From: a virus
Taxonomy: Duplodnaviria > Heunggongvirae > Uroviricota > Caudoviricetes
Length of the DNA stretch: 28,255 nucleotides
Virus record (IMG/VR): IMGVR_UViG_2778261277_000006
Coordinates: 1 to 28,255 of that record
Direction: 5' to 3' (one strand)
Each line of letters starts with the position of its first letter. Within the stretch, counting starts at the first letter, position 1. A model generated the notes under the pieces. That model had not been told where the DNA came from. It ran no database searches and was given only the letters and a program-made list of their open reading frames with translations. The translations under genes were made by a program, and so were the position numbers. Positions 1 to 28,255 of the stretch are shown here, in pieces.

Positions 1-2569
1 ATTGCTGACATCCGTAATGGACGTCCTGATTTCAGCCAGGTCAGGCGCAAGCTGACCGTTATCAATCTGCGTCCACAGCTCCTGAGCCAGATGGGTTTTC
101 CCTATCTCGCCTTTGAAAAAATCCAGATAACCGGATGCATCATCACTCGGCTGACCGACGGCCTCCACGAATGCCGATTTGCCAACGGTGTTCACACTGC
201 GGATATAAAAGTAATAATCATGGCCCGGTTTGATATTGATACTGGCGGCTATCCAGTACAGCGCCGTACCAAGATAGCGGGCTGCGGTTTCAACCTGCCT
301 GATATCGGTAATCCGCGTTTCCGAGAACCAGAACTCAAACTGTACCGTCGGGTCATAAACGGCAAGATGCGGCGTGGCGGTTATCTGAAAATAGCCCGGC
401 GTCAGCTCAATCCGCGACGGTGCTACCGGTGCGGCAATCCGGAACGATACCGACGCCGGATCGCCCTGCTGTCCCCACGCATTTACCGCCCGGACTGTCA
501 GCGTGTACCGCCCCAGTGCCAGTTGCGTGAAGCGGTATGTGGTTTCTGTCGTCCGGGCCGTGCTGACCAGCCGCTCACTGCCGTCGTCCGCTGTTACGGT
601 CAGACGGAGCAGGAAGCTCACCCCCTTCACCACCTTCGGCGTGTCCCAGCGCGCCAGCACCTGATATTCCCCGCTGTCTGCGGTGACTTCGGCAGTCAGG
701 TGCTGCACCGCTGGCGGCGTGACACCATTCACCGTGCCGCTCTGGTCGCCGTCAAAGTGCGCCCCGTTATCCACGATGGCCTCTTTTGCCGGTACATGCT
801 GCACGGCGGTGATGGCATACGTGCCGTCATCGTTCTCACGGATACTCACACAGCGAAACAGGCGCTGACGCAGCGTCGGCAGCTTCAGCCCCCATACGCT
901 GTATCCGGCAACGCCGTCAGGAACACGGCTCACTTTTACCTTCACGCCGTCGGTGACGGACTGGACCTCCACGCTGACCGGATTGCCACTTCCGTCAACC
1001 AGGCTTATCAGCGTGGTACCGGAGGATGGCAGCGTGATTTCACGGTCGAGCGTCAGCGTCCGGGTCTGGCTGTTTACCGCCAGCACGCGCCCGCCGGTGC
1101 TGATACCGGCATAGTCATCATCGCAGATTTCAATGACATCGCCCGGCACATGGCGAAGCCCTTCTGCGCCCACGCTGAAGTCCACGGTCTGCGTTTCCAG
1201 CAGTTCCGTTTTAATCAGCCACAGCCCGGCGCGGTGCGCCTGCCCACGACTGGTACAGCCAAAGGCATCCATCTTCGTGACGTTACGACCGTAACGGGCA
1301 ATGGCCTGCGTGTCCTCCACAAGCTCTGTCGCCGTCTCCTGGCCGTTGTCAGGGTCAATCCAGTTCACCTCAACGGCATTATGGCGGTCCTTCAGGGCGC
1401 TGAAGCTGTAGCGGAACGGCGCGCCATCACCCGGCATCGCCACATTACTGCGGTTATAGGTCCACACCTTATCCGATGGCCGGTCCTGCACGAACGTCAG
1501 CGTTTGCCCGTTCCATACCGGCATACAGCGCATCGCCGAGCAGAAATCGCTGAGCACATCCCACGCCTTACGTTGTGTGGTCAGCCAGGCATTACAGGTG
1601 ATGCGCGGCTCCGTGCCGCCAAAACCGTCCGGCACTGACTGGTCGCAGTACTGGCCGATGACATACAGCGCCCATTTATCCACATCTGCCGCACCAAGAC
1701 GTTTCCCCATGCCGTAGCGCGGGTGGGTCAGCATATCCCACAGACACCAGGCCGGGTTGTTGCTGTATGCCGGTTTTAACGTTCCGTCCCAGATACCGCT
1801 GTATTGCCGCGTCTGCGGGTTATAGTTCGACGGAACCTGCAGAATACGACCACGAAAATGGTAAGTGCGGTTCACCTGCTGGCTGCCGAACTGCTCAGAA
1901 TCCACCTGCACACCGACCAGTGCCGTGTTCGGGTAGCACTGTTTCACATCGATGATTTCGGTGTATGATGCCCAGATTGTCCTGTTCTGCAACTGGTCTG
2001 TGGTGCTGTCCGGCGTCATCCTGCGCATCCGGATACTGAACGGGCGCGGCGGCAGATTATCCACCACCACCGAGGCCAGATACTGCGAGGTGGTTTTGCC
2101 CTTAATGGTGATGTCTTTTTCCGTCACCCAGCCACCGTTACGCTGTATCTGAACCAGCAGGCGGACTGCCGACGGATTACGGTCCCCCTTTGAGGTGGTT
2201 TCCACCAGTGCCTGCACGCCGAAAGTAAAACGCAGACGATCAATGTTTGCCGACGTGATGGTCCGGGTGATCGGCGTGTCATATTTCACTTCTGTACCGA
2301 GCACCGTCTCGGAGCCTGATGATTCAAATCCCTCCGGCGGTGTCTGCTCCTGCTCACCGGAACGGAACACCACTGTCACTCCGGAAAAATTTGGCTTTCC
2401 ATCACTGTCAGTCACCGGTGTGCCGTTCAGCAGTACGCTTTTTAAGCCATCCACCGGACCTTCAACCGGCCCTTCGCTGATGGCATCGATCACACTCAGC
2501 AACTGCGTGGACTTCAGGTTGTCCCTCGCTTCACGCGGGGTATGTCCCTTACTGCTGCCTTTACCCATT
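1..2569 (-). CDS. J: Tail tip host-specificity protein J, N-terminal ~856 codons; 3' end runs past window start
   Basis: Minus-strand translation from ATG at 2569 reads [34 protein letters not shown]..., matching lambda gpJ; the minus-strand frame at positions 1-100 still reads ...[30 protein letters not shown]..., also gpJ-like. Not in the ORF track because it is open-ended. Sits after I in lambda order. Confidence 0.9.
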
Positions 2570-2628
2570 CCTCACGCTCCAGAAACGACAAAACCGCCCT
2601 GAGGCGGTTTCACATAAAACGTTTTTCA

Positions 2629-3306
2629 TCAACGACCAATCACCACAACCTGACCACCGTCCCCCTCGTCTGCCGTGCTGATCTCCTGAGAAACCACGCG
2701 TGACCCCACGAGCATTTCACCGTACAGAACCGGCAGAACATTGCCCTGGGCAACCATGTTATCCAGTGAGGAAAAATAGGTATTCTGCTTACCGTTATCC
2801 GTTGTCTGCATGCGGGGCGTTTTCGGTTTCGGTGCCAGCATCTGCGCCACACCCCCCAGAATCATACTGGCACCGAGAGAAAACAGGACTGTAGTGGCGC
2901 TCAGTGTTGTTGCACTCAATGCGGCGCCCCACATAGCCAGAGAGGCTCCTGCAGTAAAAAACGAAGCCGCAATGGCGACAGCCCCCAGAACAATCTGGAA
3001 AACACCGCCGTTTTTAGCACCGGCTGTCCGAGGAACCAGGTGTATCACTGCGCCGTCAGGAAGCGGCTCATGCAGACGGGCAGACAGCTCTCTCTCTCCT
3101 GTATCTTTCCCTGCTATCCGCACCTGATACCAGCCGCCGCTCAGTTTCTGGCGAAACGCAGGGAGCTGTGTGGCCAGCGCCCGGATGGCTTCTGCCCCGG
3201 TTTTCACACGAAGGTCGATACGGCGGCCAAATCGTTGCAAATCCCCGTAAAGGCAGATGCGTGCCATGCCCGGTGACGCCAGACGGAGTGTGTGCGTCGC
3301 TGCCAT
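2629..3306 (-). CDS. I: Tail assembly protein I
   Basis: 225 aa, MAATHTLRLASPGMARICLYGDLQRFGRRIDLRVKTGAEAIRALATQLPAF... is near-identical in character to lambda gpI; lies between K and J. Confidence 0.85.
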   Translation of the reverse strand: MAATHTLRLASPGMARICLYGDLQRFGRRIDLRVKTGAEAIRALATQLPAFRQKLSGGWYQVRIAGKDTGERELSARLHEPLPDGAVIHLVPRTAGAKNGGVFQIVLGAVAIAASFFTAGASLAMWGAALSATTLSATTVLFSLGASMILGGVAQMLAPKPKTPRMQTTDNGKQNTYFSSLDNMVAQGNVLPVLYGEMLVGSRVVSQEISTADEGDGGQVVVIGR

Positions 3307-3947
3307 TTGTCGGTGTACCTCTCTCGTTTGCTCAGTTGTTCAGGAATATGGTGCAGCAGCTCGCCGTCACCACAGTAAATGGCGGCATGATTGGCAACAG
3401 GCGAGCCAAAACAACACAGCAGCACGTCGCCTGCCTGTGACTCATGCGGTGAGACCCGGTAAAAACCCTGTGTTTCAAGGTTATCCAGATAGAGATTCTG
3501 ACCGTGACACCACCAGTCATCCTCACGATGAAAATCAGGCAGCGCAATCCCCGCCAGATGGTACGCATCCCGGAACAGCGCATAACAGTCCGTCACCCCG
3601 TGCTCGAAGCGCCGCCCGGTAAGATGCGGCACACAGAGGAACTTGTGAATCGCCCCCCGGCAGACAAGCCACCACGGCAGACCACTCTGCACCTGCAGCC
3701 GCCGGTCGGCCTCACTCAGCCAGGGCAGACCACCGGGGTGACTGTGGACCAGCGCCACAATCTCACCCTGCATTTCTGCCCGCAGCCAGTCCTCCGGAGC
3801 CATCCGGAAATAATCCTCCGGCTCACCGGAAATATTCGCGCAGGGTAAATACCTGTCCCCCTCCGGCGTTCTCACCACGAAGCCGCACGATTCCGCTGGC
3901 GCACATCGCCGGGCGTGCGCCAGAATCGCTGATTCTGTCTGTGTCAT
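3204..3947 (-). CDS. K: Tail assembly protein K (JAB/MPN metalloprotease plus NlpC/P60-like domains)
   Basis: 247 aa; JAMM motif HSHPGGLPWLSEAD (HxHx7Sx2D) and a downstream Cys region (GVTDCYALFRDAYHLAG) typical of lambda gpK; overlaps I as in lambda. True start may be an internal Met. Confidence 0.85.
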   Translation of the reverse strand: MTQTESAILAHARRCAPAESCGFVVRTPEGDRYLPCANISGEPEDYFRMAPEDWLRAEMQGEIVALVHSHPGGLPWLSEADRRLQVQSGLPWWLVCRGAIHKFLCVPHLTGRRFEHGVTDCYALFRDAYHLAGIALPDFHREDDWWCHGQNLYLDNLETQGFYRVSPHESQAGDVLLCCFGSPVANHAAIYCGDGELLHHIPEQLSKRERYTDKWQRRTHSVWRHRAWHASAFTGICNDLAAVSTFV

Positions 3948-3952
3948 GGGAT

Positions 3953-4651
3953 TTACTGCGAAAGTTTGTTAATGGAAAGGTAGCCGCCAAAGTTACCGAT
4001 GTTATTGCGAAACTTACAGCCGCTCAGGCATTTGCTGCATTTATCTTTCGTGATATCGAACGTCGGCTGGTCATATTCATCCGCGACCGCCGGACCGTGA
4101 TAACCGCACTCATCACCGCGATAGGTCCAGGTGCAGGTGTTGGCCAGCATGATGCGCCCCGGAAAAACGGCGCCATCCGTTTCCGTCGGTGTGGCCAGCA
4201 CAAAGGAGGCACCAACCGCCGTCAGTTCGCTACACTGCTCGATGCGCCAGCGGCTGACCACCTCCTGCTCCGGGTCGGCGTCACTGTTTCCATTGACGAA
4301 GTTCACCGCATCCAGAAAACGGGCGTAAACCTTACGCCGGACCACCGTTCCGCCGACCAGACTCTGCAAATCCTCCACCATCCCGGTGACCAGACCATAC
4401 AGATTGGACACGCTCAGCACTGGTCTGGCGCTGGCCCCTTTGCCATTCAGTTCAAAACCGCTCCCCTGAATGGGGTATGCCTGATACTGCCGCCCCTGCC
4501 AGGTGACCGGTTCACCTTTTTCGTTCTGCTCATTACAGAAAAAATAACGTTCACCACCGACCTCTGTCAGGTCGATTTCCCAGAGCACCACGCTGGCCGA
4601 CTGCTCCGCACGGGTGCATTCATTCAGTGTTTCCTGCCGGATATCCTGCAT
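3953..4651 (-). CDS. L: Minor tail protein L
   Basis: 232 aa ORF in the lambda L position between M and K, with C-terminal Cys cluster (CSKCLSGCKF). Confidence 0.85.
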   Translation of the reverse strand: MQDIRQETLNECTRAEQSASVVLWEIDLTEVGGERYFFCNEQNEKGEPVTWQGRQYQAYPIQGSGFELNGKGASARPVLSVSNLYGLVTGMVEDLQSLVGGTVVRRKVYARFLDAVNFVNGNSDADPEQEVVSRWRIEQCSELTAVGASFVLATPTETDGAVFPGRIMLANTCTWTYRGDECGYHGPAVADEYDQPTFDITKDKCSKCLSGCKFRNNIGNFGGYLSINKLSQ

Positions 4652-4980
4652 CAGTTCACCACCTGTTTAAACTCTGCGCTGAACTCAACACGCAACATAC
4701 TGACCCGCGACGTCCATTTTGCGCAGGTCACCTTTATCTGCCTGTAACCATAAGGCGGCGTCCACAGAAAGGCTTTCCAGCCTCCGTGCTCTGCCAGAAA
4801 CGACTCCAGCGCCGTGGCCTCCTTACGAGGAACAGAAAGCGTCACGCTGTACGTTTTCAGGTCGGCATTCAGTCCGGCAGGCGCTCGCTGGGAATAGCCA
4901 TCACCAAAGCGCACTTCCCTGACGGAAGGGGCCGAAGCCACATCCATGCCGGGTTTCACTTTCCAGCGAAAGGTTTTCAT
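4651..4980 (-). CDS. M: Minor tail protein M
   Basis: 109 aa ORF directly downstream of the tape measure gene, overlapping start/stop as in lambda H-M-L. Confidence 0.85.
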   Translation of the reverse strand: MKTFRWKVKPGMDVASAPSVREVRFGDGYSQRAPAGLNADLKTYSVTLSVPRKEATALESFLAEHGGWKAFLWTPPYGYRQIKVTCAKWTSRVSMLRVEFSAEFKQVVN

Positions 4981-7538
4981 CGTCCACCTCCGGAGAACTG
5001 ACCACCATCACGCATCTGTGCCTGAATTTCATCACGGGCACCCTTGCGGGCCATGTCATACACCGCCTTCAGCATTTGTGGACCTGGCAGACCATTCGTA
5101 CCGTCGTTCTGAATCACCACGTTGTTGTTCTGCTCAAATCTGATACCCTCTGAACGCCGCATTTGCGCCGGACTTCCGGTGCCACCGACATAACCGCCGG
5201 TGGCATAGCCGCGCATCAGCCGATAGAGATTCCCCACGCCAATCCGGCTGGTTGCCTCCTTCGTGAAGACAAACTCACCACGGTGAACAATCCCCGCTGG
5301 CTCATATTTGCCGCCGGTTCCCGTAAATCCCCCGGTCGCAAAATGGAATTTCGCCGCAGCGGCCTGAATGGCTGTACCGCCTGACGCGGATGCGCCGCCA
5401 CCAACAGCCCCGCCAATGGCGCTGCCGATACTCCCGACAATCCCCACCATTGCCTGCTTAAGCAGAATTTCTGTCATCATGGACAGCACGGAACGGGTGA
5501 AGCTGCGCCAGTTCTGTTCACTGCCGGTCAGCATCGCCGCCATATTCTGCGCAATACCATCAAAGGTCTGCGTGGCAGCACTTTTAACCTGCGACATACT
5601 GTCCGTGGCACTCTCTTTCCACTCGCTCCAGCCGGACCTGAGGCCTGCCATCCAGCTCCCGCGAAGCAGGTCTTCAGCCGCCCAGGTCTTTTTCTGCTCT
5701 GACATGACGTTATTCAGCGCCAGAGGATTATCGCCATACTGTTCCTTCAGGCGCTGTTCCGTGGCTTCCCGTTCTGCCTGCCGGTCAGTCAGCCCCCGGC
5801 TTTTCGCATCAATGGCGGCCCGTTTTGCCCGTTGCTGCTGTGCGAATTTATCCGCCTGCTGCGCCAGCGCGTTCAGGCGCTCCTGATACGTAACCTTGTC
5901 GCCAAGTGCAGCCAGCTGGCGTTTGTACTCCAGCGTCTCATCTTTATGCGCCAGCAGGGATTTCTCCTGTGCAGACAGCTGGCGACGTTGCGCCGCCTCC
6001 TCCAGTACCGCGAACTGACTCTCCGCCTTCCACAAATCCCGGCGCTGCTGGCTGATTTTCTCATTCGCTCCGGCATGCTTCTCCAGCGTCCGGAGTTCTG
6101 CCTGAAGCGTCAGCAGGGCAGCATGAGCACTGTCTTCCTGACGATCGCCCGCAGACACCTTCACACCGGACTGCTTCAGCTTTTTCAGCGTCGCTTCATA
6201 ATCCTTTTTCGCCGCCGCCATCAGCGTGTTGTAATCTGCCTGCAGGATTTTCCCGTCTTTCAGTGCCTTGTTCAGTTCTTCCTGACGGGCGGTATATTTC
6301 TCCAGCGGCGTCTGCAGCCGTTCGTAAGCCTTCTGCGCCTCTTCGGTATATTTCAGCCGTGACGCTTCGGTATCGCTCTGCTGCTGCGCATTTTTGTCCT
6401 GTTGAGTCTGCTGCTCAGCCTTCTTTCGGGCGGCTTCAAGCGCAAGACGGGCCTTTTCACGATCATCCCAGTAACGCGCCCGCGCTTCATCGTTAACAAA
6501 ATAATCATCCTTGCGCAGATTCCAGATGTCGTCTGCTTTCTTAAACGCAGCCTCTGCCTTAATCAGCATCTCCTGCGCGGTATCAGGACGACCAATATCC
6601 AGCACCGCATCCCACATGGATTTGAATGCCCGCGCTGTCCTGTCTGCCCAGGTCTCCAGCGTGCCCATGTTCTCTTTCAGGCGGCGGGTCTGGTCATCAA
6701 ACCCTTTCGTTGCGGCCTCGTTCGCCGCCTGCAATGCCCCGGCCTCATCGCCGGAACGCTGCAACTGAGCAACATACGCAATCTGCTCCGCCGTCACGTT
6801 ATGGAACTGGCGTGCCATCGCCGTCAGCCCCGACGTCGGGTCTGTGGTCAGCTTCCCGAAGGCTTCAGCGACCTTGTCCACCTCCACGCCGGATGCAGAG
6901 GAGAAACGCGCCACACTCTGGCTGATGGATGCAATCTGAGCCTCACCGCTTACCCCCGCCTTAACCAGTGCGCTGAGTGACTCGCTGGTCTGGTTAAACG
7001 TCAACCCTGCCGCCTGCCCGGCTCTGGACAGGACCAGCATACGATCTGCCGTCAGTCCCGCCTGATTGCCGGAAAGAACCAGCGTTTTGTTGAAATCGGA
7101 CAGGGTTGAGTTGCCCTGATACCAGGCATACGCCAGCGCACCGGTCGCCACCGCCAGCGAGGTGGCCCCCACCATCGGCAGGGTGATCGCACCGGCAAGC
7201 CCCCTGAACATGGGGATCATCCCGCCGAAGGAGTCCTTCACCTGACCACCCTGTTGCAGCAGGATCAGCCACGGACTTTGCCCGCCTGCAAGCTGCGTGG
7301 CCACGTCGGTGAACTGCGCAGGCAGCATACGCATGGCAGCTTTATACTGCCCGACGGAAATCCCCGCTTTCTGTGCAGCCAGCGCCTGTCGGCTCAGCGA
7401 CTGTTCAACGACTGCCGCTGTTTTTTTCGCATCACTTTCCGTACCGGAAAAATGACGCCTGACTCTGGCCATCTGCTCGTCAAATCTGGCCGCATCCAGA
7501 CTTAAATCAACGACCAGATCGCCTACCGGTTCAGCCAT
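4977..7538 (-). CDS. H: Tail tape measure protein H
   Basis: 853 aa (same length as lambda gpH), Ala/Gln/Glu-rich coiled-coil centre and Gly-rich C-terminal region; follows G/T. Confidence 0.9.
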   Translation of the reverse strand: MAEPVGDLVVDLSLDAARFDEQMARVRRHFSGTESDAKKTAAVVEQSLSRQALAAQKAGISVGQYKAAMRMLPAQFTDVATQLAGGQSPWLILLQQGGQVKDSFGGMIPMFRGLAGAITLPMVGATSLAVATGALAYAWYQGNSTLSDFNKTLVLSGNQAGLTADRMLVLSRAGQAAGLTFNQTSESLSALVKAGVSGEAQIASISQSVARFSSASGVEVDKVAEAFGKLTTDPTSGLTAMARQFHNVTAEQIAYVAQLQRSGDEAGALQAANEAATKGFDDQTRRLKENMGTLETWADRTARAFKSMWDAVLDIGRPDTAQEMLIKAEAAFKKADDIWNLRKDDYFVNDEARARYWDDREKARLALEAARKKAEQQTQQDKNAQQQSDTEASRLKYTEEAQKAYERLQTPLEKYTARQEELNKALKDGKILQADYNTLMAAAKKDYEATLKKLKQSGVKVSAGDRQEDSAHAALLTLQAELRTLEKHAGANEKISQQRRDLWKAESQFAVLEEAAQRRQLSAQEKSLLAHKDETLEYKRQLAALGDKVTYQERLNALAQQADKFAQQQRAKRAAIDAKSRGLTDRQAEREATEQRLKEQYGDNPLALNNVMSEQKKTWAAEDLLRGSWMAGLRSGWSEWKESATDSMSQVKSAATQTFDGIAQNMAAMLTGSEQNWRSFTRSVLSMMTEILLKQAMVGIVGSIGSAIGGAVGGGASASGGTAIQAAAAKFHFATGGFTGTGGKYEPAGIVHRGEFVFTKEATSRIGVGNLYRLMRGYATGGYVGGTGSPAQMRRSEGIRFEQNNNVVIQNDGTNGLPGPQMLKAVYDMARKGARDEIQAQMRDGGQFSGGGR

Positions 7539-7965
7539 ACCGGACTCCTCCTGCGATCCCTTCTGATACTGTCATCAGCATTACGTCATCCTCCGTCATG
7601 TCCGCCACATCCTGGGAAGCGGGGATAACTTCATTCCCGTCCGGGCCAAAGCGGACGCCTCCGGCAAGCCCTGCCGCTTTCTGCATCAGCACATCATCTT
7701 CAGGCTCTTCGTCAGCCTCGCGCCGGTTCAGCAGACTGAAATCCAGCGGATGCATATCCGGATCGCTGAAAAACAGGCTGAGCACGGTGTACGTCAGCCC
7801 GGAAAAGTGCATATCCAGCAGAACATCATGAAAATAATGGGTACTGTAAAAGAGGTGCCAGTCGGCATACTCCGTGGATGACATCCCGGCAAGCATGGCA
7901 CGCCAGTCGGGTCGCCCCATCTCACGCGCCAGTTTCAGGGCAAAACTCAGCTCACCGTCGAACAC
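7531..7965 (-). CDS. T: Tail assembly chaperone T frame, expected to be expressed only as a G-T fusion by -1 frameshift
   Basis: 144-codon frame overlapping the 3' end of G in the -1 frame and ending inside the H start; no independent ATG start; slippery heptamer at the G/T junction. Confidence 0.75.
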   Translation of the reverse strand: MFDGELSFALKLAREMGRPDWRAMLAGMSSTEYADWHLFYSTHYFHDVLLDMHFSGLTYTVLSLFFSDPDMHPLDFSLLNRREADEEPEDDVLMQKAAGLAGGVRFGPDGNEVIPASQDVADMTEDDVMLMTVSEGIAGGVRYG

Positions 7966-8369
7966 TTTCCCGCAGAAACAGGCTCTGCGGGCCCGGCGTC
8001 CTCTGTCTGTTCAGGGGCATTATTCACCACAAACTCATACATACCAGACAGCCGGTACACCACGTTTTCAGCATGAGAAATTGCCTCCGTGGGCCAGGTG
8101 GTAAGCACTTCCTGCTCAATCTGTTTAACGGCTTCATTCATGGACGGCATCTGCGTCTTCTGCGGATGGTTATGCCACAGGGACATCGCCACCAGAAACG
8201 CGCCGGTTCTGATGGCGTCTTCCACAGTAAACTTCCGGTTGCTGTCTGACTCCGCCTGTTCTGCCTGCCGTTTCATCAGGGCGAGATGCTCAATACGCTG
8301 CAGGGCTGACAGTTCAGAAAGCGTGACGGTCACACCGTTATGTTCAAATGATTCGGTTTTCAGGAACAT
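7947..8369 (-). CDS. G: Tail assembly chaperone G
   Basis: 140 aa, MFLKTESFEHNGVTVTLSELSALQRIEHLALMKRQAEQ..., lambda gpG-like; stop TGA at 7947-7949. Confidence 0.85.
   Translation of the reverse strand: MFLKTESFEHNGVTVTLSELSALQRIEHLALMKRQAEQAESDSNRKFTVEDAIRTGAFLVAMSLWHNHPQKTQMPSMNEAVKQIEQEVLTTWPTEAISHAENVVYRLSGMYEFVVNNAPEQTEDAGPAEPVSAGKCSTVS
7965..7971 (-). other. Programmed -1 ribosomal frameshift slippery site G GGA AAG (G to G-T)
   Basis: Plus strand reads CTTTCCC, so minus strand reads GGGAAAG, placed 5 codons before the G stop (G ends ...AGKCSTVS*), identical in sequence and position to the lambda G/T slippery site. Confidence 0.7.
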
Positions 8370-8384
8370 CTCTGACTCTCCGGA

Positions 8385-9155
8385 TTAACTGGCGGTGACG
8401 TTGATTTCTGCAACCGCAGCAAACTCACCATTACCAGATACGACCGGAATGTTGACCTTGCCTGCAGCAACGCCGTTCACGGTGATGGTCATACCACTGA
8501 CCGACACGGTGGCTTTTGTTTTATCCGCAGACACCGCACGAAAGCTCTTGTCGGTTACGCCCTCCGGCTGGAAGGCCACGGTCAGCGTGGTGCTCTGCCC
8601 TTTCACCACCGAGGTGCTGGCAGGCGTCACGGTCATGCCGGTGGCCGCTGTTACCGTGCTGCGATCTTCTGCCATCGACGGACGTCCCACATTGGTGACT
8701 TTCACCGTGCGGGTGATCACTTCCTTCGCCGTCACCGCCTTACCGATACTGCTGACCCAGCCACGGAACACATCGACCGTGCCGTTCGGGAAGCGGATTT
8801 TATAAGCCCGAACATCCCCTTCATTAAACCACGCCAGCAGCGCCTGCTGCCCCTGCTCTCCGGGCATCCACGCCAGCGTGAAGCTGGTATCTCCGGCGGA
8901 TTTCTGCCCCTGCCCGGTCGCGGTCCAGTCCGCCTCTTCATCATCGAGATAACTGTCGTCATAGGACTCAGCGGTCAGTTCGCCGGGCGTCAGGTCTTTA
9001 ACTTTTGCCAGACGCGACCAGTCAACGTCTGAAAGCGGGTTCGCATAAGGGTCGCCGCTCCCGTTATAAACCCACAGGGTGGTTCCGGCACCTTTCACCG
9101 GTGCCAGAGGATTTGGTGTTGGCATATCGTCCTCACATTTCATAGGTAATGACAT
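8385..9155 (-). CDS. V: Major tail tube protein V (C-terminal Ig-like domain)
   Basis: Contains [63 protein letters not shown]..., matching lambda gpV; likely true start is the internal Met near 9125 (track start is an upstream extension). Confidence 0.9.
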
Positions 9156-9528
9156 AAGTCAGATCGGCTGAACTCCACAGACCCGCATCATCGTCGCGCC
9201 GGTAGTCATAGCCACTGGCCACCATACTGGTGATCAAATCTGACAGTGCCGGGATATCGTTCATCACCGGATAAATCCGGGACTCCATCCACGCATCCAG
9301 CTCTGAATCCGGCACCTGAGCAGGCAGGAAAACTTCGATATGCAGCTCCGCCTGCCAGGTATCGCTGTCCAGCTCTTCGCCCGTGTATTCAGCGCCGGTG
9401 AGATAAACGGCAACTGCCGGAAAATCCGCCTCATCAAAAACAGCGGGGCGACCATCAAAAAACGTCGCCCCGGTGTCATGCTTCTCCAGTGCATCCAGTA
9501 TGGCTGCACGGAGTTCAGTATGTTTCAT
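9133..9528 (-). CDS. U: Tail terminator protein U
   Basis: 131 aa, [67 protein letters not shown]..., lambda gpU-like. Confidence 0.9.
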
Positions 9529-10103
9529 CGCTTTATTACTATCCTCAGTTGATGCTGCAGCGCATAGCCCAGCTCTTTCGGAAGACGCTCACGCCGTATC
9601 CGCTCAATATTCTGTTTAAACGCCGTGGTCAGCGGCACCGCCATCGGGATTTTCACCACATCAATGGGGTAACGGTTTTTCCCGGCCACACGCTGCATGA
9701 CATGCCAGCGGTCATTTTTCAGTTGCTGAATAAACGCGCCGGGAATACGACGGTTTCCCACCACAAGCACGCTGCCGCCACCTTTCAGGGCTGAACGCTG
9801 CCCCTTTTTACGACGCCTGCGTCGGGACAGGACAATCCGCGCGTTACCCAGCTTAATAACAGGGAGATCACCGCGGTTAACGATAATTTTTGCATTCGGA
9901 TTTCTGACCGTCGCCCGTTTCAGCCTGGCCCTTTCCTTTACCAGTTTCCGGCGTACCTTTGTTTCACGGGCAACCTGTGATGAAGACTGATTAATCGCCG
10001 TTGTAGCTATGCGGTTAATAGCCATTGCTGAAGCCGCCGGAATGGCGTTTTTACGAACCCGGCTCAGATTTTCAATCGCCTGATCAAGCCCTTTTATCGC
10101 CAT
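9525..10103 (-). CDS. Z: Tail completion protein Z
   Basis: 192 aa, MAIKGLDQAIENLSRVRKNAIPAASAMAINRIATTAINQSSSQVARETKVRRKLVKERARLKR..., lambda gpZ-like, same length. Confidence 0.9.
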   Translation of the reverse strand: MAIKGLDQAIENLSRVRKNAIPAASAMAINRIATTAINQSSSQVARETKVRRKLVKERARLKRATVRNPNAKIIVNRGDLPVIKLGNARIVLSRRRRRKKGQRSALKGGGSVLVVGNRRIPGAFIQQLKNDRWHVMQRVAGKNRYPIDVVKIPMAVPLTTAFKQNIERIRRERLPKELGYALQHQLRIVIKR

Positions 10104-10117
10104 AATTCATCCTGCGT

Positions 10118-10486
10118 TTATCGTCGCCGGTTAACTGCGGGTGGTTGCCCACGGTTGAGCCAGAGATAACAACTGCCCCCGTCATCCGGAGAAACACGAT
10201 CCACCCAGAACGTCTCACCATTAATGGTCAGCGTGTCACCACGCCGCACAGCACGAACCGTATCCGTCAGCACAAATAATGACGGGCTGCTTCCTTCAAT
10301 ACGGACCCCGCCACCGGCAAATCCCAGCGACTCCGGATCGTCAAAAACCCCCTGAACTTCGCCGCCACGCTGTTCCCCCGAGGTGAACTGCGCACAGAGT
10401 CCCATCACTTCAACAATCGTGCTGTCCACCCCGGCGAGGGCAGCATCGAAGGCATTCTGAAAATCACGCATAAACGGCCATTCCAC
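10118..10486 (-). CDS. FII: Head-tail joining protein FII
   Basis: Contains ...GVFDDPE...GVRIEGSSPSLFVLTDTVRAVRRGDTLTINGETFWVDRVSPDDGGSCYLWLNRGQPPAVNRRR, lambda gpFII-like; probable true start at the internal Met near 10471. Confidence 0.85.
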   Translation of the reverse strand: MEWPFMRDFQNAFDAALAGVDSTIVEVMGLCAQFTSGEQRGGEVQGVFDDPESLGFAGGGVRIEGSSPSLFVLTDTVRAVRRGDTLTINGETFWVDRVSPDDGGSCYLWLNRGQPPAVNRRR

Positions 10487-10832
10487 TCTTGACCATGTCT
10501 TTTGCCACTGAGGTGGGCATCAGAATTACTCTGCCAGCATCAACATACTCAACAGGCTCACCTGTTTCATCGTCAACACCGCACAGGTAAAAACACTTCA
10601 GAAGCCTGATACGTTCCAGAATACCGAAAGCATCCTCACCGGTGTTCCTGTATGCCTGCTCATAAACGGTATCATCAACATCTGCGATTTCATTTTCCGA
10701 TGCACAAACCTCCTCTTCCCACTCTGCCACACGCTGTGCGATATCCGCTGCACTCCCCGACATATCCGCCTCGCGCCCCAGCAGGCCAGCCAGTTCACGA
10801 AGACGTTTCTGATTTTCTTCTTTTGTTGCCAT
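10464..10832 (-). CDS. Putative DNA-packaging/head completion protein in the FI position
   Basis: 122 aa ORF between E and FII, the lambda FI position; sequence is not recognisably lambda FI, so assignment is by synteny only. Confidence 0.55.
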   Translation of the reverse strand: MATKEENQKRLRELAGLLGREADMSGSAADIAQRVAEWEEEVCASENEIADVDDTVYEQAYRNTGEDAFGILERIRLLKCFYLCGVDDETGEPVEYVDAGRVILMPTSVAKDMVKSGMAVYA

Positions 10833-10884
10833 ATCCAGCCCCCTGTGAAAAAAGACACGGGGGCATTTCGCCCCCGCTCACGGA

Positions 10885-11913
10885 TTATTTCACCTGCACC
10901 ACCACAAACTCATCCGGGTCCGGCAACACCATCAGCGGTGCGGACTGCGTCATGGTGAATTCACGGGCCGGATCGCCCACGGTCATCCAGTGTTTCGGAT
11001 AACGGGAAGAGGCCACCACACCTTCGGACAACGCCTGTGCATCCTGAATGGCACCATAGCAACGAATACCTTCTGCCGCCGTATTTCCCAGGACCAGCGT
11101 GCCCTCCGGCAGATAACGTTTTTCGGTACCGTCCTCTGCCACATAAGACGTTTTCGCCACCACAATGGCCAGATCGCCGTAATACCCCTTGAAAGACACC
11201 ACCGACCCCAGGTCTTTCACTGCCGTTTCGAGTTGTGAATTTGAGCCGCGACGGGTATCCAGTTTTTCGCGGAACAGCTTAAAGCCATTCAGCAGACGCC
11301 AGACGGTACCGTCCATGATGGCAATATTCACAAGACCGCTGGCCTGATCACAGAAAAGGTCGATATCATATGTCGGGTCGAACGTGTCACGGTCCTGTTT
11401 TGACCACTCCTTACCGCTACCCTGTATGATGTTATTCTTCGTCGATCTGCCAAAATCGACCTCAATTTTCTCGAACTGGTCTCCTTCCATGGTGTATTTG
11501 CCATACAGCACAGCATTTACCGCCTGCATTTCTTCCACCTGGACAATGGCATGCTCTTCCTGTTTGAGGTTATCAGTGATAATACGCAGACGACGGTAGG
11601 CCGGGTCGTTCAGTTGAGCCGGATCTTCACCAGGAAGACGTTCAACCGCCTGCTGGTAATTAAATTCGTGTTTCGGCTTGACGTAGCCAGGACGCAACAC
11701 GCGGGTTTCACCACCACGATGACGCAGCACTTTTCCTTCAACAACCGGGGAGACATAGGCCGCCACCGGCGTTTTTCCGGTAATTTTGTCCAGCATCACC
11801 TCTTCTGTATGGAAATTCACCGTACGTCGGAAAAACAGCTCCAGAAACAGCGCACGAAATTTCACTTTTTGTTCGGTATAACCGAGTAACTGGCGGGTCG
11901 TAAACAATCCCAT
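10885..11913 (-). CDS. E: Major capsid protein E
   Basis: 342 aa with ...LFLELFFRR..., ...PGYVKPKHEF..., ...RRGSNSQLETAVKDLGSVVSFKGYYGDLAIVV..., ...TVGDPAREFTMTQSAPLMVLPDPDEFVVVQV, matching lambda gpE. Confidence 0.95.
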   Translation of the reverse strand: MGLFTTRQLLGYTEQKVKFRALFLELFFRRTVNFHTEEVMLDKITGKTPVAAYVSPVVEGKVLRHRGGETRVLRPGYVKPKHEFNYQQAVERLPGEDPAQLNDPAYRRLRIITDNLKQEEHAIVQVEEMQAVNAVLYGKYTMEGDQFEKIEVDFGRSTKNNIIQGSGKEWSKQDRDTFDPTYDIDLFCDQASGLVNIAIMDGTVWRLLNGFKLFREKLDTRRGSNSQLETAVKDLGSVVSFKGYYGDLAIVVAKTSYVAEDGTEKRYLPEGTLVLGNTAAEGIRCYGAIQDAQALSEGVVASSRYPKHWMTVGDPAREFTMTQSAPLMVLPDPDEFVVVQVK

Positions 11914-11970
11914 AAATCAGTTCCTTTCATTCAGAAATCAGTCAGGCCACCGCGGTGGCCTGATAACGTG

Positions 11971-12318
11971 TTACGGCAGCGCCGCGTGACTCAGGGCACT
12001 GCCGGCAAAGGCGTTGGCCTTTTTGTGTTCATCCACACTTTCAGGCCAGCGGATTGCCTCCGTCGCAAAGGTCCCCGACTTGTAATACGTCAGCGCCGTC
12101 TCTGTGCCTTCAAGCGGCAGTACCAGTATGCCAACCGCACCACCGGCTTTCTGTCCGTCCCAGACCACCAGTTTCCCGGTGGCCTCATCCAGCATCAGGG
12201 GTGTCAGTGCCGGTGTTACCGAGGAAATCCCGCTGCTGCCTGTGGCGGTATGAGCCGGATCATTACCGGCAAAAATACGTACTTCCGCACGCTGTTCAGT
12301 GATGGTTTTCGTTACCAT
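11971..12318 (-). CDS. D: Head decoration protein D
   Basis: 115 aa, ...NDPAHTATGSSG...TPLMLDEATGKLVVWDGQKAGGAVGILVLP...YYKSGTFATEAIRWPE..., lambda gpD-like. Confidence 0.9.
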   Translation of the reverse strand: MVTKTITEQRAEVRIFAGNDPAHTATGSSGISSVTPALTPLMLDEATGKLVVWDGQKAGGAVGILVLPLEGTETALTYYKSGTFATEAIRWPESVDEHKKANAFAGSALSHAALP

Positions 12319-12354
12319 ATTATTAAAACCTCATATTGATGATCAGCAGTGGCT

Positions 12355-13860
12355 TTATGGCATGGCCATGAGCATTTTTACGTCCGCATCACCGTCTGCT
12401 GACGTCTGTGACATGCCGCCCTGCACCGCTGCCGGTGAATGGTTCGCCATGAAATGTTCAAACATGGATGTCGTGGAGGCAGAGACTGGTTCAGCTTTAC
12501 CTGATGCAGCAGCCAGTACAGCCCGGGCATTCTCCACGGTCATCCCCGGGCAGGCCGCCAGTTTTTCAGCCTGCGCCTCAGCCCCTTTTGCCTCATCCAG
12601 TGCCATGATCTGATCACGGAGTGATGGTCCGGCATCCGCCTGCGGTGAAGCAGCCAGGATCTGGCGGGCTTTTTCCACCGTCATCTCCGGCATCGCCGCC
12701 AGCGTTGCCGCCAGTTGTTCACGACCGTTCGCTTCTTCACACGCCATAATGCGATCGGCTTCACTCTGCGTGGATGCCACCGGCTGCTGCGGTGCCGCCG
12801 CGGCCAGAATCGCCCGGGCCTGTTCAACGCTCATACCCTGTTGTCCTGCCAGCATCGTGGCAAGCTGTTCACGTCCTTTCGCTTCCTGGCATGTCAGGAT
12901 CCCCATCACTCGCTGGTTCTCCTGCGCGGCGGCTTCCGTTGCAGTTAATTGCGGCATAGTGCCTCCTCTGACATTACTGTTCAGCGCCGTGGCCATCACA
13001 CTGATGGCATCCGACGCATTGATTAATTCATCCGCCAGCCCGGCCTCAATGCCGGACTGACCTTCAAAAACAGCGGCCTCTGTCCCCATAACCGTATCCA
13101 CAGATAAACCGGTATACATCGCCACTTTTTCGGCAAACATCCGGCGCGCCGCATCAATCCGCTGCTGCATGTCCTGGCGAACCTCTGCCGGCAACGCTTC
13201 AAATTGATTGCCATCCACCTTGTGCGCCCCTGAGTAAATCAGCGTGATATCCACACCGGCCTGCGCCAGATGACCGGCATAGCTGACATGGCTCATCATC
13301 ACACCAATGGAGCCGATACGGGATGTCTGGGTAACCAGCCGTCGGGAGCAGGCCGACGCCAGCAGCATGGCTGCAGAACAGGCCGTGTCATTGCACAGTG
13401 CCCAGACCGGCTTCTGCTGACAGAGGCGGTAAATCATGTCAGCGCAGTCAAACGCGCCGGCGGCCTGCCCGCCCGGACTGTCAATGTCCAGCAGTACGCC
13501 CCGCACCTGGCTATCCGCCATTGCCTGCTGAAGACAGGCGACAATACCGTCATAGCCTGTCATTCCGGAAAATGGCCGCATACCACCCAGCCGGTGCACC
13601 AGCGTGCCTGTCACCGGCAGTACAGCAATACCGTTCACCACCCGGTAAACACGGGCCGGTCGTTTACCTCCGGCCATATACTCGTCCGTTTCAGCCAGCA
13701 TTCCGGGAGCATCAAGCTGTACCTGTTGTTGTGGTACCGAAAGACTTGCTGCCCCCATCTCACGCCCCAGCGCGCAAAAGAAAACCCGCGCATAGGCGGG
13801 CTCCAGAAGCAGCGGTTCATTGAATGCTGCGGCAATAATGTGTGAAAGATTACGTCTCAC
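12355..13860 (-). CDS. C: Prohead protease/scaffold C (S49 family peptidase, Nu3-like scaffold region in same frame)
   Basis: 501 aa, ...AFNEPLLLEPAYARVFFCAL..., ...GIAVLPVTGTLV..., ...GAFDCADMIYRL...PVWALCNDTACSAA...SIGVMMSHV..., lambda gpC-like; C-terminal third carries three tandem ~40-aa repeats (see findings). Track start is GTG. Confidence 0.9.
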   Translation of the reverse strand: MRRNLSHIIAAAFNEPLLLEPAYARVFFCALGREMGAASLSVPQQQVQLDAPGMLAETDEYMAGGKRPARVYRVVNGIAVLPVTGTLVHRLGGMRPFSGMTGYDGIVACLQQAMADSQVRGVLLDIDSPGGQAAGAFDCADMIYRLCQQKPVWALCNDTACSAAMLLASACSRRLVTQTSRIGSIGVMMSHVSYAGHLAQAGVDITLIYSGAHKVDGNQFEALPAEVRQDMQQRIDAARRMFAEKVAMYTGLSVDTVMGTEAAVFEGQSGIEAGLADELINASDAISVMATALNSNVRGGTMPQLTATEAAAQENQRVMGILTCQEAKGREQLATMLAGQQGMSVEQARAILAAAAPQQPVASTQSEADRIMACEEANGREQLAATLAAMPEMTVEKARQILAASPQADAGPSLRDQIMALDEAKGAEAQAEKLAACPGMTVENARAVLAAASGKAEPVSASTTSMFEHFMANHSPAAVQGGMSQTSADGDADVKMLMAMP

Positions 13861-15442
13861 GTGGTGTTGTCTCCTCTTCCGGCCTGCGACTCTCCGCTAT
13901 CTGCTGCTGATACGCCTGCGCTATCCACACCGGGCGTGAGAGCCCGGCTTTTTCCCGCTCTGCGGATTCCCTGACCTGCTGGCGGAAAATGTCCTGATAA
14001 TCCTCGCCCATCAGTGCCAGTTCTTTCTCATACGTGCTCAGTCCGGCCTCAATGCGCATCACCGACTCCTGAACCTCCTTGAGCCCGTCAATGGCCATTC
14101 TTCCGGAGCCAATCCACTCTGCCCGTGACCAGGCTGAACGCGCCTGATAAAAATCAAAACGCGCCCGTGGCGGACGAATAATCCCCCGAAGAAGCGCCTC
14201 TTCCAGCCAGCAGGAAAACATCTGCGTGGCCAGCCGGGCCGCAATAAATTTTCGTCGCCCCATAAAATAACGCCACGACTCATTGGCTGAGGCACGGGCA
14301 CTTGAGTAACTGACCTTCGAGTAATCACGGGACAACTGTTCGTAGGAAACGCCAAGACCGGCGGCGATATACCGCAGCAGCGCCTGTTCAAGCGCAGAAA
14401 ATCCATTATCTGAATCCTGCGCGGTCTGCAGTTTCAGATCATCCCCGGGGAAAAGGTGCGGAATTTTGACACCGCCCAGCGTCACGTGATTCGTGTCATA
14501 CCAGTTGGAGAACTTCTCCAGAATATTAATAAGCGGATTATCCTTCTGACTCTGCGGTGCACCCGCGATATATTCAAAGGCCTTTTCGGTATCAAGTTCA
14601 CTTTCGATTGTGGCTGCATACATGGCCTTCACAATGGCCGACTGAAGCTGTGTTACCTGCAGGGAATCGAGCATCTTCAGCCGCTCCATGACGCTGTAAA
14701 ACTGATTAGCCCCACGGGTCTGCCCGTCCTCCACCGGCTCGAAAATATGCAGCATGGCCGGACGCCCGGTTGGAAGTTCACGCGGGATCCGTTCCCATCC
14801 TCCACTACCAGAGAACGGAAAATCATCCTCACAGATGTGGTACGCAACGGCACGGCCATATCGATCGACCTCCACACCGGCCCGCAGAAAACGGTTCCCC
14901 ATACCGTGTCCTGGCGTGTCCACCCGTTTCGGACTCACGGCTTTAAAACGCGTACGGAATAACTGCGTGGTTTCCGTATCCCAGACCGGCTGCACAAAGA
15001 TTTCGCCGTTAAACGCATGAACGCCCACACCTTCACGGATAAATTCCGTGAAGGTGCGTTTTCCTTCCACGTCGATCTCGCCAAACATTCCTTCCGCGTA
15101 TTCCGACCAGGCCGCCTCCACCTCATCGACAAAGCTTTTTGCTGCAGTCTCCCGCATCCCCAGCCAGCGCCAGTTCGGACGGTAGCTGATCAGAAACATA
15201 TGCCCGACAATGTGATCCTTATGCAGGGCCACCGCATTAGCCGCTATTCCGTTATTGCGCACCAGATCATCTGCCCGGGCATTCCCCAGACGCAACGCAG
15301 GCAGCAGGGCAGCATCAACACCCTGCGCCGGTGGCAACCACTCGGCCATTTGCCCGCCAAATCCTGAGCCGCCCCCGTTGTAGCTGAGACTCTCACGAAG
15401 CGGAACGCCGTTCACATCAATCAGGACAGGCGTTCGTTTCAT
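13850..15442 (-). CDS. B: Portal protein B
   Basis: 530 aa, lambda gpB-like length and sequence character (e.g. ...YNGGGSGFGGQ...), between W and C. Confidence 0.9.
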   Translation of the reverse strand: MKRTPVLIDVNGVPLRESLSYNGGGSGFGGQMAEWLPPAQGVDAALLPALRLGNARADDLVRNNGIAANAVALHKDHIVGHMFLISYRPNWRWLGMRETAAKSFVDEVEAAWSEYAEGMFGEIDVEGKRTFTEFIREGVGVHAFNGEIFVQPVWDTETTQLFRTRFKAVSPKRVDTPGHGMGNRFLRAGVEVDRYGRAVAYHICEDDFPFSGSGGWERIPRELPTGRPAMLHIFEPVEDGQTRGANQFYSVMERLKMLDSLQVTQLQSAIVKAMYAATIESELDTEKAFEYIAGAPQSQKDNPLINILEKFSNWYDTNHVTLGGVKIPHLFPGDDLKLQTAQDSDNGFSALEQALLRYIAAGLGVSYEQLSRDYSKVSYSSARASANESWRYFMGRRKFIAARLATQMFSCWLEEALLRGIIRPPRARFDFYQARSAWSRAEWIGSGRMAIDGLKEVQESVMRIEAGLSTYEKELALMGEDYQDIFRQQVRESAEREKAGLSRPVWIAQAYQQQIAESRRPEEETTPRET

Positions 15443-15642
15443 AACCTCACTCCCAGCGGGCGACAGCGGCGGGTTGTCCCCAGTACCGACTCCGCATCAT
15501 TGATAGCACGATTAAGCTCATCCAGAGAGGCTGCCGTATATTCAATTCTGCGACCATCTTTCTGGACCGACACCACCCGTTTACCGGTTAATAAATCAAG
15601 ACGCGCCTGACGCAGCGCCTGCAGTTCAGCGACTGTAACCAT
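15439..15642 (-). CDS. W: Head-tail joining protein W
   Basis: 67 aa, [55 protein letters not shown]..., lambda gpW-like. Confidence 0.85.
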   Translation of the reverse strand: MVTVAELQALRQARLDLLTGKRVVSVQKDGRRIEYTAASLDELNRAINDAESVLGTTRRCRPLGVRL

Positions 15643-17596
15643 TCACTCCTCCGGACAGCTTCGCTGCCAGTTCTTTAAGGGTTGGCCGGGTCGTCTCTTC
15701 TTCCCGGGATTTTGCCAGTACAGCCAGATCAAGCTGCCAGCGCTGTACGGACACACGTAATGCCGCGTAGGCATACACCAGGCAGTCCAGCGCTTCGTTA
15801 CGCCGCTTTTTGTTATCCCACAGCAGACGCATCTTTCCTTTTTCCCACTTCTCCACAAGCTCTTCCGCAACCAGTTGCTGCGCCTCTGTCTGCGAAAAAA
15901 TCTCCGGATCATCAGGAAAACGGATGGCATACGACGTGGCTTCATCCGCAGGCGTGGGATCGGCTTTCATACGGGCATAGAGAATTTCTTTTGCGGTGTC
16001 CGTCCCCACTTCACACAGATACACGCCCCGCTGATTGCGGGTTTTCGGCATGGTGATCACCGGCTTGCCATAGACAGATGCGCCTTTTACCGGCAGCACC
16101 CGGAAAACACCGTGTTTTTTTGACCTCTGATAAACGATTTCGCCATCGATCCCCCCGATGTCCCAGCAGACACGGGAAATAGTCATTTCGGTTCCGTCTG
16201 CATGGCGGTATTTTTTGTTGATCGCCGCATCCACACGTAACAGCGTCTCTTCCTCATCGGGACGCCCCATAATGATGATTTTATCCACCAGAAAGGCTTC
16301 CTCTCCCGTAGCCCATCCCCAGACATACATCTCAAAACGGTTTCGCTGCGAGTCAATGCCCGCCGTCAGATAAACCACCCTGTCAGGTACCGCCGCCGTG
16401 TAATGCACGACCTTATCCATCAGAACCTGGTGATCGAGTTTTTCGCCCACGGCCTCTTCCCAGGTCTCGCCCAGCGTGGTGTTCACAAAGGTTTTCAGGC
16501 CGTTGGGATCTTTCAGCGCATCCAGCCAGTCATAGACTATCTGTACCCAGGTGGTAAACGGGCTATAGGCCGTCCAGATGTGGAAAGTGATGGATCGCGG
16601 TGGCGGCATCTCCTCATCACCCGCGCTGTAAAATGTCAGGCCGTCACGTGTCCACATTCCTGTATTGTCACAAATCCAGCGCCCGTCAGTCTGGTCAAGT
16701 TCCGACTGACGGATCACACAGCCATTATGTTCACACAGGTAATACACCGTTTCCGGTTTACCCTTCTCCCATTTCAGGCCAAACGGCGTGGATTCATCAC
16801 CAAACTTCAGATACTGGATCTCCCCACAATGAGGACAAGGAACATAAAACCGCATGAAATGCGCCGACTCGTTAGCGGCTTTTTCGATCTGGCAGGTGCC
16901 TTTGGTTTTGGGCGTCGAGCCGCGTATGGATTTAGGCCATACCGAACCTTCAATACGTTTATCGCCAAGCAGTGTTGGCGAACCTTCTTTTTCCACATCC
17001 GGTTCAAACGAGGAGAGTTCGTCATAACAGACCACATCCACAGATTTTTCACGGTAATTTTTTGCTGCCGCGCCACCCAGACACCAGAGCCCCACGCCGG
17101 AGGAAAAACGCTTCAGGGTTAGCGTATTATCGCGATGTTTTCTTCCGAACCATGGAGCCAGATCCAACAATGCAGGAACATCCCTTATTGTTGGCTCGAC
17201 ATGAGATTTCATGAAATCCTCGGCGGCAGAATCTGTTGGCTGAAAAAGCAGACTGTTACGGGATTTATGCTCAATAAAATAGGCCTCCACCCCTAACAGC
17301 ATTTTGGTATAACCGACGCGCGCCGATTTAATCAGATTAATGGTGCGGATCCGGTCATTTCCCATGCTGTTCATAATGGCAACCTGAAACGGCAGTGTTT
17401 CCCATTTCCCGGGAGTATATGAAGATTCTTTCGGCAGATAATAATGTTGATCAGCCCACTGAACTGTTGTCAGTGGAACCGGAATATTGAGAGATAAAAG
17501 CCCTGTAGCTATCGCACCGGCTGCATTAGCTGCCTTCTGTGCGTCTGAAATCATCGATCCACCCGCCCACGTTTTTACCGGCTTTAGCTGCAACAT
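15626..17596 (-). CDS. A: Terminase large subunit A
   Basis: 656 aa with ...[59 protein letters not shown]..., ...[20 protein letters not shown]..., ...SIRGSTPK..., ...[11 protein letters not shown]..., lambda gpA-like. Track start is probably an upstream extension; real start likely near 17554. Confidence 0.95.
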
Positions 17597-18074
17597 TGGA
17601 GGCTTTCGCGATTTCAGTTTTCAGCACATCAAGATGTGATGGTGAAATGTCTGGATATTTACGCTGTAACGTCAATGGCACACGCACAAGTATCCCCGAA
17701 ATTTCCTGTGCCACACGTTGCAGAATGAAGGTAAACAATTCAGTTTCCAGAACCATTCCTTCTTCACGGGCATTTTTCAGTTCCTGCGCATCTGCCTGCG
17801 CTTTTGTGAGCCGGTAGCGCTCATAGTCAATGGTGCCCGGTTGTAAGTCTGATTCTGCAGCCGCCCGCAAATCTTCCAGCTCTTTCCGGAGCTTTTCATT
17901 TTCGATATCAGCTTCCCTCTGCGCATACCACTGAATTGCCATGGCGGTATCAAATACAGATTCAACGCCCTTACCACCTCCGGAGACACAAGTAAGCCCC
18001 TGAGACTGCCAGCGTTCAATCGTCCGTGGATCCACGTTGAAAATTTCGGCAAGTTTCTTTTTATTAACCTTCAT
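17526..18074 (-). CDS. nu1: Terminase small subunit Nu1
   Basis: 182 aa, [70 protein letters not shown]..., lambda gpNu1-like; first gene downstream of cos. Confidence 0.9.
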
Positions 18075-18097
18075 GAAACAGTCTCACAATAAATACA

Positions 18098-18212
18098 GGG
18101 TCCGACATGAAAGTGCCCGAAAATGACTTTTACAGGCGTTTTCATGTCGGACCTTTTACGGATTCGATATTAGAAAAAACAAATAGTTATGTTCGAGAAG
18201 TACCGACATGCT
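18098..18212. repeat. Three copies of a CCGACATG-core motif between cosN and Nu1 (candidate cosB terminase-binding R sites)
   Basis: GGTCCGACATGAAA at ~18099-18112, its inverted copy (plus strand TTTCATGTCGGACC) at ~18140-18153, and TACCGACATGC at ~18201-18211; this is where lambda has R1-R3/IHF sites. Confidence 0.5.
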
Positions 18213-18250
18213 TTTTCCCGAAAAATTTTCATAAATAGTGAAAACGCGCG

Positions 18251-18262
18251 AGGTCGCCGCCC
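18251..18262. other. cosN cohesive-end site
   Basis: Plus strand AGGTCGCCGCCC is the reverse complement of GGGCGGCGACCT, the lambda 12-nt cohesive end; flanking minus-strand sequence ...CCTCGCGCGTTTTCACTATTTATGAAAATTTTTCGG... closely resembles the lambda left end. Confidence 0.75.
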
Positions 18263-18469
18263 CGTAGCCTGCCGGATCACCGGAAAGGACCCATTCAAAT
18301 GATAATAATTATCATGTTCATAAAGACCATCACAACTTCTATGTACACCATGAAACCACGGCAAATAATCAATTTTGGCGCAGGTGTCGCATTAATTGAT
18401 CCGCATCAACTTAACGTAAAAACAACTTCAGACAATACAAATCAGCAACACTGAACACGGGACAACATC

Positions 18470-18709
18470 ATGTCATCAAAAAATAAAACCAGCAGAACAA
18501 CTACCCGTAACATCCGCTTTCCAAACCGAATGATCGAGCAGATACATATTGCTCTTGAAGAAAAAGGATCAGGAAATTTTTCTGCATGGGTCATTGAAGC
18601 CTGTCGCCGAAGACTGTCAACAGAGAAGAGAATAAAGACAGCACAACGGAATACTGAAGAACTAAATACCCGGTCAGGTTACTTTTACCATCGTACTAAT
18701 GGACAATAA
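18470..18709 (+). CDS. Small conserved lambdoid protein, YlcI-like (DUF3950-type)
   Basis: 79 aa, MSSKNKTSRTTTRNIRFPNRMIEQIHIALEEKGSGNFSAWVIEACRRRL...; recalled similarity to the small ORF between bor and cos in lambda/DLP12; opposite strand to the late genes, as in lambda. Confidence 0.6.
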   Translation: MSSKNKTSRTTTRNIRFPNRMIEQIHIALEEKGSGNFSAWVIEACRRRLSTEKRIKTAQRNTEELNTRSGYFYHRTNGQ

Positions 18710-18858
18710 CGGGAAATAAGTCCTCACACCTTGTACACTGTAAAATCCGATGTGCATCGTTTCGATTATTTCCGTACCAACGAACATGAAGTCAACTACA
18801 TCAGTCAACTATTTCTGTTAATACGGAAACACAGCGTCGATACAGCGTATCCGGGAAC

Positions 18859-19338
18859 TTATTTCAGACATTGAGTACGGATATATTCCTGCGCTCCTTC
18901 CAGTTGTTTCTGCATCACCATCACTCGTTCTCTGAGGGTAAAATAATCCCGTTCAGCGACGTCTGCCAGTCTGGGGGAGACTGCATTATCCACGCCGGAG
19001 GCGGTGGTGGCTTCACGCACTGACTGACAGACTGCTTTGATGCGCAACCGACGACGACCAGCGGCAACATCATCACGCAGAGCATCATTTTCAGCTTTCG
19101 CATCAGCTAACTCCTTCGTGTATTTTGCATCGAGCACAGCAACATCACGCTGGCGCACCTGCATATCAGTAATTGTCGAGTTCGCCAGCTTCAGTTCTCT
19201 GGCATTTTTATCGCGCTGGGCTTTGTAGGCGATGGCGTTATCACGGTAATGATTAACAGCCCATGACAGGCAGACGATGATGCAGATAACCAGAGCATAA
19301 ATAATCGCGGTTACTCTTCTCACTGCTCTATCCCCCAA
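18859..19338 (-). CDS. Rz: Spanin inner-membrane subunit Rz
   Basis: 159 aa, ...[46 protein letters not shown]..., lambda Rz-like; N-terminal TM helix plus coiled coil. Confidence 0.9.
18921..19103 (-). CDS. Rz1: Spanin outer-membrane lipoprotein subunit Rz1 (embedded in Rz, +1 frame)
   Basis: 60 aa, [60 protein letters not shown]; lipobox LVVVGC and Pro-rich core as in lambda Rz1; fully nested in Rz. Confidence 0.85.
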
Positions 19339-19853
19339 CAGGCTAATGCGCTTTCCTGGTCACGACGAATAACCTGACCATAACAGTTATTTGAACGAAT
19401 GCGGCAATCGCGCCCCCTGTCCTTAATCCACCAGCGAATCGCCTCGCAGGCACCTTTACGATCACCTGCATTAAGCCGCTTATAAAACGTCGACGGGAAA
19501 CACTTACCGGGGCCAATGTTATAGGGGCAAAATGACGCGATACCCGCTTTCTGGGGTTCGGTCAGTGGTACTTTAATATTACGTTCCACCCATGTCAGCG
19601 CCTTATTACGTTCAATAGCGTTAACCTGGTCGCATTTTTCCTTCGACAGCTTCATTCCCGGTATGACGGGCTTACCATCCACCATTGTGGCACCACGACA
19701 GATGGTCCATATGCCGGAGCCATCGCGGTATGCAGTGGTGTGATTCCCCTCTTTTTCATCCAGAAACTGATCGAAAATGTCAGGGGCAGGAGCACTGGCG
19801 GCAATCAGTGCCAGAACAGCAGCCGACAGGCTGTATCTGATTTTTACGTTCAT
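19320..19853 (-). CDS. R: Endolysin, lysozyme type (GH24-like) with putative N-terminal SAR/signal segment
   Basis: 177 aa; catalytic pattern E-x8-D-x5-T in [16 protein letters not shown]; N-terminus [24 protein letters not shown] is a weakly hydrophobic Ala-rich segment; upstream of Rz. Confidence 0.8.
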
Positions 19854-19966
19854 GGGTATTTATCAGGATTTATCGGCTTCAAATCCCCGGATATGTTAAA
19901 TCTTACCTCGCCAGTGATGGGCACAGGCGGGAGGAGGATGTCAATCTGATATACACAGAGGTGACT

Positions 19967-20227
19967 ATGGATTACACAAATCTACCAAAACAAACTTTTG
20001 CTGATTTAATCGCACTCAGGCAAGCAGTCGTAGCTCTAATCAACTTGTTGCCAGAGAAGGAAAAGGAATTAGTTAAAGCGCTTCTTAACAGAACTGCCGC
20101 CGATTTTTCATCATATTCACTGACAGATGACCTTGTGGACCTTCCTGAATTAATTGCAGCGTCCGCCATTAAGCTTACTGAAGAGATTTACCCTCCTCAA
20201 AAATCTTCACAAAATTCCTGCGAGTAA
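19967..20227 (+). CDS. Hypothetical small protein (~86 aa), convergent with and overlapping the 3' end of the 183-codon gene
   Basis: ATG at 19967 with AGAGGTG 4-5 nt upstream (track shows GTG at 19961); acidic 86-aa ORF; terminator-like hairpin plus T8 just downstream; no recognised family. Confidence 0.3.
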   Translation: MDYTNLPKQTFADLIALRQAVVALINLLPEKEKELVKALLNRTAADFSSYSLTDDLVDLPELIAASAIKLTEEIYPPQKSSQNSCE

Positions 20228-20726
20228 CTTCAATGCAATAATCGTAAAACGCCGCAAACTGCTCATCGCGGTGTTTTTTTTCATCTTCAGAAGGAATCAG
20301 CACCGACAATTTTTTATTCAGATCAGCGACGCTGCCCTCCAGTTTTTCAATGAGCGATTCAATATCATCTTTTTCTGACCGCAATGCCGTCGGTGGCGTC
20401 TTCAGAGAACCAGTAATTCTTCCCGGTAGTTTTCCTCTGTAGGTTATCCACACATTCTGCGCCTCTAAAATTATGGGGCGCTTTCCCGGCAACGGTTCGT
20501 TCCCTTCACATAACCCGGCAGCAATATCCCGGAACAATATCTTTGCCTGTTTGATTGCCTCTGTCTCGTAAAACTCCAGCGTTGCCCCTTCAACACGCTC
20601 CATGCTGATATTCAGATCAACAATTTCACCGGCAAAACGTTCTTTATCCTGTAAGGCTACAATTACCGAGACTTTATTCTCAAAATTGCGGGTCCCTTTC
20701 ACAATCAACTCATAGCTTTTAATCAT
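20175..20726 (-). CDS. Hypothetical protein, 183 aa, inserted between holin and endolysin
   Basis: ATG 4 nt after the holin stop (...GAG TAA ttca ATG), with GGGGAGAG upstream, so probably translationally coupled to the late lysis operon; lower GC than flanking genes; no recognised motif. Confidence 0.6.
   Translation of the reverse strand: MIKSYELIVKGTRNFENKVSVIVALQDKERFAGEIVDLNISMERVEGATLEFYETEAIKQAKILFRDIAAGLCEGNEPLPGKRPIILEAQNVWITYRGKLPGRITGSLKTPPTALRSEKDDIESLIEKLEGSVADLNKKLSVLIPSEDEKKHRDEQFAAFYDYCIEVTRRNFVKIFEEGKSLQ
20248..20281 (+). terminator. Putative intrinsic terminator for the small plus-strand ORF
   Basis: AAACGCCGC ... GCGGTGTTTTTTTT: short GC stem with a 12-nt loop followed by a run of 8 T. 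Confidence 0.3.
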
Positions 20727-20730
20727 TGAA

Positions 20731-20946
20731 TTACTCTCCCCGCGCCGCCTTGCGACGGTCCTCTTTTATCTTGAAGTACAGATTCGTCAGATAAGTCAGA
20801 AAGCCCAGTGCCAGACTTCCCAGTACACCAATTGCCGCCCACTGTGACGGGCTGACCTGATCAAGCCACTGTAAAAACCAGTAGCCGGCACTGCCTGCAG
20901 AAGTACCATAGGCAATACCCGTTGAAATTTTGTCCATTGGACTCAC
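20731..20946 (-). CDS. S: Class II pinholin, phage 21 S-like
   Basis: 71 codons, (GTG)[70 protein letters not shown], closely matching the S21 pinholin; two TM segments; probable ATG start at codon 4 (~20937) with a possible upstream GTG start. Confidence 0.85.
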
Positions 20947-21003
20947 AACCTCACCTCCGAATCATCCGGTGGCGTTATATTCAGAAAATTGGGGGAATGA
21001 CGC

Positions 21004-21038
21004 AAAAAAACTGCCAGACGATGGCAATCGTCTGACAG
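21004..21038 (-). terminator. Strong intrinsic terminator upstream of S (candidate tR')
   Basis: Minus strand CTGTCAGACGAT-TGCC-ATCGTCTGGCAG (12-bp stem with one G-U, 4-nt loop) followed by TTTTTTT; ends ~60 nt upstream of the holin start. Confidence 0.6.
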
Positions 21039-21105
21039 CAATAACAGGTAATCCAAAAAACATGGGTAAAACAACAAGTGAGTGATTATGGCGACACGGT
21101 GTCGG

Positions 21106-21136
21106 ATTTTTACCGATGAGCCTTTGGCGTGGTCAA
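21106..21136 (-). promoter_or_regulatory. Candidate late promoter (pR'-like) and Q-utilisation region
   Basis: Minus strand TTGACC (plus 21131-21136), 18-nt spacer, TAAAAT (plus ~21106-21111); palindrome CGACACCGTGTCG at the predicted start; about 95 nt upstream of the terminator. A perfect TATAAT inside an inverted repeat at ~21237-21260 is an alternative. Confidence 0.4.
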
Positions 21137-21285
21137 CCGTGGCTCGCTTGCGTCAACGATGAATTAACGAAGCAAATCCTTTGCAACTTATGCACAAACC
21201 ACCACATCAGCCCTGCTACATTGCAGGATGCACCGTGTTGTTACAGATTATACGTAACAGATGTCCCACTAATAATTGAGTTAAT

Positions 21286-22347
21286 TCACAAAATTGTATT
21301 TGCTGATAACATACTGATTTCCTGAATGGTCTTATTGAACCGTTCTGTCTCAAGCTCAACACCTAACGCCCGACGCCCCAGCGCCATTGCTGCTTTTATT
21401 GTGGAACCGGATCCCATAAAGAAATCAGCAACCAGATCGCCAGGTCGACTACTGGCATTGATTATTTGCCTGAGCATATCCGCCGGTTTCTCACACGGAT
21501 GTTTGCCCGGGTAGAACTGAACGGGCTTATGCGTCCAGACATCGGTATAAGGCACGGAGACTGATACGGAGAAATAGCGCCGGAGAGATTTAAACTCATC
21601 CAGCAATTCAGAATATTTGCGATTCAGTGAATCATAAGATGCCACCAGTTGGTGGTGTGGTTGTTCCAGTTGTTGTTCCTGAAACTTCTCTGCCGCTATA
21701 CGGGAAAACAATGCCTGTAACTTCCGGTAGTCAGCCTCATTCGGCAACTGCCACTGACTGGCACCAAACCAGTGGGAAACCATATTTTTCTTACCAGTGG
21801 CTTCGGCAATCTGTTTTGCCGTTATACCCAGTTCGGCACGAGCATCCCTGAAATACGAAATCAGCGGTGCCATTATGTGCTGTTTGAGTTGCCTTTCTTT
21901 TGCCGCATAGCCGTCACTTTTGCCGCAATATGGCCCCTGGTAATGTTCAGCAAACAGAACACGCTCTGTGGCAGGAAAATATGCGCGCAGACTTTCTTTA
22001 TTACACCCATTCCAACGTCCGGACGGCTTCGCCCAGATGATATGGTTAAGCACGTTGAAACGTTCACGCATCATGATCTCAATATCAGATGCCAGGCGAT
22101 GTCCACAGAACAGGTAAAGGCTTCCGGCAGGTTTCAACACCCGCCAGAACTGGGCCAGACAGTGGTCCAGCCACTTAAGGTAATCTTCATCCCCTTTCCA
22201 CTGATTGTCCCAGTCGTTGGGTTTCACTTTGAAGTACGGCGGATCGGTAACAATCAGGTCAATGGAATCATCAGGCAGGGACTGAATAAAATGCAGGCAA
22301 TCAGCGTTGATTAAATCAACACTGTTTATTTTTACAGTATTTTTCAT
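21286..22347 (-). CDS. Orphan DNA methyltransferase, beta-class, probably N6-adenine
   Basis: 353 aa; motif IV DLIVTDPPYF near the N-terminus and AdoMet motif I DLVADFFMGSGSTIKAA near the C-terminus (IV-before-I order is beta class); no restriction endonuclease gene adjacent. Confidence 0.85.
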   Translation of the reverse strand: MKNTVKINSVDLINADCLHFIQSLPDDSIDLIVTDPPYFKVKPNDWDNQWKGDEDYLKWLDHCLAQFWRVLKPAGSLYLFCGHRLASDIEIMMRERFNVLNHIIWAKPSGRWNGCNKESLRAYFPATERVLFAEHYQGPYCGKSDGYAAKERQLKQHIMAPLISYFRDARAELGITAKQIAEATGKKNMVSHWFGASQWQLPNEADYRKLQALFSRIAAEKFQEQQLEQPHHQLVASYDSLNRKYSELLDEFKSLRRYFSVSVSVPYTDVWTHKPVQFYPGKHPCEKPADMLRQIINASSRPGDLVADFFMGSGSTIKAAMALGRRALGVELETERFNKTIQEISMLSANTIL

Positions 22348-22496
22348 GGATCAGTAAGCGTAACTCTGGTAGGCTCACTCTGCTTTTGCGCTAAAGCAAT
22401 GGGCCGTGGTTCGCTTGTGACCAGTAAGCATGAGCGAATGGCTGGCAGGTGCTACCAACACCCTCCAGCCGCCCATTTTCACAAATTAAAAGTCCT

Positions 22497-22715
22497 TCAT
22501 TGCTGAAGACGTCTGTAACAGCCGAACTGGTAATCTGCCAACCCCGCCATCACCAACTGAGTCAGTATTAACTGACAGCGTTCGCGTGAAAGGTATGTGT
22601 TTTGTGCAATCTCCCCAACCGTTGCCGGTTCGACGCTTAATTCATTAAAAACAACTTTCGCCGTTTCTGTCATATCCTGCTGTTTTAGCATGTCTTTTTT
22701 CCTTCGGGTTAACAT
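22497..22715 (-). CDS. Small putative DNA-binding (winged-helix-like) protein upstream of the methyltransferase
   Basis: 64-72 aa (likely start at the second Met, preceded by AAGGAAAAAAG); ...VGEIAQNTYLSRERCQLILTQLVMAGLADYQ... resembles an HTH recognition region; family not identified. Confidence 0.45.
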   Translation of the reverse strand: MLTRRKKDMLKQQDMTETAKVVFNELSVEPATVGEIAQNTYLSRERCQLILTQLVMAGLADYQFGCYRRLQQ

Positions 22716-22813
22716 GACATACCAATAACTCTTGTCTAAAAAGCCAGCAAGATAAAAAGTCAGTATTCACGACCACCAGCGTGTTTACCGTACTGCACCA
22801 AGTTTACAGGTAC

Positions 22814-22837
22814 AAAAAACCCGCTCGATGGCGGGTT
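22814..22837 (-). terminator. Intrinsic terminator, minus strand
   Basis: Minus strand AAACCCGC-CATCGA-GCGGGTTTTTTGT: GC-rich stem followed by TTTTTT; lies between the plus-strand operon and the wHTH/methyltransferase genes. Confidence 0.5.
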
Positions 22838-22883
22838 TAAGCTGTGTGGCGAAGTAACCACTCTTAACATATTACGATAGTTT

Positions 22884-22912
22884 TTGCGTACGCGTTAGCA
22901 TTTTATTACAAT
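22884..22912 (+). promoter_or_regulatory. Candidate sigma70 promoter for the plus-strand two-gene operon
   Basis: TTGCGT (22884-22889), 17-nt spacer, TACAAT (22907-22912), ~35 nt upstream of the ATG at 22945. Confidence 0.4.
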
Positions 22913-22944
22913 TCTATCGTCCTGAACCTAACCTAAGGCCGTTT

Positions 22945-23766
22945 ATGAATTTCTCTTACACTAAACAAGATGGACTGACAAAGAAGTGTCTTGTCAGAGG
23001 CTTTAAAGTTAACACAGCATCTACTGATATTCTTTTTGATCAAATAGCAAACTCTACAACCTTTCAGATAGGCTCTGTCATCAAAATCAGTGCAGATAAG
23101 CACCTTATGCTGAAGGCATTTGAAACAAACGCCAATTGCCACTATCTTCATGTAGCCATTTACAACCCTAAAGCACAAGTTTCTATAACTCCTTTAAAAA
23201 AAGCTGCAAGCGATTTACTGGATGTAGAGAACCTTGATGATCTTCATGCGTTCTTAATGATAAAAGGCAACCAGATAGCATCACTTATGCAAATCTCAAC
23301 TAATTGGTGCGAAGTTAAGATTTCTAAAATATTTAATCAATTTGGTATATCTATAACGCCAACAGCCATTCTAAAAAACAATGTTATTCAGAAAATTAAA
23401 GAGGACAAATTAAAAGCTCTGCATCTCAACATTGACGTTGATGAATCTGATTTCGTTCAAGCACCTAGTGTGTTAGAGTCAATATTCAAAAAAGAACCAA
23501 CAATTAGGTCCAAGGGCATCTCTGGGCACTTAACAATAGATGCTAAAGGTAATGCTGAATTAGCTCAGTCTATTGAGAATAATCCTGCTACATGGGTTGA
23601 TGATTTGGACAGAGATTTTTATATTGAGACGAAAAAAGGCGACAAGTTTTATAGTGACGATTTGAAAGTAACTAAGGTTTACTTTACCGTACCATATGGT
23701 TCTAAGTCTATAAATGCGAAATATGCTAAAGAAATCCTAGAGGATTTTGTAGCAAAAGAGCTATAA
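22945..23766 (+). CDS. Hypothetical soluble protein, 273 aa (first gene of AT-rich two-gene operon)
   Basis: ATG start, long ORF in a strongly AT-rich segment, opposite strand to all flanking phage genes; no Walker, HNH, HEPN or other motif recognised by eye. Confidence 0.7.
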   Translation: MNFSYTKQDGLTKKCLVRGFKVNTASTDILFDQIANSTTFQIGSVIKISADKHLMLKAFETNANCHYLHVAIYNPKAQVSITPLKKAASDLLDVENLDDLHAFLMIKGNQIASLMQISTNWCEVKISKIFNQFGISITPTAILKNNVIQKIKEDKLKALHLNIDVDESDFVQAPSVLESIFKKEPTIRSKGISGHLTIDAKGNAELAQSIENNPATWVDDLDRDFYIETKKGDKFYSDDLKVTKVYFTVPYGSKSINAKYAKEILEDFVAKEL

Positions 23767-23790
23767 TGATAGAAAACAAAGGAGGCTAAG

Positions 23791-24276
23791 ATGCTAAAAA
23801 ATATTAACACAACAGGGCTGATCGTATCAGCACTAAACATCATAGCCTCGTTAGGTTTCTCGATTTTTTTAACTGGAAGCCTAACTAATAATACTGATGC
23901 ATTAAATCTTGTAGCTAATGTATTCTCAATATTATCTGGATTTTTGCTTTTAGTAATAACTATGTCAGGTGAAAACTCAACGTTGCTTAGTAACATGAGC
24001 GCACTGGACGCAGCAAATCAAGAAAAAAGATTCTTGATGCGCTTTAACAAATACTATGCTCTTTTTTTACTTTACATACTCACATTGGCTTTGATTTTTA
24101 TATTCTATTTAATAACAAAAGATAAAACCAATAACTCAGCGATATTAACGAGCTTAAAATCTATAATTGGCCATTCAATTGCATTTCTAACATGCTTCTC
24201 ATTCATCCAGTCAACATTCATTCCACTTAAAATAAAAGAGCTATTTAAGGAAAAAAGAGAACTTAATAAGAAGTAA
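23791..24276 (+). CDS. Hypothetical integral membrane protein, 161 aa, four predicted TM helices
   Basis: AAGGAGG 6 nt upstream of ATG, 24 nt after the upstream stop; four hydrophobic segments (approx. residues 8-29, 38-58, 88-108, 124-144); Lys-rich C-terminus. Confidence 0.7.
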   Translation: MLKNINTTGLIVSALNIIASLGFSIFLTGSLTNNTDALNLVANVFSILSGFLLLVITMSGENSTLLSNMSALDAANQEKRFLMRFNKYYALFLLYILTLALIFIFYLITKDKTNNSAILTSLKSIIGHSIAFLTCFSFIQSTFIPLKIKELFKEKRELNKK

Positions 24277-24299
24277 ACTAAACCATTAGTTTACTTCTT
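24268..24299. terminator. Perfect 14-bp hairpin at the 3' end of the plus-strand operon (candidate bidirectional terminator)
   Basis: AAGAAGTAAACTAA-ACCA-TTAGTTTACTTCTT; includes the operon stop codon; T-rich sequence follows on both strands; lies between convergent Q and the operon. Confidence 0.5.
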
Positions 24300-24324
24300 C
24301 CCGAACAGATTTTAGTTTTACATG

Positions 24325-24678
24325 TCACAGCATATGTAGTACGCCGTCGATAAACCCCATTGCTGTCTGTAATTCTTTTCTGATGGTCCCATCAGAACAT
24401 TTTCGTTTCTTAGCTATACTACGTAATGATATACCGATAACAAAATGAGCAATGATCAGCTCATATTCTTCTGGTTTATACTTCCGCAGGCGGGCGACAC
24501 AGCCATCAATCATGATGCCTTCATCATCATCACACTTGAGGCGTGACTTTTTACCATGTGGCAAAAGCCCCTTGAAGCCTGCCGCTATCGACTGCCAGTC
24601 GACACCACTATTTTCTGCTGCAGCCCATGCCCCCCAGCGGTCTAAAACCTCATACATATCACGCCCCATTACTATCAC
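24325..24678 (-). CDS. Q-family late antiterminator-like protein (QuuD/DLP12-type small Q)
   Basis: 117 aa, ...VLDRWGAWAAAENSGVDWQSIAAGFKGL...CDDDEGIMIDGCVARL...KCSDGTIRKELQTAMGFIDGVL; shares the signature blocks recalled for the DLP12 Q-like protein; downstream of rusA as in DLP12-type nin regions. Confidence 0.65.
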   Translation of the reverse strand: MIVMGRDMYEVLDRWGAWAAAENSGVDWQSIAAGFKGLLPHGKKSRLKCDDDEGIMIDGCVARLRKYKPEEYELIIAHFVIGISLRSIAKKRKCSDGTIRKELQTAMGFIDGVLHML

Positions 24679-25036
24679 CTCTGATTTCGCAAATCTTCAC
24701 GCCCAGCCGACCACCAGGAACGAGCTGACCGCACACAATATTAATTTCATCGAACTGCTCGTCGTCTATGAGCAGCCCCGCATGTGTCAGTGCATCCAGT
24801 GGTGCTTTCAGAATATTGTCCAGGTCACGACGGCGCTTATCCGGTGGCTCTGCAATAATCTTTATCGCCAGCCTTCCGGACAGGTTTAATTTCAACCGCT
24901 GCTGGCGAACAATAAGCGCCACATCCCGACGATAACGCTTTCCTGCCTCCTAGATAAAATATGTGCCACCATGGCGTCGCCAGTAGGTGTTCACCGTTGG
25001 TGGGTAAGGCAAAACAAATTCTGTACGTTCAGTCAT
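24659..25036 (-). pseudogene. rusA: rusA Holliday-junction resolvase homologue with in-frame amber (TAG) at codon 29
   Basis: From ATG: MTERTEFVLPYPPTVNTYWRRHGGTYFI-TAG-EAGKRYRRDVALIVRQQRLKLNLSGRLAIKIIAEPPDKRRRDLDNILKAPLDALTHAGLLIDDEQFDEINIVCGQLVPGGRLGVKICEIRGDSNGA; both sides of the TAG align to RusA in one frame. The track reports only the post-stop part (24659-24922, GTG start). Confidence 0.7.
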
Positions 25037-26095
25037 TTATGCTTTCCACTTCAGGACGCCCGAATTTCTCACGTGTATTAAAAAACGAATCAGTAACACC
25101 AACTGGCTACCGTGTTTCGCTTCAAATTCTTTTACCCCGGCATGCAGTTCGTTATGGCATTTACGACACAGCGGAATAACGAACAAATCATCAGCCTTTG
25201 TTCCCATTCCTCCCAGACCATGTCCAATGATGTGATGCGGATCATCTGCCTGATTGCCGCACGTCATGCACTTCTGTGTTTTTACCCAGCGCGTATATAC
25301 AGGCATCTCTTCCCGTTGTGGTTTCTTGCGCTGGAGATACTGAGCCGGAGACTCCGGATCAACAGTGATGCTTACCACCGTCTTTTCCTGTGGCGGGTTA
25401 TGTTGCTGGTGAGAGCAAGACGGCGGCACTATATTTTTTGTGCGCTGTTTCAGTATGCTGGTGGCTGTCTGCTCTCCCGGTACAATGTCGCTCTCCCGGT
25501 ACACAGAGCGGATTTTTTCTACGGGCAATCCCAGTGAACGATGTAATACTGCCTCCGGTAGCGCCTCCGCCACCTGATTGCATACCGCCCACCAGGATAA
25601 TTCAGCCAGAGATAATTCGCGCTCCTGCGCACCGCTTATTGCATGGCGGATGACATCAATCATCCAGGCTGTCAGATTTTGTTGAGCAAGCAGCTCCAGC
25701 GATTCTGATGTCTGGTCACGAAGCTGGTTGTCGCAGTGCCAGCACAACACCATCGCGCCGGTACCGTAACGGTGTATGACGGTTTCACTGTGATGGTAAT
25801 CACCATGAGGCCACTGGCAGGATTTAACATTGCGCAACAGCCAGTCAGACAATGCACCAGTACCACCAGCAGCACGAATCACACGCTCATTGCTGAAAAA
25901 CGGCAGTAATGATTTATCCTCCGCCAGCGGCTGGCGAACGGCGGGAACAACTCCGGACGGCAGACTGCGCATGCTTTTCGGTTCCGGCTCCACCAGCACC
26001 CGGGTATTGTGGAATACCGGCATGGATTCACGGCCCGGCTTAACGATCACCAGCCCGAGTTCCGGTACAAGAACAGGTCGAAGTAATACCCGCAC
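25037..26095 (-). CDS. nin-region protein with C-terminal Cys/His zinc-finger (HNH-like) motif; resembles DUF968-type prophage proteins
   Basis: 352 aa; C-terminus CMTCGNQADDPHHIIGHGLGGMGTKADDLFVIPLCRKCHNELH (CxxC...HH...CxxCHxxxH); lies immediately upstream of rusA. Family name is from memory. Confidence 0.65.
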   Translation of the reverse strand: MRVLLRPVLVPELGLVIVKPGRESMPVFHNTRVLVEPEPKSMRSLPSGVVPAVRQPLAEDKSLLPFFSNERVIRAAGGTGALSDWLLRNVKSCQWPHGDYHHSETVIHRYGTGAMVLCWHCDNQLRDQTSESLELLAQQNLTAWMIDVIRHAISGAQERELSLAELSWWAVCNQVAEALPEAVLHRSLGLPVEKIRSVYRESDIVPGEQTATSILKQRTKNIVPPSCSHQQHNPPQEKTVVSITVDPESPAQYLQRKKPQREEMPVYTRWVKTQKCMTCGNQADDPHHIIGHGLGGMGTKADDLFVIPLCRKCHNELHAGVKEFEAKHGSQLVLLIRFLIHVRNSGVLKWKA

Positions 26096-26096
26096 G

Positions 26097-26375
26097 TTAC
26101 CTCCAGATGCGTTGCTGGAATGTGCGGGACGGACGCGGTGGCCGTTCAGAGTAAGGAAGCCTGACGGAGATTATCCAGTGCAGGCAGTCAAGGCTGAGTT
26201 CTTTCTGAAACTCGTAACCGCGTCTGCGGTAGTTCTGAATTAGCCACTCTGCCTGTTCTTCAGTACATGGATCATGCTGGAACCAGTCAGATTTGAATGC
26301 ATGAGAACGCCGCCCGTGCCTGCTGGCAGGGTCAGCAGAGTTATCCGAATTGTAAAATCTGGTATCGTGCGCCAT
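26097..26375 (-). CDS. Hypothetical nin-region protein (~92 aa from internal Met)
   Basis: Track ORF 26097-26486 begins with a GTG that translates across a terminator hairpin, so the likely start is the Met at ~26375 (MAHDTRFYNSDNS...); no family recognised. Confidence 0.4.
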   Translation of the reverse strand: MAHDTRFYNSDNSADPASRHGRRSHAFKSDWFQHDPCTEEQAEWLIQNYRRRGYEFQKELSLDCLHWIISVRLPYSERPPRPSRTFQQRIWR

Positions 26376-26446
26376 CAGTTTTCTCTGCTGACGCAGCAGG
26401 TGCCAGTTGTTCAGGCTGGCGTGCGAATTGTAAACCAGAATGTCAT

Positions 26447-26473
26447 GAAAAAACAAAACCCGCCAAAGCGGGT
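26447..26473 (-). terminator. Intrinsic terminator downstream of the nin-region two-gene moron
   Basis: Minus strand ACCCGC-TTTG-GCGGGT followed by TTTGTTTTTTC; ~40 nt after the stop of the 153-aa membrane protein gene. Confidence 0.5.
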
Positions 26474-26512
26474 ATATTAAAAACACACCAGAAGTAAACC
26501 GTAGTTACCTGC

Positions 26513-26974
26513 TCAATCATCTGCCTTTTGTGATGAGTTCTTTTCCATCTGATCTGATTTTCCCTTATACATACCAGCAAGATATCCGGCAAGGACACCA
26601 CCACCGATCTTTGCAAGCTCAATTGCGTACTGGGCATTGCCTGTGAACATCGACACTATCACAACCAACGCAACACAAATTGTCACAAGGTATTTGAAAT
26701 ATACCTTTTTAACTTCAACACCACTAAAAATGGTAGCCTGTGTTGCCCGATCGTCTTTCTGCGCTTCTATGGACTTAAGCGCTATTTCCCTATTACTATC
26801 AATTTCTTGCTTTCTTATTTCAAGTTCTTGAGTCTTAAAATCAAGCTCCTTCTCTTTAAGCTCGATCTCTTTTGTTTGAACTTCTACGAACCTTTCTATA
26901 GCGATCATGGGGTTCGGCTTTTTCTCTTTTGCCTCGTCGCCATTTCTACATTGGGATACTGCCGACCCAGTCAT
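26513..26974 (-). CDS. Hypothetical coiled-coil membrane protein, 153 aa
   Basis: AT-rich; N-terminal Lys/Glu-rich heptad-like region (KEIELKEKELDFKTQELEIRKQEIDS...) then hydrophobic segments (YLVTICVALVVIVSMF and IGGGVLAGYLAGMY, glycine-zipper-like). Confidence 0.55.
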   Translation of the reverse strand: MTGSAVSQCRNGDEAKEKKPNPMIAIERFVEVQTKEIELKEKELDFKTQELEIRKQEIDSNREIALKSIEAQKDDRATQATIFSGVEVKKVYFKYLVTICVALVVIVSMFTGNAQYAIELAKIGGGVLAGYLAGMYKGKSDQMEKNSSQKADD

Positions 26975-27234
26975 CGCCCTTCCTCACATAACATCGGCGT
27001 TTTGTAACGAATTTTAAATTTACCAAAGTTATTATCACCAATCTTTGGTGCCCGAAACTCAATACGCTCTACGTTCTCCATCCGCTCGCTACCAAAAGAT
27101 AACAGAGTCTCTGCCGATACAATTTGCTCATAAACAGGCTCCAATACCTTTTTAAACGCATAGTTTTTAGGCATACAATTCCCCATATGAGTATTTGTTT
27201 TACTTTGACAGACTAAGTTAAGTTTACCTTGCAA
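26971..27234 (-). CDS. Hypothetical small protein (first gene of nin-region moron)
   Basis: Track ORF starts with TTG; likely real start at ATG ~27174 (MPKNYAFKKVLEPVYEQIVSAETLL..., ~67 aa); overlaps the downstream membrane-protein gene by 4 nt. Confidence 0.4.
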   Translation of the reverse strand: MQGKLNLVCQSKTNTHMGNCMPKNYAFKKVLEPVYEQIVSAETLLSFGSERMENVERIEFRAPKIGDNNFGKFKIRYKTPMLCEEGR

Positions 27235-27248
27235 GTAACATTAGTCAA
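27221..27248 (-). promoter_or_regulatory. Candidate sigma70 promoter for the nin-region moron
   Basis: Minus strand TTGACT (plus ~27243-27248), 16-nt spacer, TAAACT (plus ~27221-27226). Confidence 0.35.
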
Positions 27249-27420
27249 CCAAGCAAAAAATCTGTCATTCATTGTTATCATGCTCAACAAAATAAATCAC
27301 TCAGACCACTAATCCACATTATCTGCTACCAGCCCTGATGTGGCTGGTCAGTCTTTTAAACCTGCATGTCACCACATACCACCATTGCAACTCCTACAGC
27401 GATGAATGCTTCAGGCCATA

Positions 27421-28077
27421 TCATTGATTCACCTCCTGCGGCGGTTCTGGTAGCAGCATCCAGTGAGTGGCCTGTTCAATACCATTACCTGGCTTAATCG
27501 TTGCATCTCCTCGCCGGAATGTGCTTCCGGTATAGCGTGCGGAGCATATTAGCGGTTTAACCAGAGAGCTATCGAAATTCACCGAAATAAGCACGTTCTG
27601 GCCCTTTTCAGGCATTCGATCACTACAGCTTATCCAACTATCCGGAGTTACCGGAGAGTTGCCGGGTTCTTTAATGTGCAAGCGAGGCTCACCATCCTTT
27701 GGCTCAGGCCACTGGCGCTCCATGTTGATCTTCAATTTATCTTCCATAGCAGCGGTAATTTCAGCATCGCTGATGCCAGCACGGCGCTGTGCATCCCACA
27801 ACAGAAACTGCATATCAGCCCACTCGCTAAGATCATCTTGTTCGGCTGCGGCTTCCAGTGCCTCTTTTGAGAGATGTTTCAGCGGACCAATGGGGCCAAC
27901 GCAGCCAAATGTGGAGTCAGACCATTTGGCATGCTCGTGGCGAATCTGTTCGCGTTCCAGTGATGCCAGCGCAATCCGTGCCAGTTCACGAATCTCACCG
28001 CCGTCTATATCGTCAATGTCATCACGGCCAGAAATGTTAGCCAGCCATTGCAGTCGCTCTTTGGTAATAGTGGTCAT
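27421..28077 (-). CDS. Prophage protein with DUF550-like N-terminal and DUF551-like C-terminal regions
   Basis: 218 aa, ATG with AAGGAG 7 nt upstream; C-terminal ...ATHWMLLPEPP matches the recalled DUF551 signature; N-terminal acidic helical region (...EWADMQFLLWDAQRRAG...). Domain names are from memory. Confidence 0.6.
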   Translation of the reverse strand: MTTITKERLQWLANISGRDDIDDIDGGEIRELARIALASLEREQIRHEHAKWSDSTFGCVGPIGPLKHLSKEALEAAAEQDDLSEWADMQFLLWDAQRRAGISDAEITAAMEDKLKINMERQWPEPKDGEPRLHIKEPGNSPVTPDSWISCSDRMPEKGQNVLISVNFDSSLVKPLICSARYTGSTFRRGDATIKPGNGIEQATHWMLLPEPPQEVNQ

Positions 28078-28086
28078 GTGTTACTC

Positions 28087-28255
28087 CTTAACCCGCTGTG
28101 CTTTCAACTGACGAGGGGAACAAAATCTTTTCTTCAAATCCGGCATTCATATCATGGACAGCAACACACCAATCCATCGACGAACGATTATCAAGAGCCT
28201 CCATGATTTCATCCATGCGGCGTAGGTCATACAGGTAAATGTTTTTATCGCCAAT
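28087..28255 (-). CDS. 3' end of an upstream nin/early-region gene (5' part beyond window end)
   Basis: Open minus-strand frame reads ...IGDKNIYLYDLRRMDEIMEALDNRSSMDWCVAVHDMNAGFEEKILFPSSVESTAG*, with its stop overlapping the RBS of the next gene. Confidence 0.5.

Follow-up and report, generated by a model that had tools for sequence, protein, structure and literature searches.

An 86-codon gene convergent with the late operon of a lambdoid prophage, very probably protein-coding and best read as a moron-type insert

The lambdoid phages reportedly carry morons, and one of these, lambda bor, lies beside the lysis genes, is transcribed against the late operon, and is expressed from the prophage; moron genes such as bor are on in the lysogen and are opposed by late transcription. 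Other described systems also set short transcription units against one another. OOP is said to be convergent to cII, with a 3' overlap of about 55 nt and a cleavage that depends on RNase III, and the type I toxin–antitoxin pairs txpA/RatA and bsrG/SR4, which come from prophage regions of B. subtilis, overlap convergently at their 3' ends. Convergent genes, moreover, are reported to share intrinsic terminators that work in both directions.

Here, we examine a window of 28,255 nt (the whole stretch of viral DNA that was analyzed, from IMG/VR record IMGVR_UViG_2778261277_000006) in which a small open reading frame (ORF), called Y in what follows, lies within the lysis region of a lambdoid late operon and runs against it. 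We conclude that Y is very probably a real protein-coding accessory gene of the prophage, and that its best reading, judged from the sequence comparisons, is an ordinary moron-type insert with a conserved anatomy, a putative regulatory or toxin–antidote role aside. Read in this way, Y would cleanly illustrate how a moron can have its 3' end and its terminator placed inside a late gene.

Layout of the locus

The late-operon genes of the window are read from the minus strand, and Y, on the plus strand, is antisense to them. In late order, the features of the region are the following:

20946-20731, minus strand: S holin
20726-20175, minus strand: 183-aa YdfR/DUF1327 late-operon gene, composed of a DUF1327/YdfR domain (residues 1-112) and the X tail
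20175-20390, minus strand: X tail, the C-terminal ~71 codons of the 183-aa gene
20246-20281, plus strand: terminator-like hairpin and T8
20175-20227, both strands: dual-coding stretch of 53 nt in which Y and the 183-aa gene overlap at their 3' ends
19967-20227, plus strand: gene Y, 86 aa, from the ATG at 19967 to the TAA stop at 20225-20227
19957-19963, plus strand: Y Shine-Dalgarno AGAGGTG, read from the sequence, 3 nt before the ATG
19869-19897, plus strand: putative weak sigma-70 promoter of Y
19854-19966, plus strand: conserved region upstream of Y; its other strand forms the leader that immediately precedes the start codon of R
roughly 19854-20390: mosaic module carrying Y (its upstream region, a strong Shine-Dalgarno, the ORF, and the hairpin)
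19972-20169, minus strand: shadow ORF of 65 codons on the strand opposite Y, which we do not consider a gene
19853-19320, minus strand: R, a SAR-type lysozyme
19338-18859, minus strand: Rz
beyond Rz: Nu1, then terminase

The first-pass annotation had described a plus-strand ORF of about 86 codons that begins at the ATG at 19967 behind an AGAGGTG, runs antisense to the late operon, overlaps the 183-codon gene by about 50 nt, and is followed by a hairpin and a run of T residues. This anatomy was recovered in full: the ORF ends at the TAA listed above, the overlap is 53 nt, and the hairpin proper spans 20246-20277 with its T8 at 20274-20281. An alternative in-frame GTG at 19961 would lengthen Y to 88 aa.

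Upstream of Y, the three sequence lineages of the locus (A, B, and C) can be aligned over ~115-130 nt, also where R is not adjacent, as in L104/L108 (next to terminase) and L112/L115 (next to a terminator), and conservation is highest in the blocks ATATTTATCAGGnTTTATC and TGGaTATGTTaA. The interval 19854-19966 probably holds the promoter and the 5' UTR of Y. A candidate promoter can be drawn there from a -35 TTTATC (19869-19874), a 17-nt spacer, and a -10 TATGTT (19892-19897), which agree with the consensus at 7 of 12 positions and lie within these two upstream blocks of highest conservation; a consensus scan between 19854 and 19966 gave no promoter with at least 9 of the 12. The search for a conserved structure in the 5' UTR found none, and an Rfam search of the window gave no match.

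Coding evidence and the product of Y

The length of Y is not significant by itself: when 19854-20300 was dinucleotide-shuffled 2000 times, 140 of the shuffles (7%) contained an ORF of at least 86 codons. The window alone does not lift Y above chance, and it is the comparative evidence that speaks for a real feature. An exhaustive phmmer search and a profile search recovered homologues of 89-93 aa with 38-55% identity (P0141, P0142, P0144, P0146, and P0147; the BLASTP value against P0142 was 1e-17), and such diverged homologues occur in other lambdoid prophages of E. coli and Salmonella. Two large TPR-repeat proteins from the exhaustive search (P0139 and P0140) were judged to be additive repeat artefacts, and P0143, which looks like a corrupted copy, was also set aside. 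The distant homologues keep both the start and the Shine-Dalgarno, a TAAGGA standing 7 nt before an ATG or GTG. In the part of Y outside the overlap, the differences among the three lineages are ordered by codon position as 3 > 1 > 2 (32/22/18, 34/28/17, and 33/21/17), and the indels between lineages or variants (21, 12, 6, 6, and 6 nt) are all multiples of three. By six-frame tblastn, the Y frame reached 7e-17 in L107 as against 2e-7 for the best other frame, and 7e-17 as against 2e-13 in L104. The frame, the length, and the helix pattern of Y are kept across lineages at 40-55% identity, and between lineages A, B, and C its coding region is better conserved than its upstream region.

The first-pass annotation had allowed that the ORF might be spurious, with only the terminator-like element real, and had named codon usage and conservation across homologous prophages as ways to decide. 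The Y frame has the best codon-usage score of the six (+0.03 per codon), and it is retained in the diverged homologues with the codon-position order given above. The spurious-ORF reading is contradicted by the existence of a diverged protein family, by the conserved start and Shine-Dalgarno, and by the coding-type pattern of substitution.

Over short distances, the sequence counts suggest weak purifying selection on the protein. In a sample of about 100 close relatives (from IMG/VR and Salmonella, divergence at most 8%), there were 13 synonymous, 18 non-synonymous, and 1 nonsense changes, where 8.8, 22, and 1.1 are expected under neutrality, and the departure from this expectation is not significant; pairwise pN/pS was ~0.65 in the Y frame and 0.46 in the shadow frame. 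Y is damaged in 13 of 102 loci (the start ATG is changed to ACG in 7 and a 2-nt insertion is present in 4, while one locus has a nonsense change and one a large deletion) and intact in 87% of copies, including those of viable phages and of old cryptic prophages. The frameshifted variants P0011 and P0012 are few and lie on short contigs.

The product of Y is predicted to be a small, acidic, soluble three-helix protein (pI 4.6), with helices at residues 8-25, 30-48, and 59-74 and a disordered tail; an AlphaFold2 model also has three helices, at a pLDDT of 70-72. The protein matches phrog_2572 from end to end (E = 3.4e-52, residues 1-86 on positions 1-86 of the 86 of the profile), its diverged homologues match this family too, and the protein of the window occurs on 544 contigs. 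The RefSeq (PGAP) entry for Y is the hypothetical protein WP_072033262.1, with a close variant in WP_001306174.1, and WP_001557934.1 is a further hypothetical protein of the family. These catalogue entries (phrog_2572 and RefSeq) record no function, no overlap partner, and no embedded hairpin. The name DUF1823, which the records of PhiR phage give to Y, is unfit for it because the match (13.8 bits, E = 0.07) is below the Pfam gathering threshold of 25 bits, and the L005 copy, at 15.3 bits, is likewise under this threshold; a Pfam match to ABATE was also below threshold. Searches of PDB sequences and Foldseek searches of BFVD and PDB gave nothing significant, and the family and structure searches taken together (Pfam, NCBIfam, PADLOC, PDB, and Foldseek) returned no clue to function.

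Other small convergent ORFs occupy the same slot elsewhere, namely a 104-aa ORF in Stx2 phage 86 (phrog_1853) and a 90-aa ORF in L008 (phrog_2411). An apparent similarity of Y to these small ORFs by eye was unsupported by BLASTP and hhalign, neither of which detected homology to either one.

The late-strand partner, the hairpin, and the module

The 183-aa gene that Y overlaps matches Pfam DUF1327 at 117.3 bits (cut-off 25 bits) over residues 1-112, and also phrog_2091. Its residues 113-183 form an add-on tail beyond the DUF1327 model, with a codon-usage score in its frame of +0.45 per codon; elsewhere this X tail is found as a stand-alone 73-aa gene or joined to other N-terminal parts. A 176-aa variant of the gene differs by a 21-nt in-frame deletion, and Salmonella proteins of 168-169 aa share its C-terminus. 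The gene is real through to its stop codon. RefSeq labels it a pseudogene with a missing C-terminus, a call which appears to be an annotation artefact since the gene is intact to the stop. RefSeq/PGAP thus calls Y and marks its partner as a pseudogene, whereas several phage records do the opposite; as both genes appear real, with a 53-nt overlap, both should be annotated and the name DUF1823 dropped. The literature searches gave nothing on Y; the sole relevant item was a report that K-12 YdfR (a DUF1327 domain) binds the catalytic half (the N-terminal domain) of RNase E and co-purifies with RNA (PMC13232886).

All three sequence lineages have the convergent overlapping pair, and it recurs in no fewer than three genomic contexts: in the ydfR-R interval, after Rz, and downstream of Q. 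At every locus examined, the coding overlap measures 53 nt (lineage A) or 59 nt (lineages B and C), and the overlapped late-strand partners, which have 73, 116, 144, 168, 174, 183, 211, 243, or 250 aa, share a C-terminal tail (BLASTP 6e-5, hhalign E = 1e-4). We also considered the ydfR-R gap as the decayed C-terminal domain of the YdfR variants of 296-329 aa, and rejected this origin: those variants carry an unrelated domain, and there is no antisense reading through Y in them.

The hairpin lies 19-50 nt past the Y stop (to 54 nt with the T8) and pairs 20246-20255 with 20268-20277 in a 10-bp stem around a 12-nt loop; in the reading frame of the 183-aa gene, it falls within the codons EDEKKHRDEQFAAF. 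The hairpin folds with -12.7 kcal/mol (z = -2.9 to -4.0 relative to dinucleotide shuffles), and in most relatives a C at 20272 gives a G-C pair in place of the window's G.U (-14.6 kcal/mol). Over 2 kb, a consensus scan gave 5 terminator-like sites, where 2.0 +/- 1.5 are expected. Nearly palindromic, preceded by an A-tract and followed by a T-tract, the hairpin resembles in sequence a bidirectional terminator. The stem is kept in all three lineages (87% of cells paired, as against 40-69% with the partners slid) and includes one compensatory double change from G:C to A:T, whose cost in X is R to H and A to V; with no more than three lineages, however, the covariation falls short of being decisive statistically, as 92 of 500 shuffles reached its score, and the U-tract is degenerate in lineages B and C. 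The conservation of the hairpin could partly reflect a kept peptide, R-D-E..A-A, in X. Inside a late gene, such a hairpin would be tolerable only because late transcription is Q-antiterminated.

Among 5426 complete E. coli genomes, some 294-353 have the module. Lambdoid prophages of Escherichia, Shigella, and Salmonella differ in whether they contain it, the Y family as a whole being confined to enterobacterial prophages. K-12 Qin is without it: there, ydfR overlaps rrrQ by 4 nt and leaves no gap, while the Qin of CFT073 and that of E. coli B carry the module, with 657 nt in place of 92 nt. In CFT073, HS, and E. coli B, the module lies in the Qin-like cryptic prophage, and its presence in such well-studied strains makes it accessible to experiment. 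Y is thus present or absent at the same map position among relatives, as morons are; it has the divergent composition of a moron (41% GC, as against 54% for the genes of the window, the adjacent ydfR-family gene being also AT-rich at 44%) and, to judge by the hairpin and T8, a terminator of its own downstream.

The explanation that we favor, and consider probable, joins a genuine Y gene and a mosaic module with a moron-like expression. A weak promoter in 19854-19966 would drive Y alone, against the late operon, and its transcript would stop at the hairpin and T8. Transcribed separately and in opposition to the late operon, Y would be made while the late genes are off, whether in a lysogen or a cryptic prophage; late transcription, which Q antiterminates and intrinsic terminators do not stop, would then shut Y off by convergent transcription. 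A secondary antisense effect of the Y mRNA on leaky expression of the lysis genes is possible because this mRNA and the ydfR-R junction of the late mRNA would be complementary throughout.

A stronger version, in which X and Y are functionally coupled and the Y protein, its mRNA, or both restrain the late-strand partner or the lysis genes until Q-driven transcription overrides it, we consider unlikely. If the two were so coupled, the module would be a mobile switch for lysis timing, lysis safety, or addiction-like maintenance that moves among lambdoid prophages and attaches to different N-terminal domains, DUF1327 included; if Y has no effect on the lysis genes or on YdfR, it simply adds to the uncharacterised accessory genes of prophages.

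Alternative readings and the known systems

It is unlikely, in our estimate, that Y was once a gene and is now near-neutral, its ORF persisting only because the copies are young, and that what matters is the hairpin, which would terminate transcription in both directions, act on RNA stability, or serve as a recombination joint in the YdfR tail. The close-set substitution counts, the 13 damaged copies of 102, and the ORF length (p about 0.07) are consistent with such decay, and a 49-nt piece that contains the hairpin (20235-20283) is 96% identical in L007, which has a 329-aa YdfR variant and no Y, as a recombination joint predicts. A near-neutral sequence, however, would not be expected to keep its frame, length, start, Shine-Dalgarno, and helix pattern at 40-55% identity, to remain intact in 87% of copies, or to exceed its own upstream region in conservation between lineages A, B, and C. 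A further alternative makes the functional product an antisense RNA directed at the late mRNA (the 3' end of the YdfR family and the R leader), with the ORF secondary or dual in function, and with RNase III cleavage or transcriptional interference silencing the lysis genes in the lysogen, as OOP does for cII. The convergent units with a 53-59 nt 3' coding overlap in all contexts, a predicted transcript that reaches 107 nt into X, up to the hairpin, and the long nucleotide-invariant stretches of Y, which exceed those of the flanking DNA in lineages A-C, all speak for it. But no RNA family match and no conserved 5' structure were found, the codon-position pattern, in-frame indels, and kept Shine-Dalgarno indicate selection on a protein, and in L104/L108, where the pair follows Rz, there is no downstream lysis gene to control; we therefore hold this reading to be distinctly unlikely.

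The real gene might instead be the minus-strand ORF of 65 codons (20169-19972) that follows the 183-aa gene, Y being its shadow, a suggestion to which we give hardly any credence. The stop codon of the 183-aa gene is followed, 5 nt later, by the ATG of this ORF, its frame is open in all three lineages, and its pN/pS of 0.46 is below 1, a value that arises because its third codon positions are shared with Y. It has, on the other hand, a codon-usage score typical of non-coding sequence (-0.98 per codon, as against +0.03 for Y) and no Shine-Dalgarno, its start and length are inconsistent between lineages (ATG and 65 aa, TTG and 115 aa, TTG and 59-63 aa), variation is lowest at Y position 2, which is position 1 of this frame, and by tblastn it is weaker than the Y frame by 4 to 10 orders of magnitude. 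The first-pass annotation had proposed that a convergent, overlapping pair could give antisense regulation or a toxin/antidote-like arrangement. The pairing itself proved real and conserved; that X and Y form a toxin–antitoxin or addiction-like pair is, in our judgment, very improbable. The tight, conserved coupling of two small prophage genes, the presence of further toxin–antitoxin genes (ParE, HicA, and GnsB) close by at related loci, and the existence of type I pairs with convergent 3' overlaps would fit it. Against it, neither X nor Y matches a toxin, antitoxin, or defence family in Pfam, NCBIfam, or PADLOC, and neither is a small hydrophobic peptide, the X tail being hydrophilic (GRAVY -0.66, maximum KD19 0.35) and in most cases no more than the end of a larger late-gene product. 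The pair thus lacks the hydrophobic toxin opposite a non-coding antisense RNA that defines type I, for Y is coding and not a small RNA, and being convergent it lacks the co-directional operon, together with the family match, that would mark type II or a known defence system.

Set beside the described systems, the locus shares with txpA/RatA and bsrG/SR4 a prophage-borne, convergent, and 3'-overlapping layout, but it has no small hydrophobic toxin and no family match, and the antisense partner encodes a conserved protein. The hairpin has the near-palindromic GC stem and the A-tract and T-tract flanks of the bidirectional terminators and sits where two convergent units meet; it lies, however, inside the coding sequence of the partner, about 70-100 nt before its stop, and so cannot be the normal terminator of the 183-aa gene. 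The likeness to OOP and cII is closer in geometry: Y, too, is convergent in a lambdoid phage, overlaps its partner by 53-59 nt at the 3' end, close to the overlap reported for OOP, and would give a short transcript that ends at an intrinsic terminator inside the transcription unit of the other gene. OOP, nevertheless, is a non-coding RNA of 77 nt, whereas Y is predicted to yield an mRNA of ~380 nt for a conserved protein.

It is with the morons, and with bor among them, that the comparison goes furthest. Y is a variably present extra gene at the same position within or next to the lysis cassette, it opposes the late operon, it appears to have its own terminator, and it is AT-richer than its neighbours; in L104/L108, it even takes a bor-like position between Rz and the terminase genes. 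Its product is a cytoplasmic-looking helical protein where that of bor is a lipoprotein. Unlike a free-standing moron insert, moreover, Y ends, and has its terminator, inside a late coding sequence, and as a consequence of this embedding its partner tail X travels along with it, the two moving together as a mosaic unit.

The late region around the small convergent ORF

The window is a lambda-like prophage whose minus strand carries the late operon. Within it, a small plus-strand ORF (here called Y) faces the 3' end of a 183-codon late gene, whose C-terminal tail (about residues 113-183) we call X. The relevant features, from upstream to downstream in the late operon, are these:

21039-21010, minus: strong terminator-like hairpin, 13-bp stem and T7, about 65 nt upstream of the holin start
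20946-20731, minus: holin S, class II (phage 21-type)
20726-20175, minus: 183-codon gene, DUF1327/YdfR domain at its N-terminus
321-nt gap between the 183-codon gene and R: holds Y
20246-20277, plus: hairpin, 10-bp stem and 12-nt loop, then T8 (20274-20281); -12.7 kcal/mol, z = -2.9 to -4.0
19967-20227 (ATG to TAA), plus: Y, 86 codons, AGAGGTG 3 nt before the ATG
20169-19972, minus: 65-codon ORF antisense to Y, sharing its third codon positions
19869-19874 and 19892-19897, plus: candidate promoter, -35 TTTATC and -10 TATGTT, 17-nt spacer, 7/12 match
19853-19320, minus: lysozyme R, with a hydrophobic N-terminal stretch resembling a signal-anchor-release domain
19819-19844, plus: terminator-like site (GCAGCCGACAGGCTGT + ATCTGATTTT) within the 5' coding part of R
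downstream of R, minus: Rz with Rz1 embedded, then Nu1 and terminase
18470-18709, plus: DUF3950 (YlcI/YnfO-family) gene of 79 aa, between Rz and Nu1

Judged by its position, the hairpin at 21010-21039 is likely a tR'-type terminator overridden by Q antitermination; a DNA methyltransferase gene (21286-22347) lies directly upstream of it. The DUF3950 gene is a second small gene antisense to the same late region, in a bor-like position. The site at 19819-19844, about 120 nt upstream of Y, might stop plus-strand read-through arriving from the Rz side.

Coding status of Y and of its partner

The first-pass annotation had described Y as a convergent ORF with its own terminator, and its coordinates, AGAGGTG motif, overlap with the 183-codon gene (whose final 53 nt are covered by the 3' end of Y), hairpin and T8 were all confirmed on the sequence. 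Without comparative evidence this description is not compelling: dinucleotide shuffling of the segment gives an ORF at least as long as Y in 7% of cases, and a consensus scan found only a mild enrichment of terminator-like matches. The codon-usage score of Y's frame (+0.03 per codon) is the best of six; it lies near the 95th percentile for false frames but reaches just the 5th for true frames, which is consistent with Y's low GC content (41% versus 54% for the window's genes).

Close relatives, here about 100 IMG/VR loci plus Salmonella loci with an ORF divergence from the window of 8% or less, leave the coding status undecided. Outside the overlap they show 13 synonymous, 18 nonsynonymous and 1 nonsense distinct changes (neutral expectation 8.8, 22 and 1.1), and pairwise pN/pS is about 0.65. 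Y is intact in 89 of 102 loci; its ATG has become ACG in seven, 2 extra nt stand at the last codon in four, and a nonsense codon and a large deletion occur once each. One Salmonella locus (L103, 2573-2648) is a deletion derivative in which Y is cut down to its first ~25 codons, fused to sequence past the T-run, and its YdfR-family gene is thereby shortened to 139 aa.

The question is decided by diverged homologues, and on this comparative sequence evidence Y is a gene. Five proteins of 89-93 aa with 38-55% identity (P0141, P0142, P0144, P0146 and P0147; BLASTP 1e-17 for Y against P0142) emerged from an exhaustive phmmer search (1.84 billion representatives) and a subsequent profile search. We compared lineage A, to which the window belongs, with lineages B (P0141/P0146) and C (P0142/P0144). 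The start codon and Shine-Dalgarno sequence are kept across lineages (TAAGGA 7 nt before ATG or GTG), and the best six-frame tblastn frame is that of Y. Nucleotide differences rank by codon position as 3 > 1 > 2 in all lineage comparisons (e.g. 32/22/18 and 34/28/17), and the indels outside the overlap (21, 12, 6, 6 and 6 nt) are every one a multiple of three. The earlier alternative of a spurious ORF beside a real terminator is rejected on these grounds, and we consider it very probable that Y is a real coding gene.

The frame antisense to Y is also open in all lineages (115 and 59-63 codons elsewhere), and its pN/pS of 0.46 mimics purifying selection. We judge that it is not a gene from its codon usage (-0.98 per codon), the absence of a Shine-Dalgarno sequence, start codons that are inconsistent between lineages and a position-specific variation pattern that is wrong for that frame. 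We take it as a clear case of a shadow ORF able to mislead frame-blind conservation tests.

The partner gene is, as far as sequence can tell, genuine up to its stop codon. In its own frame the stretch of residues 113-183 reaches a codon-usage score of +0.45 per codon, above the window's average gene. The C-terminus …RDEQFAAFYDYCIEVTRRNFVKIFEE[GS]KSLQ recurs at the end of 168-169-aa proteins in Salmonella and of 176- and 211-aa proteins in E. coli. Members of the modular YdfR family measure 103, 114, 176, 183, 211, 246, 268, 296, 305 and 329 aa; the 176-aa form, which is common (P0034 is on 463 contigs), reflects a 21-nt in-frame deletion (20316-20336) in X. The gap is not a decayed copy of the extra domain of the 296-329-aa forms, that domain being unrelated. 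In a study of 2026 (PMC13232886), two-hybrid and pull-down assays are reported to show K-12 YdfR bound to the catalytic N-terminal half of RNase E, with RNA co-purifying. This finding belongs to the partner's DUF1327 domain, neither to X nor to Y; should such binding hold for DUF1327 in general, the partner of Y in the late operon may affect RNA turnover in lysis.

The Y protein matches phrog_2572 end to end, and neither Pfam nor NCBIfam has a family for it; "DUF1823", its label in the PhiR records, scores 14-15 bits, below the 25-bit cut-off. It is acidic (pI 4.6) and predicted by AlphaFold2 (pLDDT 70-72) as three helices (8-25, 30-48 and 59-74) with a disordered tail. The hydrophobicity of helix 1 is borderline (maximum KD19 1.62), and we read this helix as bundle core because it carries the conserved D13, R18 and Q19; a membrane association is conceivable. 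RefSeq/PGAP lists Y as a hypothetical protein (WP_072033262.1, WP_001306174.1, WP_001557934.1). Among phage records, PhiR5_1 annotates both genes; in 2H10 and PhiR63_1 the 183-aa gene is annotated and Y left out. For the window gene and in loci L001, L002, L116 and L117, RefSeq/PGAP labels the intact YdfR-family gene a pseudogene ("incomplete; missing C-terminus"), likely, we infer, because the family model spans only about 112 residues and Y overlaps the gene's end. Both genes look real. Our literature search found nothing on Y, and none of the annotations and papers searched mentions the conserved Y/X overlap or the embedded hairpin.

A conserved overlapping pair and its hairpin

In all loci read, Y faces a late-strand ORF in convergent orientation, with an overlap of 53 nt in lineage A and 59 nt in B and C. 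This partner takes three forms: a DUF1327 protein (168-250 aa) encoded between the holin and lysozyme genes; a 73-aa stand-alone gene that follows Rz (DUF2514) and precedes the terminase genes, in a phage-lysozyme-type cassette (L104) and in Salmonella GH19-type lysis cassettes (L108-L111, L120-L124); and a 144-aa non-DUF1327 protein downstream of a Q antiterminator and moron-like genes (L112, L115). Common to them is the tail X, about 40-70 residues (window tail versus the 73-aa protein, BLASTP 6e-5; lineages A and B versus C, hhalign E = 1e-4 over the last 37 residues). Roughly 5-6% of the complete E. coli genomes carry the module, CFT073, HS, E. coli B ATCC 11303 and APEC BEN2908 among them, and so do eight sequenced phage records. 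In K-12 Qin, ydfR (103 aa) overlaps rrrQ by 4 nt; in CFT073 Qin, 657 nt replace 92 nt of the K-12 version.

The same ydfR-R slot holds unrelated small ORFs convergent to the late operon in Stx2 phage 86 (L006 1835-2149, plus; 104 aa, phrog_1853) and in locus L008 (1255-1527, plus; 90 aa, phrog_2411). Both ORFs are preceded by an (A)GAGG Shine-Dalgarno sequence, and both loci share with the window the first ~55 nt beside the R start codon. The slot looks like a hotspot for small genes in antisense orientation.

The hairpin lies inside the X coding sequence (…EDEKKHRDEQFAAF…). It is near-palindromic (AAAACGCCGC…GCGG(C/T)GTTTT), with an A-tract on the 5' side and a T-tract on the 3' side, and so resembles a bidirectional terminator. 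Its stem ACGCCGC/GCGGCGT is common to lineages A and B; in lineage C it is ACGCCACC/GGTGGCGT, a G:C to A:T double change that alters two X residues (R to H, A to V), and the innermost pair alternates between G:C and C:G. Pairing holds in 87% of cells versus 40-69% with slid partners, and the covariation score, from three lineages only, is reached by 92 of 500 shuffles, which is not decisive. The U-tract is strong in lineage A only. The window's T at 20272 gives a weaker G.U pair and is a minority allele (6 of 43 distinct sequences); most relatives have a G-C pair and a hairpin of -14.6 kcal/mol. We think it probable that the hairpin terminates the Y transcript. A 49-nt piece containing it (20235-20283) is 96% identical in L007 (2181-2229), a 329-aa YdfR variant without Y, where the flanks are only ~76% identical, which suggests that it may also serve as a recombination joint in the modular YdfR C-terminal extensions (103-329 aa).

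Expression of Y and comparison with known systems

The 115-130 nt upstream of Y are kept in every context, also where no R gene lies next to Y, which makes this block part of the Y module and not just a leader of R. The candidate promoter in it was not flagged by the consensus promoter scan. Within 19854-19900, the sequence beside the R ATG is ATATTTATCAGGATTTATCGG, whose minus strand has a direct repeat of GATAAAT. This sequence persists also where no Y module adjoins R, and no obvious Shine-Dalgarno sequence for R is found there; K-12 (L119 1656-1680) has only GATATTTAT in common with the window. This R-adjacent block may be a Y promoter, a translation leader of R or a recombination scar. 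An inverted repeat in the Y leader, GCCAGTG..CACTGGC, is present in 41 of 43 relatives and broken in the window by a minority A at 19925.

Y would be transcribed from a weak promoter within 19854-19966 while the late operon is off, its mRNA of ~380 nt ending at the hairpin. Q-modified polymerase ignores intrinsic terminators in lambdoid late transcription. During lytic growth it would pass through the hairpin, and convergent transcription would then silence Y. The Y module has its own translation signals, an embedded conserved hairpin, a kept tail-to-tail overlap, variable presence and an atypical base composition.

The first-pass annotation had also offered antisense regulation or a toxin/antidote arrangement. 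The latter found no support, X and Y failing to show the defining features of toxin-antitoxin systems. By analogy with lambda OOP/cII, the Y mRNA could possibly exert a secondary antisense effect at the ydfR-R junction of the late mRNA; since the Y/X pair is also found after Rz, this would not be the whole story. Whether Y acts as a moron proper, an accessory gene expressed in the lysogen, we hold to be an evenly balanced proposition. Y belongs to a catalogued, uncharacterised prophage gene family; we read it as a probable moron-type accessory gene, and its proposed expression logic is that of the lambda moron bor.

Follow-up and report, generated by a model that had tools for sequence, protein, structure and literature searches.

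A putative late control region separated from its Q antiterminator gene by a probable cargo slot in a lambdoid prophage

The DNA analysed here is a viral stretch of 28,255 nucleotides (IMGVR_UViG_2778261277_000006:1-28255), referred to below as the window. The Q antiterminator gene occupies positions 24678-24325 on the minus strand and is preceded by DUF968 and rusA, in the same order as in related prophages. Its 117-aa product belongs to the Q21/Q933W family: it matches PF06530 with an E value of 7.9e-46 and 155.3 bits, against a cut-off of 26, over residues 6-117 of 117, which confirms the Q-like gene ending at 24325 that an earlier note on this DNA had reported. Similarity to the solved Q21 structure (6P18) is weak and restricted to residues 12-90 (phmmer E 1.2e-3). 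Only 48 bp separate the Q stop codon from that of a convergent gene on the plus strand, and this space is filled by a perfect 14-bp hairpin at 24268-24299 whose predicted folding is terminator-like in both directions (-15.4 kcal/mol and z = -4.5 on the plus strand, -18.1 kcal/mol and z = -4.1 on the minus strand, with 0 shuffled sequences equally stable). A promoter directly 3' of Q was ruled out, since so short and occupied a gap leaves no room for one.

The convergent gene is the second of a two-gene operon (22945-23766 and 23791-24276, plus strand) embedded in DNA of 34% GC. The product of the first gene is a cytoplasmic protein of 273 aa whose fold is RexA-like, and that of the second is a 161-aa membrane protein that resembles RexB by architecture only, with three strong hydrophobic segments and one weaker, lambda RexB having four. 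Neither protein gave a match above threshold in PADLOC or Pfam, and the relatives found in large databases were all 'hypothetical'. For the second gene this amounts to 0 Pfam families above cut-off, 0 PADLOC matches, no profile similarity to RexB, and 137 clusters of homologues, every one carrying that name. Comparison with lambda RexA and RexB using hhalign gave no signal (probabilities of 0.15 and 0.23), and Foldseek searches against viral models returned only uncharacterised proteins and weak RdgC matches. The cassette has its gene order and lambdoid prophage setting in common with lambda rexA-rexB: a soluble protein of about 275 aa whose fold is RexA/RdgC-like is encoded first, and a small polytopic membrane protein second. 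Sequence or profile similarity was not detectable. The lambda pair resides in the immunity region next to cI, whereas the present genes would lie between Q and the late promoter. We describe the cassette as RexAB-like by fold, with a putative exclusion function.

On the minus strand, just ahead of the cassette, a compact set of elements at 22897-22814 recalls the pR' layout of phage 21 (Yin et al.; phage 21 annotation). We followed these elements across 129 loci that contain the same core together with a Q homologue of 62-95% identity; because many of them are near-identical prophages, these loci are not independent. The first element is a 16-mer, TAACGCGTACGCAAAA (22897-22882), a candidate Q-binding element by virtue of its conservation across Enterobacterales loci. 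It is invariant inside this Q subfamily and takes the position of the phage 21 QBE. The window contains one exact copy, and a search for a second returned nothing but one chance-level match with 3 mismatches. Loci encoding the 126-aa and 127-aa Q subtypes have different blocks upstream and share the downstream leader and terminator with the 117-aa subfamily. The putative late-promoter -10 is TAATAT at 22874-22869, where TAnnnT is found in 129/129 loci, or the overlapping TATCGT at 22879-22874, where it is found in 85/129; at spacings of 16-18 from either register, no -35 hexamer could be recognised. The sequence TAAGAGT (22866-22860), identical in 98 of the 129 loci, resembles TAAGCTG, which in phage 21 is the sigma-dependent pause element.

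The core ends in an intrinsic terminator at 22838-22814 (stem AAACCCGC/GCGGGUUU followed by U6), the presumed tR', which corresponds to the terminator that the earlier note had listed along with the plus-strand operon. The leader that includes it folds at -19.8 kcal/mol (z -3.2), and SfV and Ayreon carry it as an annotated terminator. Nearly all loci present a GC hairpin and a T-run 50-75 nt past TAAGAG, formed by at least four different stem sequences; since RNAalifold could not align these different terminators, they were scored sequence by sequence. In 20/23 loci a holin-family match is among the first co-oriented genes past the core, which also comprise lysozymes and Rz.

The window and phage 21 share several features. 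Their Q proteins fall into one Pfam family, a conserved block lies in the interval from the -35 position to the -10, an element of the TAAG type sits beside the predicted start, and a terminator about 50 nt downstream has a phage-21-type holin after it. There are differences as well. The Q proteins measure 117 aa in the window and 162 aa in phage 21, with marginal sequence similarity (E 1e-3). Phage 21 has two 8-bp direct repeats where the window has a 16-mer containing two copies of ACGC 6 bp apart, and its TTGACA -35 is lacking here. This -35 begins 7 bp past the last base of Q in phage 21, whereas in the window Q is 1.43 kb away, with the antisense cassette in between. From these comparisons, 22897-22814 on the minus strand probably comprises pR', the Q-loading site and tR'.

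The same block can also be read on the opposite strand. A cassette promoter is predicted there, with a -35 TTGCGT at 22884-22889, a 17-nt spacer and a -10 TACAAT at 22907-22912, ahead of a Shine-Dalgarno AAGG (22935-22938) and the ATG at 22945. A TAnnnT borne by the cassette is located exactly 17 bp from TTGCGT in 80/129 loci and in 23 of the 36 cassette types, against a background of 0.022 per position (binomial P 1.6e-29), and the cassette promoter seems to draw its -35 from the invariant block. Conservation of the 16-mer could then be due, partly or wholly, to the antisense promoter. Taken further, 22897-22860 would be nothing but a promoter or operator of the antisense cassette, and late genes would be transcribed from elsewhere, for instance by read-through from the early rightward operon. 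The missing -35 of the late-strand promoter speaks in favour of such a scheme, yet phage 1720a-02 retains the core despite having no antisense cassette, conservation reaches about 25 bp past the antisense -35 into TGTTAAGAGTGG, the late-strand TAnnnT has no exception, and a late-strand terminator always comes after the core. We regard this explanation as unlikely, and retain the core as the probable late control region.

Downstream of the terminator, a small gene at 22715-22497 (minus strand) encodes a 72-aa protein homologous to SfV orf47, with weak winged-helix matches to DprA_WH and TrmB, each under its cut-off. It is the conserved partner, in many phages, of the methyltransferase gene that follows (22347-21286, minus strand), an adenine DNA methyltransferase (N6_N4) of the M.EcoGII family (PF01555 E 3e-42; PADLOC MTase_II E 5e-151) in which DPPY and FMGSG are visible, in the beta-class order DPPY ... 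FxGxG. This enzyme is 81% identical to that of phage 1720a-02, through which its link to M.EcoGII runs, the 1720a-02 enzyme being very similar to M.EcoGII (PMC5778455). Enzymes of the M.EcoGII type are reported to be silent in lysogens (PMC5778455), which fits a position behind tR'. The module of the two genes is located after Q in SfV, cdtI, mEp460, phiP27 and Stx2 phages. Being downstream of the terminator at 22838-22814, both genes may be assigned to the late operon. All the features of the mixed cargo listed in the earlier note are therefore present, except that these two follow the terminator and do not intervene between Q and pR'.

As the first gene after the terminator, and given its winged-helix matches, the small gene might itself encode the protein that actually controls the late genes, or a cofactor that Q requires, and a regulatory role had indeed been suggested for it. 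However, the gene is always paired with the methyltransferase, and most loci within this Q subfamily lack it (the methyltransferase follows the core in 6/23). The pair also occurs together with Q proteins of unrelated families, the 250-aa Q of SfV being one example. The suggestion found no support, and we hold such a role to be very improbable.

Between the methyltransferase gene and the phage-21-type holin gene S (20946-20731, minus strand; PF04971 E 1e-35), which is the first lysis gene, lies a structured RNA region at 21273-21051 (minus strand) that resembles STnc100/PasD. Its Rfam STnc100 score (RF02076) is 24.5 bits, under the gathering score of 47; RNAalifold predicts 66 pairs, 9 of them with compensatory changes, from three sequence types. 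In loci L002, L004, L005 and L041, bona fide STnc100 occupies the corresponding place, on the late strand and between the Q and holin genes. A search of the region upstream of S against the phage collection gave no match beyond the holin. One relative of the STnc100-like region sits near an IS200/IS605 tnpA fragment, and a transposon-derived guide RNA was considered; this idea was dropped because no TnpB was present and the surroundings were IS debris. At the 3' end of the region is a second, strong intrinsic terminator at 21039-21003 (minus strand; 13-bp stem with six GC pairs, T7), whose stem is kept with compensatory changes in L041 and L004; it corresponds to the terminator described earlier at 21004-21038.

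In the scheme drawn from the earlier note, pR' would be within this region, at 21136-21106, with the second terminator belonging to it and the whole 3.3 kb as inserted cargo. What recommends this site is a strong terminator about 95 nt downstream with S immediately after, as well as the near invariance of the hexamers and some 50 nt around them in the window, L040, L041 and L004, where flanks differ by about 17%. But the presumed -10, given as TAAAAT, does not correspond to the actual sequence: TTGACC (21136-21131) is followed after 18 nt by TAAAAAT (21112-21106), which can be read as TAAAAA with a spacing of 18 or AAAAAT with a spacing of 19. A consensus promoter scan did not include the site among its matches. 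In the interval 20000-25200, promoter-like sites were not above chance (7 against 10.6 +/- 3.5 expected), and terminator-like sites were (16 against 4.7 +/- 2.0). Moreover, both hexamers fall inside hairpins of the STnc100-like RNA, whose pairing shows compensatory changes, and the STnc100 consensus lacks these hexamers at the aligned positions. The segment constitutes the 3' flank of the methyltransferase module and does not co-vary with Q, as it is unchanged across three Q subtypes (117, 126 and 127 aa); in loci without this module it is missing, and the holin gene comes directly after a core of the 22.9-kb type. The 21136-21106 promoter is thus probably not pR', the STnc100-like RNA being inherited with the methyltransferase module whichever Q subtype is present, and we judge the scheme built on it quite improbable. 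Far from being the best promoter-plus-terminator pair upstream of S, it is much less favoured by comparative evidence than 22897-22814. The proposal that the true late promoter is elsewhere survives in this changed form, and an insertion between Q and pR' is retained for the 1.4-kb plus-strand operon only: this single cassette, not 3.3 kb of cargo, would separate the two.

Such a separation is general among the loci surveyed. The core is always 605-3560 bp downstream of Q (median 1559; 1426 bp in this prophage) and is adjacent to it in 0/129 loci. Between conserved flanks, the intervening DNA (median GC 0.345) contains about 36 cassette types and 58 protein clusters, with 257 of 265 ORFs (97%) antisense to Q. 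Known defence systems among them include Kiwa (KwaA and KwaB), PD-Lambda-5 A and B, PDC-M53 A and B, and PDC-S42, and several common cassettes match no known system. Related Q proteins present other states: in phage 1720a-02, a Q of 58% identity is located 8 bp from the same core, free of cargo, and L040 and L041, whose Q is of the 1720a-02 subtype (73% identical to the 1720a-02 Q), have one antisense gene inserted. For 24 viral contigs, the search upstream of the core yielded no Q, the upstream sequence being short in most; ten of these, with up to about 4 kb upstream, had no match to four other Q types either. Sense-oriented ORFs precede the core, within low-GC DNA, in at least one viral contig (L093). 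The stretch separating Q from the promoter is most likely a dedicated cargo slot, always filled in this Q subfamily.

This slot is reminiscent of the defence-gene hotspots known from P2-like prophages and P4-like satellites (Rousset et al. 2022, PMC9122126; Vassallo et al. 2022, PMC9519451), which likewise combine conserved phage flanks with variable low-GC cargo of 1-4 genes, comprising known and unknown defence systems. It differs in belonging to lambdoid phages, in lying between a regulator gene and what would be the regulator's own DNA target, and in its cargo, which is almost always antisense and appears to borrow a -35 from the flank. The cargo that Stx and related phages carry between Q and S (stx, tRNAs, M.EcoGII-type methylase, STnc100/Pas sRNAs) offers another contrast, being co-oriented with pR' and downstream of it. 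Of this latter kind are, in the window, the methyltransferase, its wHTH partner gene and the STnc100-like RNA: all three are on the late strand, in the interval from tR' to S, an arrangement also seen in SfV, phiP27 and 1720a-02, whereas the slot is antisense and upstream of pR'. In the papers searched for a Q-pR' hotspot, we did not find the slot described. It would be a new site in which to seek anti-phage genes, its cargo being predicted to protect against phage.

Putting these elements together, we propose that Q from 24678-24325 acts in trans on a site 1.43 kb away, in a control region (22897-22814) consisting of a 16-bp Q-binding block, a TAnnnT -10, a TAAG pause-like element and a terminator about 50 nt on. 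The late transcription unit would start on the minus strand near 22,86x, and Q-modified polymerase would read through the terminator at 22838-22814 into the wHTH gene, the M.EcoGII-type methyltransferase, the STnc100-like RNA with the second terminator, the holin gene and the remaining late genes. On the opposite strand, the RexAB-like cassette would be expressed from the promoter whose -35 TTGCGT is inside the Q-binding block, its transcription ending at the hairpin beside the Q stop codon; this promoter would also face early transcripts running through Q. We consider likely this joint model of a late start near 22,86x, a Q acting in trans and an always-filled slot holding a RexAB-like cassette, which draws on observed conservation, positions, cargo diversity and fold similarity and on predicted promoter activity, Q binding and defence function. 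The position of the cassette -35 within the invariant block suggests that Q binding could switch the cargo off. The slot might then be a regulated defence-gene socket, in which Q accumulation turns late genes on and shuts off the prophage's own abortive-infection cassette, a possibility that we put forward only tentatively.

If this holds, any cassette entering the slot would be turned off automatically while the prophage itself grows lytically, and a whole Q subfamily would work 0.6-3.5 kb from its gene. This would bear on the cis-preference of lambda Q described in old reports. Under the joint model, the annotation of this prophage would change: the late promoter would shift by 1.8 kb, the methyltransferase would become a Q-controlled late gene, and the promoter proposed earlier would be part of an sRNA-like element. 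The slot would also offer a new search space, at a fixed, always-filled cargo position in a widespread lambdoid prophage group of Enterobacterales, with borders recognisable by sequence from the Q gene and the 16-mer. As several of its common cassettes match no known defence system, it could be mined like the P2 and P4 hotspots. Finally, a cargo promoter that overlaps the presumed Q-binding site would provide prophages with a means, open to testing, of silencing their own defences on entering lytic growth.

The genes of this window, the right arm of a lambdoid prophage, lie on the minus strand: a DUF968/NinG-like gene (26095-25037), rusA (24659-25036) and Q (24678-24325; PF06530, 155 bits) are followed by two plus-strand cassette genes within a low-GC stretch (22945-23766 and 23791-24276), then by a 72-aa wHTH-like gene (22715-22497, minus), an N6_N4 methyltransferase (22347-21286, minus), a phage-21-type holin (20946-20731, minus) and, beyond it, a DUF1327 gene, lysozyme, Rz/Rz1 and terminase. 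All the features on which an earlier note had based its description of this region were found in place, and its observation is largely real. Several other elements of the arm were recorded. rusA is broken by an in-frame stop at 24952-24950, leaving an 87-aa ORF that matches positions 36-110 of the 124-position RusA profile, and is probably a pseudogene. The DUF1327/YdfR-family gene (183 aa, 20175-20726, minus) lies between holin and endolysin, as it does in related E. coli prophages. A 79-aa ORF is present downstream of Rz (18470-18709, plus); at the corresponding place the related locus L040 has an opposite-strand gene annotated as YlcI/YnfO family, a possible counterpart by position. Finally, a long near-perfect hairpin between the lysis genes and the small terminase gene (18095-18159, plus) surfaced solely as a spurious microRNA-family match.

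When the sequence preceding the wHTH gene was aligned with relatives, an element of ~95 bp (window 22915-22812) stood out. It lies 8 bp past the stop codon of Q in phage 1720a-02, and follows an antisense two-gene cassette homologous to that of the window in two E. coli prophages, in one of which the DNA identity of the cassette is only 70% and the holin comes directly next. SfV and Ayreon encode an unrelated Q, and their similarity to the window starts only at the terminator. We collected 32 loci by a Q-protein search with one genome per species, and 120 more by scanning viral contigs for exact copies of 15 bases from the conserved core of this element (22897-22814, minus). In 129 loci the core is accompanied by a Q homologue (62-95% identity); there it lies 605-3560 bp from the Q stop (median 1559) and never closer than 605 bp. 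The textbook adjacency of Q and its promoter is broken, as the earlier note had proposed. Q was not found upstream of the core in 24 viral contigs, most of which have short upstream DNA; ten of them, with up to ~4 kb upstream, gave no match to four other Q types, and in three of these ten (2.7-4 kb upstream) all DNA before the core is low-GC cargo. This holds for ~4 kb without a detected Q in contigs L093 (1-3836) and L108 (1-4051). A 2198-bp contig labelled as an Erysipelotrichaceae MAG (L007) carries the core and a Q 94% identical to that of the window; mis-binning of an enterobacterial prophage fragment is the probable explanation.

The core opens with a block, TAACGCGTACGCAAAA (22897-22882, minus), that is unchanged throughout the 117-aa-Q subfamily. 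Two overlapping hexamers follow on the same strand, TATCGT (22879-22874) and TAATAT (22874-22869), with TAnnnT found at the first position in 85 of 129 loci and at the second in all 129. Next come TAAGAGT (22866-22860, minus; identical in 98/129), a small hairpin and a terminator (22838-22814, minus). A GC hairpin with a T-run occurs 50-75 nt past TAAGAG in nearly all loci, and selection acts on the terminator itself, since at least four different stem sequences are in use. Among the first four co-oriented ORFs downstream of the core in 23 loci were 20 holin-family matches and six methyltransferases, together with lysozymes and Rz proteins. The core is probably the late promoter, for which we infer promoter activity, start site and Q binding. 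In phage 21, Q is followed by a TTGACA -35, a Q-binding element made of two 8-bp repeats that fill the spacer, the -10 and start site, a pause element (TAAGCTG at +2) and a terminator ending at ~+50 (GenBank record; Yin et al.). The window core has the same order of elements at similar spacing; unlike phage 21, it has no -35 hexamer, and its block does not consist of two 8-bp direct repeats. With the 117-aa Q the block is ACGCGTACGCA; the 126-aa Qs of 1720a-02 and of loci L040 and L041 (56-58% identical to the Q of the window, 73% to each other) go with CGCGGTCCGCA, and the 127-aa Q of L004 goes with TTTACGATCGTA, whereas the leader from TGTTAAGAGTGG to the terminator is nearly unchanged in all Q subtypes compared. 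Because it varies with Q subtype while the leader stays almost constant, the block is a candidate Q-specificity element.

The earlier note had counted the whole ~3.3 kb after Q as cargo, which was not borne out. In a megablast against phages, window 22909-21329, comprising the terminator, the wHTH gene and the methyltransferase, corresponds to the block lying directly after Q in SfV (orf47/orf48), cdtI, mEp460, Ayreon, phiP27 and Stx2 phages; by this homology, the two genes form a known module behind a terminator. The methyltransferase is 81% identical to the 1720a-02 enzyme, named a close relative of M.EcoGII, which is non-specific, toxic on expression and silent in lysogens (PMC5778455). Placement behind a Q-controlled terminator would fit this toxicity and silence. 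Just past the methyltransferase stop lies a hairpin (~21238-21262, minus) with a conserved GTATAAT loop, whose pairing is kept in L041 with a different stem sequence.

The same note was right that the late promoter may lie elsewhere, but the core is favoured over the site it proposed, a minus-strand promoter with a terminator at 21039-21003. TTGACC is indeed present (21136-21131), but the downstream hexamer is not the TAAAAT described: TAAAAAT (21112-21106) follows after 18 nt, and the pair is absent from a consensus scan. Promoter-like matches in the region are no commoner than in shuffled sequence; terminator-like sites are enriched. Whichever Q subtype is present, the 340-bp interval from methyltransferase to S is retained, at 99.7% in L040 and at about 83% in L041 and L004, and the terminator stem upstream of S is kept through compensatory changes. 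An Rfam STnc100 match at 21273-21051 scores a sub-threshold 24.5 bits (gathering score 47); on this model TTGACC and TAAAAAT map to hairpin regions, and its consensus has neither hexamer. Applied to three sequence types, RNAalifold gives 66 predicted pairs, of which 9 show compensatory changes, and true STnc100 copies occupy the same relative place in four relatives. A 2026 preprint groups STnc100 with PasD as related sRNAs that prophages carry between Q and holin. Given the conservation regardless of Q subtype, the STnc100 likeness and the compensatory pairing, the proposed pair is most plausibly part of the late operon, as an sRNA-like element that carries its own terminator. The site could still hold a promoter, but nothing links it to Q.

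Median GC in the slot between Q and core is 0.345, compared with about 0.5 upstream, and of its 265 ORFs (at least 70 aa) 257 run antisense to Q (129 loci). L093, with three large sense ORFs, is an exception to this orientation. The slot proteins group into 58 clusters, and the cassettes into about 36 types. PADLOC detects Kiwa (KwaA + KwaB) in 9 loci, as well as PD-Lambda-5, PDC-M53, PDC-S42, a PDC-S33-like protein, a cytosine methylase with NsnA/PD-T4-2-like proteins, and OLD/AriA/NsnB-like ATPases; it returned no match for the cassette of the window or for the common 185+315 aa and 395+351 aa types. These two, the commonest without a match (16 loci each; L013 7367-8840 and L018 7342-9736), are candidate uncharacterised defence systems. 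The 126-aa Q subtype is cargo-free in 1720a-02 and has one antisense gene in L040 and L041. A different kind of occupant is seen in L004 (E. coli TK3046), where the interval from the 127-aa Q to the core (2158-3050) holds isrK and C4 antisense-RNA matches above gathering scores and an ORF6N gene, all sense-oriented.

In the window, cassette protein A (273 aa) is a member of a narrow family, found almost exclusively in Enterobacterales, whose proteins are named 'hypothetical'; protein B (161 aa), with its 3-4 hydrophobic segments, resembles RexB (144 aa) in this respect. The cassette can be called RexAB-like in architecture; comparison with Rex gave no sequence-level similarity. The 48 bp separating the stop codons of Q and cassette are occupied by a 14-bp hairpin (24268-24299). 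At the other end, the invariant block read on the plus strand contains TTGCGT (22884-22889), followed 17 bases later by TACAAT (22907-22912), then AAGG and the ATG at 22945. TAnnnT occurs exactly 17 bp from TTGCGT in 80/129 loci and 23/36 cassette types, against a background of 0.022 per position (P about 1e-29, types treated as independent). This stretch is cassette-specific DNA, yet the spacing recurs. It seems, then, that the cargo takes its -35 from the flank and, with this apparent borrowing, the divergent promoters and the presumed Q site would overlap.

No description of such a slot was found in the literature searched. As judged from the loci compared, the interval from Q to core is a cargo slot for putative defence genes, and broken adjacency of Q and its probable promoter is the rule for the whole Q subfamily, not an accident of this prophage.

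Follow-up and report, generated by a model that had tools for sequence, protein, structure and literature searches.

A conserved, putatively structured mRNA leader accompanies an M.EcoGII-family methyltransferase gene at the start of a lambdoid phage late operon

The 28,255-nt stretch of Caudoviricetes DNA analyzed here (the window) probably encodes a late anti-restriction methylase with a structured mRNA leader of its own, and an accessory protein of winged-helix type whose role is unproven. The window appears to include the beginning of a lambdoid (pro)phage late operon, with the putative order Q, foreign AT-rich insertion, PR' region, tR', winged-helix gene, 149-nt leader, methyltransferase, terminator, holin, lysozyme, Rz and terminase. 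The enzyme is of a kind already known, the M.EcoGII family, and the leader is the new lead. The elements of this layout lie as follows.

24325 to 24678, minus strand: gene of a Q-type late antiterminator (117 aa; Phage_antitermQ, E = 8e-46).
22910 to 24324, plus strand: AT-rich cargo insertion with two genes (ORFs 22945-23766 and 23791-24276), given as context and lying outside the module.
22839 to 22909, minus strand: conserved block, probably the PR'/Q-loading region, which adjoins the Q gene in insertion-free relatives.
About 22811 to 22838, minus strand: intrinsic terminator in the tR' position of the late operon, AAACCCGC-CATCGA-GCGGGTTT and then a T run.
22497 to 22691, minus strand: small gene for an acidic winged-helix protein (64 aa; phrog_331, function unknown).
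22348 to 22496, minus strand: conserved 149-nt mRNA leader of the methyltransferase, putatively structured (fixed length, covariation, no Rfam match).
21286 to 22347, minus strand: gene of an M.EcoGII-family beta-class N6-adenine methyltransferase (353 aa; assigned by PF01555, identity to M.EcoGII and motif order).
21010 to 21273, minus strand: non-coding 3' region of the module, a candidate STnc100/PasD-like sRNA locus that contains a strong terminator (21010-21039).
20731 to 20946, minus strand: P21-type holin S (Phage_holin_2_1, E = 1e-35), at the start of the lysis cassette.

The methyltransferase shows the beta-class motif order, with DPPY at residues 35-38 and FMGSG (FxGxG) at residues 310-314, and PF01555 (N6_N4_Mtase) matches residues 29-338 with 145 bits (E = 3e-42, cutoff 26.7). 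Beta-class enzymes of solved structure, such as M.RsrI, M.MboIIA and CcrM, match it at both ends. Using as reference the M.EcoGII sequence of PMC11551740 Table S1 (read by machine from a PDF, which makes the percentages approximate), we found 80% identity over 348 aa with 2 gaps, covering the full length, and identities of 88% and 81% with Anc291 and the enzyme of phage 1720a-02, respectively. The central helix-turn-helix recognition region of M.EcoGII, a four-helix domain at residues about 160-237 (PMC11551740), aligns with the present protein without gaps. By sequence, the present methyltransferase and M.EcoGII are related at orthologue level over their full length, and the original prediction of an orphan beta-class N6-adenine methyltransferase of phage origin holds.

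M.EcoGII and M.EcoGI, which share the motif order and the prophage location of the present enzyme, are non-specific adenine DNA/RNA methyltransferases from prophages of E. coli O104:H4 (Murray et al. 2018, PMC5778455). The same authors name an enzyme very similar to M.EcoGII in phage 1720a-02 (PMC5778455), where the same small ORF precedes the methyltransferase gene. In PMC5778455 and PMC12707154, M.EcoGII is described as methylating adenine in any context and blocking many restriction enzymes in vitro, and both enzymes are described as toxic when expressed and silent in the lysogen. Anc291, the reconstructed ancestor of the M.EcoGII clade, methylates DNA and RNA without sequence preference (PMC11551740). 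The substrates characteristic of the family are dsDNA, ssDNA and RNA. From the 80-88% identity, we infer that the present methyltransferase may also methylate adenines non-specifically; it differs from M.EcoGII in 20% of its residues and is known from its sequence only. For an orphan phage beta-class m6A methyltransferase, anti-restriction would be the most likely role. Given that M.EcoGII expressed from a plasmid is active (PMC5778455), the small protein is unlikely to be needed for catalysis, and probably neither is the leader.

This family assignment also affects how the enzyme should be studied. It had been proposed that finding no new methylated motif in lysogens would speak against the prediction. 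This test is flawed, because M.EcoGII-family enzymes are silent in lysogens and motif-less, so such an outcome is the expected one. For an enzyme of this kind, the informative material is DNA from virions or induced cells, not lysogen methylomes.

Regarding the neighborhood, Q, the P21 holin, lysozyme, Rz, Nu1 and gpA are encoded in this order on one strand. The methyltransferase is followed by lysis and head genes (P21-type holin, DUF1327, lysozyme, Rz, Nu1 and gpA) and preceded by the small ORF, two plus-strand ORFs without assigned function and then Q. We found no restriction gene among the Pfam-annotated flanking genes, in agreement with the earlier observation that no endonuclease adjoins the methyltransferase. 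The sole nuclease-like domain nearby belongs to a DUF968/HNHc protein beyond Q (25037-26095); in SfV and cdtI, its counterpart at this place bears an HNH endonuclease annotation. The insertion with the two plus-strand ORFs has a GC content of 33.6%, versus 52.1% for the whole window, and in relatives the slot after Q is empty or holds other cargo. Searches of the two ORFs against Pfam, NCBIfam and PADLOC gave no match. We rejected them as a cognate restriction or defence system on these grounds, and because the slot varies beside the same methyltransferase.

The terminator upstream of the small gene, an 8-bp G+C-rich stem with a T run, folds at -12 to -13.7 kcal/mol. It had been placed at 22814-22837 and thought to isolate the gene pair from upstream transcription. 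The terminator is indeed present, at about 22811-22838, but it occupies the tR' position after Q, and its sequence context speaks most for the tR' of the late operon, through which Q-modified polymerase would pass, and not for an insulator. In the insertion-free relatives (1720a-02 and SfV), the conserved block and the terminator lie directly after Q, the gap from Q to the small ORF in 1720a-02 being 183 nt in total. Seven phages keep the terminator, some of them with another Q type, and it is annotated in SfV and Ayreon; the block ...CGCAAAAA...TGTTAAGAGTGGTTACTTCGCCACACAGCTTAAACCCGCC is common to five phages with the present Q type (alignment A1). A layout of Q, block and terminator is that of a Q-dependent PR'-tR' cassette (bioRxiv 10.1101/651190; PMC7547250), and the pair would therefore be the first cargo of the Q-antiterminated late transcript.

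Gene content and the terminator fold place the methyltransferase in a prophage late operon, downstream of the terminator. The order Q, terminator, small ORF, methyltransferase and then stx or holin is found in SfV, Ayreon, cdtI, phiP27, 1720a-02 and Stx2a_1447. Q, terminator and late genes are collinear with relatives, and a consensus scan gave neither a promoter in 22839-22909 nor a pause element; alignment of relatives did not locate PR', the pause element or the Q-binding element either. The likeness to the lambdoid Q cassette (PR', sigma-dependent pause, tR'; lambda 6S, StxS, IsrK) lies in the Q gene, the block, the terminator and the late genes. The present locus differs in the 1.4-kb AT-rich cassette between Q and the promoter block and in its Q protein, which is only distantly related to Q21 (structures 6p18/6jnx match at E = 1e-3). 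Stx phages carry the same small ORF, leader and methyltransferase between tR' and stx2. At the other end of the module, the terminator at 21010-21039 folds at -20 kcal/mol (z -4.9) and the STnc100 match of the 3' non-coding region is sub-threshold (24.5 bits); in Stx phages, the gap matching 21010-21273 is taken up by tRNAs and stx.

Among relatives, the leader is 147-154 nt long in 44 of 46 distinct versions and has a mean column identity of 75-79%, with invariant blocks. Its conservation is at least that of the flanking coding DNA, across genera in which the small proteins are 53-58% identical. Rfam 15 gave no gathering-score match in the window, and none of the matches up to E = 5 overlaps 22348-22496; the sub-threshold ones (isrK, at 22814-22893, STnc100, STnc130, MicF, NsiR1, Arrc14 and P9) all fall outside the leader. 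In most phage records among the matches listed the leader is unannotated, and a few bear a 'hypothetical protein' call there. There is no conserved ORF in the leader among relatives: the frames that start at an invariant AUG (22476) run for 7 to about 50 codons in different relatives (e.g. MGGWWVL-stop) and share no peptide, and a small ORF in the spacer was discarded. Tandem Trp codons were likewise dismissed as a coding signal, being not conserved and located within a covarying stem.

Of the 74 loci anchored on the methyltransferase, 68 have the leader directly 5' of it. The small gene occurs in 47 of the 74 and is absent from the other 27, which keep the spacer unchanged, and the idea of dedicated regulation by the small protein finds no support here. 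In nearly all small-gene-anchored loci, the methyltransferase is found 151-159 nt downstream, three of the four exceptions still have the leader, and the small gene is almost never found apart from the leader/methyltransferase module. We observed no co-variation of small-protein clade with leader type, proteins at 53-58% identity being found beside near-identical leaders. The leader is the same with or without the small gene, and with any clade of it, which argues against an obligatory partnership of protein and leader. Judging from these alignments, the spacer travels with the methyltransferase, and the small gene, though common, can be dispensed with. It is the spacer that forms the dedicated cis element, as a conserved leader with predicted structure. 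Its parts are given below.

22430 to 22476, minus strand: P1, predicted to form a long irregular hairpin (AUGGGCGGCUGG...CCAGCCAUUCGCUCAU) whose top, GUGYU-GRUAR-CAC, is conserved.
22419 to 22429, minus strand: repeat copy 1, GCTTACTGGTC, the 5' part of which is in a loop varying among relatives.
22372 to 22405, minus strand: P3/P4, a predicted stem-loop with GGC...GCC around GCUU-loop-AAGC.
22349 to 22359, minus strand: repeat copy 2, GCTTACTGATC, which adjoins the ATG and would supply the 3' arm of a putative long-range helix.

The predicted helices of the leader keep pairing through compensatory changes in the aligned sequences. In alignment A2, 98.5% of the cells are paired and compensatory change occurs in 7 pairs, compared with 1.3 in shuffles (0/500). 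In alignment A4, there are 102 compensatory cells versus 20.5 in shuffles, and shifted-register controls are paired in only 26-41%. An independent, structure-independent alignment (A5; MAFFT/RNAalifold) recovers P1, P3 and P4 with 10 covarying pairs. The covariation as a whole stems from few clades and represents few independent events among close relatives, much of the leader being invariant. In A5, the counts for the P1 column pairs are UA 39, GC 6 and AU 4 at 39/66, GC 41, UA 6 and AU 2 at 40/65, and GC 41 and AU 4 at 37/68; those for the P3 pair 107/142 are GC 38 and AU 8, and those for the P4 pair 118/128 UA 43 and GC 6. P1 has 66 G.U cells and 11 A.C cells, favoring the sense strand. In the loci that diverge most, nothing of the leader but P1 is retained. 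By single-sequence thermodynamics, the z-score of the leader is only -2.0.

The candidate long-range helix would join repeat copy 2 (22349-22359) to GGUCA.CAAGC (22413-22422). On A5, it is 90% paired with 24 compensatory cells, versus 7.5 in shuffles (0/500), and G.U again exceeds A.C, in favor of the sense strand. The mismatches of an alternative hairpin are all A.C and fit the antisense strand better. We rejected an antisense RNA, as P1 and the long-range helix both favor the sense strand; the alternative hairpin, oddly, favors the antisense one.

The spacer had been described as a 150-bp region with CGCTTACTG direct repeats. It measures 149 nt (22348-22496) and does contain a repeat, GCTTACTG(A/G)TC at 22349-22359 and 22419-22429, identical at 10 of 11 positions; the exact 9-mer CGCTTACTG is found only in the copy next to the ATG. 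The 8-mer of the repeat has 3 copies in the window, against 0.57 expected. As for a conserved operator pair, only the ATG-adjacent copy is conserved, and copy 1, of which relatives keep just GGTCA, lies in a variable loop; the CGCTTACTG repeats cannot be maintained in that role. No Shine-Dalgarno sequence is present before the methyltransferase ATG. The candidate long-range helix reaches position -1 of this ATG; both this helix and a competing hairpin covary, and the thermodynamics show no strong masking: the mean unpaired value at the methyltransferase start is 0.40, versus 0.26-0.55 at neighboring starts, so its occlusion is not unusual. We discarded thermodynamic masking of the start as not distinctive, and retain masking as a hypothesis based on covariation.

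The small protein has a winged-helix fold (H1-b-H2-H3-wing). It had been proposed as a wHTH-like controller; a winged-helix ORF of 64 aa is there, but it is not Xre-type and has no restriction gene beside it. No Pfam family matched at its cutoff, the sub-threshold scores being 18 bits for DprA_WH, 17 for TrmB and 15 for MarR_2, and neither NCBIfam nor HTH_3 (Xre-type) gave a match. The protein shares the winged-helix fold with TrmB/MarR/ArsR regulators, stays below their curated sequence thresholds and lacks their dimerisation and effector parts. It is a bare winged helix, and 'TrmB family transcriptional regulator' is an automatic PGAP name on its homologues. Down to 40% identity, only helix 3 (RCQLxLTQ) and the N-terminus are kept, and in helix 3 the residues R, Q, T and Q, which face the solvent, are invariant even at this distance; the N-terminal octapeptide MLKQxDMT is strongly conserved, and C39 is the only Cys conserved across the family. 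A repeat and palindrome scan of 22300-22950 gave no C-boxes upstream of 22691, detecting only the terminator and RNA-type hairpins, and a promoter scan of the minus strand at 22348-22810 (the spacer, and the stretch from the terminator to the small gene) found no sigma-70-like promoter. We consider the small protein an accessory companion of the methyltransferase module, its role as a controller being unproven. Its pI is 5.1, and such acidity is unusual for a nucleic-acid binder.

One could argue, as the original prediction did, that a C-protein-like controller binds the CGCTTACTG repeats and regulates the promoter of the methyltransferase, the pair being a moron insulated by a terminator. The winged-helix fold, the presence of a locally improbable repeat, the terminators on both sides of the pair and the PGAP name of the homologues would fit such a model. 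Nevertheless, we find it very improbable: repeat copy 1 is not conserved, the minus strand has no promoter-like site at 22348-22810, the pairing in the spacer tolerates G.U and points to RNA and not to a DNA palindrome, 27 of 74 loci have the same spacer without the small gene, the Xre/HTH_3 match and the restriction gene are both absent, M.EcoGII-family members are silent in lysogens and the terminator sits at the tR' position. The likeness to the controller (C) proteins of restriction-modification systems is that of a small helix-turn-helix-type protein just upstream of a modification gene; the differences are the winged helix in place of the Xre-type fold, the missing restriction gene, the lack of a conserved operator pair and a protein that is optional for the module. 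From the idea of an anti-restriction moron with dedicated regulation, we keep anti-restriction as the likeliest role, and give up the insulation, the controller, the operator pair and the regulation by the small protein. A different function for the latter would be that of a partner of the methyltransferase (an inhibitor, a chaperone, or a factor biasing it toward phage DNA or off RNA), the leader being independent. The dependence of the small gene on the methyltransferase module, the acidity of the protein, the conserved octapeptide MLKQxDMT and a leader that is invariant with respect to the small gene are all in line with a protein partner, which we nonetheless hold to be quite unlikely.

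The closest analogy for the small gene and the methyltransferase would be com-mom of phage Mu, where a small gene just upstream of a toxic, broad-specificity, lysogen-silent adenine-modifying enzyme (PMC3299994) encodes a protein that opens a structure in the mRNA where the enzyme gene begins, expression being a late function (PMC3299994). The near-non-specific m6A methyltransferases hin1523, hia5 and nma1821 have com counterparts as well (Drozdz et al. 2012, PMC3299994). By analogy, the winged-helix protein could bind the leader RNA (e.g. P1) and open a masked start, activating translation of the methyltransferase after late transcription. The precedents com-mom and com-hia5, the small gene that is almost never apart from the module, the two mutually exclusive helices around GGUCACAAGCGAA, both covarying, the ATG without a Shine-Dalgarno sequence, and the invariant R, Q, T and Q of helix 3 at 40% identity, with P1 kept in the same divergent loci, are consistent with this. 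However, the small gene is missing from one third of the modules, the leader is the same in its presence or absence, the 'open' hairpin is thermodynamically favored anyway, and the protein is acidic, without the signature of a known RNA-binding family. Neither is it a Com homologue: Mu Com has a four-Cys zinc finger, while the small protein is a winged helix with one universally conserved Cys, no zinc finger and no Com-family Pfam match. Besides, the genes overlap in Mu and are 149 nt apart here, a third of the present modules do without the small gene, and the present enzyme is unrelated to Mom and of another methyltransferase lineage than Hia5. A 61-aa CxxC...CxxC protein upstream of the leader in one locus (L174) was considered as a Com homologue and dropped, Pfam giving no support. 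On the whole, we think a Com-like mechanism is doubtful. Finally, the conservation of the spacer might not reflect a functional RNA at all and result from a common ancestry that is recent, a site acting at the DNA level, or a transcript (sRNA or antisense) unrelated to methyltransferase expression. The relatives are close (75-79% mean column identity) with many pairs that never vary, the z-score is only -2.0, the alternative hairpin is better on the antisense strand, and prophage sRNAs are common in the same part of lambdoid genomes. Set against this, conservation of the spacer equals or exceeds that of the coding DNA on its flanks across genera with small proteins 53-58% identical, its length is fixed, it is always immediately 5' of the ATG, compensatory changes are above both controls on a structure-independent alignment, and G.U is far above A.C in P1. 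This makes an origin of the conservation other than a functional RNA rather improbable.

We therefore return to the reading favored at the outset, a late methylase with its own structured leader. According to established knowledge, in the lysogen transcripts from PR' would end at tR'; upon induction, RNA polymerase modified by Q would continue past tR' into the small gene, followed by the leader and the methyltransferase, before reaching the lysis and head genes. Adenines in the replicating phage DNA would be methylated in any sequence context, and the progeny DNA would be shielded from many restriction systems of the next host. The methyltransferase would have to stay off in the lysogen because of its presumed toxicity. 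We propose that the leader may be a cis-acting mRNA element setting the amount of methyltransferase. The likeliest mechanism would be control of translation initiation, since no Shine-Dalgarno sequence precedes the ATG, and the 11 nt adjoining it on the 5' side are predicted to pair with an upstream segment having an alternative partner. The winged-helix protein would be an accessory acting on the module, be it on the leader RNA, the leader DNA or the enzyme, with a logic akin to that of Mu Com acting on mom, though built from unrelated parts.

A further step, which we offer tentatively as less likely true than not, is that the spacer represents an undescribed class of cis-regulatory RNA of about 145 nt that gates translation of the toxic methyltransferase and is read by a trans factor. 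As predicted from the alignments, this class would combine P1 and the P3/P4 domain with a hub segment whose alternative partners exclude one another. Candidate trans factors would be the winged-helix protein as a non-homologous analogue of Com, the methyltransferase regulating its own expression, or a small ligand.

As a reagent, M.EcoGII finds wide use in chromatin footprinting and m6A tagging. The available parts of the M.EcoGII literature do not cover phage silencing or the expression timing of the toxic enzyme, and neither the available text of PMC5778455 and PMC11551740 nor passages elsewhere mention a genomic leader, an upstream small gene or a Q/tR' context. The present locus shows an M.EcoGII-type enzyme in its native context, among the first cargo of a Q-antiterminated late transcript. 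It provides the leader as a concrete candidate for control of the toxic methyltransferase, and the winged-helix gene as a second one. The unit of small ORF, leader and methyltransferase is found between Q/tR' and stx2 in many Shiga-toxin phages, and some part of the query region is matched in 2816 of 5426 complete E. coli genomes, with at least 80% coverage in 360 of them; any regulatory role would therefore be broadly relevant. If the leader is indeed a new RNA class, it would be a widespread and so far unnoticed control point of lambdoid late gene expression, because many Stx2 phages have the element in their stx2 late transcript, and about half of the complete E. coli genomes carry it.

The minus strand of this region is the start of a lambdoid late operon, with its parts in the following order:

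24325-24678, minus strand: Q-family antiterminator gene
22910-24324: AT-rich 1.4-kb insertion with two ORFs on the plus strand (GC 33.6%, against 52.1% for the window)
22839-22909, minus strand: conserved non-coding block
~22811-22838, minus strand: intrinsic terminator
22497-22691, minus strand: small ORF
22348-22496, minus strand: spacer of 149 nt
21286-22347, minus strand: methyltransferase gene (353 aa)
minus strand, next: non-coding stretch of 340 nt with a strong terminator at its end (21010-21039)
minus strand, then in order: P21-type holin, DUF1327 gene, lysozyme, Rz, Nu1 and terminase large subunit

The methyltransferase has its motifs in the beta-class order, with DPPY at residue 35 ahead of FMGSG at residue 310 (Pfam N6_N4_Mtase, E 3e-42), and no restriction enzyme lies nearby. 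The original prediction of an orphan beta-class anti-restriction enzyme holds for the class, with the anti-restriction role probable, and can be refined to the M.EcoGII family. The nearest phage records (SfV, cdtI, mEp460, Ayreon, phiP27, 1720a-02 and many Stx2a/2c/2d phages) carry the same pair of small ORF and methyltransferase. M.EcoGII belongs to a very large family of methyltransferases found in prophages, with a very similar enzyme in phage 1720a-02 (Murray et al., PMC5778455). Over its full length, the window enzyme is 80% identical to M.EcoGII (reference sequence from the supplement of PMC11551740); identity is 81% to the 1720a-02 enzyme and 88% to Anc291, an ancestral reconstruction for the M.EcoGII clade that is an active, largely sequence-independent DNA/RNA m6A methyltransferase (PMC11551740). 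Judged by sequence, it is a new member of a known, much-used family. M.EcoGII methylates adenine in any context and shields DNA from many restriction enzymes in vitro, while its constitutive expression harms the cell and it is not expressed in the lysogen (PMC5778455). From these family traits, motif-less methylation, occurring only after induction, would be expected of the window enzyme.

The terminator, a hairpin of -12 to -13.7 kcal/mol followed by a T run, had been proposed to isolate the pair from upstream transcription. In Q-dependent cassettes, the Q gene is followed by the late promoter PR' with a pause element, a terminator and then the late genes (bioRxiv 10.1101/651190); PR' is constitutively active, and its transcripts end at the terminator tR' in the lysogen unless Q permits read-through (PMC7547250). 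The window encodes a distant Q21 relative, and its terminator lies in the place of tR'. The order is Q, 183 nt, small ORF, methyltransferase and stx2A in 1720a-02, and Q, ~100 nt, terminator, small ORF, methyltransferase, terminator and holin in SfV. When the DNA upstream of the small ORF was aligned, the terminator and the next 120 nt were common to 7/7 phages, and the 70 nt preceding the terminator to the five with this Q type. The 120 nt (22692-22810, minus strand) reach to the small ORF and are kept in phages of other Q types as well. A consensus promoter scan did not locate PR', giving no site in the conserved block, and the stretches from the terminator to either gene were likewise without a promoter hit. 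Because the cassette anatomy matches and this downstream stretch is promoter-free in the scan, the terminator is best read as a gate opened by Q rather than an insulator. Block and terminator together would best correspond to a Q-dependent PR'-tR' cassette, with the promoter placed by synteny, and the small ORF and methyltransferase would be the first cargo on the late transcript.

The presumed PR'-to-tR' leader would yield a short terminated RNA in the lysogen, of the lambda 6S, StxS or IsrK kind; 22814-22893 (minus strand) gave a weak, sub-threshold isrK match (17.8 bits). The AT-rich cassette separates the Q stop codon from the late-promoter block. Its ORFs (22945-23766 and 23791-24276, plus strand) encode proteins of 273 aa (phrog_23561) and, membrane-like, of 161 aa, with no match for either in Pfam, NCBIfam or PADLOC. 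In 1720a-02 and SfV nothing occupies this slot between Q and the small ORF, in phiP27 a GIY-YIG gene does, and cdtI and Stx2a_1447 have, as in the window, two plus-strand ORFs there, which are different two-gene cassettes. This suggests a hotspot for cargo genes, perhaps ones with defence or exclusion roles. On the lysis side, the DUF1327 gene (183 aa, phrog_2091; 20175-20726, minus strand) lies between the P21-type holin and lysozyme genes, which are usually adjacent. The terminator closing the methyltransferase-holin gap reaches -20 kcal/mol (z -4.9), and 21010-21273 (minus strand) matched Rfam STnc100 below threshold (24.5 bits, E 0.01); a recent report places STnc100/PasD sRNAs beside holin-lysozyme genes in Stx-type prophages. 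tRNAs and stx genes occupy this gap in Stx phages.

The small ORF is real, with a conserved ATG at 22691, a GAAGGA ribosome-binding site and a 64-aa product. Its relatives measure 63-65 aa and begin with MLKQQDM. The window protein belongs to PHROG 331 (function unknown) and matches no Pfam family at threshold and no NCBIfam model; the 'TrmB family' label on homologues in databases is an automatic name. The AlphaFold model, built with 30 homologues, shows an H1-b-H2-H3-wing fold (mean pLDDT 74.7). The protein is acidic (pI 5.1), and as identity among relatives falls to 40%, conservation narrows to the N-terminal MLKQxDMT and helix 3 (RCQL(I/L)LTQ...AGL). Its proposed role as a restriction-modification controller fails on several counts: it is not of the Xre-type C proteins, no restriction gene lies nearby for it to control, and no operator pair is conserved. 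In the predicted fold, the start codon of the small ORF is fully base-paired (unpaired probability 0.001) within a hairpin that leaves the ribosome-binding site looped out.

Anchoring on the small gene (~100 loci from IMG/VR and one genome per species), we found the methyltransferase 151-159 nt downstream in nearly all cases. Five exceptions had enough downstream DNA, four without the methyltransferase and one (L029) with a truncated copy; the spacer persists in three of those four, so these look like deletions. With more divergent methyltransferases as anchors (74 loci), the spacer was present in 68 but the small gene in only 47, the other 27 having the Q gene or unrelated cargo directly upstream. 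Therefore, the spacer belongs to the methyltransferase, and the small gene is optional but does not stand by itself. In the most divergent modules (IMG/VR loci L125, L123, L130, L131 and L137), with small proteins 39-48% and methyltransferases ~64% identical, the spacer shrinks to ~119-147 nt and only its hairpin P1 is recognisable. In another IMG/VR contig (L174:2608-2793), a 61-aa CxxC...CxxC protein replaces the winged-helix gene directly 5' of the spacer; it was rejected as a Com homologue, having no Pfam match to Mu Com.

The spacer had been described as holding direct repeats. The repeat is present (GCTTACTG(A/G)TC at 22349-22359 and 22419-22429; the window has three copies of its 8-mer where 0.57 would be expected), but only the ATG-adjoining copy is conserved, and the 5' part of the other falls in a variable loop. 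Of 46 distinct spacer versions, 44 measure 147-154 nt (the remaining two 142 and 285 nt), and conservation equals that of the flanking genes, with never-varying blocks, even beside small proteins of 53-58% identity. Coding was rejected, as an invariant internal AUG opens frames of widely differing length and content. For 32 versions aligned with MAFFT, RNAalifold predicted 32 pairs with 98.5% of cells paired (21-39% in shifted-register controls) and compensatory changes in seven pairs, where shuffles gave 1.3 (0 of 500). When this alignment was turned into a covariance model, the element was found in more divergent loci, with 102 compensatory cells against 20.5 in shuffles, in a fitted alignment that leans towards its model. 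Because of this bias, 49 versions were re-aligned by MAFFT alone, and RNAalifold recovered the long hairpin P1 (22430-22476) and the P3/P4 stem-loop (22372-22405), with ten covarying pairs. In P1, G.U exceeds A.C by 66 to 11, which favours an RNA in the methyltransferase sense over a palindrome in the DNA. At 22464 (minus strand), P1 reads GGAGGG in the window and GGTGGG in most relatives; the A, otherwise present only in L174, L144 and L139, swaps a U.G/U-A pair for A opposite G. The leader has no Rfam match and is unannotated in most phage records among the matches listed.

The methyltransferase ATG lacks a Shine-Dalgarno sequence, which the small ORF and the holin have. The 11 nt before it (GCUUACUGAUC) can pair with GGUCA.CAAGC ~60 nt upstream, and the MAFFT-only alignment shows 90% pairing in this helix and 24 compensatory cells (7.5 in shuffles). 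Part of the GGUCA.CAAGC segment alternatively pairs with UUCGCU at the foot of P1, also with covariation; as the two pairings exclude each other, they suggest a switch. Against this, the leader covariation derives from few clades, single-sequence thermodynamics prefers the UUCGCU pairing, with the start region not shown to be unusually closed, and the mismatches in the UUCGCU hairpin are all A.C. Since these points weaken the case, we consider the spacer probably a functional structured leader, and its control of translation initiation a tentative proposal that leans to the doubtful side.

In phage Mu, the toxic adenine modifier Mom is made late and its translation needs Com (62 aa), encoded just upstream; in the established model, Com acts by opening a stem-loop that is inhibitory at the start of mom. 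Haemophilus and Neisseria Mu-like prophages have near-non-specific m6A methyltransferases in place of mom and keep com (PMC3299994). In the module studied here, too, a small gene precedes a start region that is probably structured and a presumably toxic adenine modifier of broad specificity that would be expressed late. By analogy, the module may work like com-mom. It is not a member of that family, its parts being unrelated: the small protein is a winged helix whereas Com is a zinc finger, the spacer is 149 nt, and the small gene is dispensable in one third of modules.

Part of 21000-22950 matches in 2816 of 5426 complete E. coli genomes, with at least 80% coverage in 360; a single genome holds up to eight copies. 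Among phages, the leader is found in those of Escherichia, Shigella, Klebsiella, Citrobacter, Morganella, Providencia and Hafnia, and in Stx2 phages it lies upstream of stx2. The literature passages covered here mention neither the conserved leader nor the fact that the small gene depends on the module and not the reverse. Altogether, the observations behind the original prediction, the enzyme class and the probable anti-restriction role stand. The readings as insulated moron, controller and operator repeats do not hold. The leader and the one-way dependence are leads rather than demonstrated functions; the locus draws its interest from the leader RNA and from the native phage control of a widely used, toxic enzyme.

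What the first reader, a model, noticed from the sequence alone, without database searches (positions are those of the whole stretch)
24659..25036. rusA homologue carries an in-frame amber codon at codon 29
Seen in sequence: a single minus-strand frame reads a RusA-like N-terminus (…LPYPPTVNTYWRRHGG…), then TAG, then RusA-like sequence through the conserved DKRRRDLDN region to the stop. Inference: the resolvase is inactivated (pseudogene), or expressed only by amber suppression or re-initiation at the downstream GTG. Since rusA overlaps the start of the Q-like gene, a premature stop could also affect coupled translation of Q.
Basis: seen in the sequence. Interest (0 to 1): 0.5.

Follow-up and report, generated by a model that had tools for sequence, protein, structure and literature searches.

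The report
Nonsense-mutated rusA gene in E. coli prophage
A lambda-like prophage of Escherichia coli carries a copy of the accessory DNA-repair gene rusA that a single real, inherited base change (TCG to TAG) has turned into a pseudogene, which is an ordinary kind of prophage gene decay.

Summary
On the minus strand, 25036..24659 is one 125-codon RusA frame with TAG at codon 29 (24952..24950). Both sides of the stop are RusA: Pfam PF05866 scores 57 bits, and the frame aligns without gaps to the solved E. coli RusA.

It is not a sequencing error. The same 378-nt allele occurs in at least 12 independent assemblies or read sets.

Intact rusA genes in other E. coli prophages (L047, L050) differ from it at one base only, window 24951 (C there, A here). 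So the event is a single C-to-A change converting Ser-29 (TCG) to amber. That serine aligns with S28 of K-12 RusA.

The window has no tRNA gene, so no phage-borne suppressor. The only restart codon (GTG, codon 39) would give an 87-aa fragment lacking strand beta1, the S13-region DNA contact, the 15-28 loop and conserved R35.

The downstream Q gene has its own strong, unpaired Shine-Dalgarno sequence. The untranslated stretch is G-rich and so a poor Rho loading site. An effect on Q is therefore unlikely.

The rest of the prophage looks intact, as expected for a dispensable nin-region gene.

Verdict: real, ordinary pseudogene; low interest.

The parts
24659..25036 (-). rusA pseudogene: full 125-codon RusA reading frame interrupted at codon 29
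   Evidence: Translation; Pfam PF05866 at 57.4 bits spanning the stop; gapless alignment to PDB 1Q8R/2H8C; 377/378 nt identical to intact rusA of L047/L050.
24950..24952 (-). Amber codon TAG (codon 29). The mutated base is window 24951: A on the coding strand, C in intact alleles (TCG, Ser).
   Evidence: The serine aligns with S28 of E. coli K-12 RusA.
24950..25036 (-). Residual N-terminal ORF: 28 codons plus the TAG. This is the only product expected from normal initiation. It covers strand beta1 and the flexible loop.
   Evidence: the ORF listing; mapping to K-12 RusA residues 1-27; structure description in PMC1636454.
24659..24922 (-). Residual 87-codon ORF from GTG (codon 39) to the native stop. 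Automatic pipelines call it as a short 'RusA' gene. It keeps the Arg-rich loop and the catalytic Asp triad (D71, D73, D92) but lacks the N-terminal third.
   Evidence: (an 87-aa gene call with a PF05866 hit). No Shine-Dalgarno sequence at working distance: AGGAGG lies 23 nt upstream of the GTG.
24731..24733 (-). Codon 102 TGC (Cys), where most relatives have CGC (Arg). This is an older polymorphism also found in intact alleles, not decay after inactivation.
   Evidence: (the exact S29/C102 protein P0046 exists in E. coli).
24325..24669 (-). Q-family antiterminator gene (114 aa). Its ATG at 24669 overlaps the end of rusA by 11 nt.
   Evidence: Pfam PF06530, E = 8e-46; gene calls in sister loci; the same overlap is annotated in E. 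coli 537-20.
24674..24681 (-). Shine-Dalgarno sequence GAGGTGAT of Q, 4 nt upstream of the ATG
   Evidence: Sequence. Unpaired in the predicted minimum-energy fold; the fold is no more stable than shuffled sequence (z = 0.59).
25037..26095 (-). DUF968/HNH-like gene (352 aa). Its TAA stop directly abuts the rusA ATG (..GCATAAATGACT..), forming the upstream member of the DUF968-rusA-Q block.
   Evidence: Pfam PF06147, E = 5e-63; junction sequence; the same gene order in E. coli prophages.

Best explanation
This is a genuine, vertically inherited nonsense allele of a prophage rusA gene, and functionally a pseudogene. A single C-to-A transversion at window 24951 changed Ser-29 (TCG) to amber (TAG) in the rusA of a lambda-like E. 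coli prophage. Ribosomes that start at the rusA ATG, which abuts the DUF968 stop codon, terminate after 28 residues, so no active Holliday-junction resolvase is made. The gene lies in the dispensable nin-type block between the replication genes and Q, so its loss is tolerated. The prophage keeps open late, lysis and Q genes. Q translation should be unaffected because Q has its own ribosome-binding site. Shown: the codon, its ancestry, its recurrence across samples, homology on both sides of the stop, and the absence of a tRNA gene in the window. Inferred: loss of enzymatic activity, dispensability, and no effect on Q.
For: TAG at codon 29 lies within a frame that is RusA on both sides. The identical 378-nt allele is present in L002-L012, L014, L016, L018 and L020, which come from NCBI assemblies, Logan assemblies of SRA runs and one ENA metagenome. 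Sister prophages with the identical Q protein carry TCG (L013, L015, L017, L019, L021). L047 and L050 differ from the window rusA only at nt 86, and the exact intact protein P0046 is recorded as E. coli RusA. Compared with the 91.5% allele L001 there are 25 synonymous and 7 non-synonymous differences, so the gene is normally under purifying selection. The window has no tRNA. An 87-aa restart product would lack the equivalents of strand beta1, the S13-region DNA contact, loop 15-28 and conserved R35 described for RusA (PMC1636454). Q has the Shine-Dalgarno sequence GAGGTGAT, unpaired, and the 281-nt stretch after the TAG has 57 C against 88 G. The late region shows open frames with Pfam matches for Nu1, A, portal, protease, capsid E, Z, V, G, T, H, M, L, K, I and the start of J.
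Against: Nothing here measures protein or activity. Basal UAG read-through, or a chromosomal suppressor in the host (which is not in the window), could give traces of full-length RusA, and RusA is reported to act at low levels. Carriers of the amber allele differ from one another by up to 12 SNPs in 10 kb, so the allele has persisted. Persistence is compatible with neutrality but does not exclude selection for loss.
Confidence: 0.9

Rival explanations
1. Leaky expression: the amber codon is read through, either at the basal level or by a host amber suppressor. This would yield small amounts of full-length, active RusA, making the gene down-regulated rather than dead.
For: Everything downstream of the TAG is an intact RusA frame with the catalytic residues D71, D73 and D92 and the Arg-rich loop. 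The allele is only one mutation from an intact gene. From general knowledge (Lloyd laboratory work on rus suppressors of ruv), modest RusA expression is enough for a phenotype in K-12.
Against: The window has no tRNA gene. Sister lineages have a sense codon at this position, so the stop is not conserved. Natural E. coli isolates rarely carry amber suppressors, and basal UAG read-through is low (general knowledge). No stimulatory element was found.
Confidence: 0.05
2. Re-initiation: ribosomes terminating at the TAG restart at GTG codon 39, 27 nt downstream. This would produce an 87-aa N-terminally truncated RusA that keeps some function, whether resolvase, DNA binding or dominant-negative.
For: An in-frame GTG ORF of 87 codons exists and carries the catalytic half of the protein. 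The mutation creates AGGAGG (24951..24946).
Against: AGGAGG lies 23 nt from the GTG, outside the working Shine-Dalgarno spacing, and there is no start codon nearer. The fragment lacks one strand of the four-stranded sheet, the DNA contact around S13, the 15-28 loop proposed to read the junction centre, and conserved R35 (PMC1636454). A folded, active dimer is therefore unlikely.
Confidence: 0.03
3. Sequencing or assembly artefact: the true sequence is TCG.
For: The difference is a single base, and the window is a draft contig.
Against: The identical allele was assembled independently from at least 12 samples by different pipelines (NCBI submitters, Logan, ENA).
Confidence: 0.01

Closest known systems
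RusA Holliday-junction resolvase of E. coli K-12 cryptic prophage DLP12 and phage 82 (Pfam PF05866; PDB 1Q8R, 2H8C, 2H8E)
   Same: Same family and length, with a gapless alignment over residues 7-118. The catalytic Asp triad, the Arg-rich minor-groove loop and N73/K76 are conserved. The gene sits in a lambdoid prophage just upstream of Q.
   Different: The reading frame is broken at the codon equivalent to S28, so no full-length protein is encoded. From general knowledge, K-12 rusA is intact but transcriptionally silent until IS insertions upstream activate it.
Intact rusA alleles of closely related E. coli prophages (P0046 in L047/L050; P0016 in L013/L015/L017)
   Same: 377/378 nt identical (L047, L050) or 376/378 nt identical (L013, L015, L017), with the same DUF968-rusA-Q arrangement.
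   Different: They have TCG (Ser) at codon 29 and are annotated as RusA-family crossover junction endodeoxyribonuclease.
Point-mutation pseudogenes in prophage accessory genes (the lambda nin-region type)
   Same: A non-essential gene between the replication genes and Q, disrupted by one substitution, while the essential late genes remain open. A second, independently damaged rusA allele was seen in L046.
   Different: Nothing distinctive. The prophage here otherwise looks complete within the contig rather than heavily decayed.

Membership tests
RusA endodeoxyribonuclease (PF05866) | Significant match to the family profile | tested here: met
   PF05866, E = 3e-15, 57.4 bits (cut-off 22.8), residues 10-101 across the stop.
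RusA endodeoxyribonuclease (PF05866) | Collinear homology to the structurally solved RusA, including the N-terminal segment | tested here: met
   phmmer against PDB: 1Q8R_A, E = 1.1e-22, query 7-118 to chain 6-117, no gaps.
RusA endodeoxyribonuclease (PF05866) | Catalytic aspartates D70, D72 and D91 and the Arg-rich DNA-binding loop 66-69 | tested here: met
   D71, D73 and D92 plus K67-R68-R69-R70 are present in frame. Residue roles are from PMC1636454.
RusA endodeoxyribonuclease (PF05866) | Uninterrupted ORF of about 120 aa encoding the whole domain | tested here: not met
   TAG at codon 29, leaving ORFs of only 28 and 87 codons. It is therefore a pseudogene of the family, not a functional member.
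RusA endodeoxyribonuclease (PF05866) | Holliday-junction cleavage or suppression of ruv mutants | not testable with these tools
   Needs biochemistry or genetics.
Programmed stop-codon read-through or recoding | The stop codon is conserved among homologues | tested here: not met
   All other alleles examined have TCG at this codon (L001, L013, L015, L017, L019, L021, L047-L052).
Programmed stop-codon read-through or recoding | A cognate suppressor tRNA encoded nearby | tested here: not met
   ARAGORN finds no tRNA in the 28-kb window. The host chromosome is not available.
Lambdoid nin-type region | Gene order of accessory nuclease genes, then a resolvase, then the Q antiterminator, then lysis and late genes | tested here: met
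   DUF968/HNH, rusA, Q, methylase, holin region, lysozyme, Rz, then Nu1 and A through J.

The most novel reading that the evidence does not exclude
The amber allele is maintained rather than neutral. One version is selected loss of a resolvase that is costly to the lysogen. Another is a conditional switch in which trace read-through or the 87-aa restart fragment modulates recombination or Q expression. This could explain why the allele persists through some diversification of an otherwise intact prophage.
Probability: 0.04. Interest if true: 0.35.

Novelty: already known. Interest (0 to 1): 0.07.

Why it matters
It matters little beyond annotation. It shows that the 87-aa 'RusA' gene called by automatic pipelines in this and sister contigs is the tail of a nonsense-mutated gene, and it identifies the exact progenitor allele. 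It is one more example that nin-region recombination genes of lambdoid prophages can be lost without visible damage to the rest of the phage. It would become more interesting only if the truncated or read-through product proved to have a function.

Tried and rejected
Exact-pattern scans around the TAG found nothing in the GTDB species-representative genomes, IMG/VR viral contigs or JGI metagenome contigs. The allele was found only by exact-protein look-ups.

The protein-based scan of representative genomes gave only alleles of 92% identity or less in E. coli, Shigella and E. albertii, so it did not help with ancestry.

A literature search for the assembly accessions returned nothing, so the strain is unnamed. 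The host is inferred to be E. coli from the names NCBI gives to the exact Q and RusA proteins.

I first read the second substitution (R102C) as drift after inactivation. I rejected that because the intact S29/C102 protein exists.

I considered a +1 frameshift bypass of the stop and rejected it. The +1 frame is the 26-codon ORF 24892..24972 and does not rejoin RusA.

I considered that the prophage lacks gpJ, since no ORF was listed below 2629. I rejected that because J runs off the contig end.

PADLOC gave no hits for the neighbouring unknown genes.

Full report
**What is in the sequence**

Read on the minus strand, window 25036..24659 is a single frame of 125 codons plus stop:

MTERTEFVLPYPPTVNTYWRRHGGTYFI*EAGKRYRRDVALIVRQQ...PPDKRRRDLDNILKAPLDALTHAGLLIDDEQFDEINIVCGQLVPGGRLGVKICEIRGDSNGA*

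TAG is codon 29, at window 24952..24950. With X at position 29 the frame matches Pfam RusA (PF05866, E = 3e-15, 57.4 bits against a cut-off of 22.8) over residues 10-101, so the match spans the stop. With Ser at position 29 it aligns without a gap to the solved E. coli K-12 RusA (1Q8R, 2H8C), query 7-118 to chain 6-117, E = 1e-22.

The one small correction is that the downstream in-frame GTG (24922) is codon 39.

**Context**

The window is the whole 28,255-bp contig NLFZ01000047.1 of assembly GCA_002225765.1. NCBI labels the exact Q protein and the exact intact RusA relatives as Escherichia coli.

The contig is a lambda-like prophage. All of the following are on the minus strand:
- the start of gpJ, which runs off the contig end;
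- I, K, L, M, tape-measure H, T, G, tail tube V, Z, capsid E, S49 protease, portal, terminase A and Nu1;
- Rz, lysozyme, DUF1327 and a DNA methylase;
- Q (PF06530, E = 8e-46), rusA, a DUF968/HNH-like gene and a dATP/dGTP pyrophosphohydrolase-DUF551 gene.

The DUF968 stop TAA abuts the rusA ATG. The rusA stop overlaps the Q ATG (24669) by 11 nt. The same DUF968-rusA-Q block is annotated in E. coli genomes. All large late genes are open frames with full-length Pfam matches, so within this contig the prophage does not look generally decayed.

**Is the TAG real?**

An exact-protein look-up of the 87-aa residual ORF and of the Q protein retrieved many contigs. The 378-nt rusA stretch is 100% identical, TAG included, in L002-L012, L014, L016, L018 and L020. 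These come from:
- four further NCBI assemblies: GCA_024713285.1, GCA_012340855.1, GCA_036437875.1 and the window's own;
- seven Logan assemblies of separate SRA runs;
- one ENA metagenome assembly.

A sequencing or assembly error is therefore excluded.

Over about 10 kb of flank these carriers are 99.88-100% identical to the window (0-12 SNPs). Sister prophages with an intact rusA are 99.1-99.66% identical. The amber allele thus marks a sub-lineage of one prophage that has already diversified slightly.

The allele is absent from the 5,426 complete RefSeq E. coli genomes, where the best rusA match is 91.5%. It is also absent from the phage collection.

**Ancestral state**

Every other allele examined has TCG (Ser) at codon 29:
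- the 91.5% allele of E. coli 537-20;
- the 99.2-99.5% alleles in L013, L015, L017, L019 and L021;
- L047-L052.

The window differs from L013, L015 and L017 at two bases: C86A (S29 to stop) and C304T (R102C). I first took R102C for drift after inactivation. That is wrong, because the exact intact protein with S29 and C102 exists (P0046, named E. coli or E. coli O128 RusA, on 21 contigs). The rusA DNA of L047 and L050 differs from the window at nt 86 only. The converse combination (amber with R102) is not on record.

The event is therefore one C-to-A transversion at window 24951, on an allele that already carried Cys-102. The serine aligns with S28 of K-12 RusA.

Against the 91.5% allele there are 25 synonymous and 7 non-synonymous differences. 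This shows that rusA is normally kept under purifying selection.

**Consequence for RusA (inferred)**

Normal initiation yields a 28-residue peptide.

According to the RusA structure paper (PMC1636454), the monomer is a four-stranded mixed sheet flanked by two helices, and:
- residues 15-28 form a flexible loop proposed to enter the junction centre;
- residues around S13 contact DNA;
- conserved R35 is proposed to guide the backbone;
- the Arg-rich loop 66-69 and D70, D72 and D91 form the binding and catalytic site.

The stop lies at the end of the flexible loop. A restart at GTG39 would begin at the equivalent of V38. It would keep the catalytic half (D71, D73, D92, K67-R70) but lose strand beta1, the S13 region, the loop and R35.

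The mutation does create AGGAGG (24951..24946). However, that site is 23 nt from the GTG and no other start codon lies at working distance. A +1 shift does not rejoin the RusA frame. No tRNA gene is present in the window. Loss of function is the best-supported reading. Trace read-through cannot be excluded computationally.

**Consequence for Q (inferred)**

Q has an 8-nt match to the anti-Shine-Dalgarno sequence (GAGGTGAT, 24681..24674) 4 nt before its ATG. In the predicted fold of the 131-nt surrounding RNA this site is unpaired, and the fold is no more stable than shuffled sequence (z = 0.59). There is thus no sign that upstream translation is needed to expose it.

The 281 nt left untranslated after the TAG contain 57 C and 88 G. 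C/G reaches 1.0 in only two of eleven 78-nt windows, so it is a poor candidate for a Rho loading site.

A strong terminator-like hairpin lies upstream of the block, at 26473..26448 on the minus strand. This suggests that transcription reaching DUF968-rusA-Q is antiterminated anyway, as in lambda. If so, Rho-dependent polarity would also be blunted, but this point is inference.

**Comparison with what is known**

This is a pseudogene copy of a well-known family. It meets the sequence criteria for RusA but fails the requirement of an uninterrupted ORF.

It does not meet the criteria for programmed read-through: the stop is not conserved and no suppressor tRNA is nearby.

From general knowledge, lambda's nin region can be deleted and K-12's own rusA is silent, so loss of this gene is expected to be tolerated. 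A second, independently damaged rusA allele turned up in passing (L046, an N-terminal deletion or scramble, also called as an 87-aa 'RusA'). This suggests such decay is not rare.

**Verdict**

The suppression, re-initiation and Q-coupling ideas have no support.

This is an ordinary, already understood kind of feature. It is useful mainly as an annotation correction. Confidence in the pseudogene reading is 0.9, and interest is 0.07.

Noticed in passing
window 22945-24276 (+ strand): An AT-rich (32-35% GC) two-gene insert (273 aa and 161 aa, the latter with weak membrane-protein-like hits). It is encoded opposite to the phage genes, immediately downstream of Q. It has no Pfam family above threshold and no PADLOC hit. 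It is conserved in all sister prophages that share this Q allele, while prophages with the other Q allele carry a different pair there (477 aa plus a 352-aa PF04245/NA37 protein). It looks like an exchangeable moron, possibly a defence cargo slot.
   Followed up: partly
L046 1-330 (Logan SRR1184675 contig): Another rusA allele (P0008; the same 87-aa gene call appears in E. coli 2846750 and 2871950). Its N-terminal region is scrambled or deleted (TACTGG-CAAGCTTGAG-TCTCGGAGG in place of the 31-nt CGACGCCATGG... segment) and contains in-frame TGA codons. This is an independent inactivation of rusA in the same N-terminal region.
   Followed up: partly
window 25096-25542 (3' half of the DUF968 gene): 15 of the 34 SNPs separating the amber lineage from the intact sister lineage (L015, L019) cluster in about 450 bp just upstream of rusA, and they are mostly synonymous. 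This looks like a recombination tract rather than point-mutation divergence.
   Followed up: partly
window 26448-26473 (- strand): A strong intrinsic-terminator-like hairpin (ACCCGC-TTTG-GCGGGT followed by TTTGTTTTTT). It lies in the gap between the 153-aa gene and the small gene that precedes DUF968, a position analogous to the lambda nin-region terminators.
   Followed up: no
window 1-2628 (- strand): The contig ends inside the tail-tip gene J (96.6% identical to gpJ of E. coli GXU-23-25-310). The plus-strand ORFs listed there (515 aa, 135 aa) are antisense artefacts.
   Followed up: yes
protein cluster of the intact RusA: The 90%-identity cluster holding the 125-aa RusA is represented by unrelated 273-aa 'antitermination protein' sequences and is filled mostly with them. 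This looks like a clustering artefact in the protein collection, so cluster size (4648) should not be read as the abundance of RusA.
   Followed up: partly
window 21286-22347 (- strand): A 353-aa N6/N4 DNA methyltransferase (PF01555) sits between the Q-proximal insert and the holin and lysis genes.
   Followed up: no
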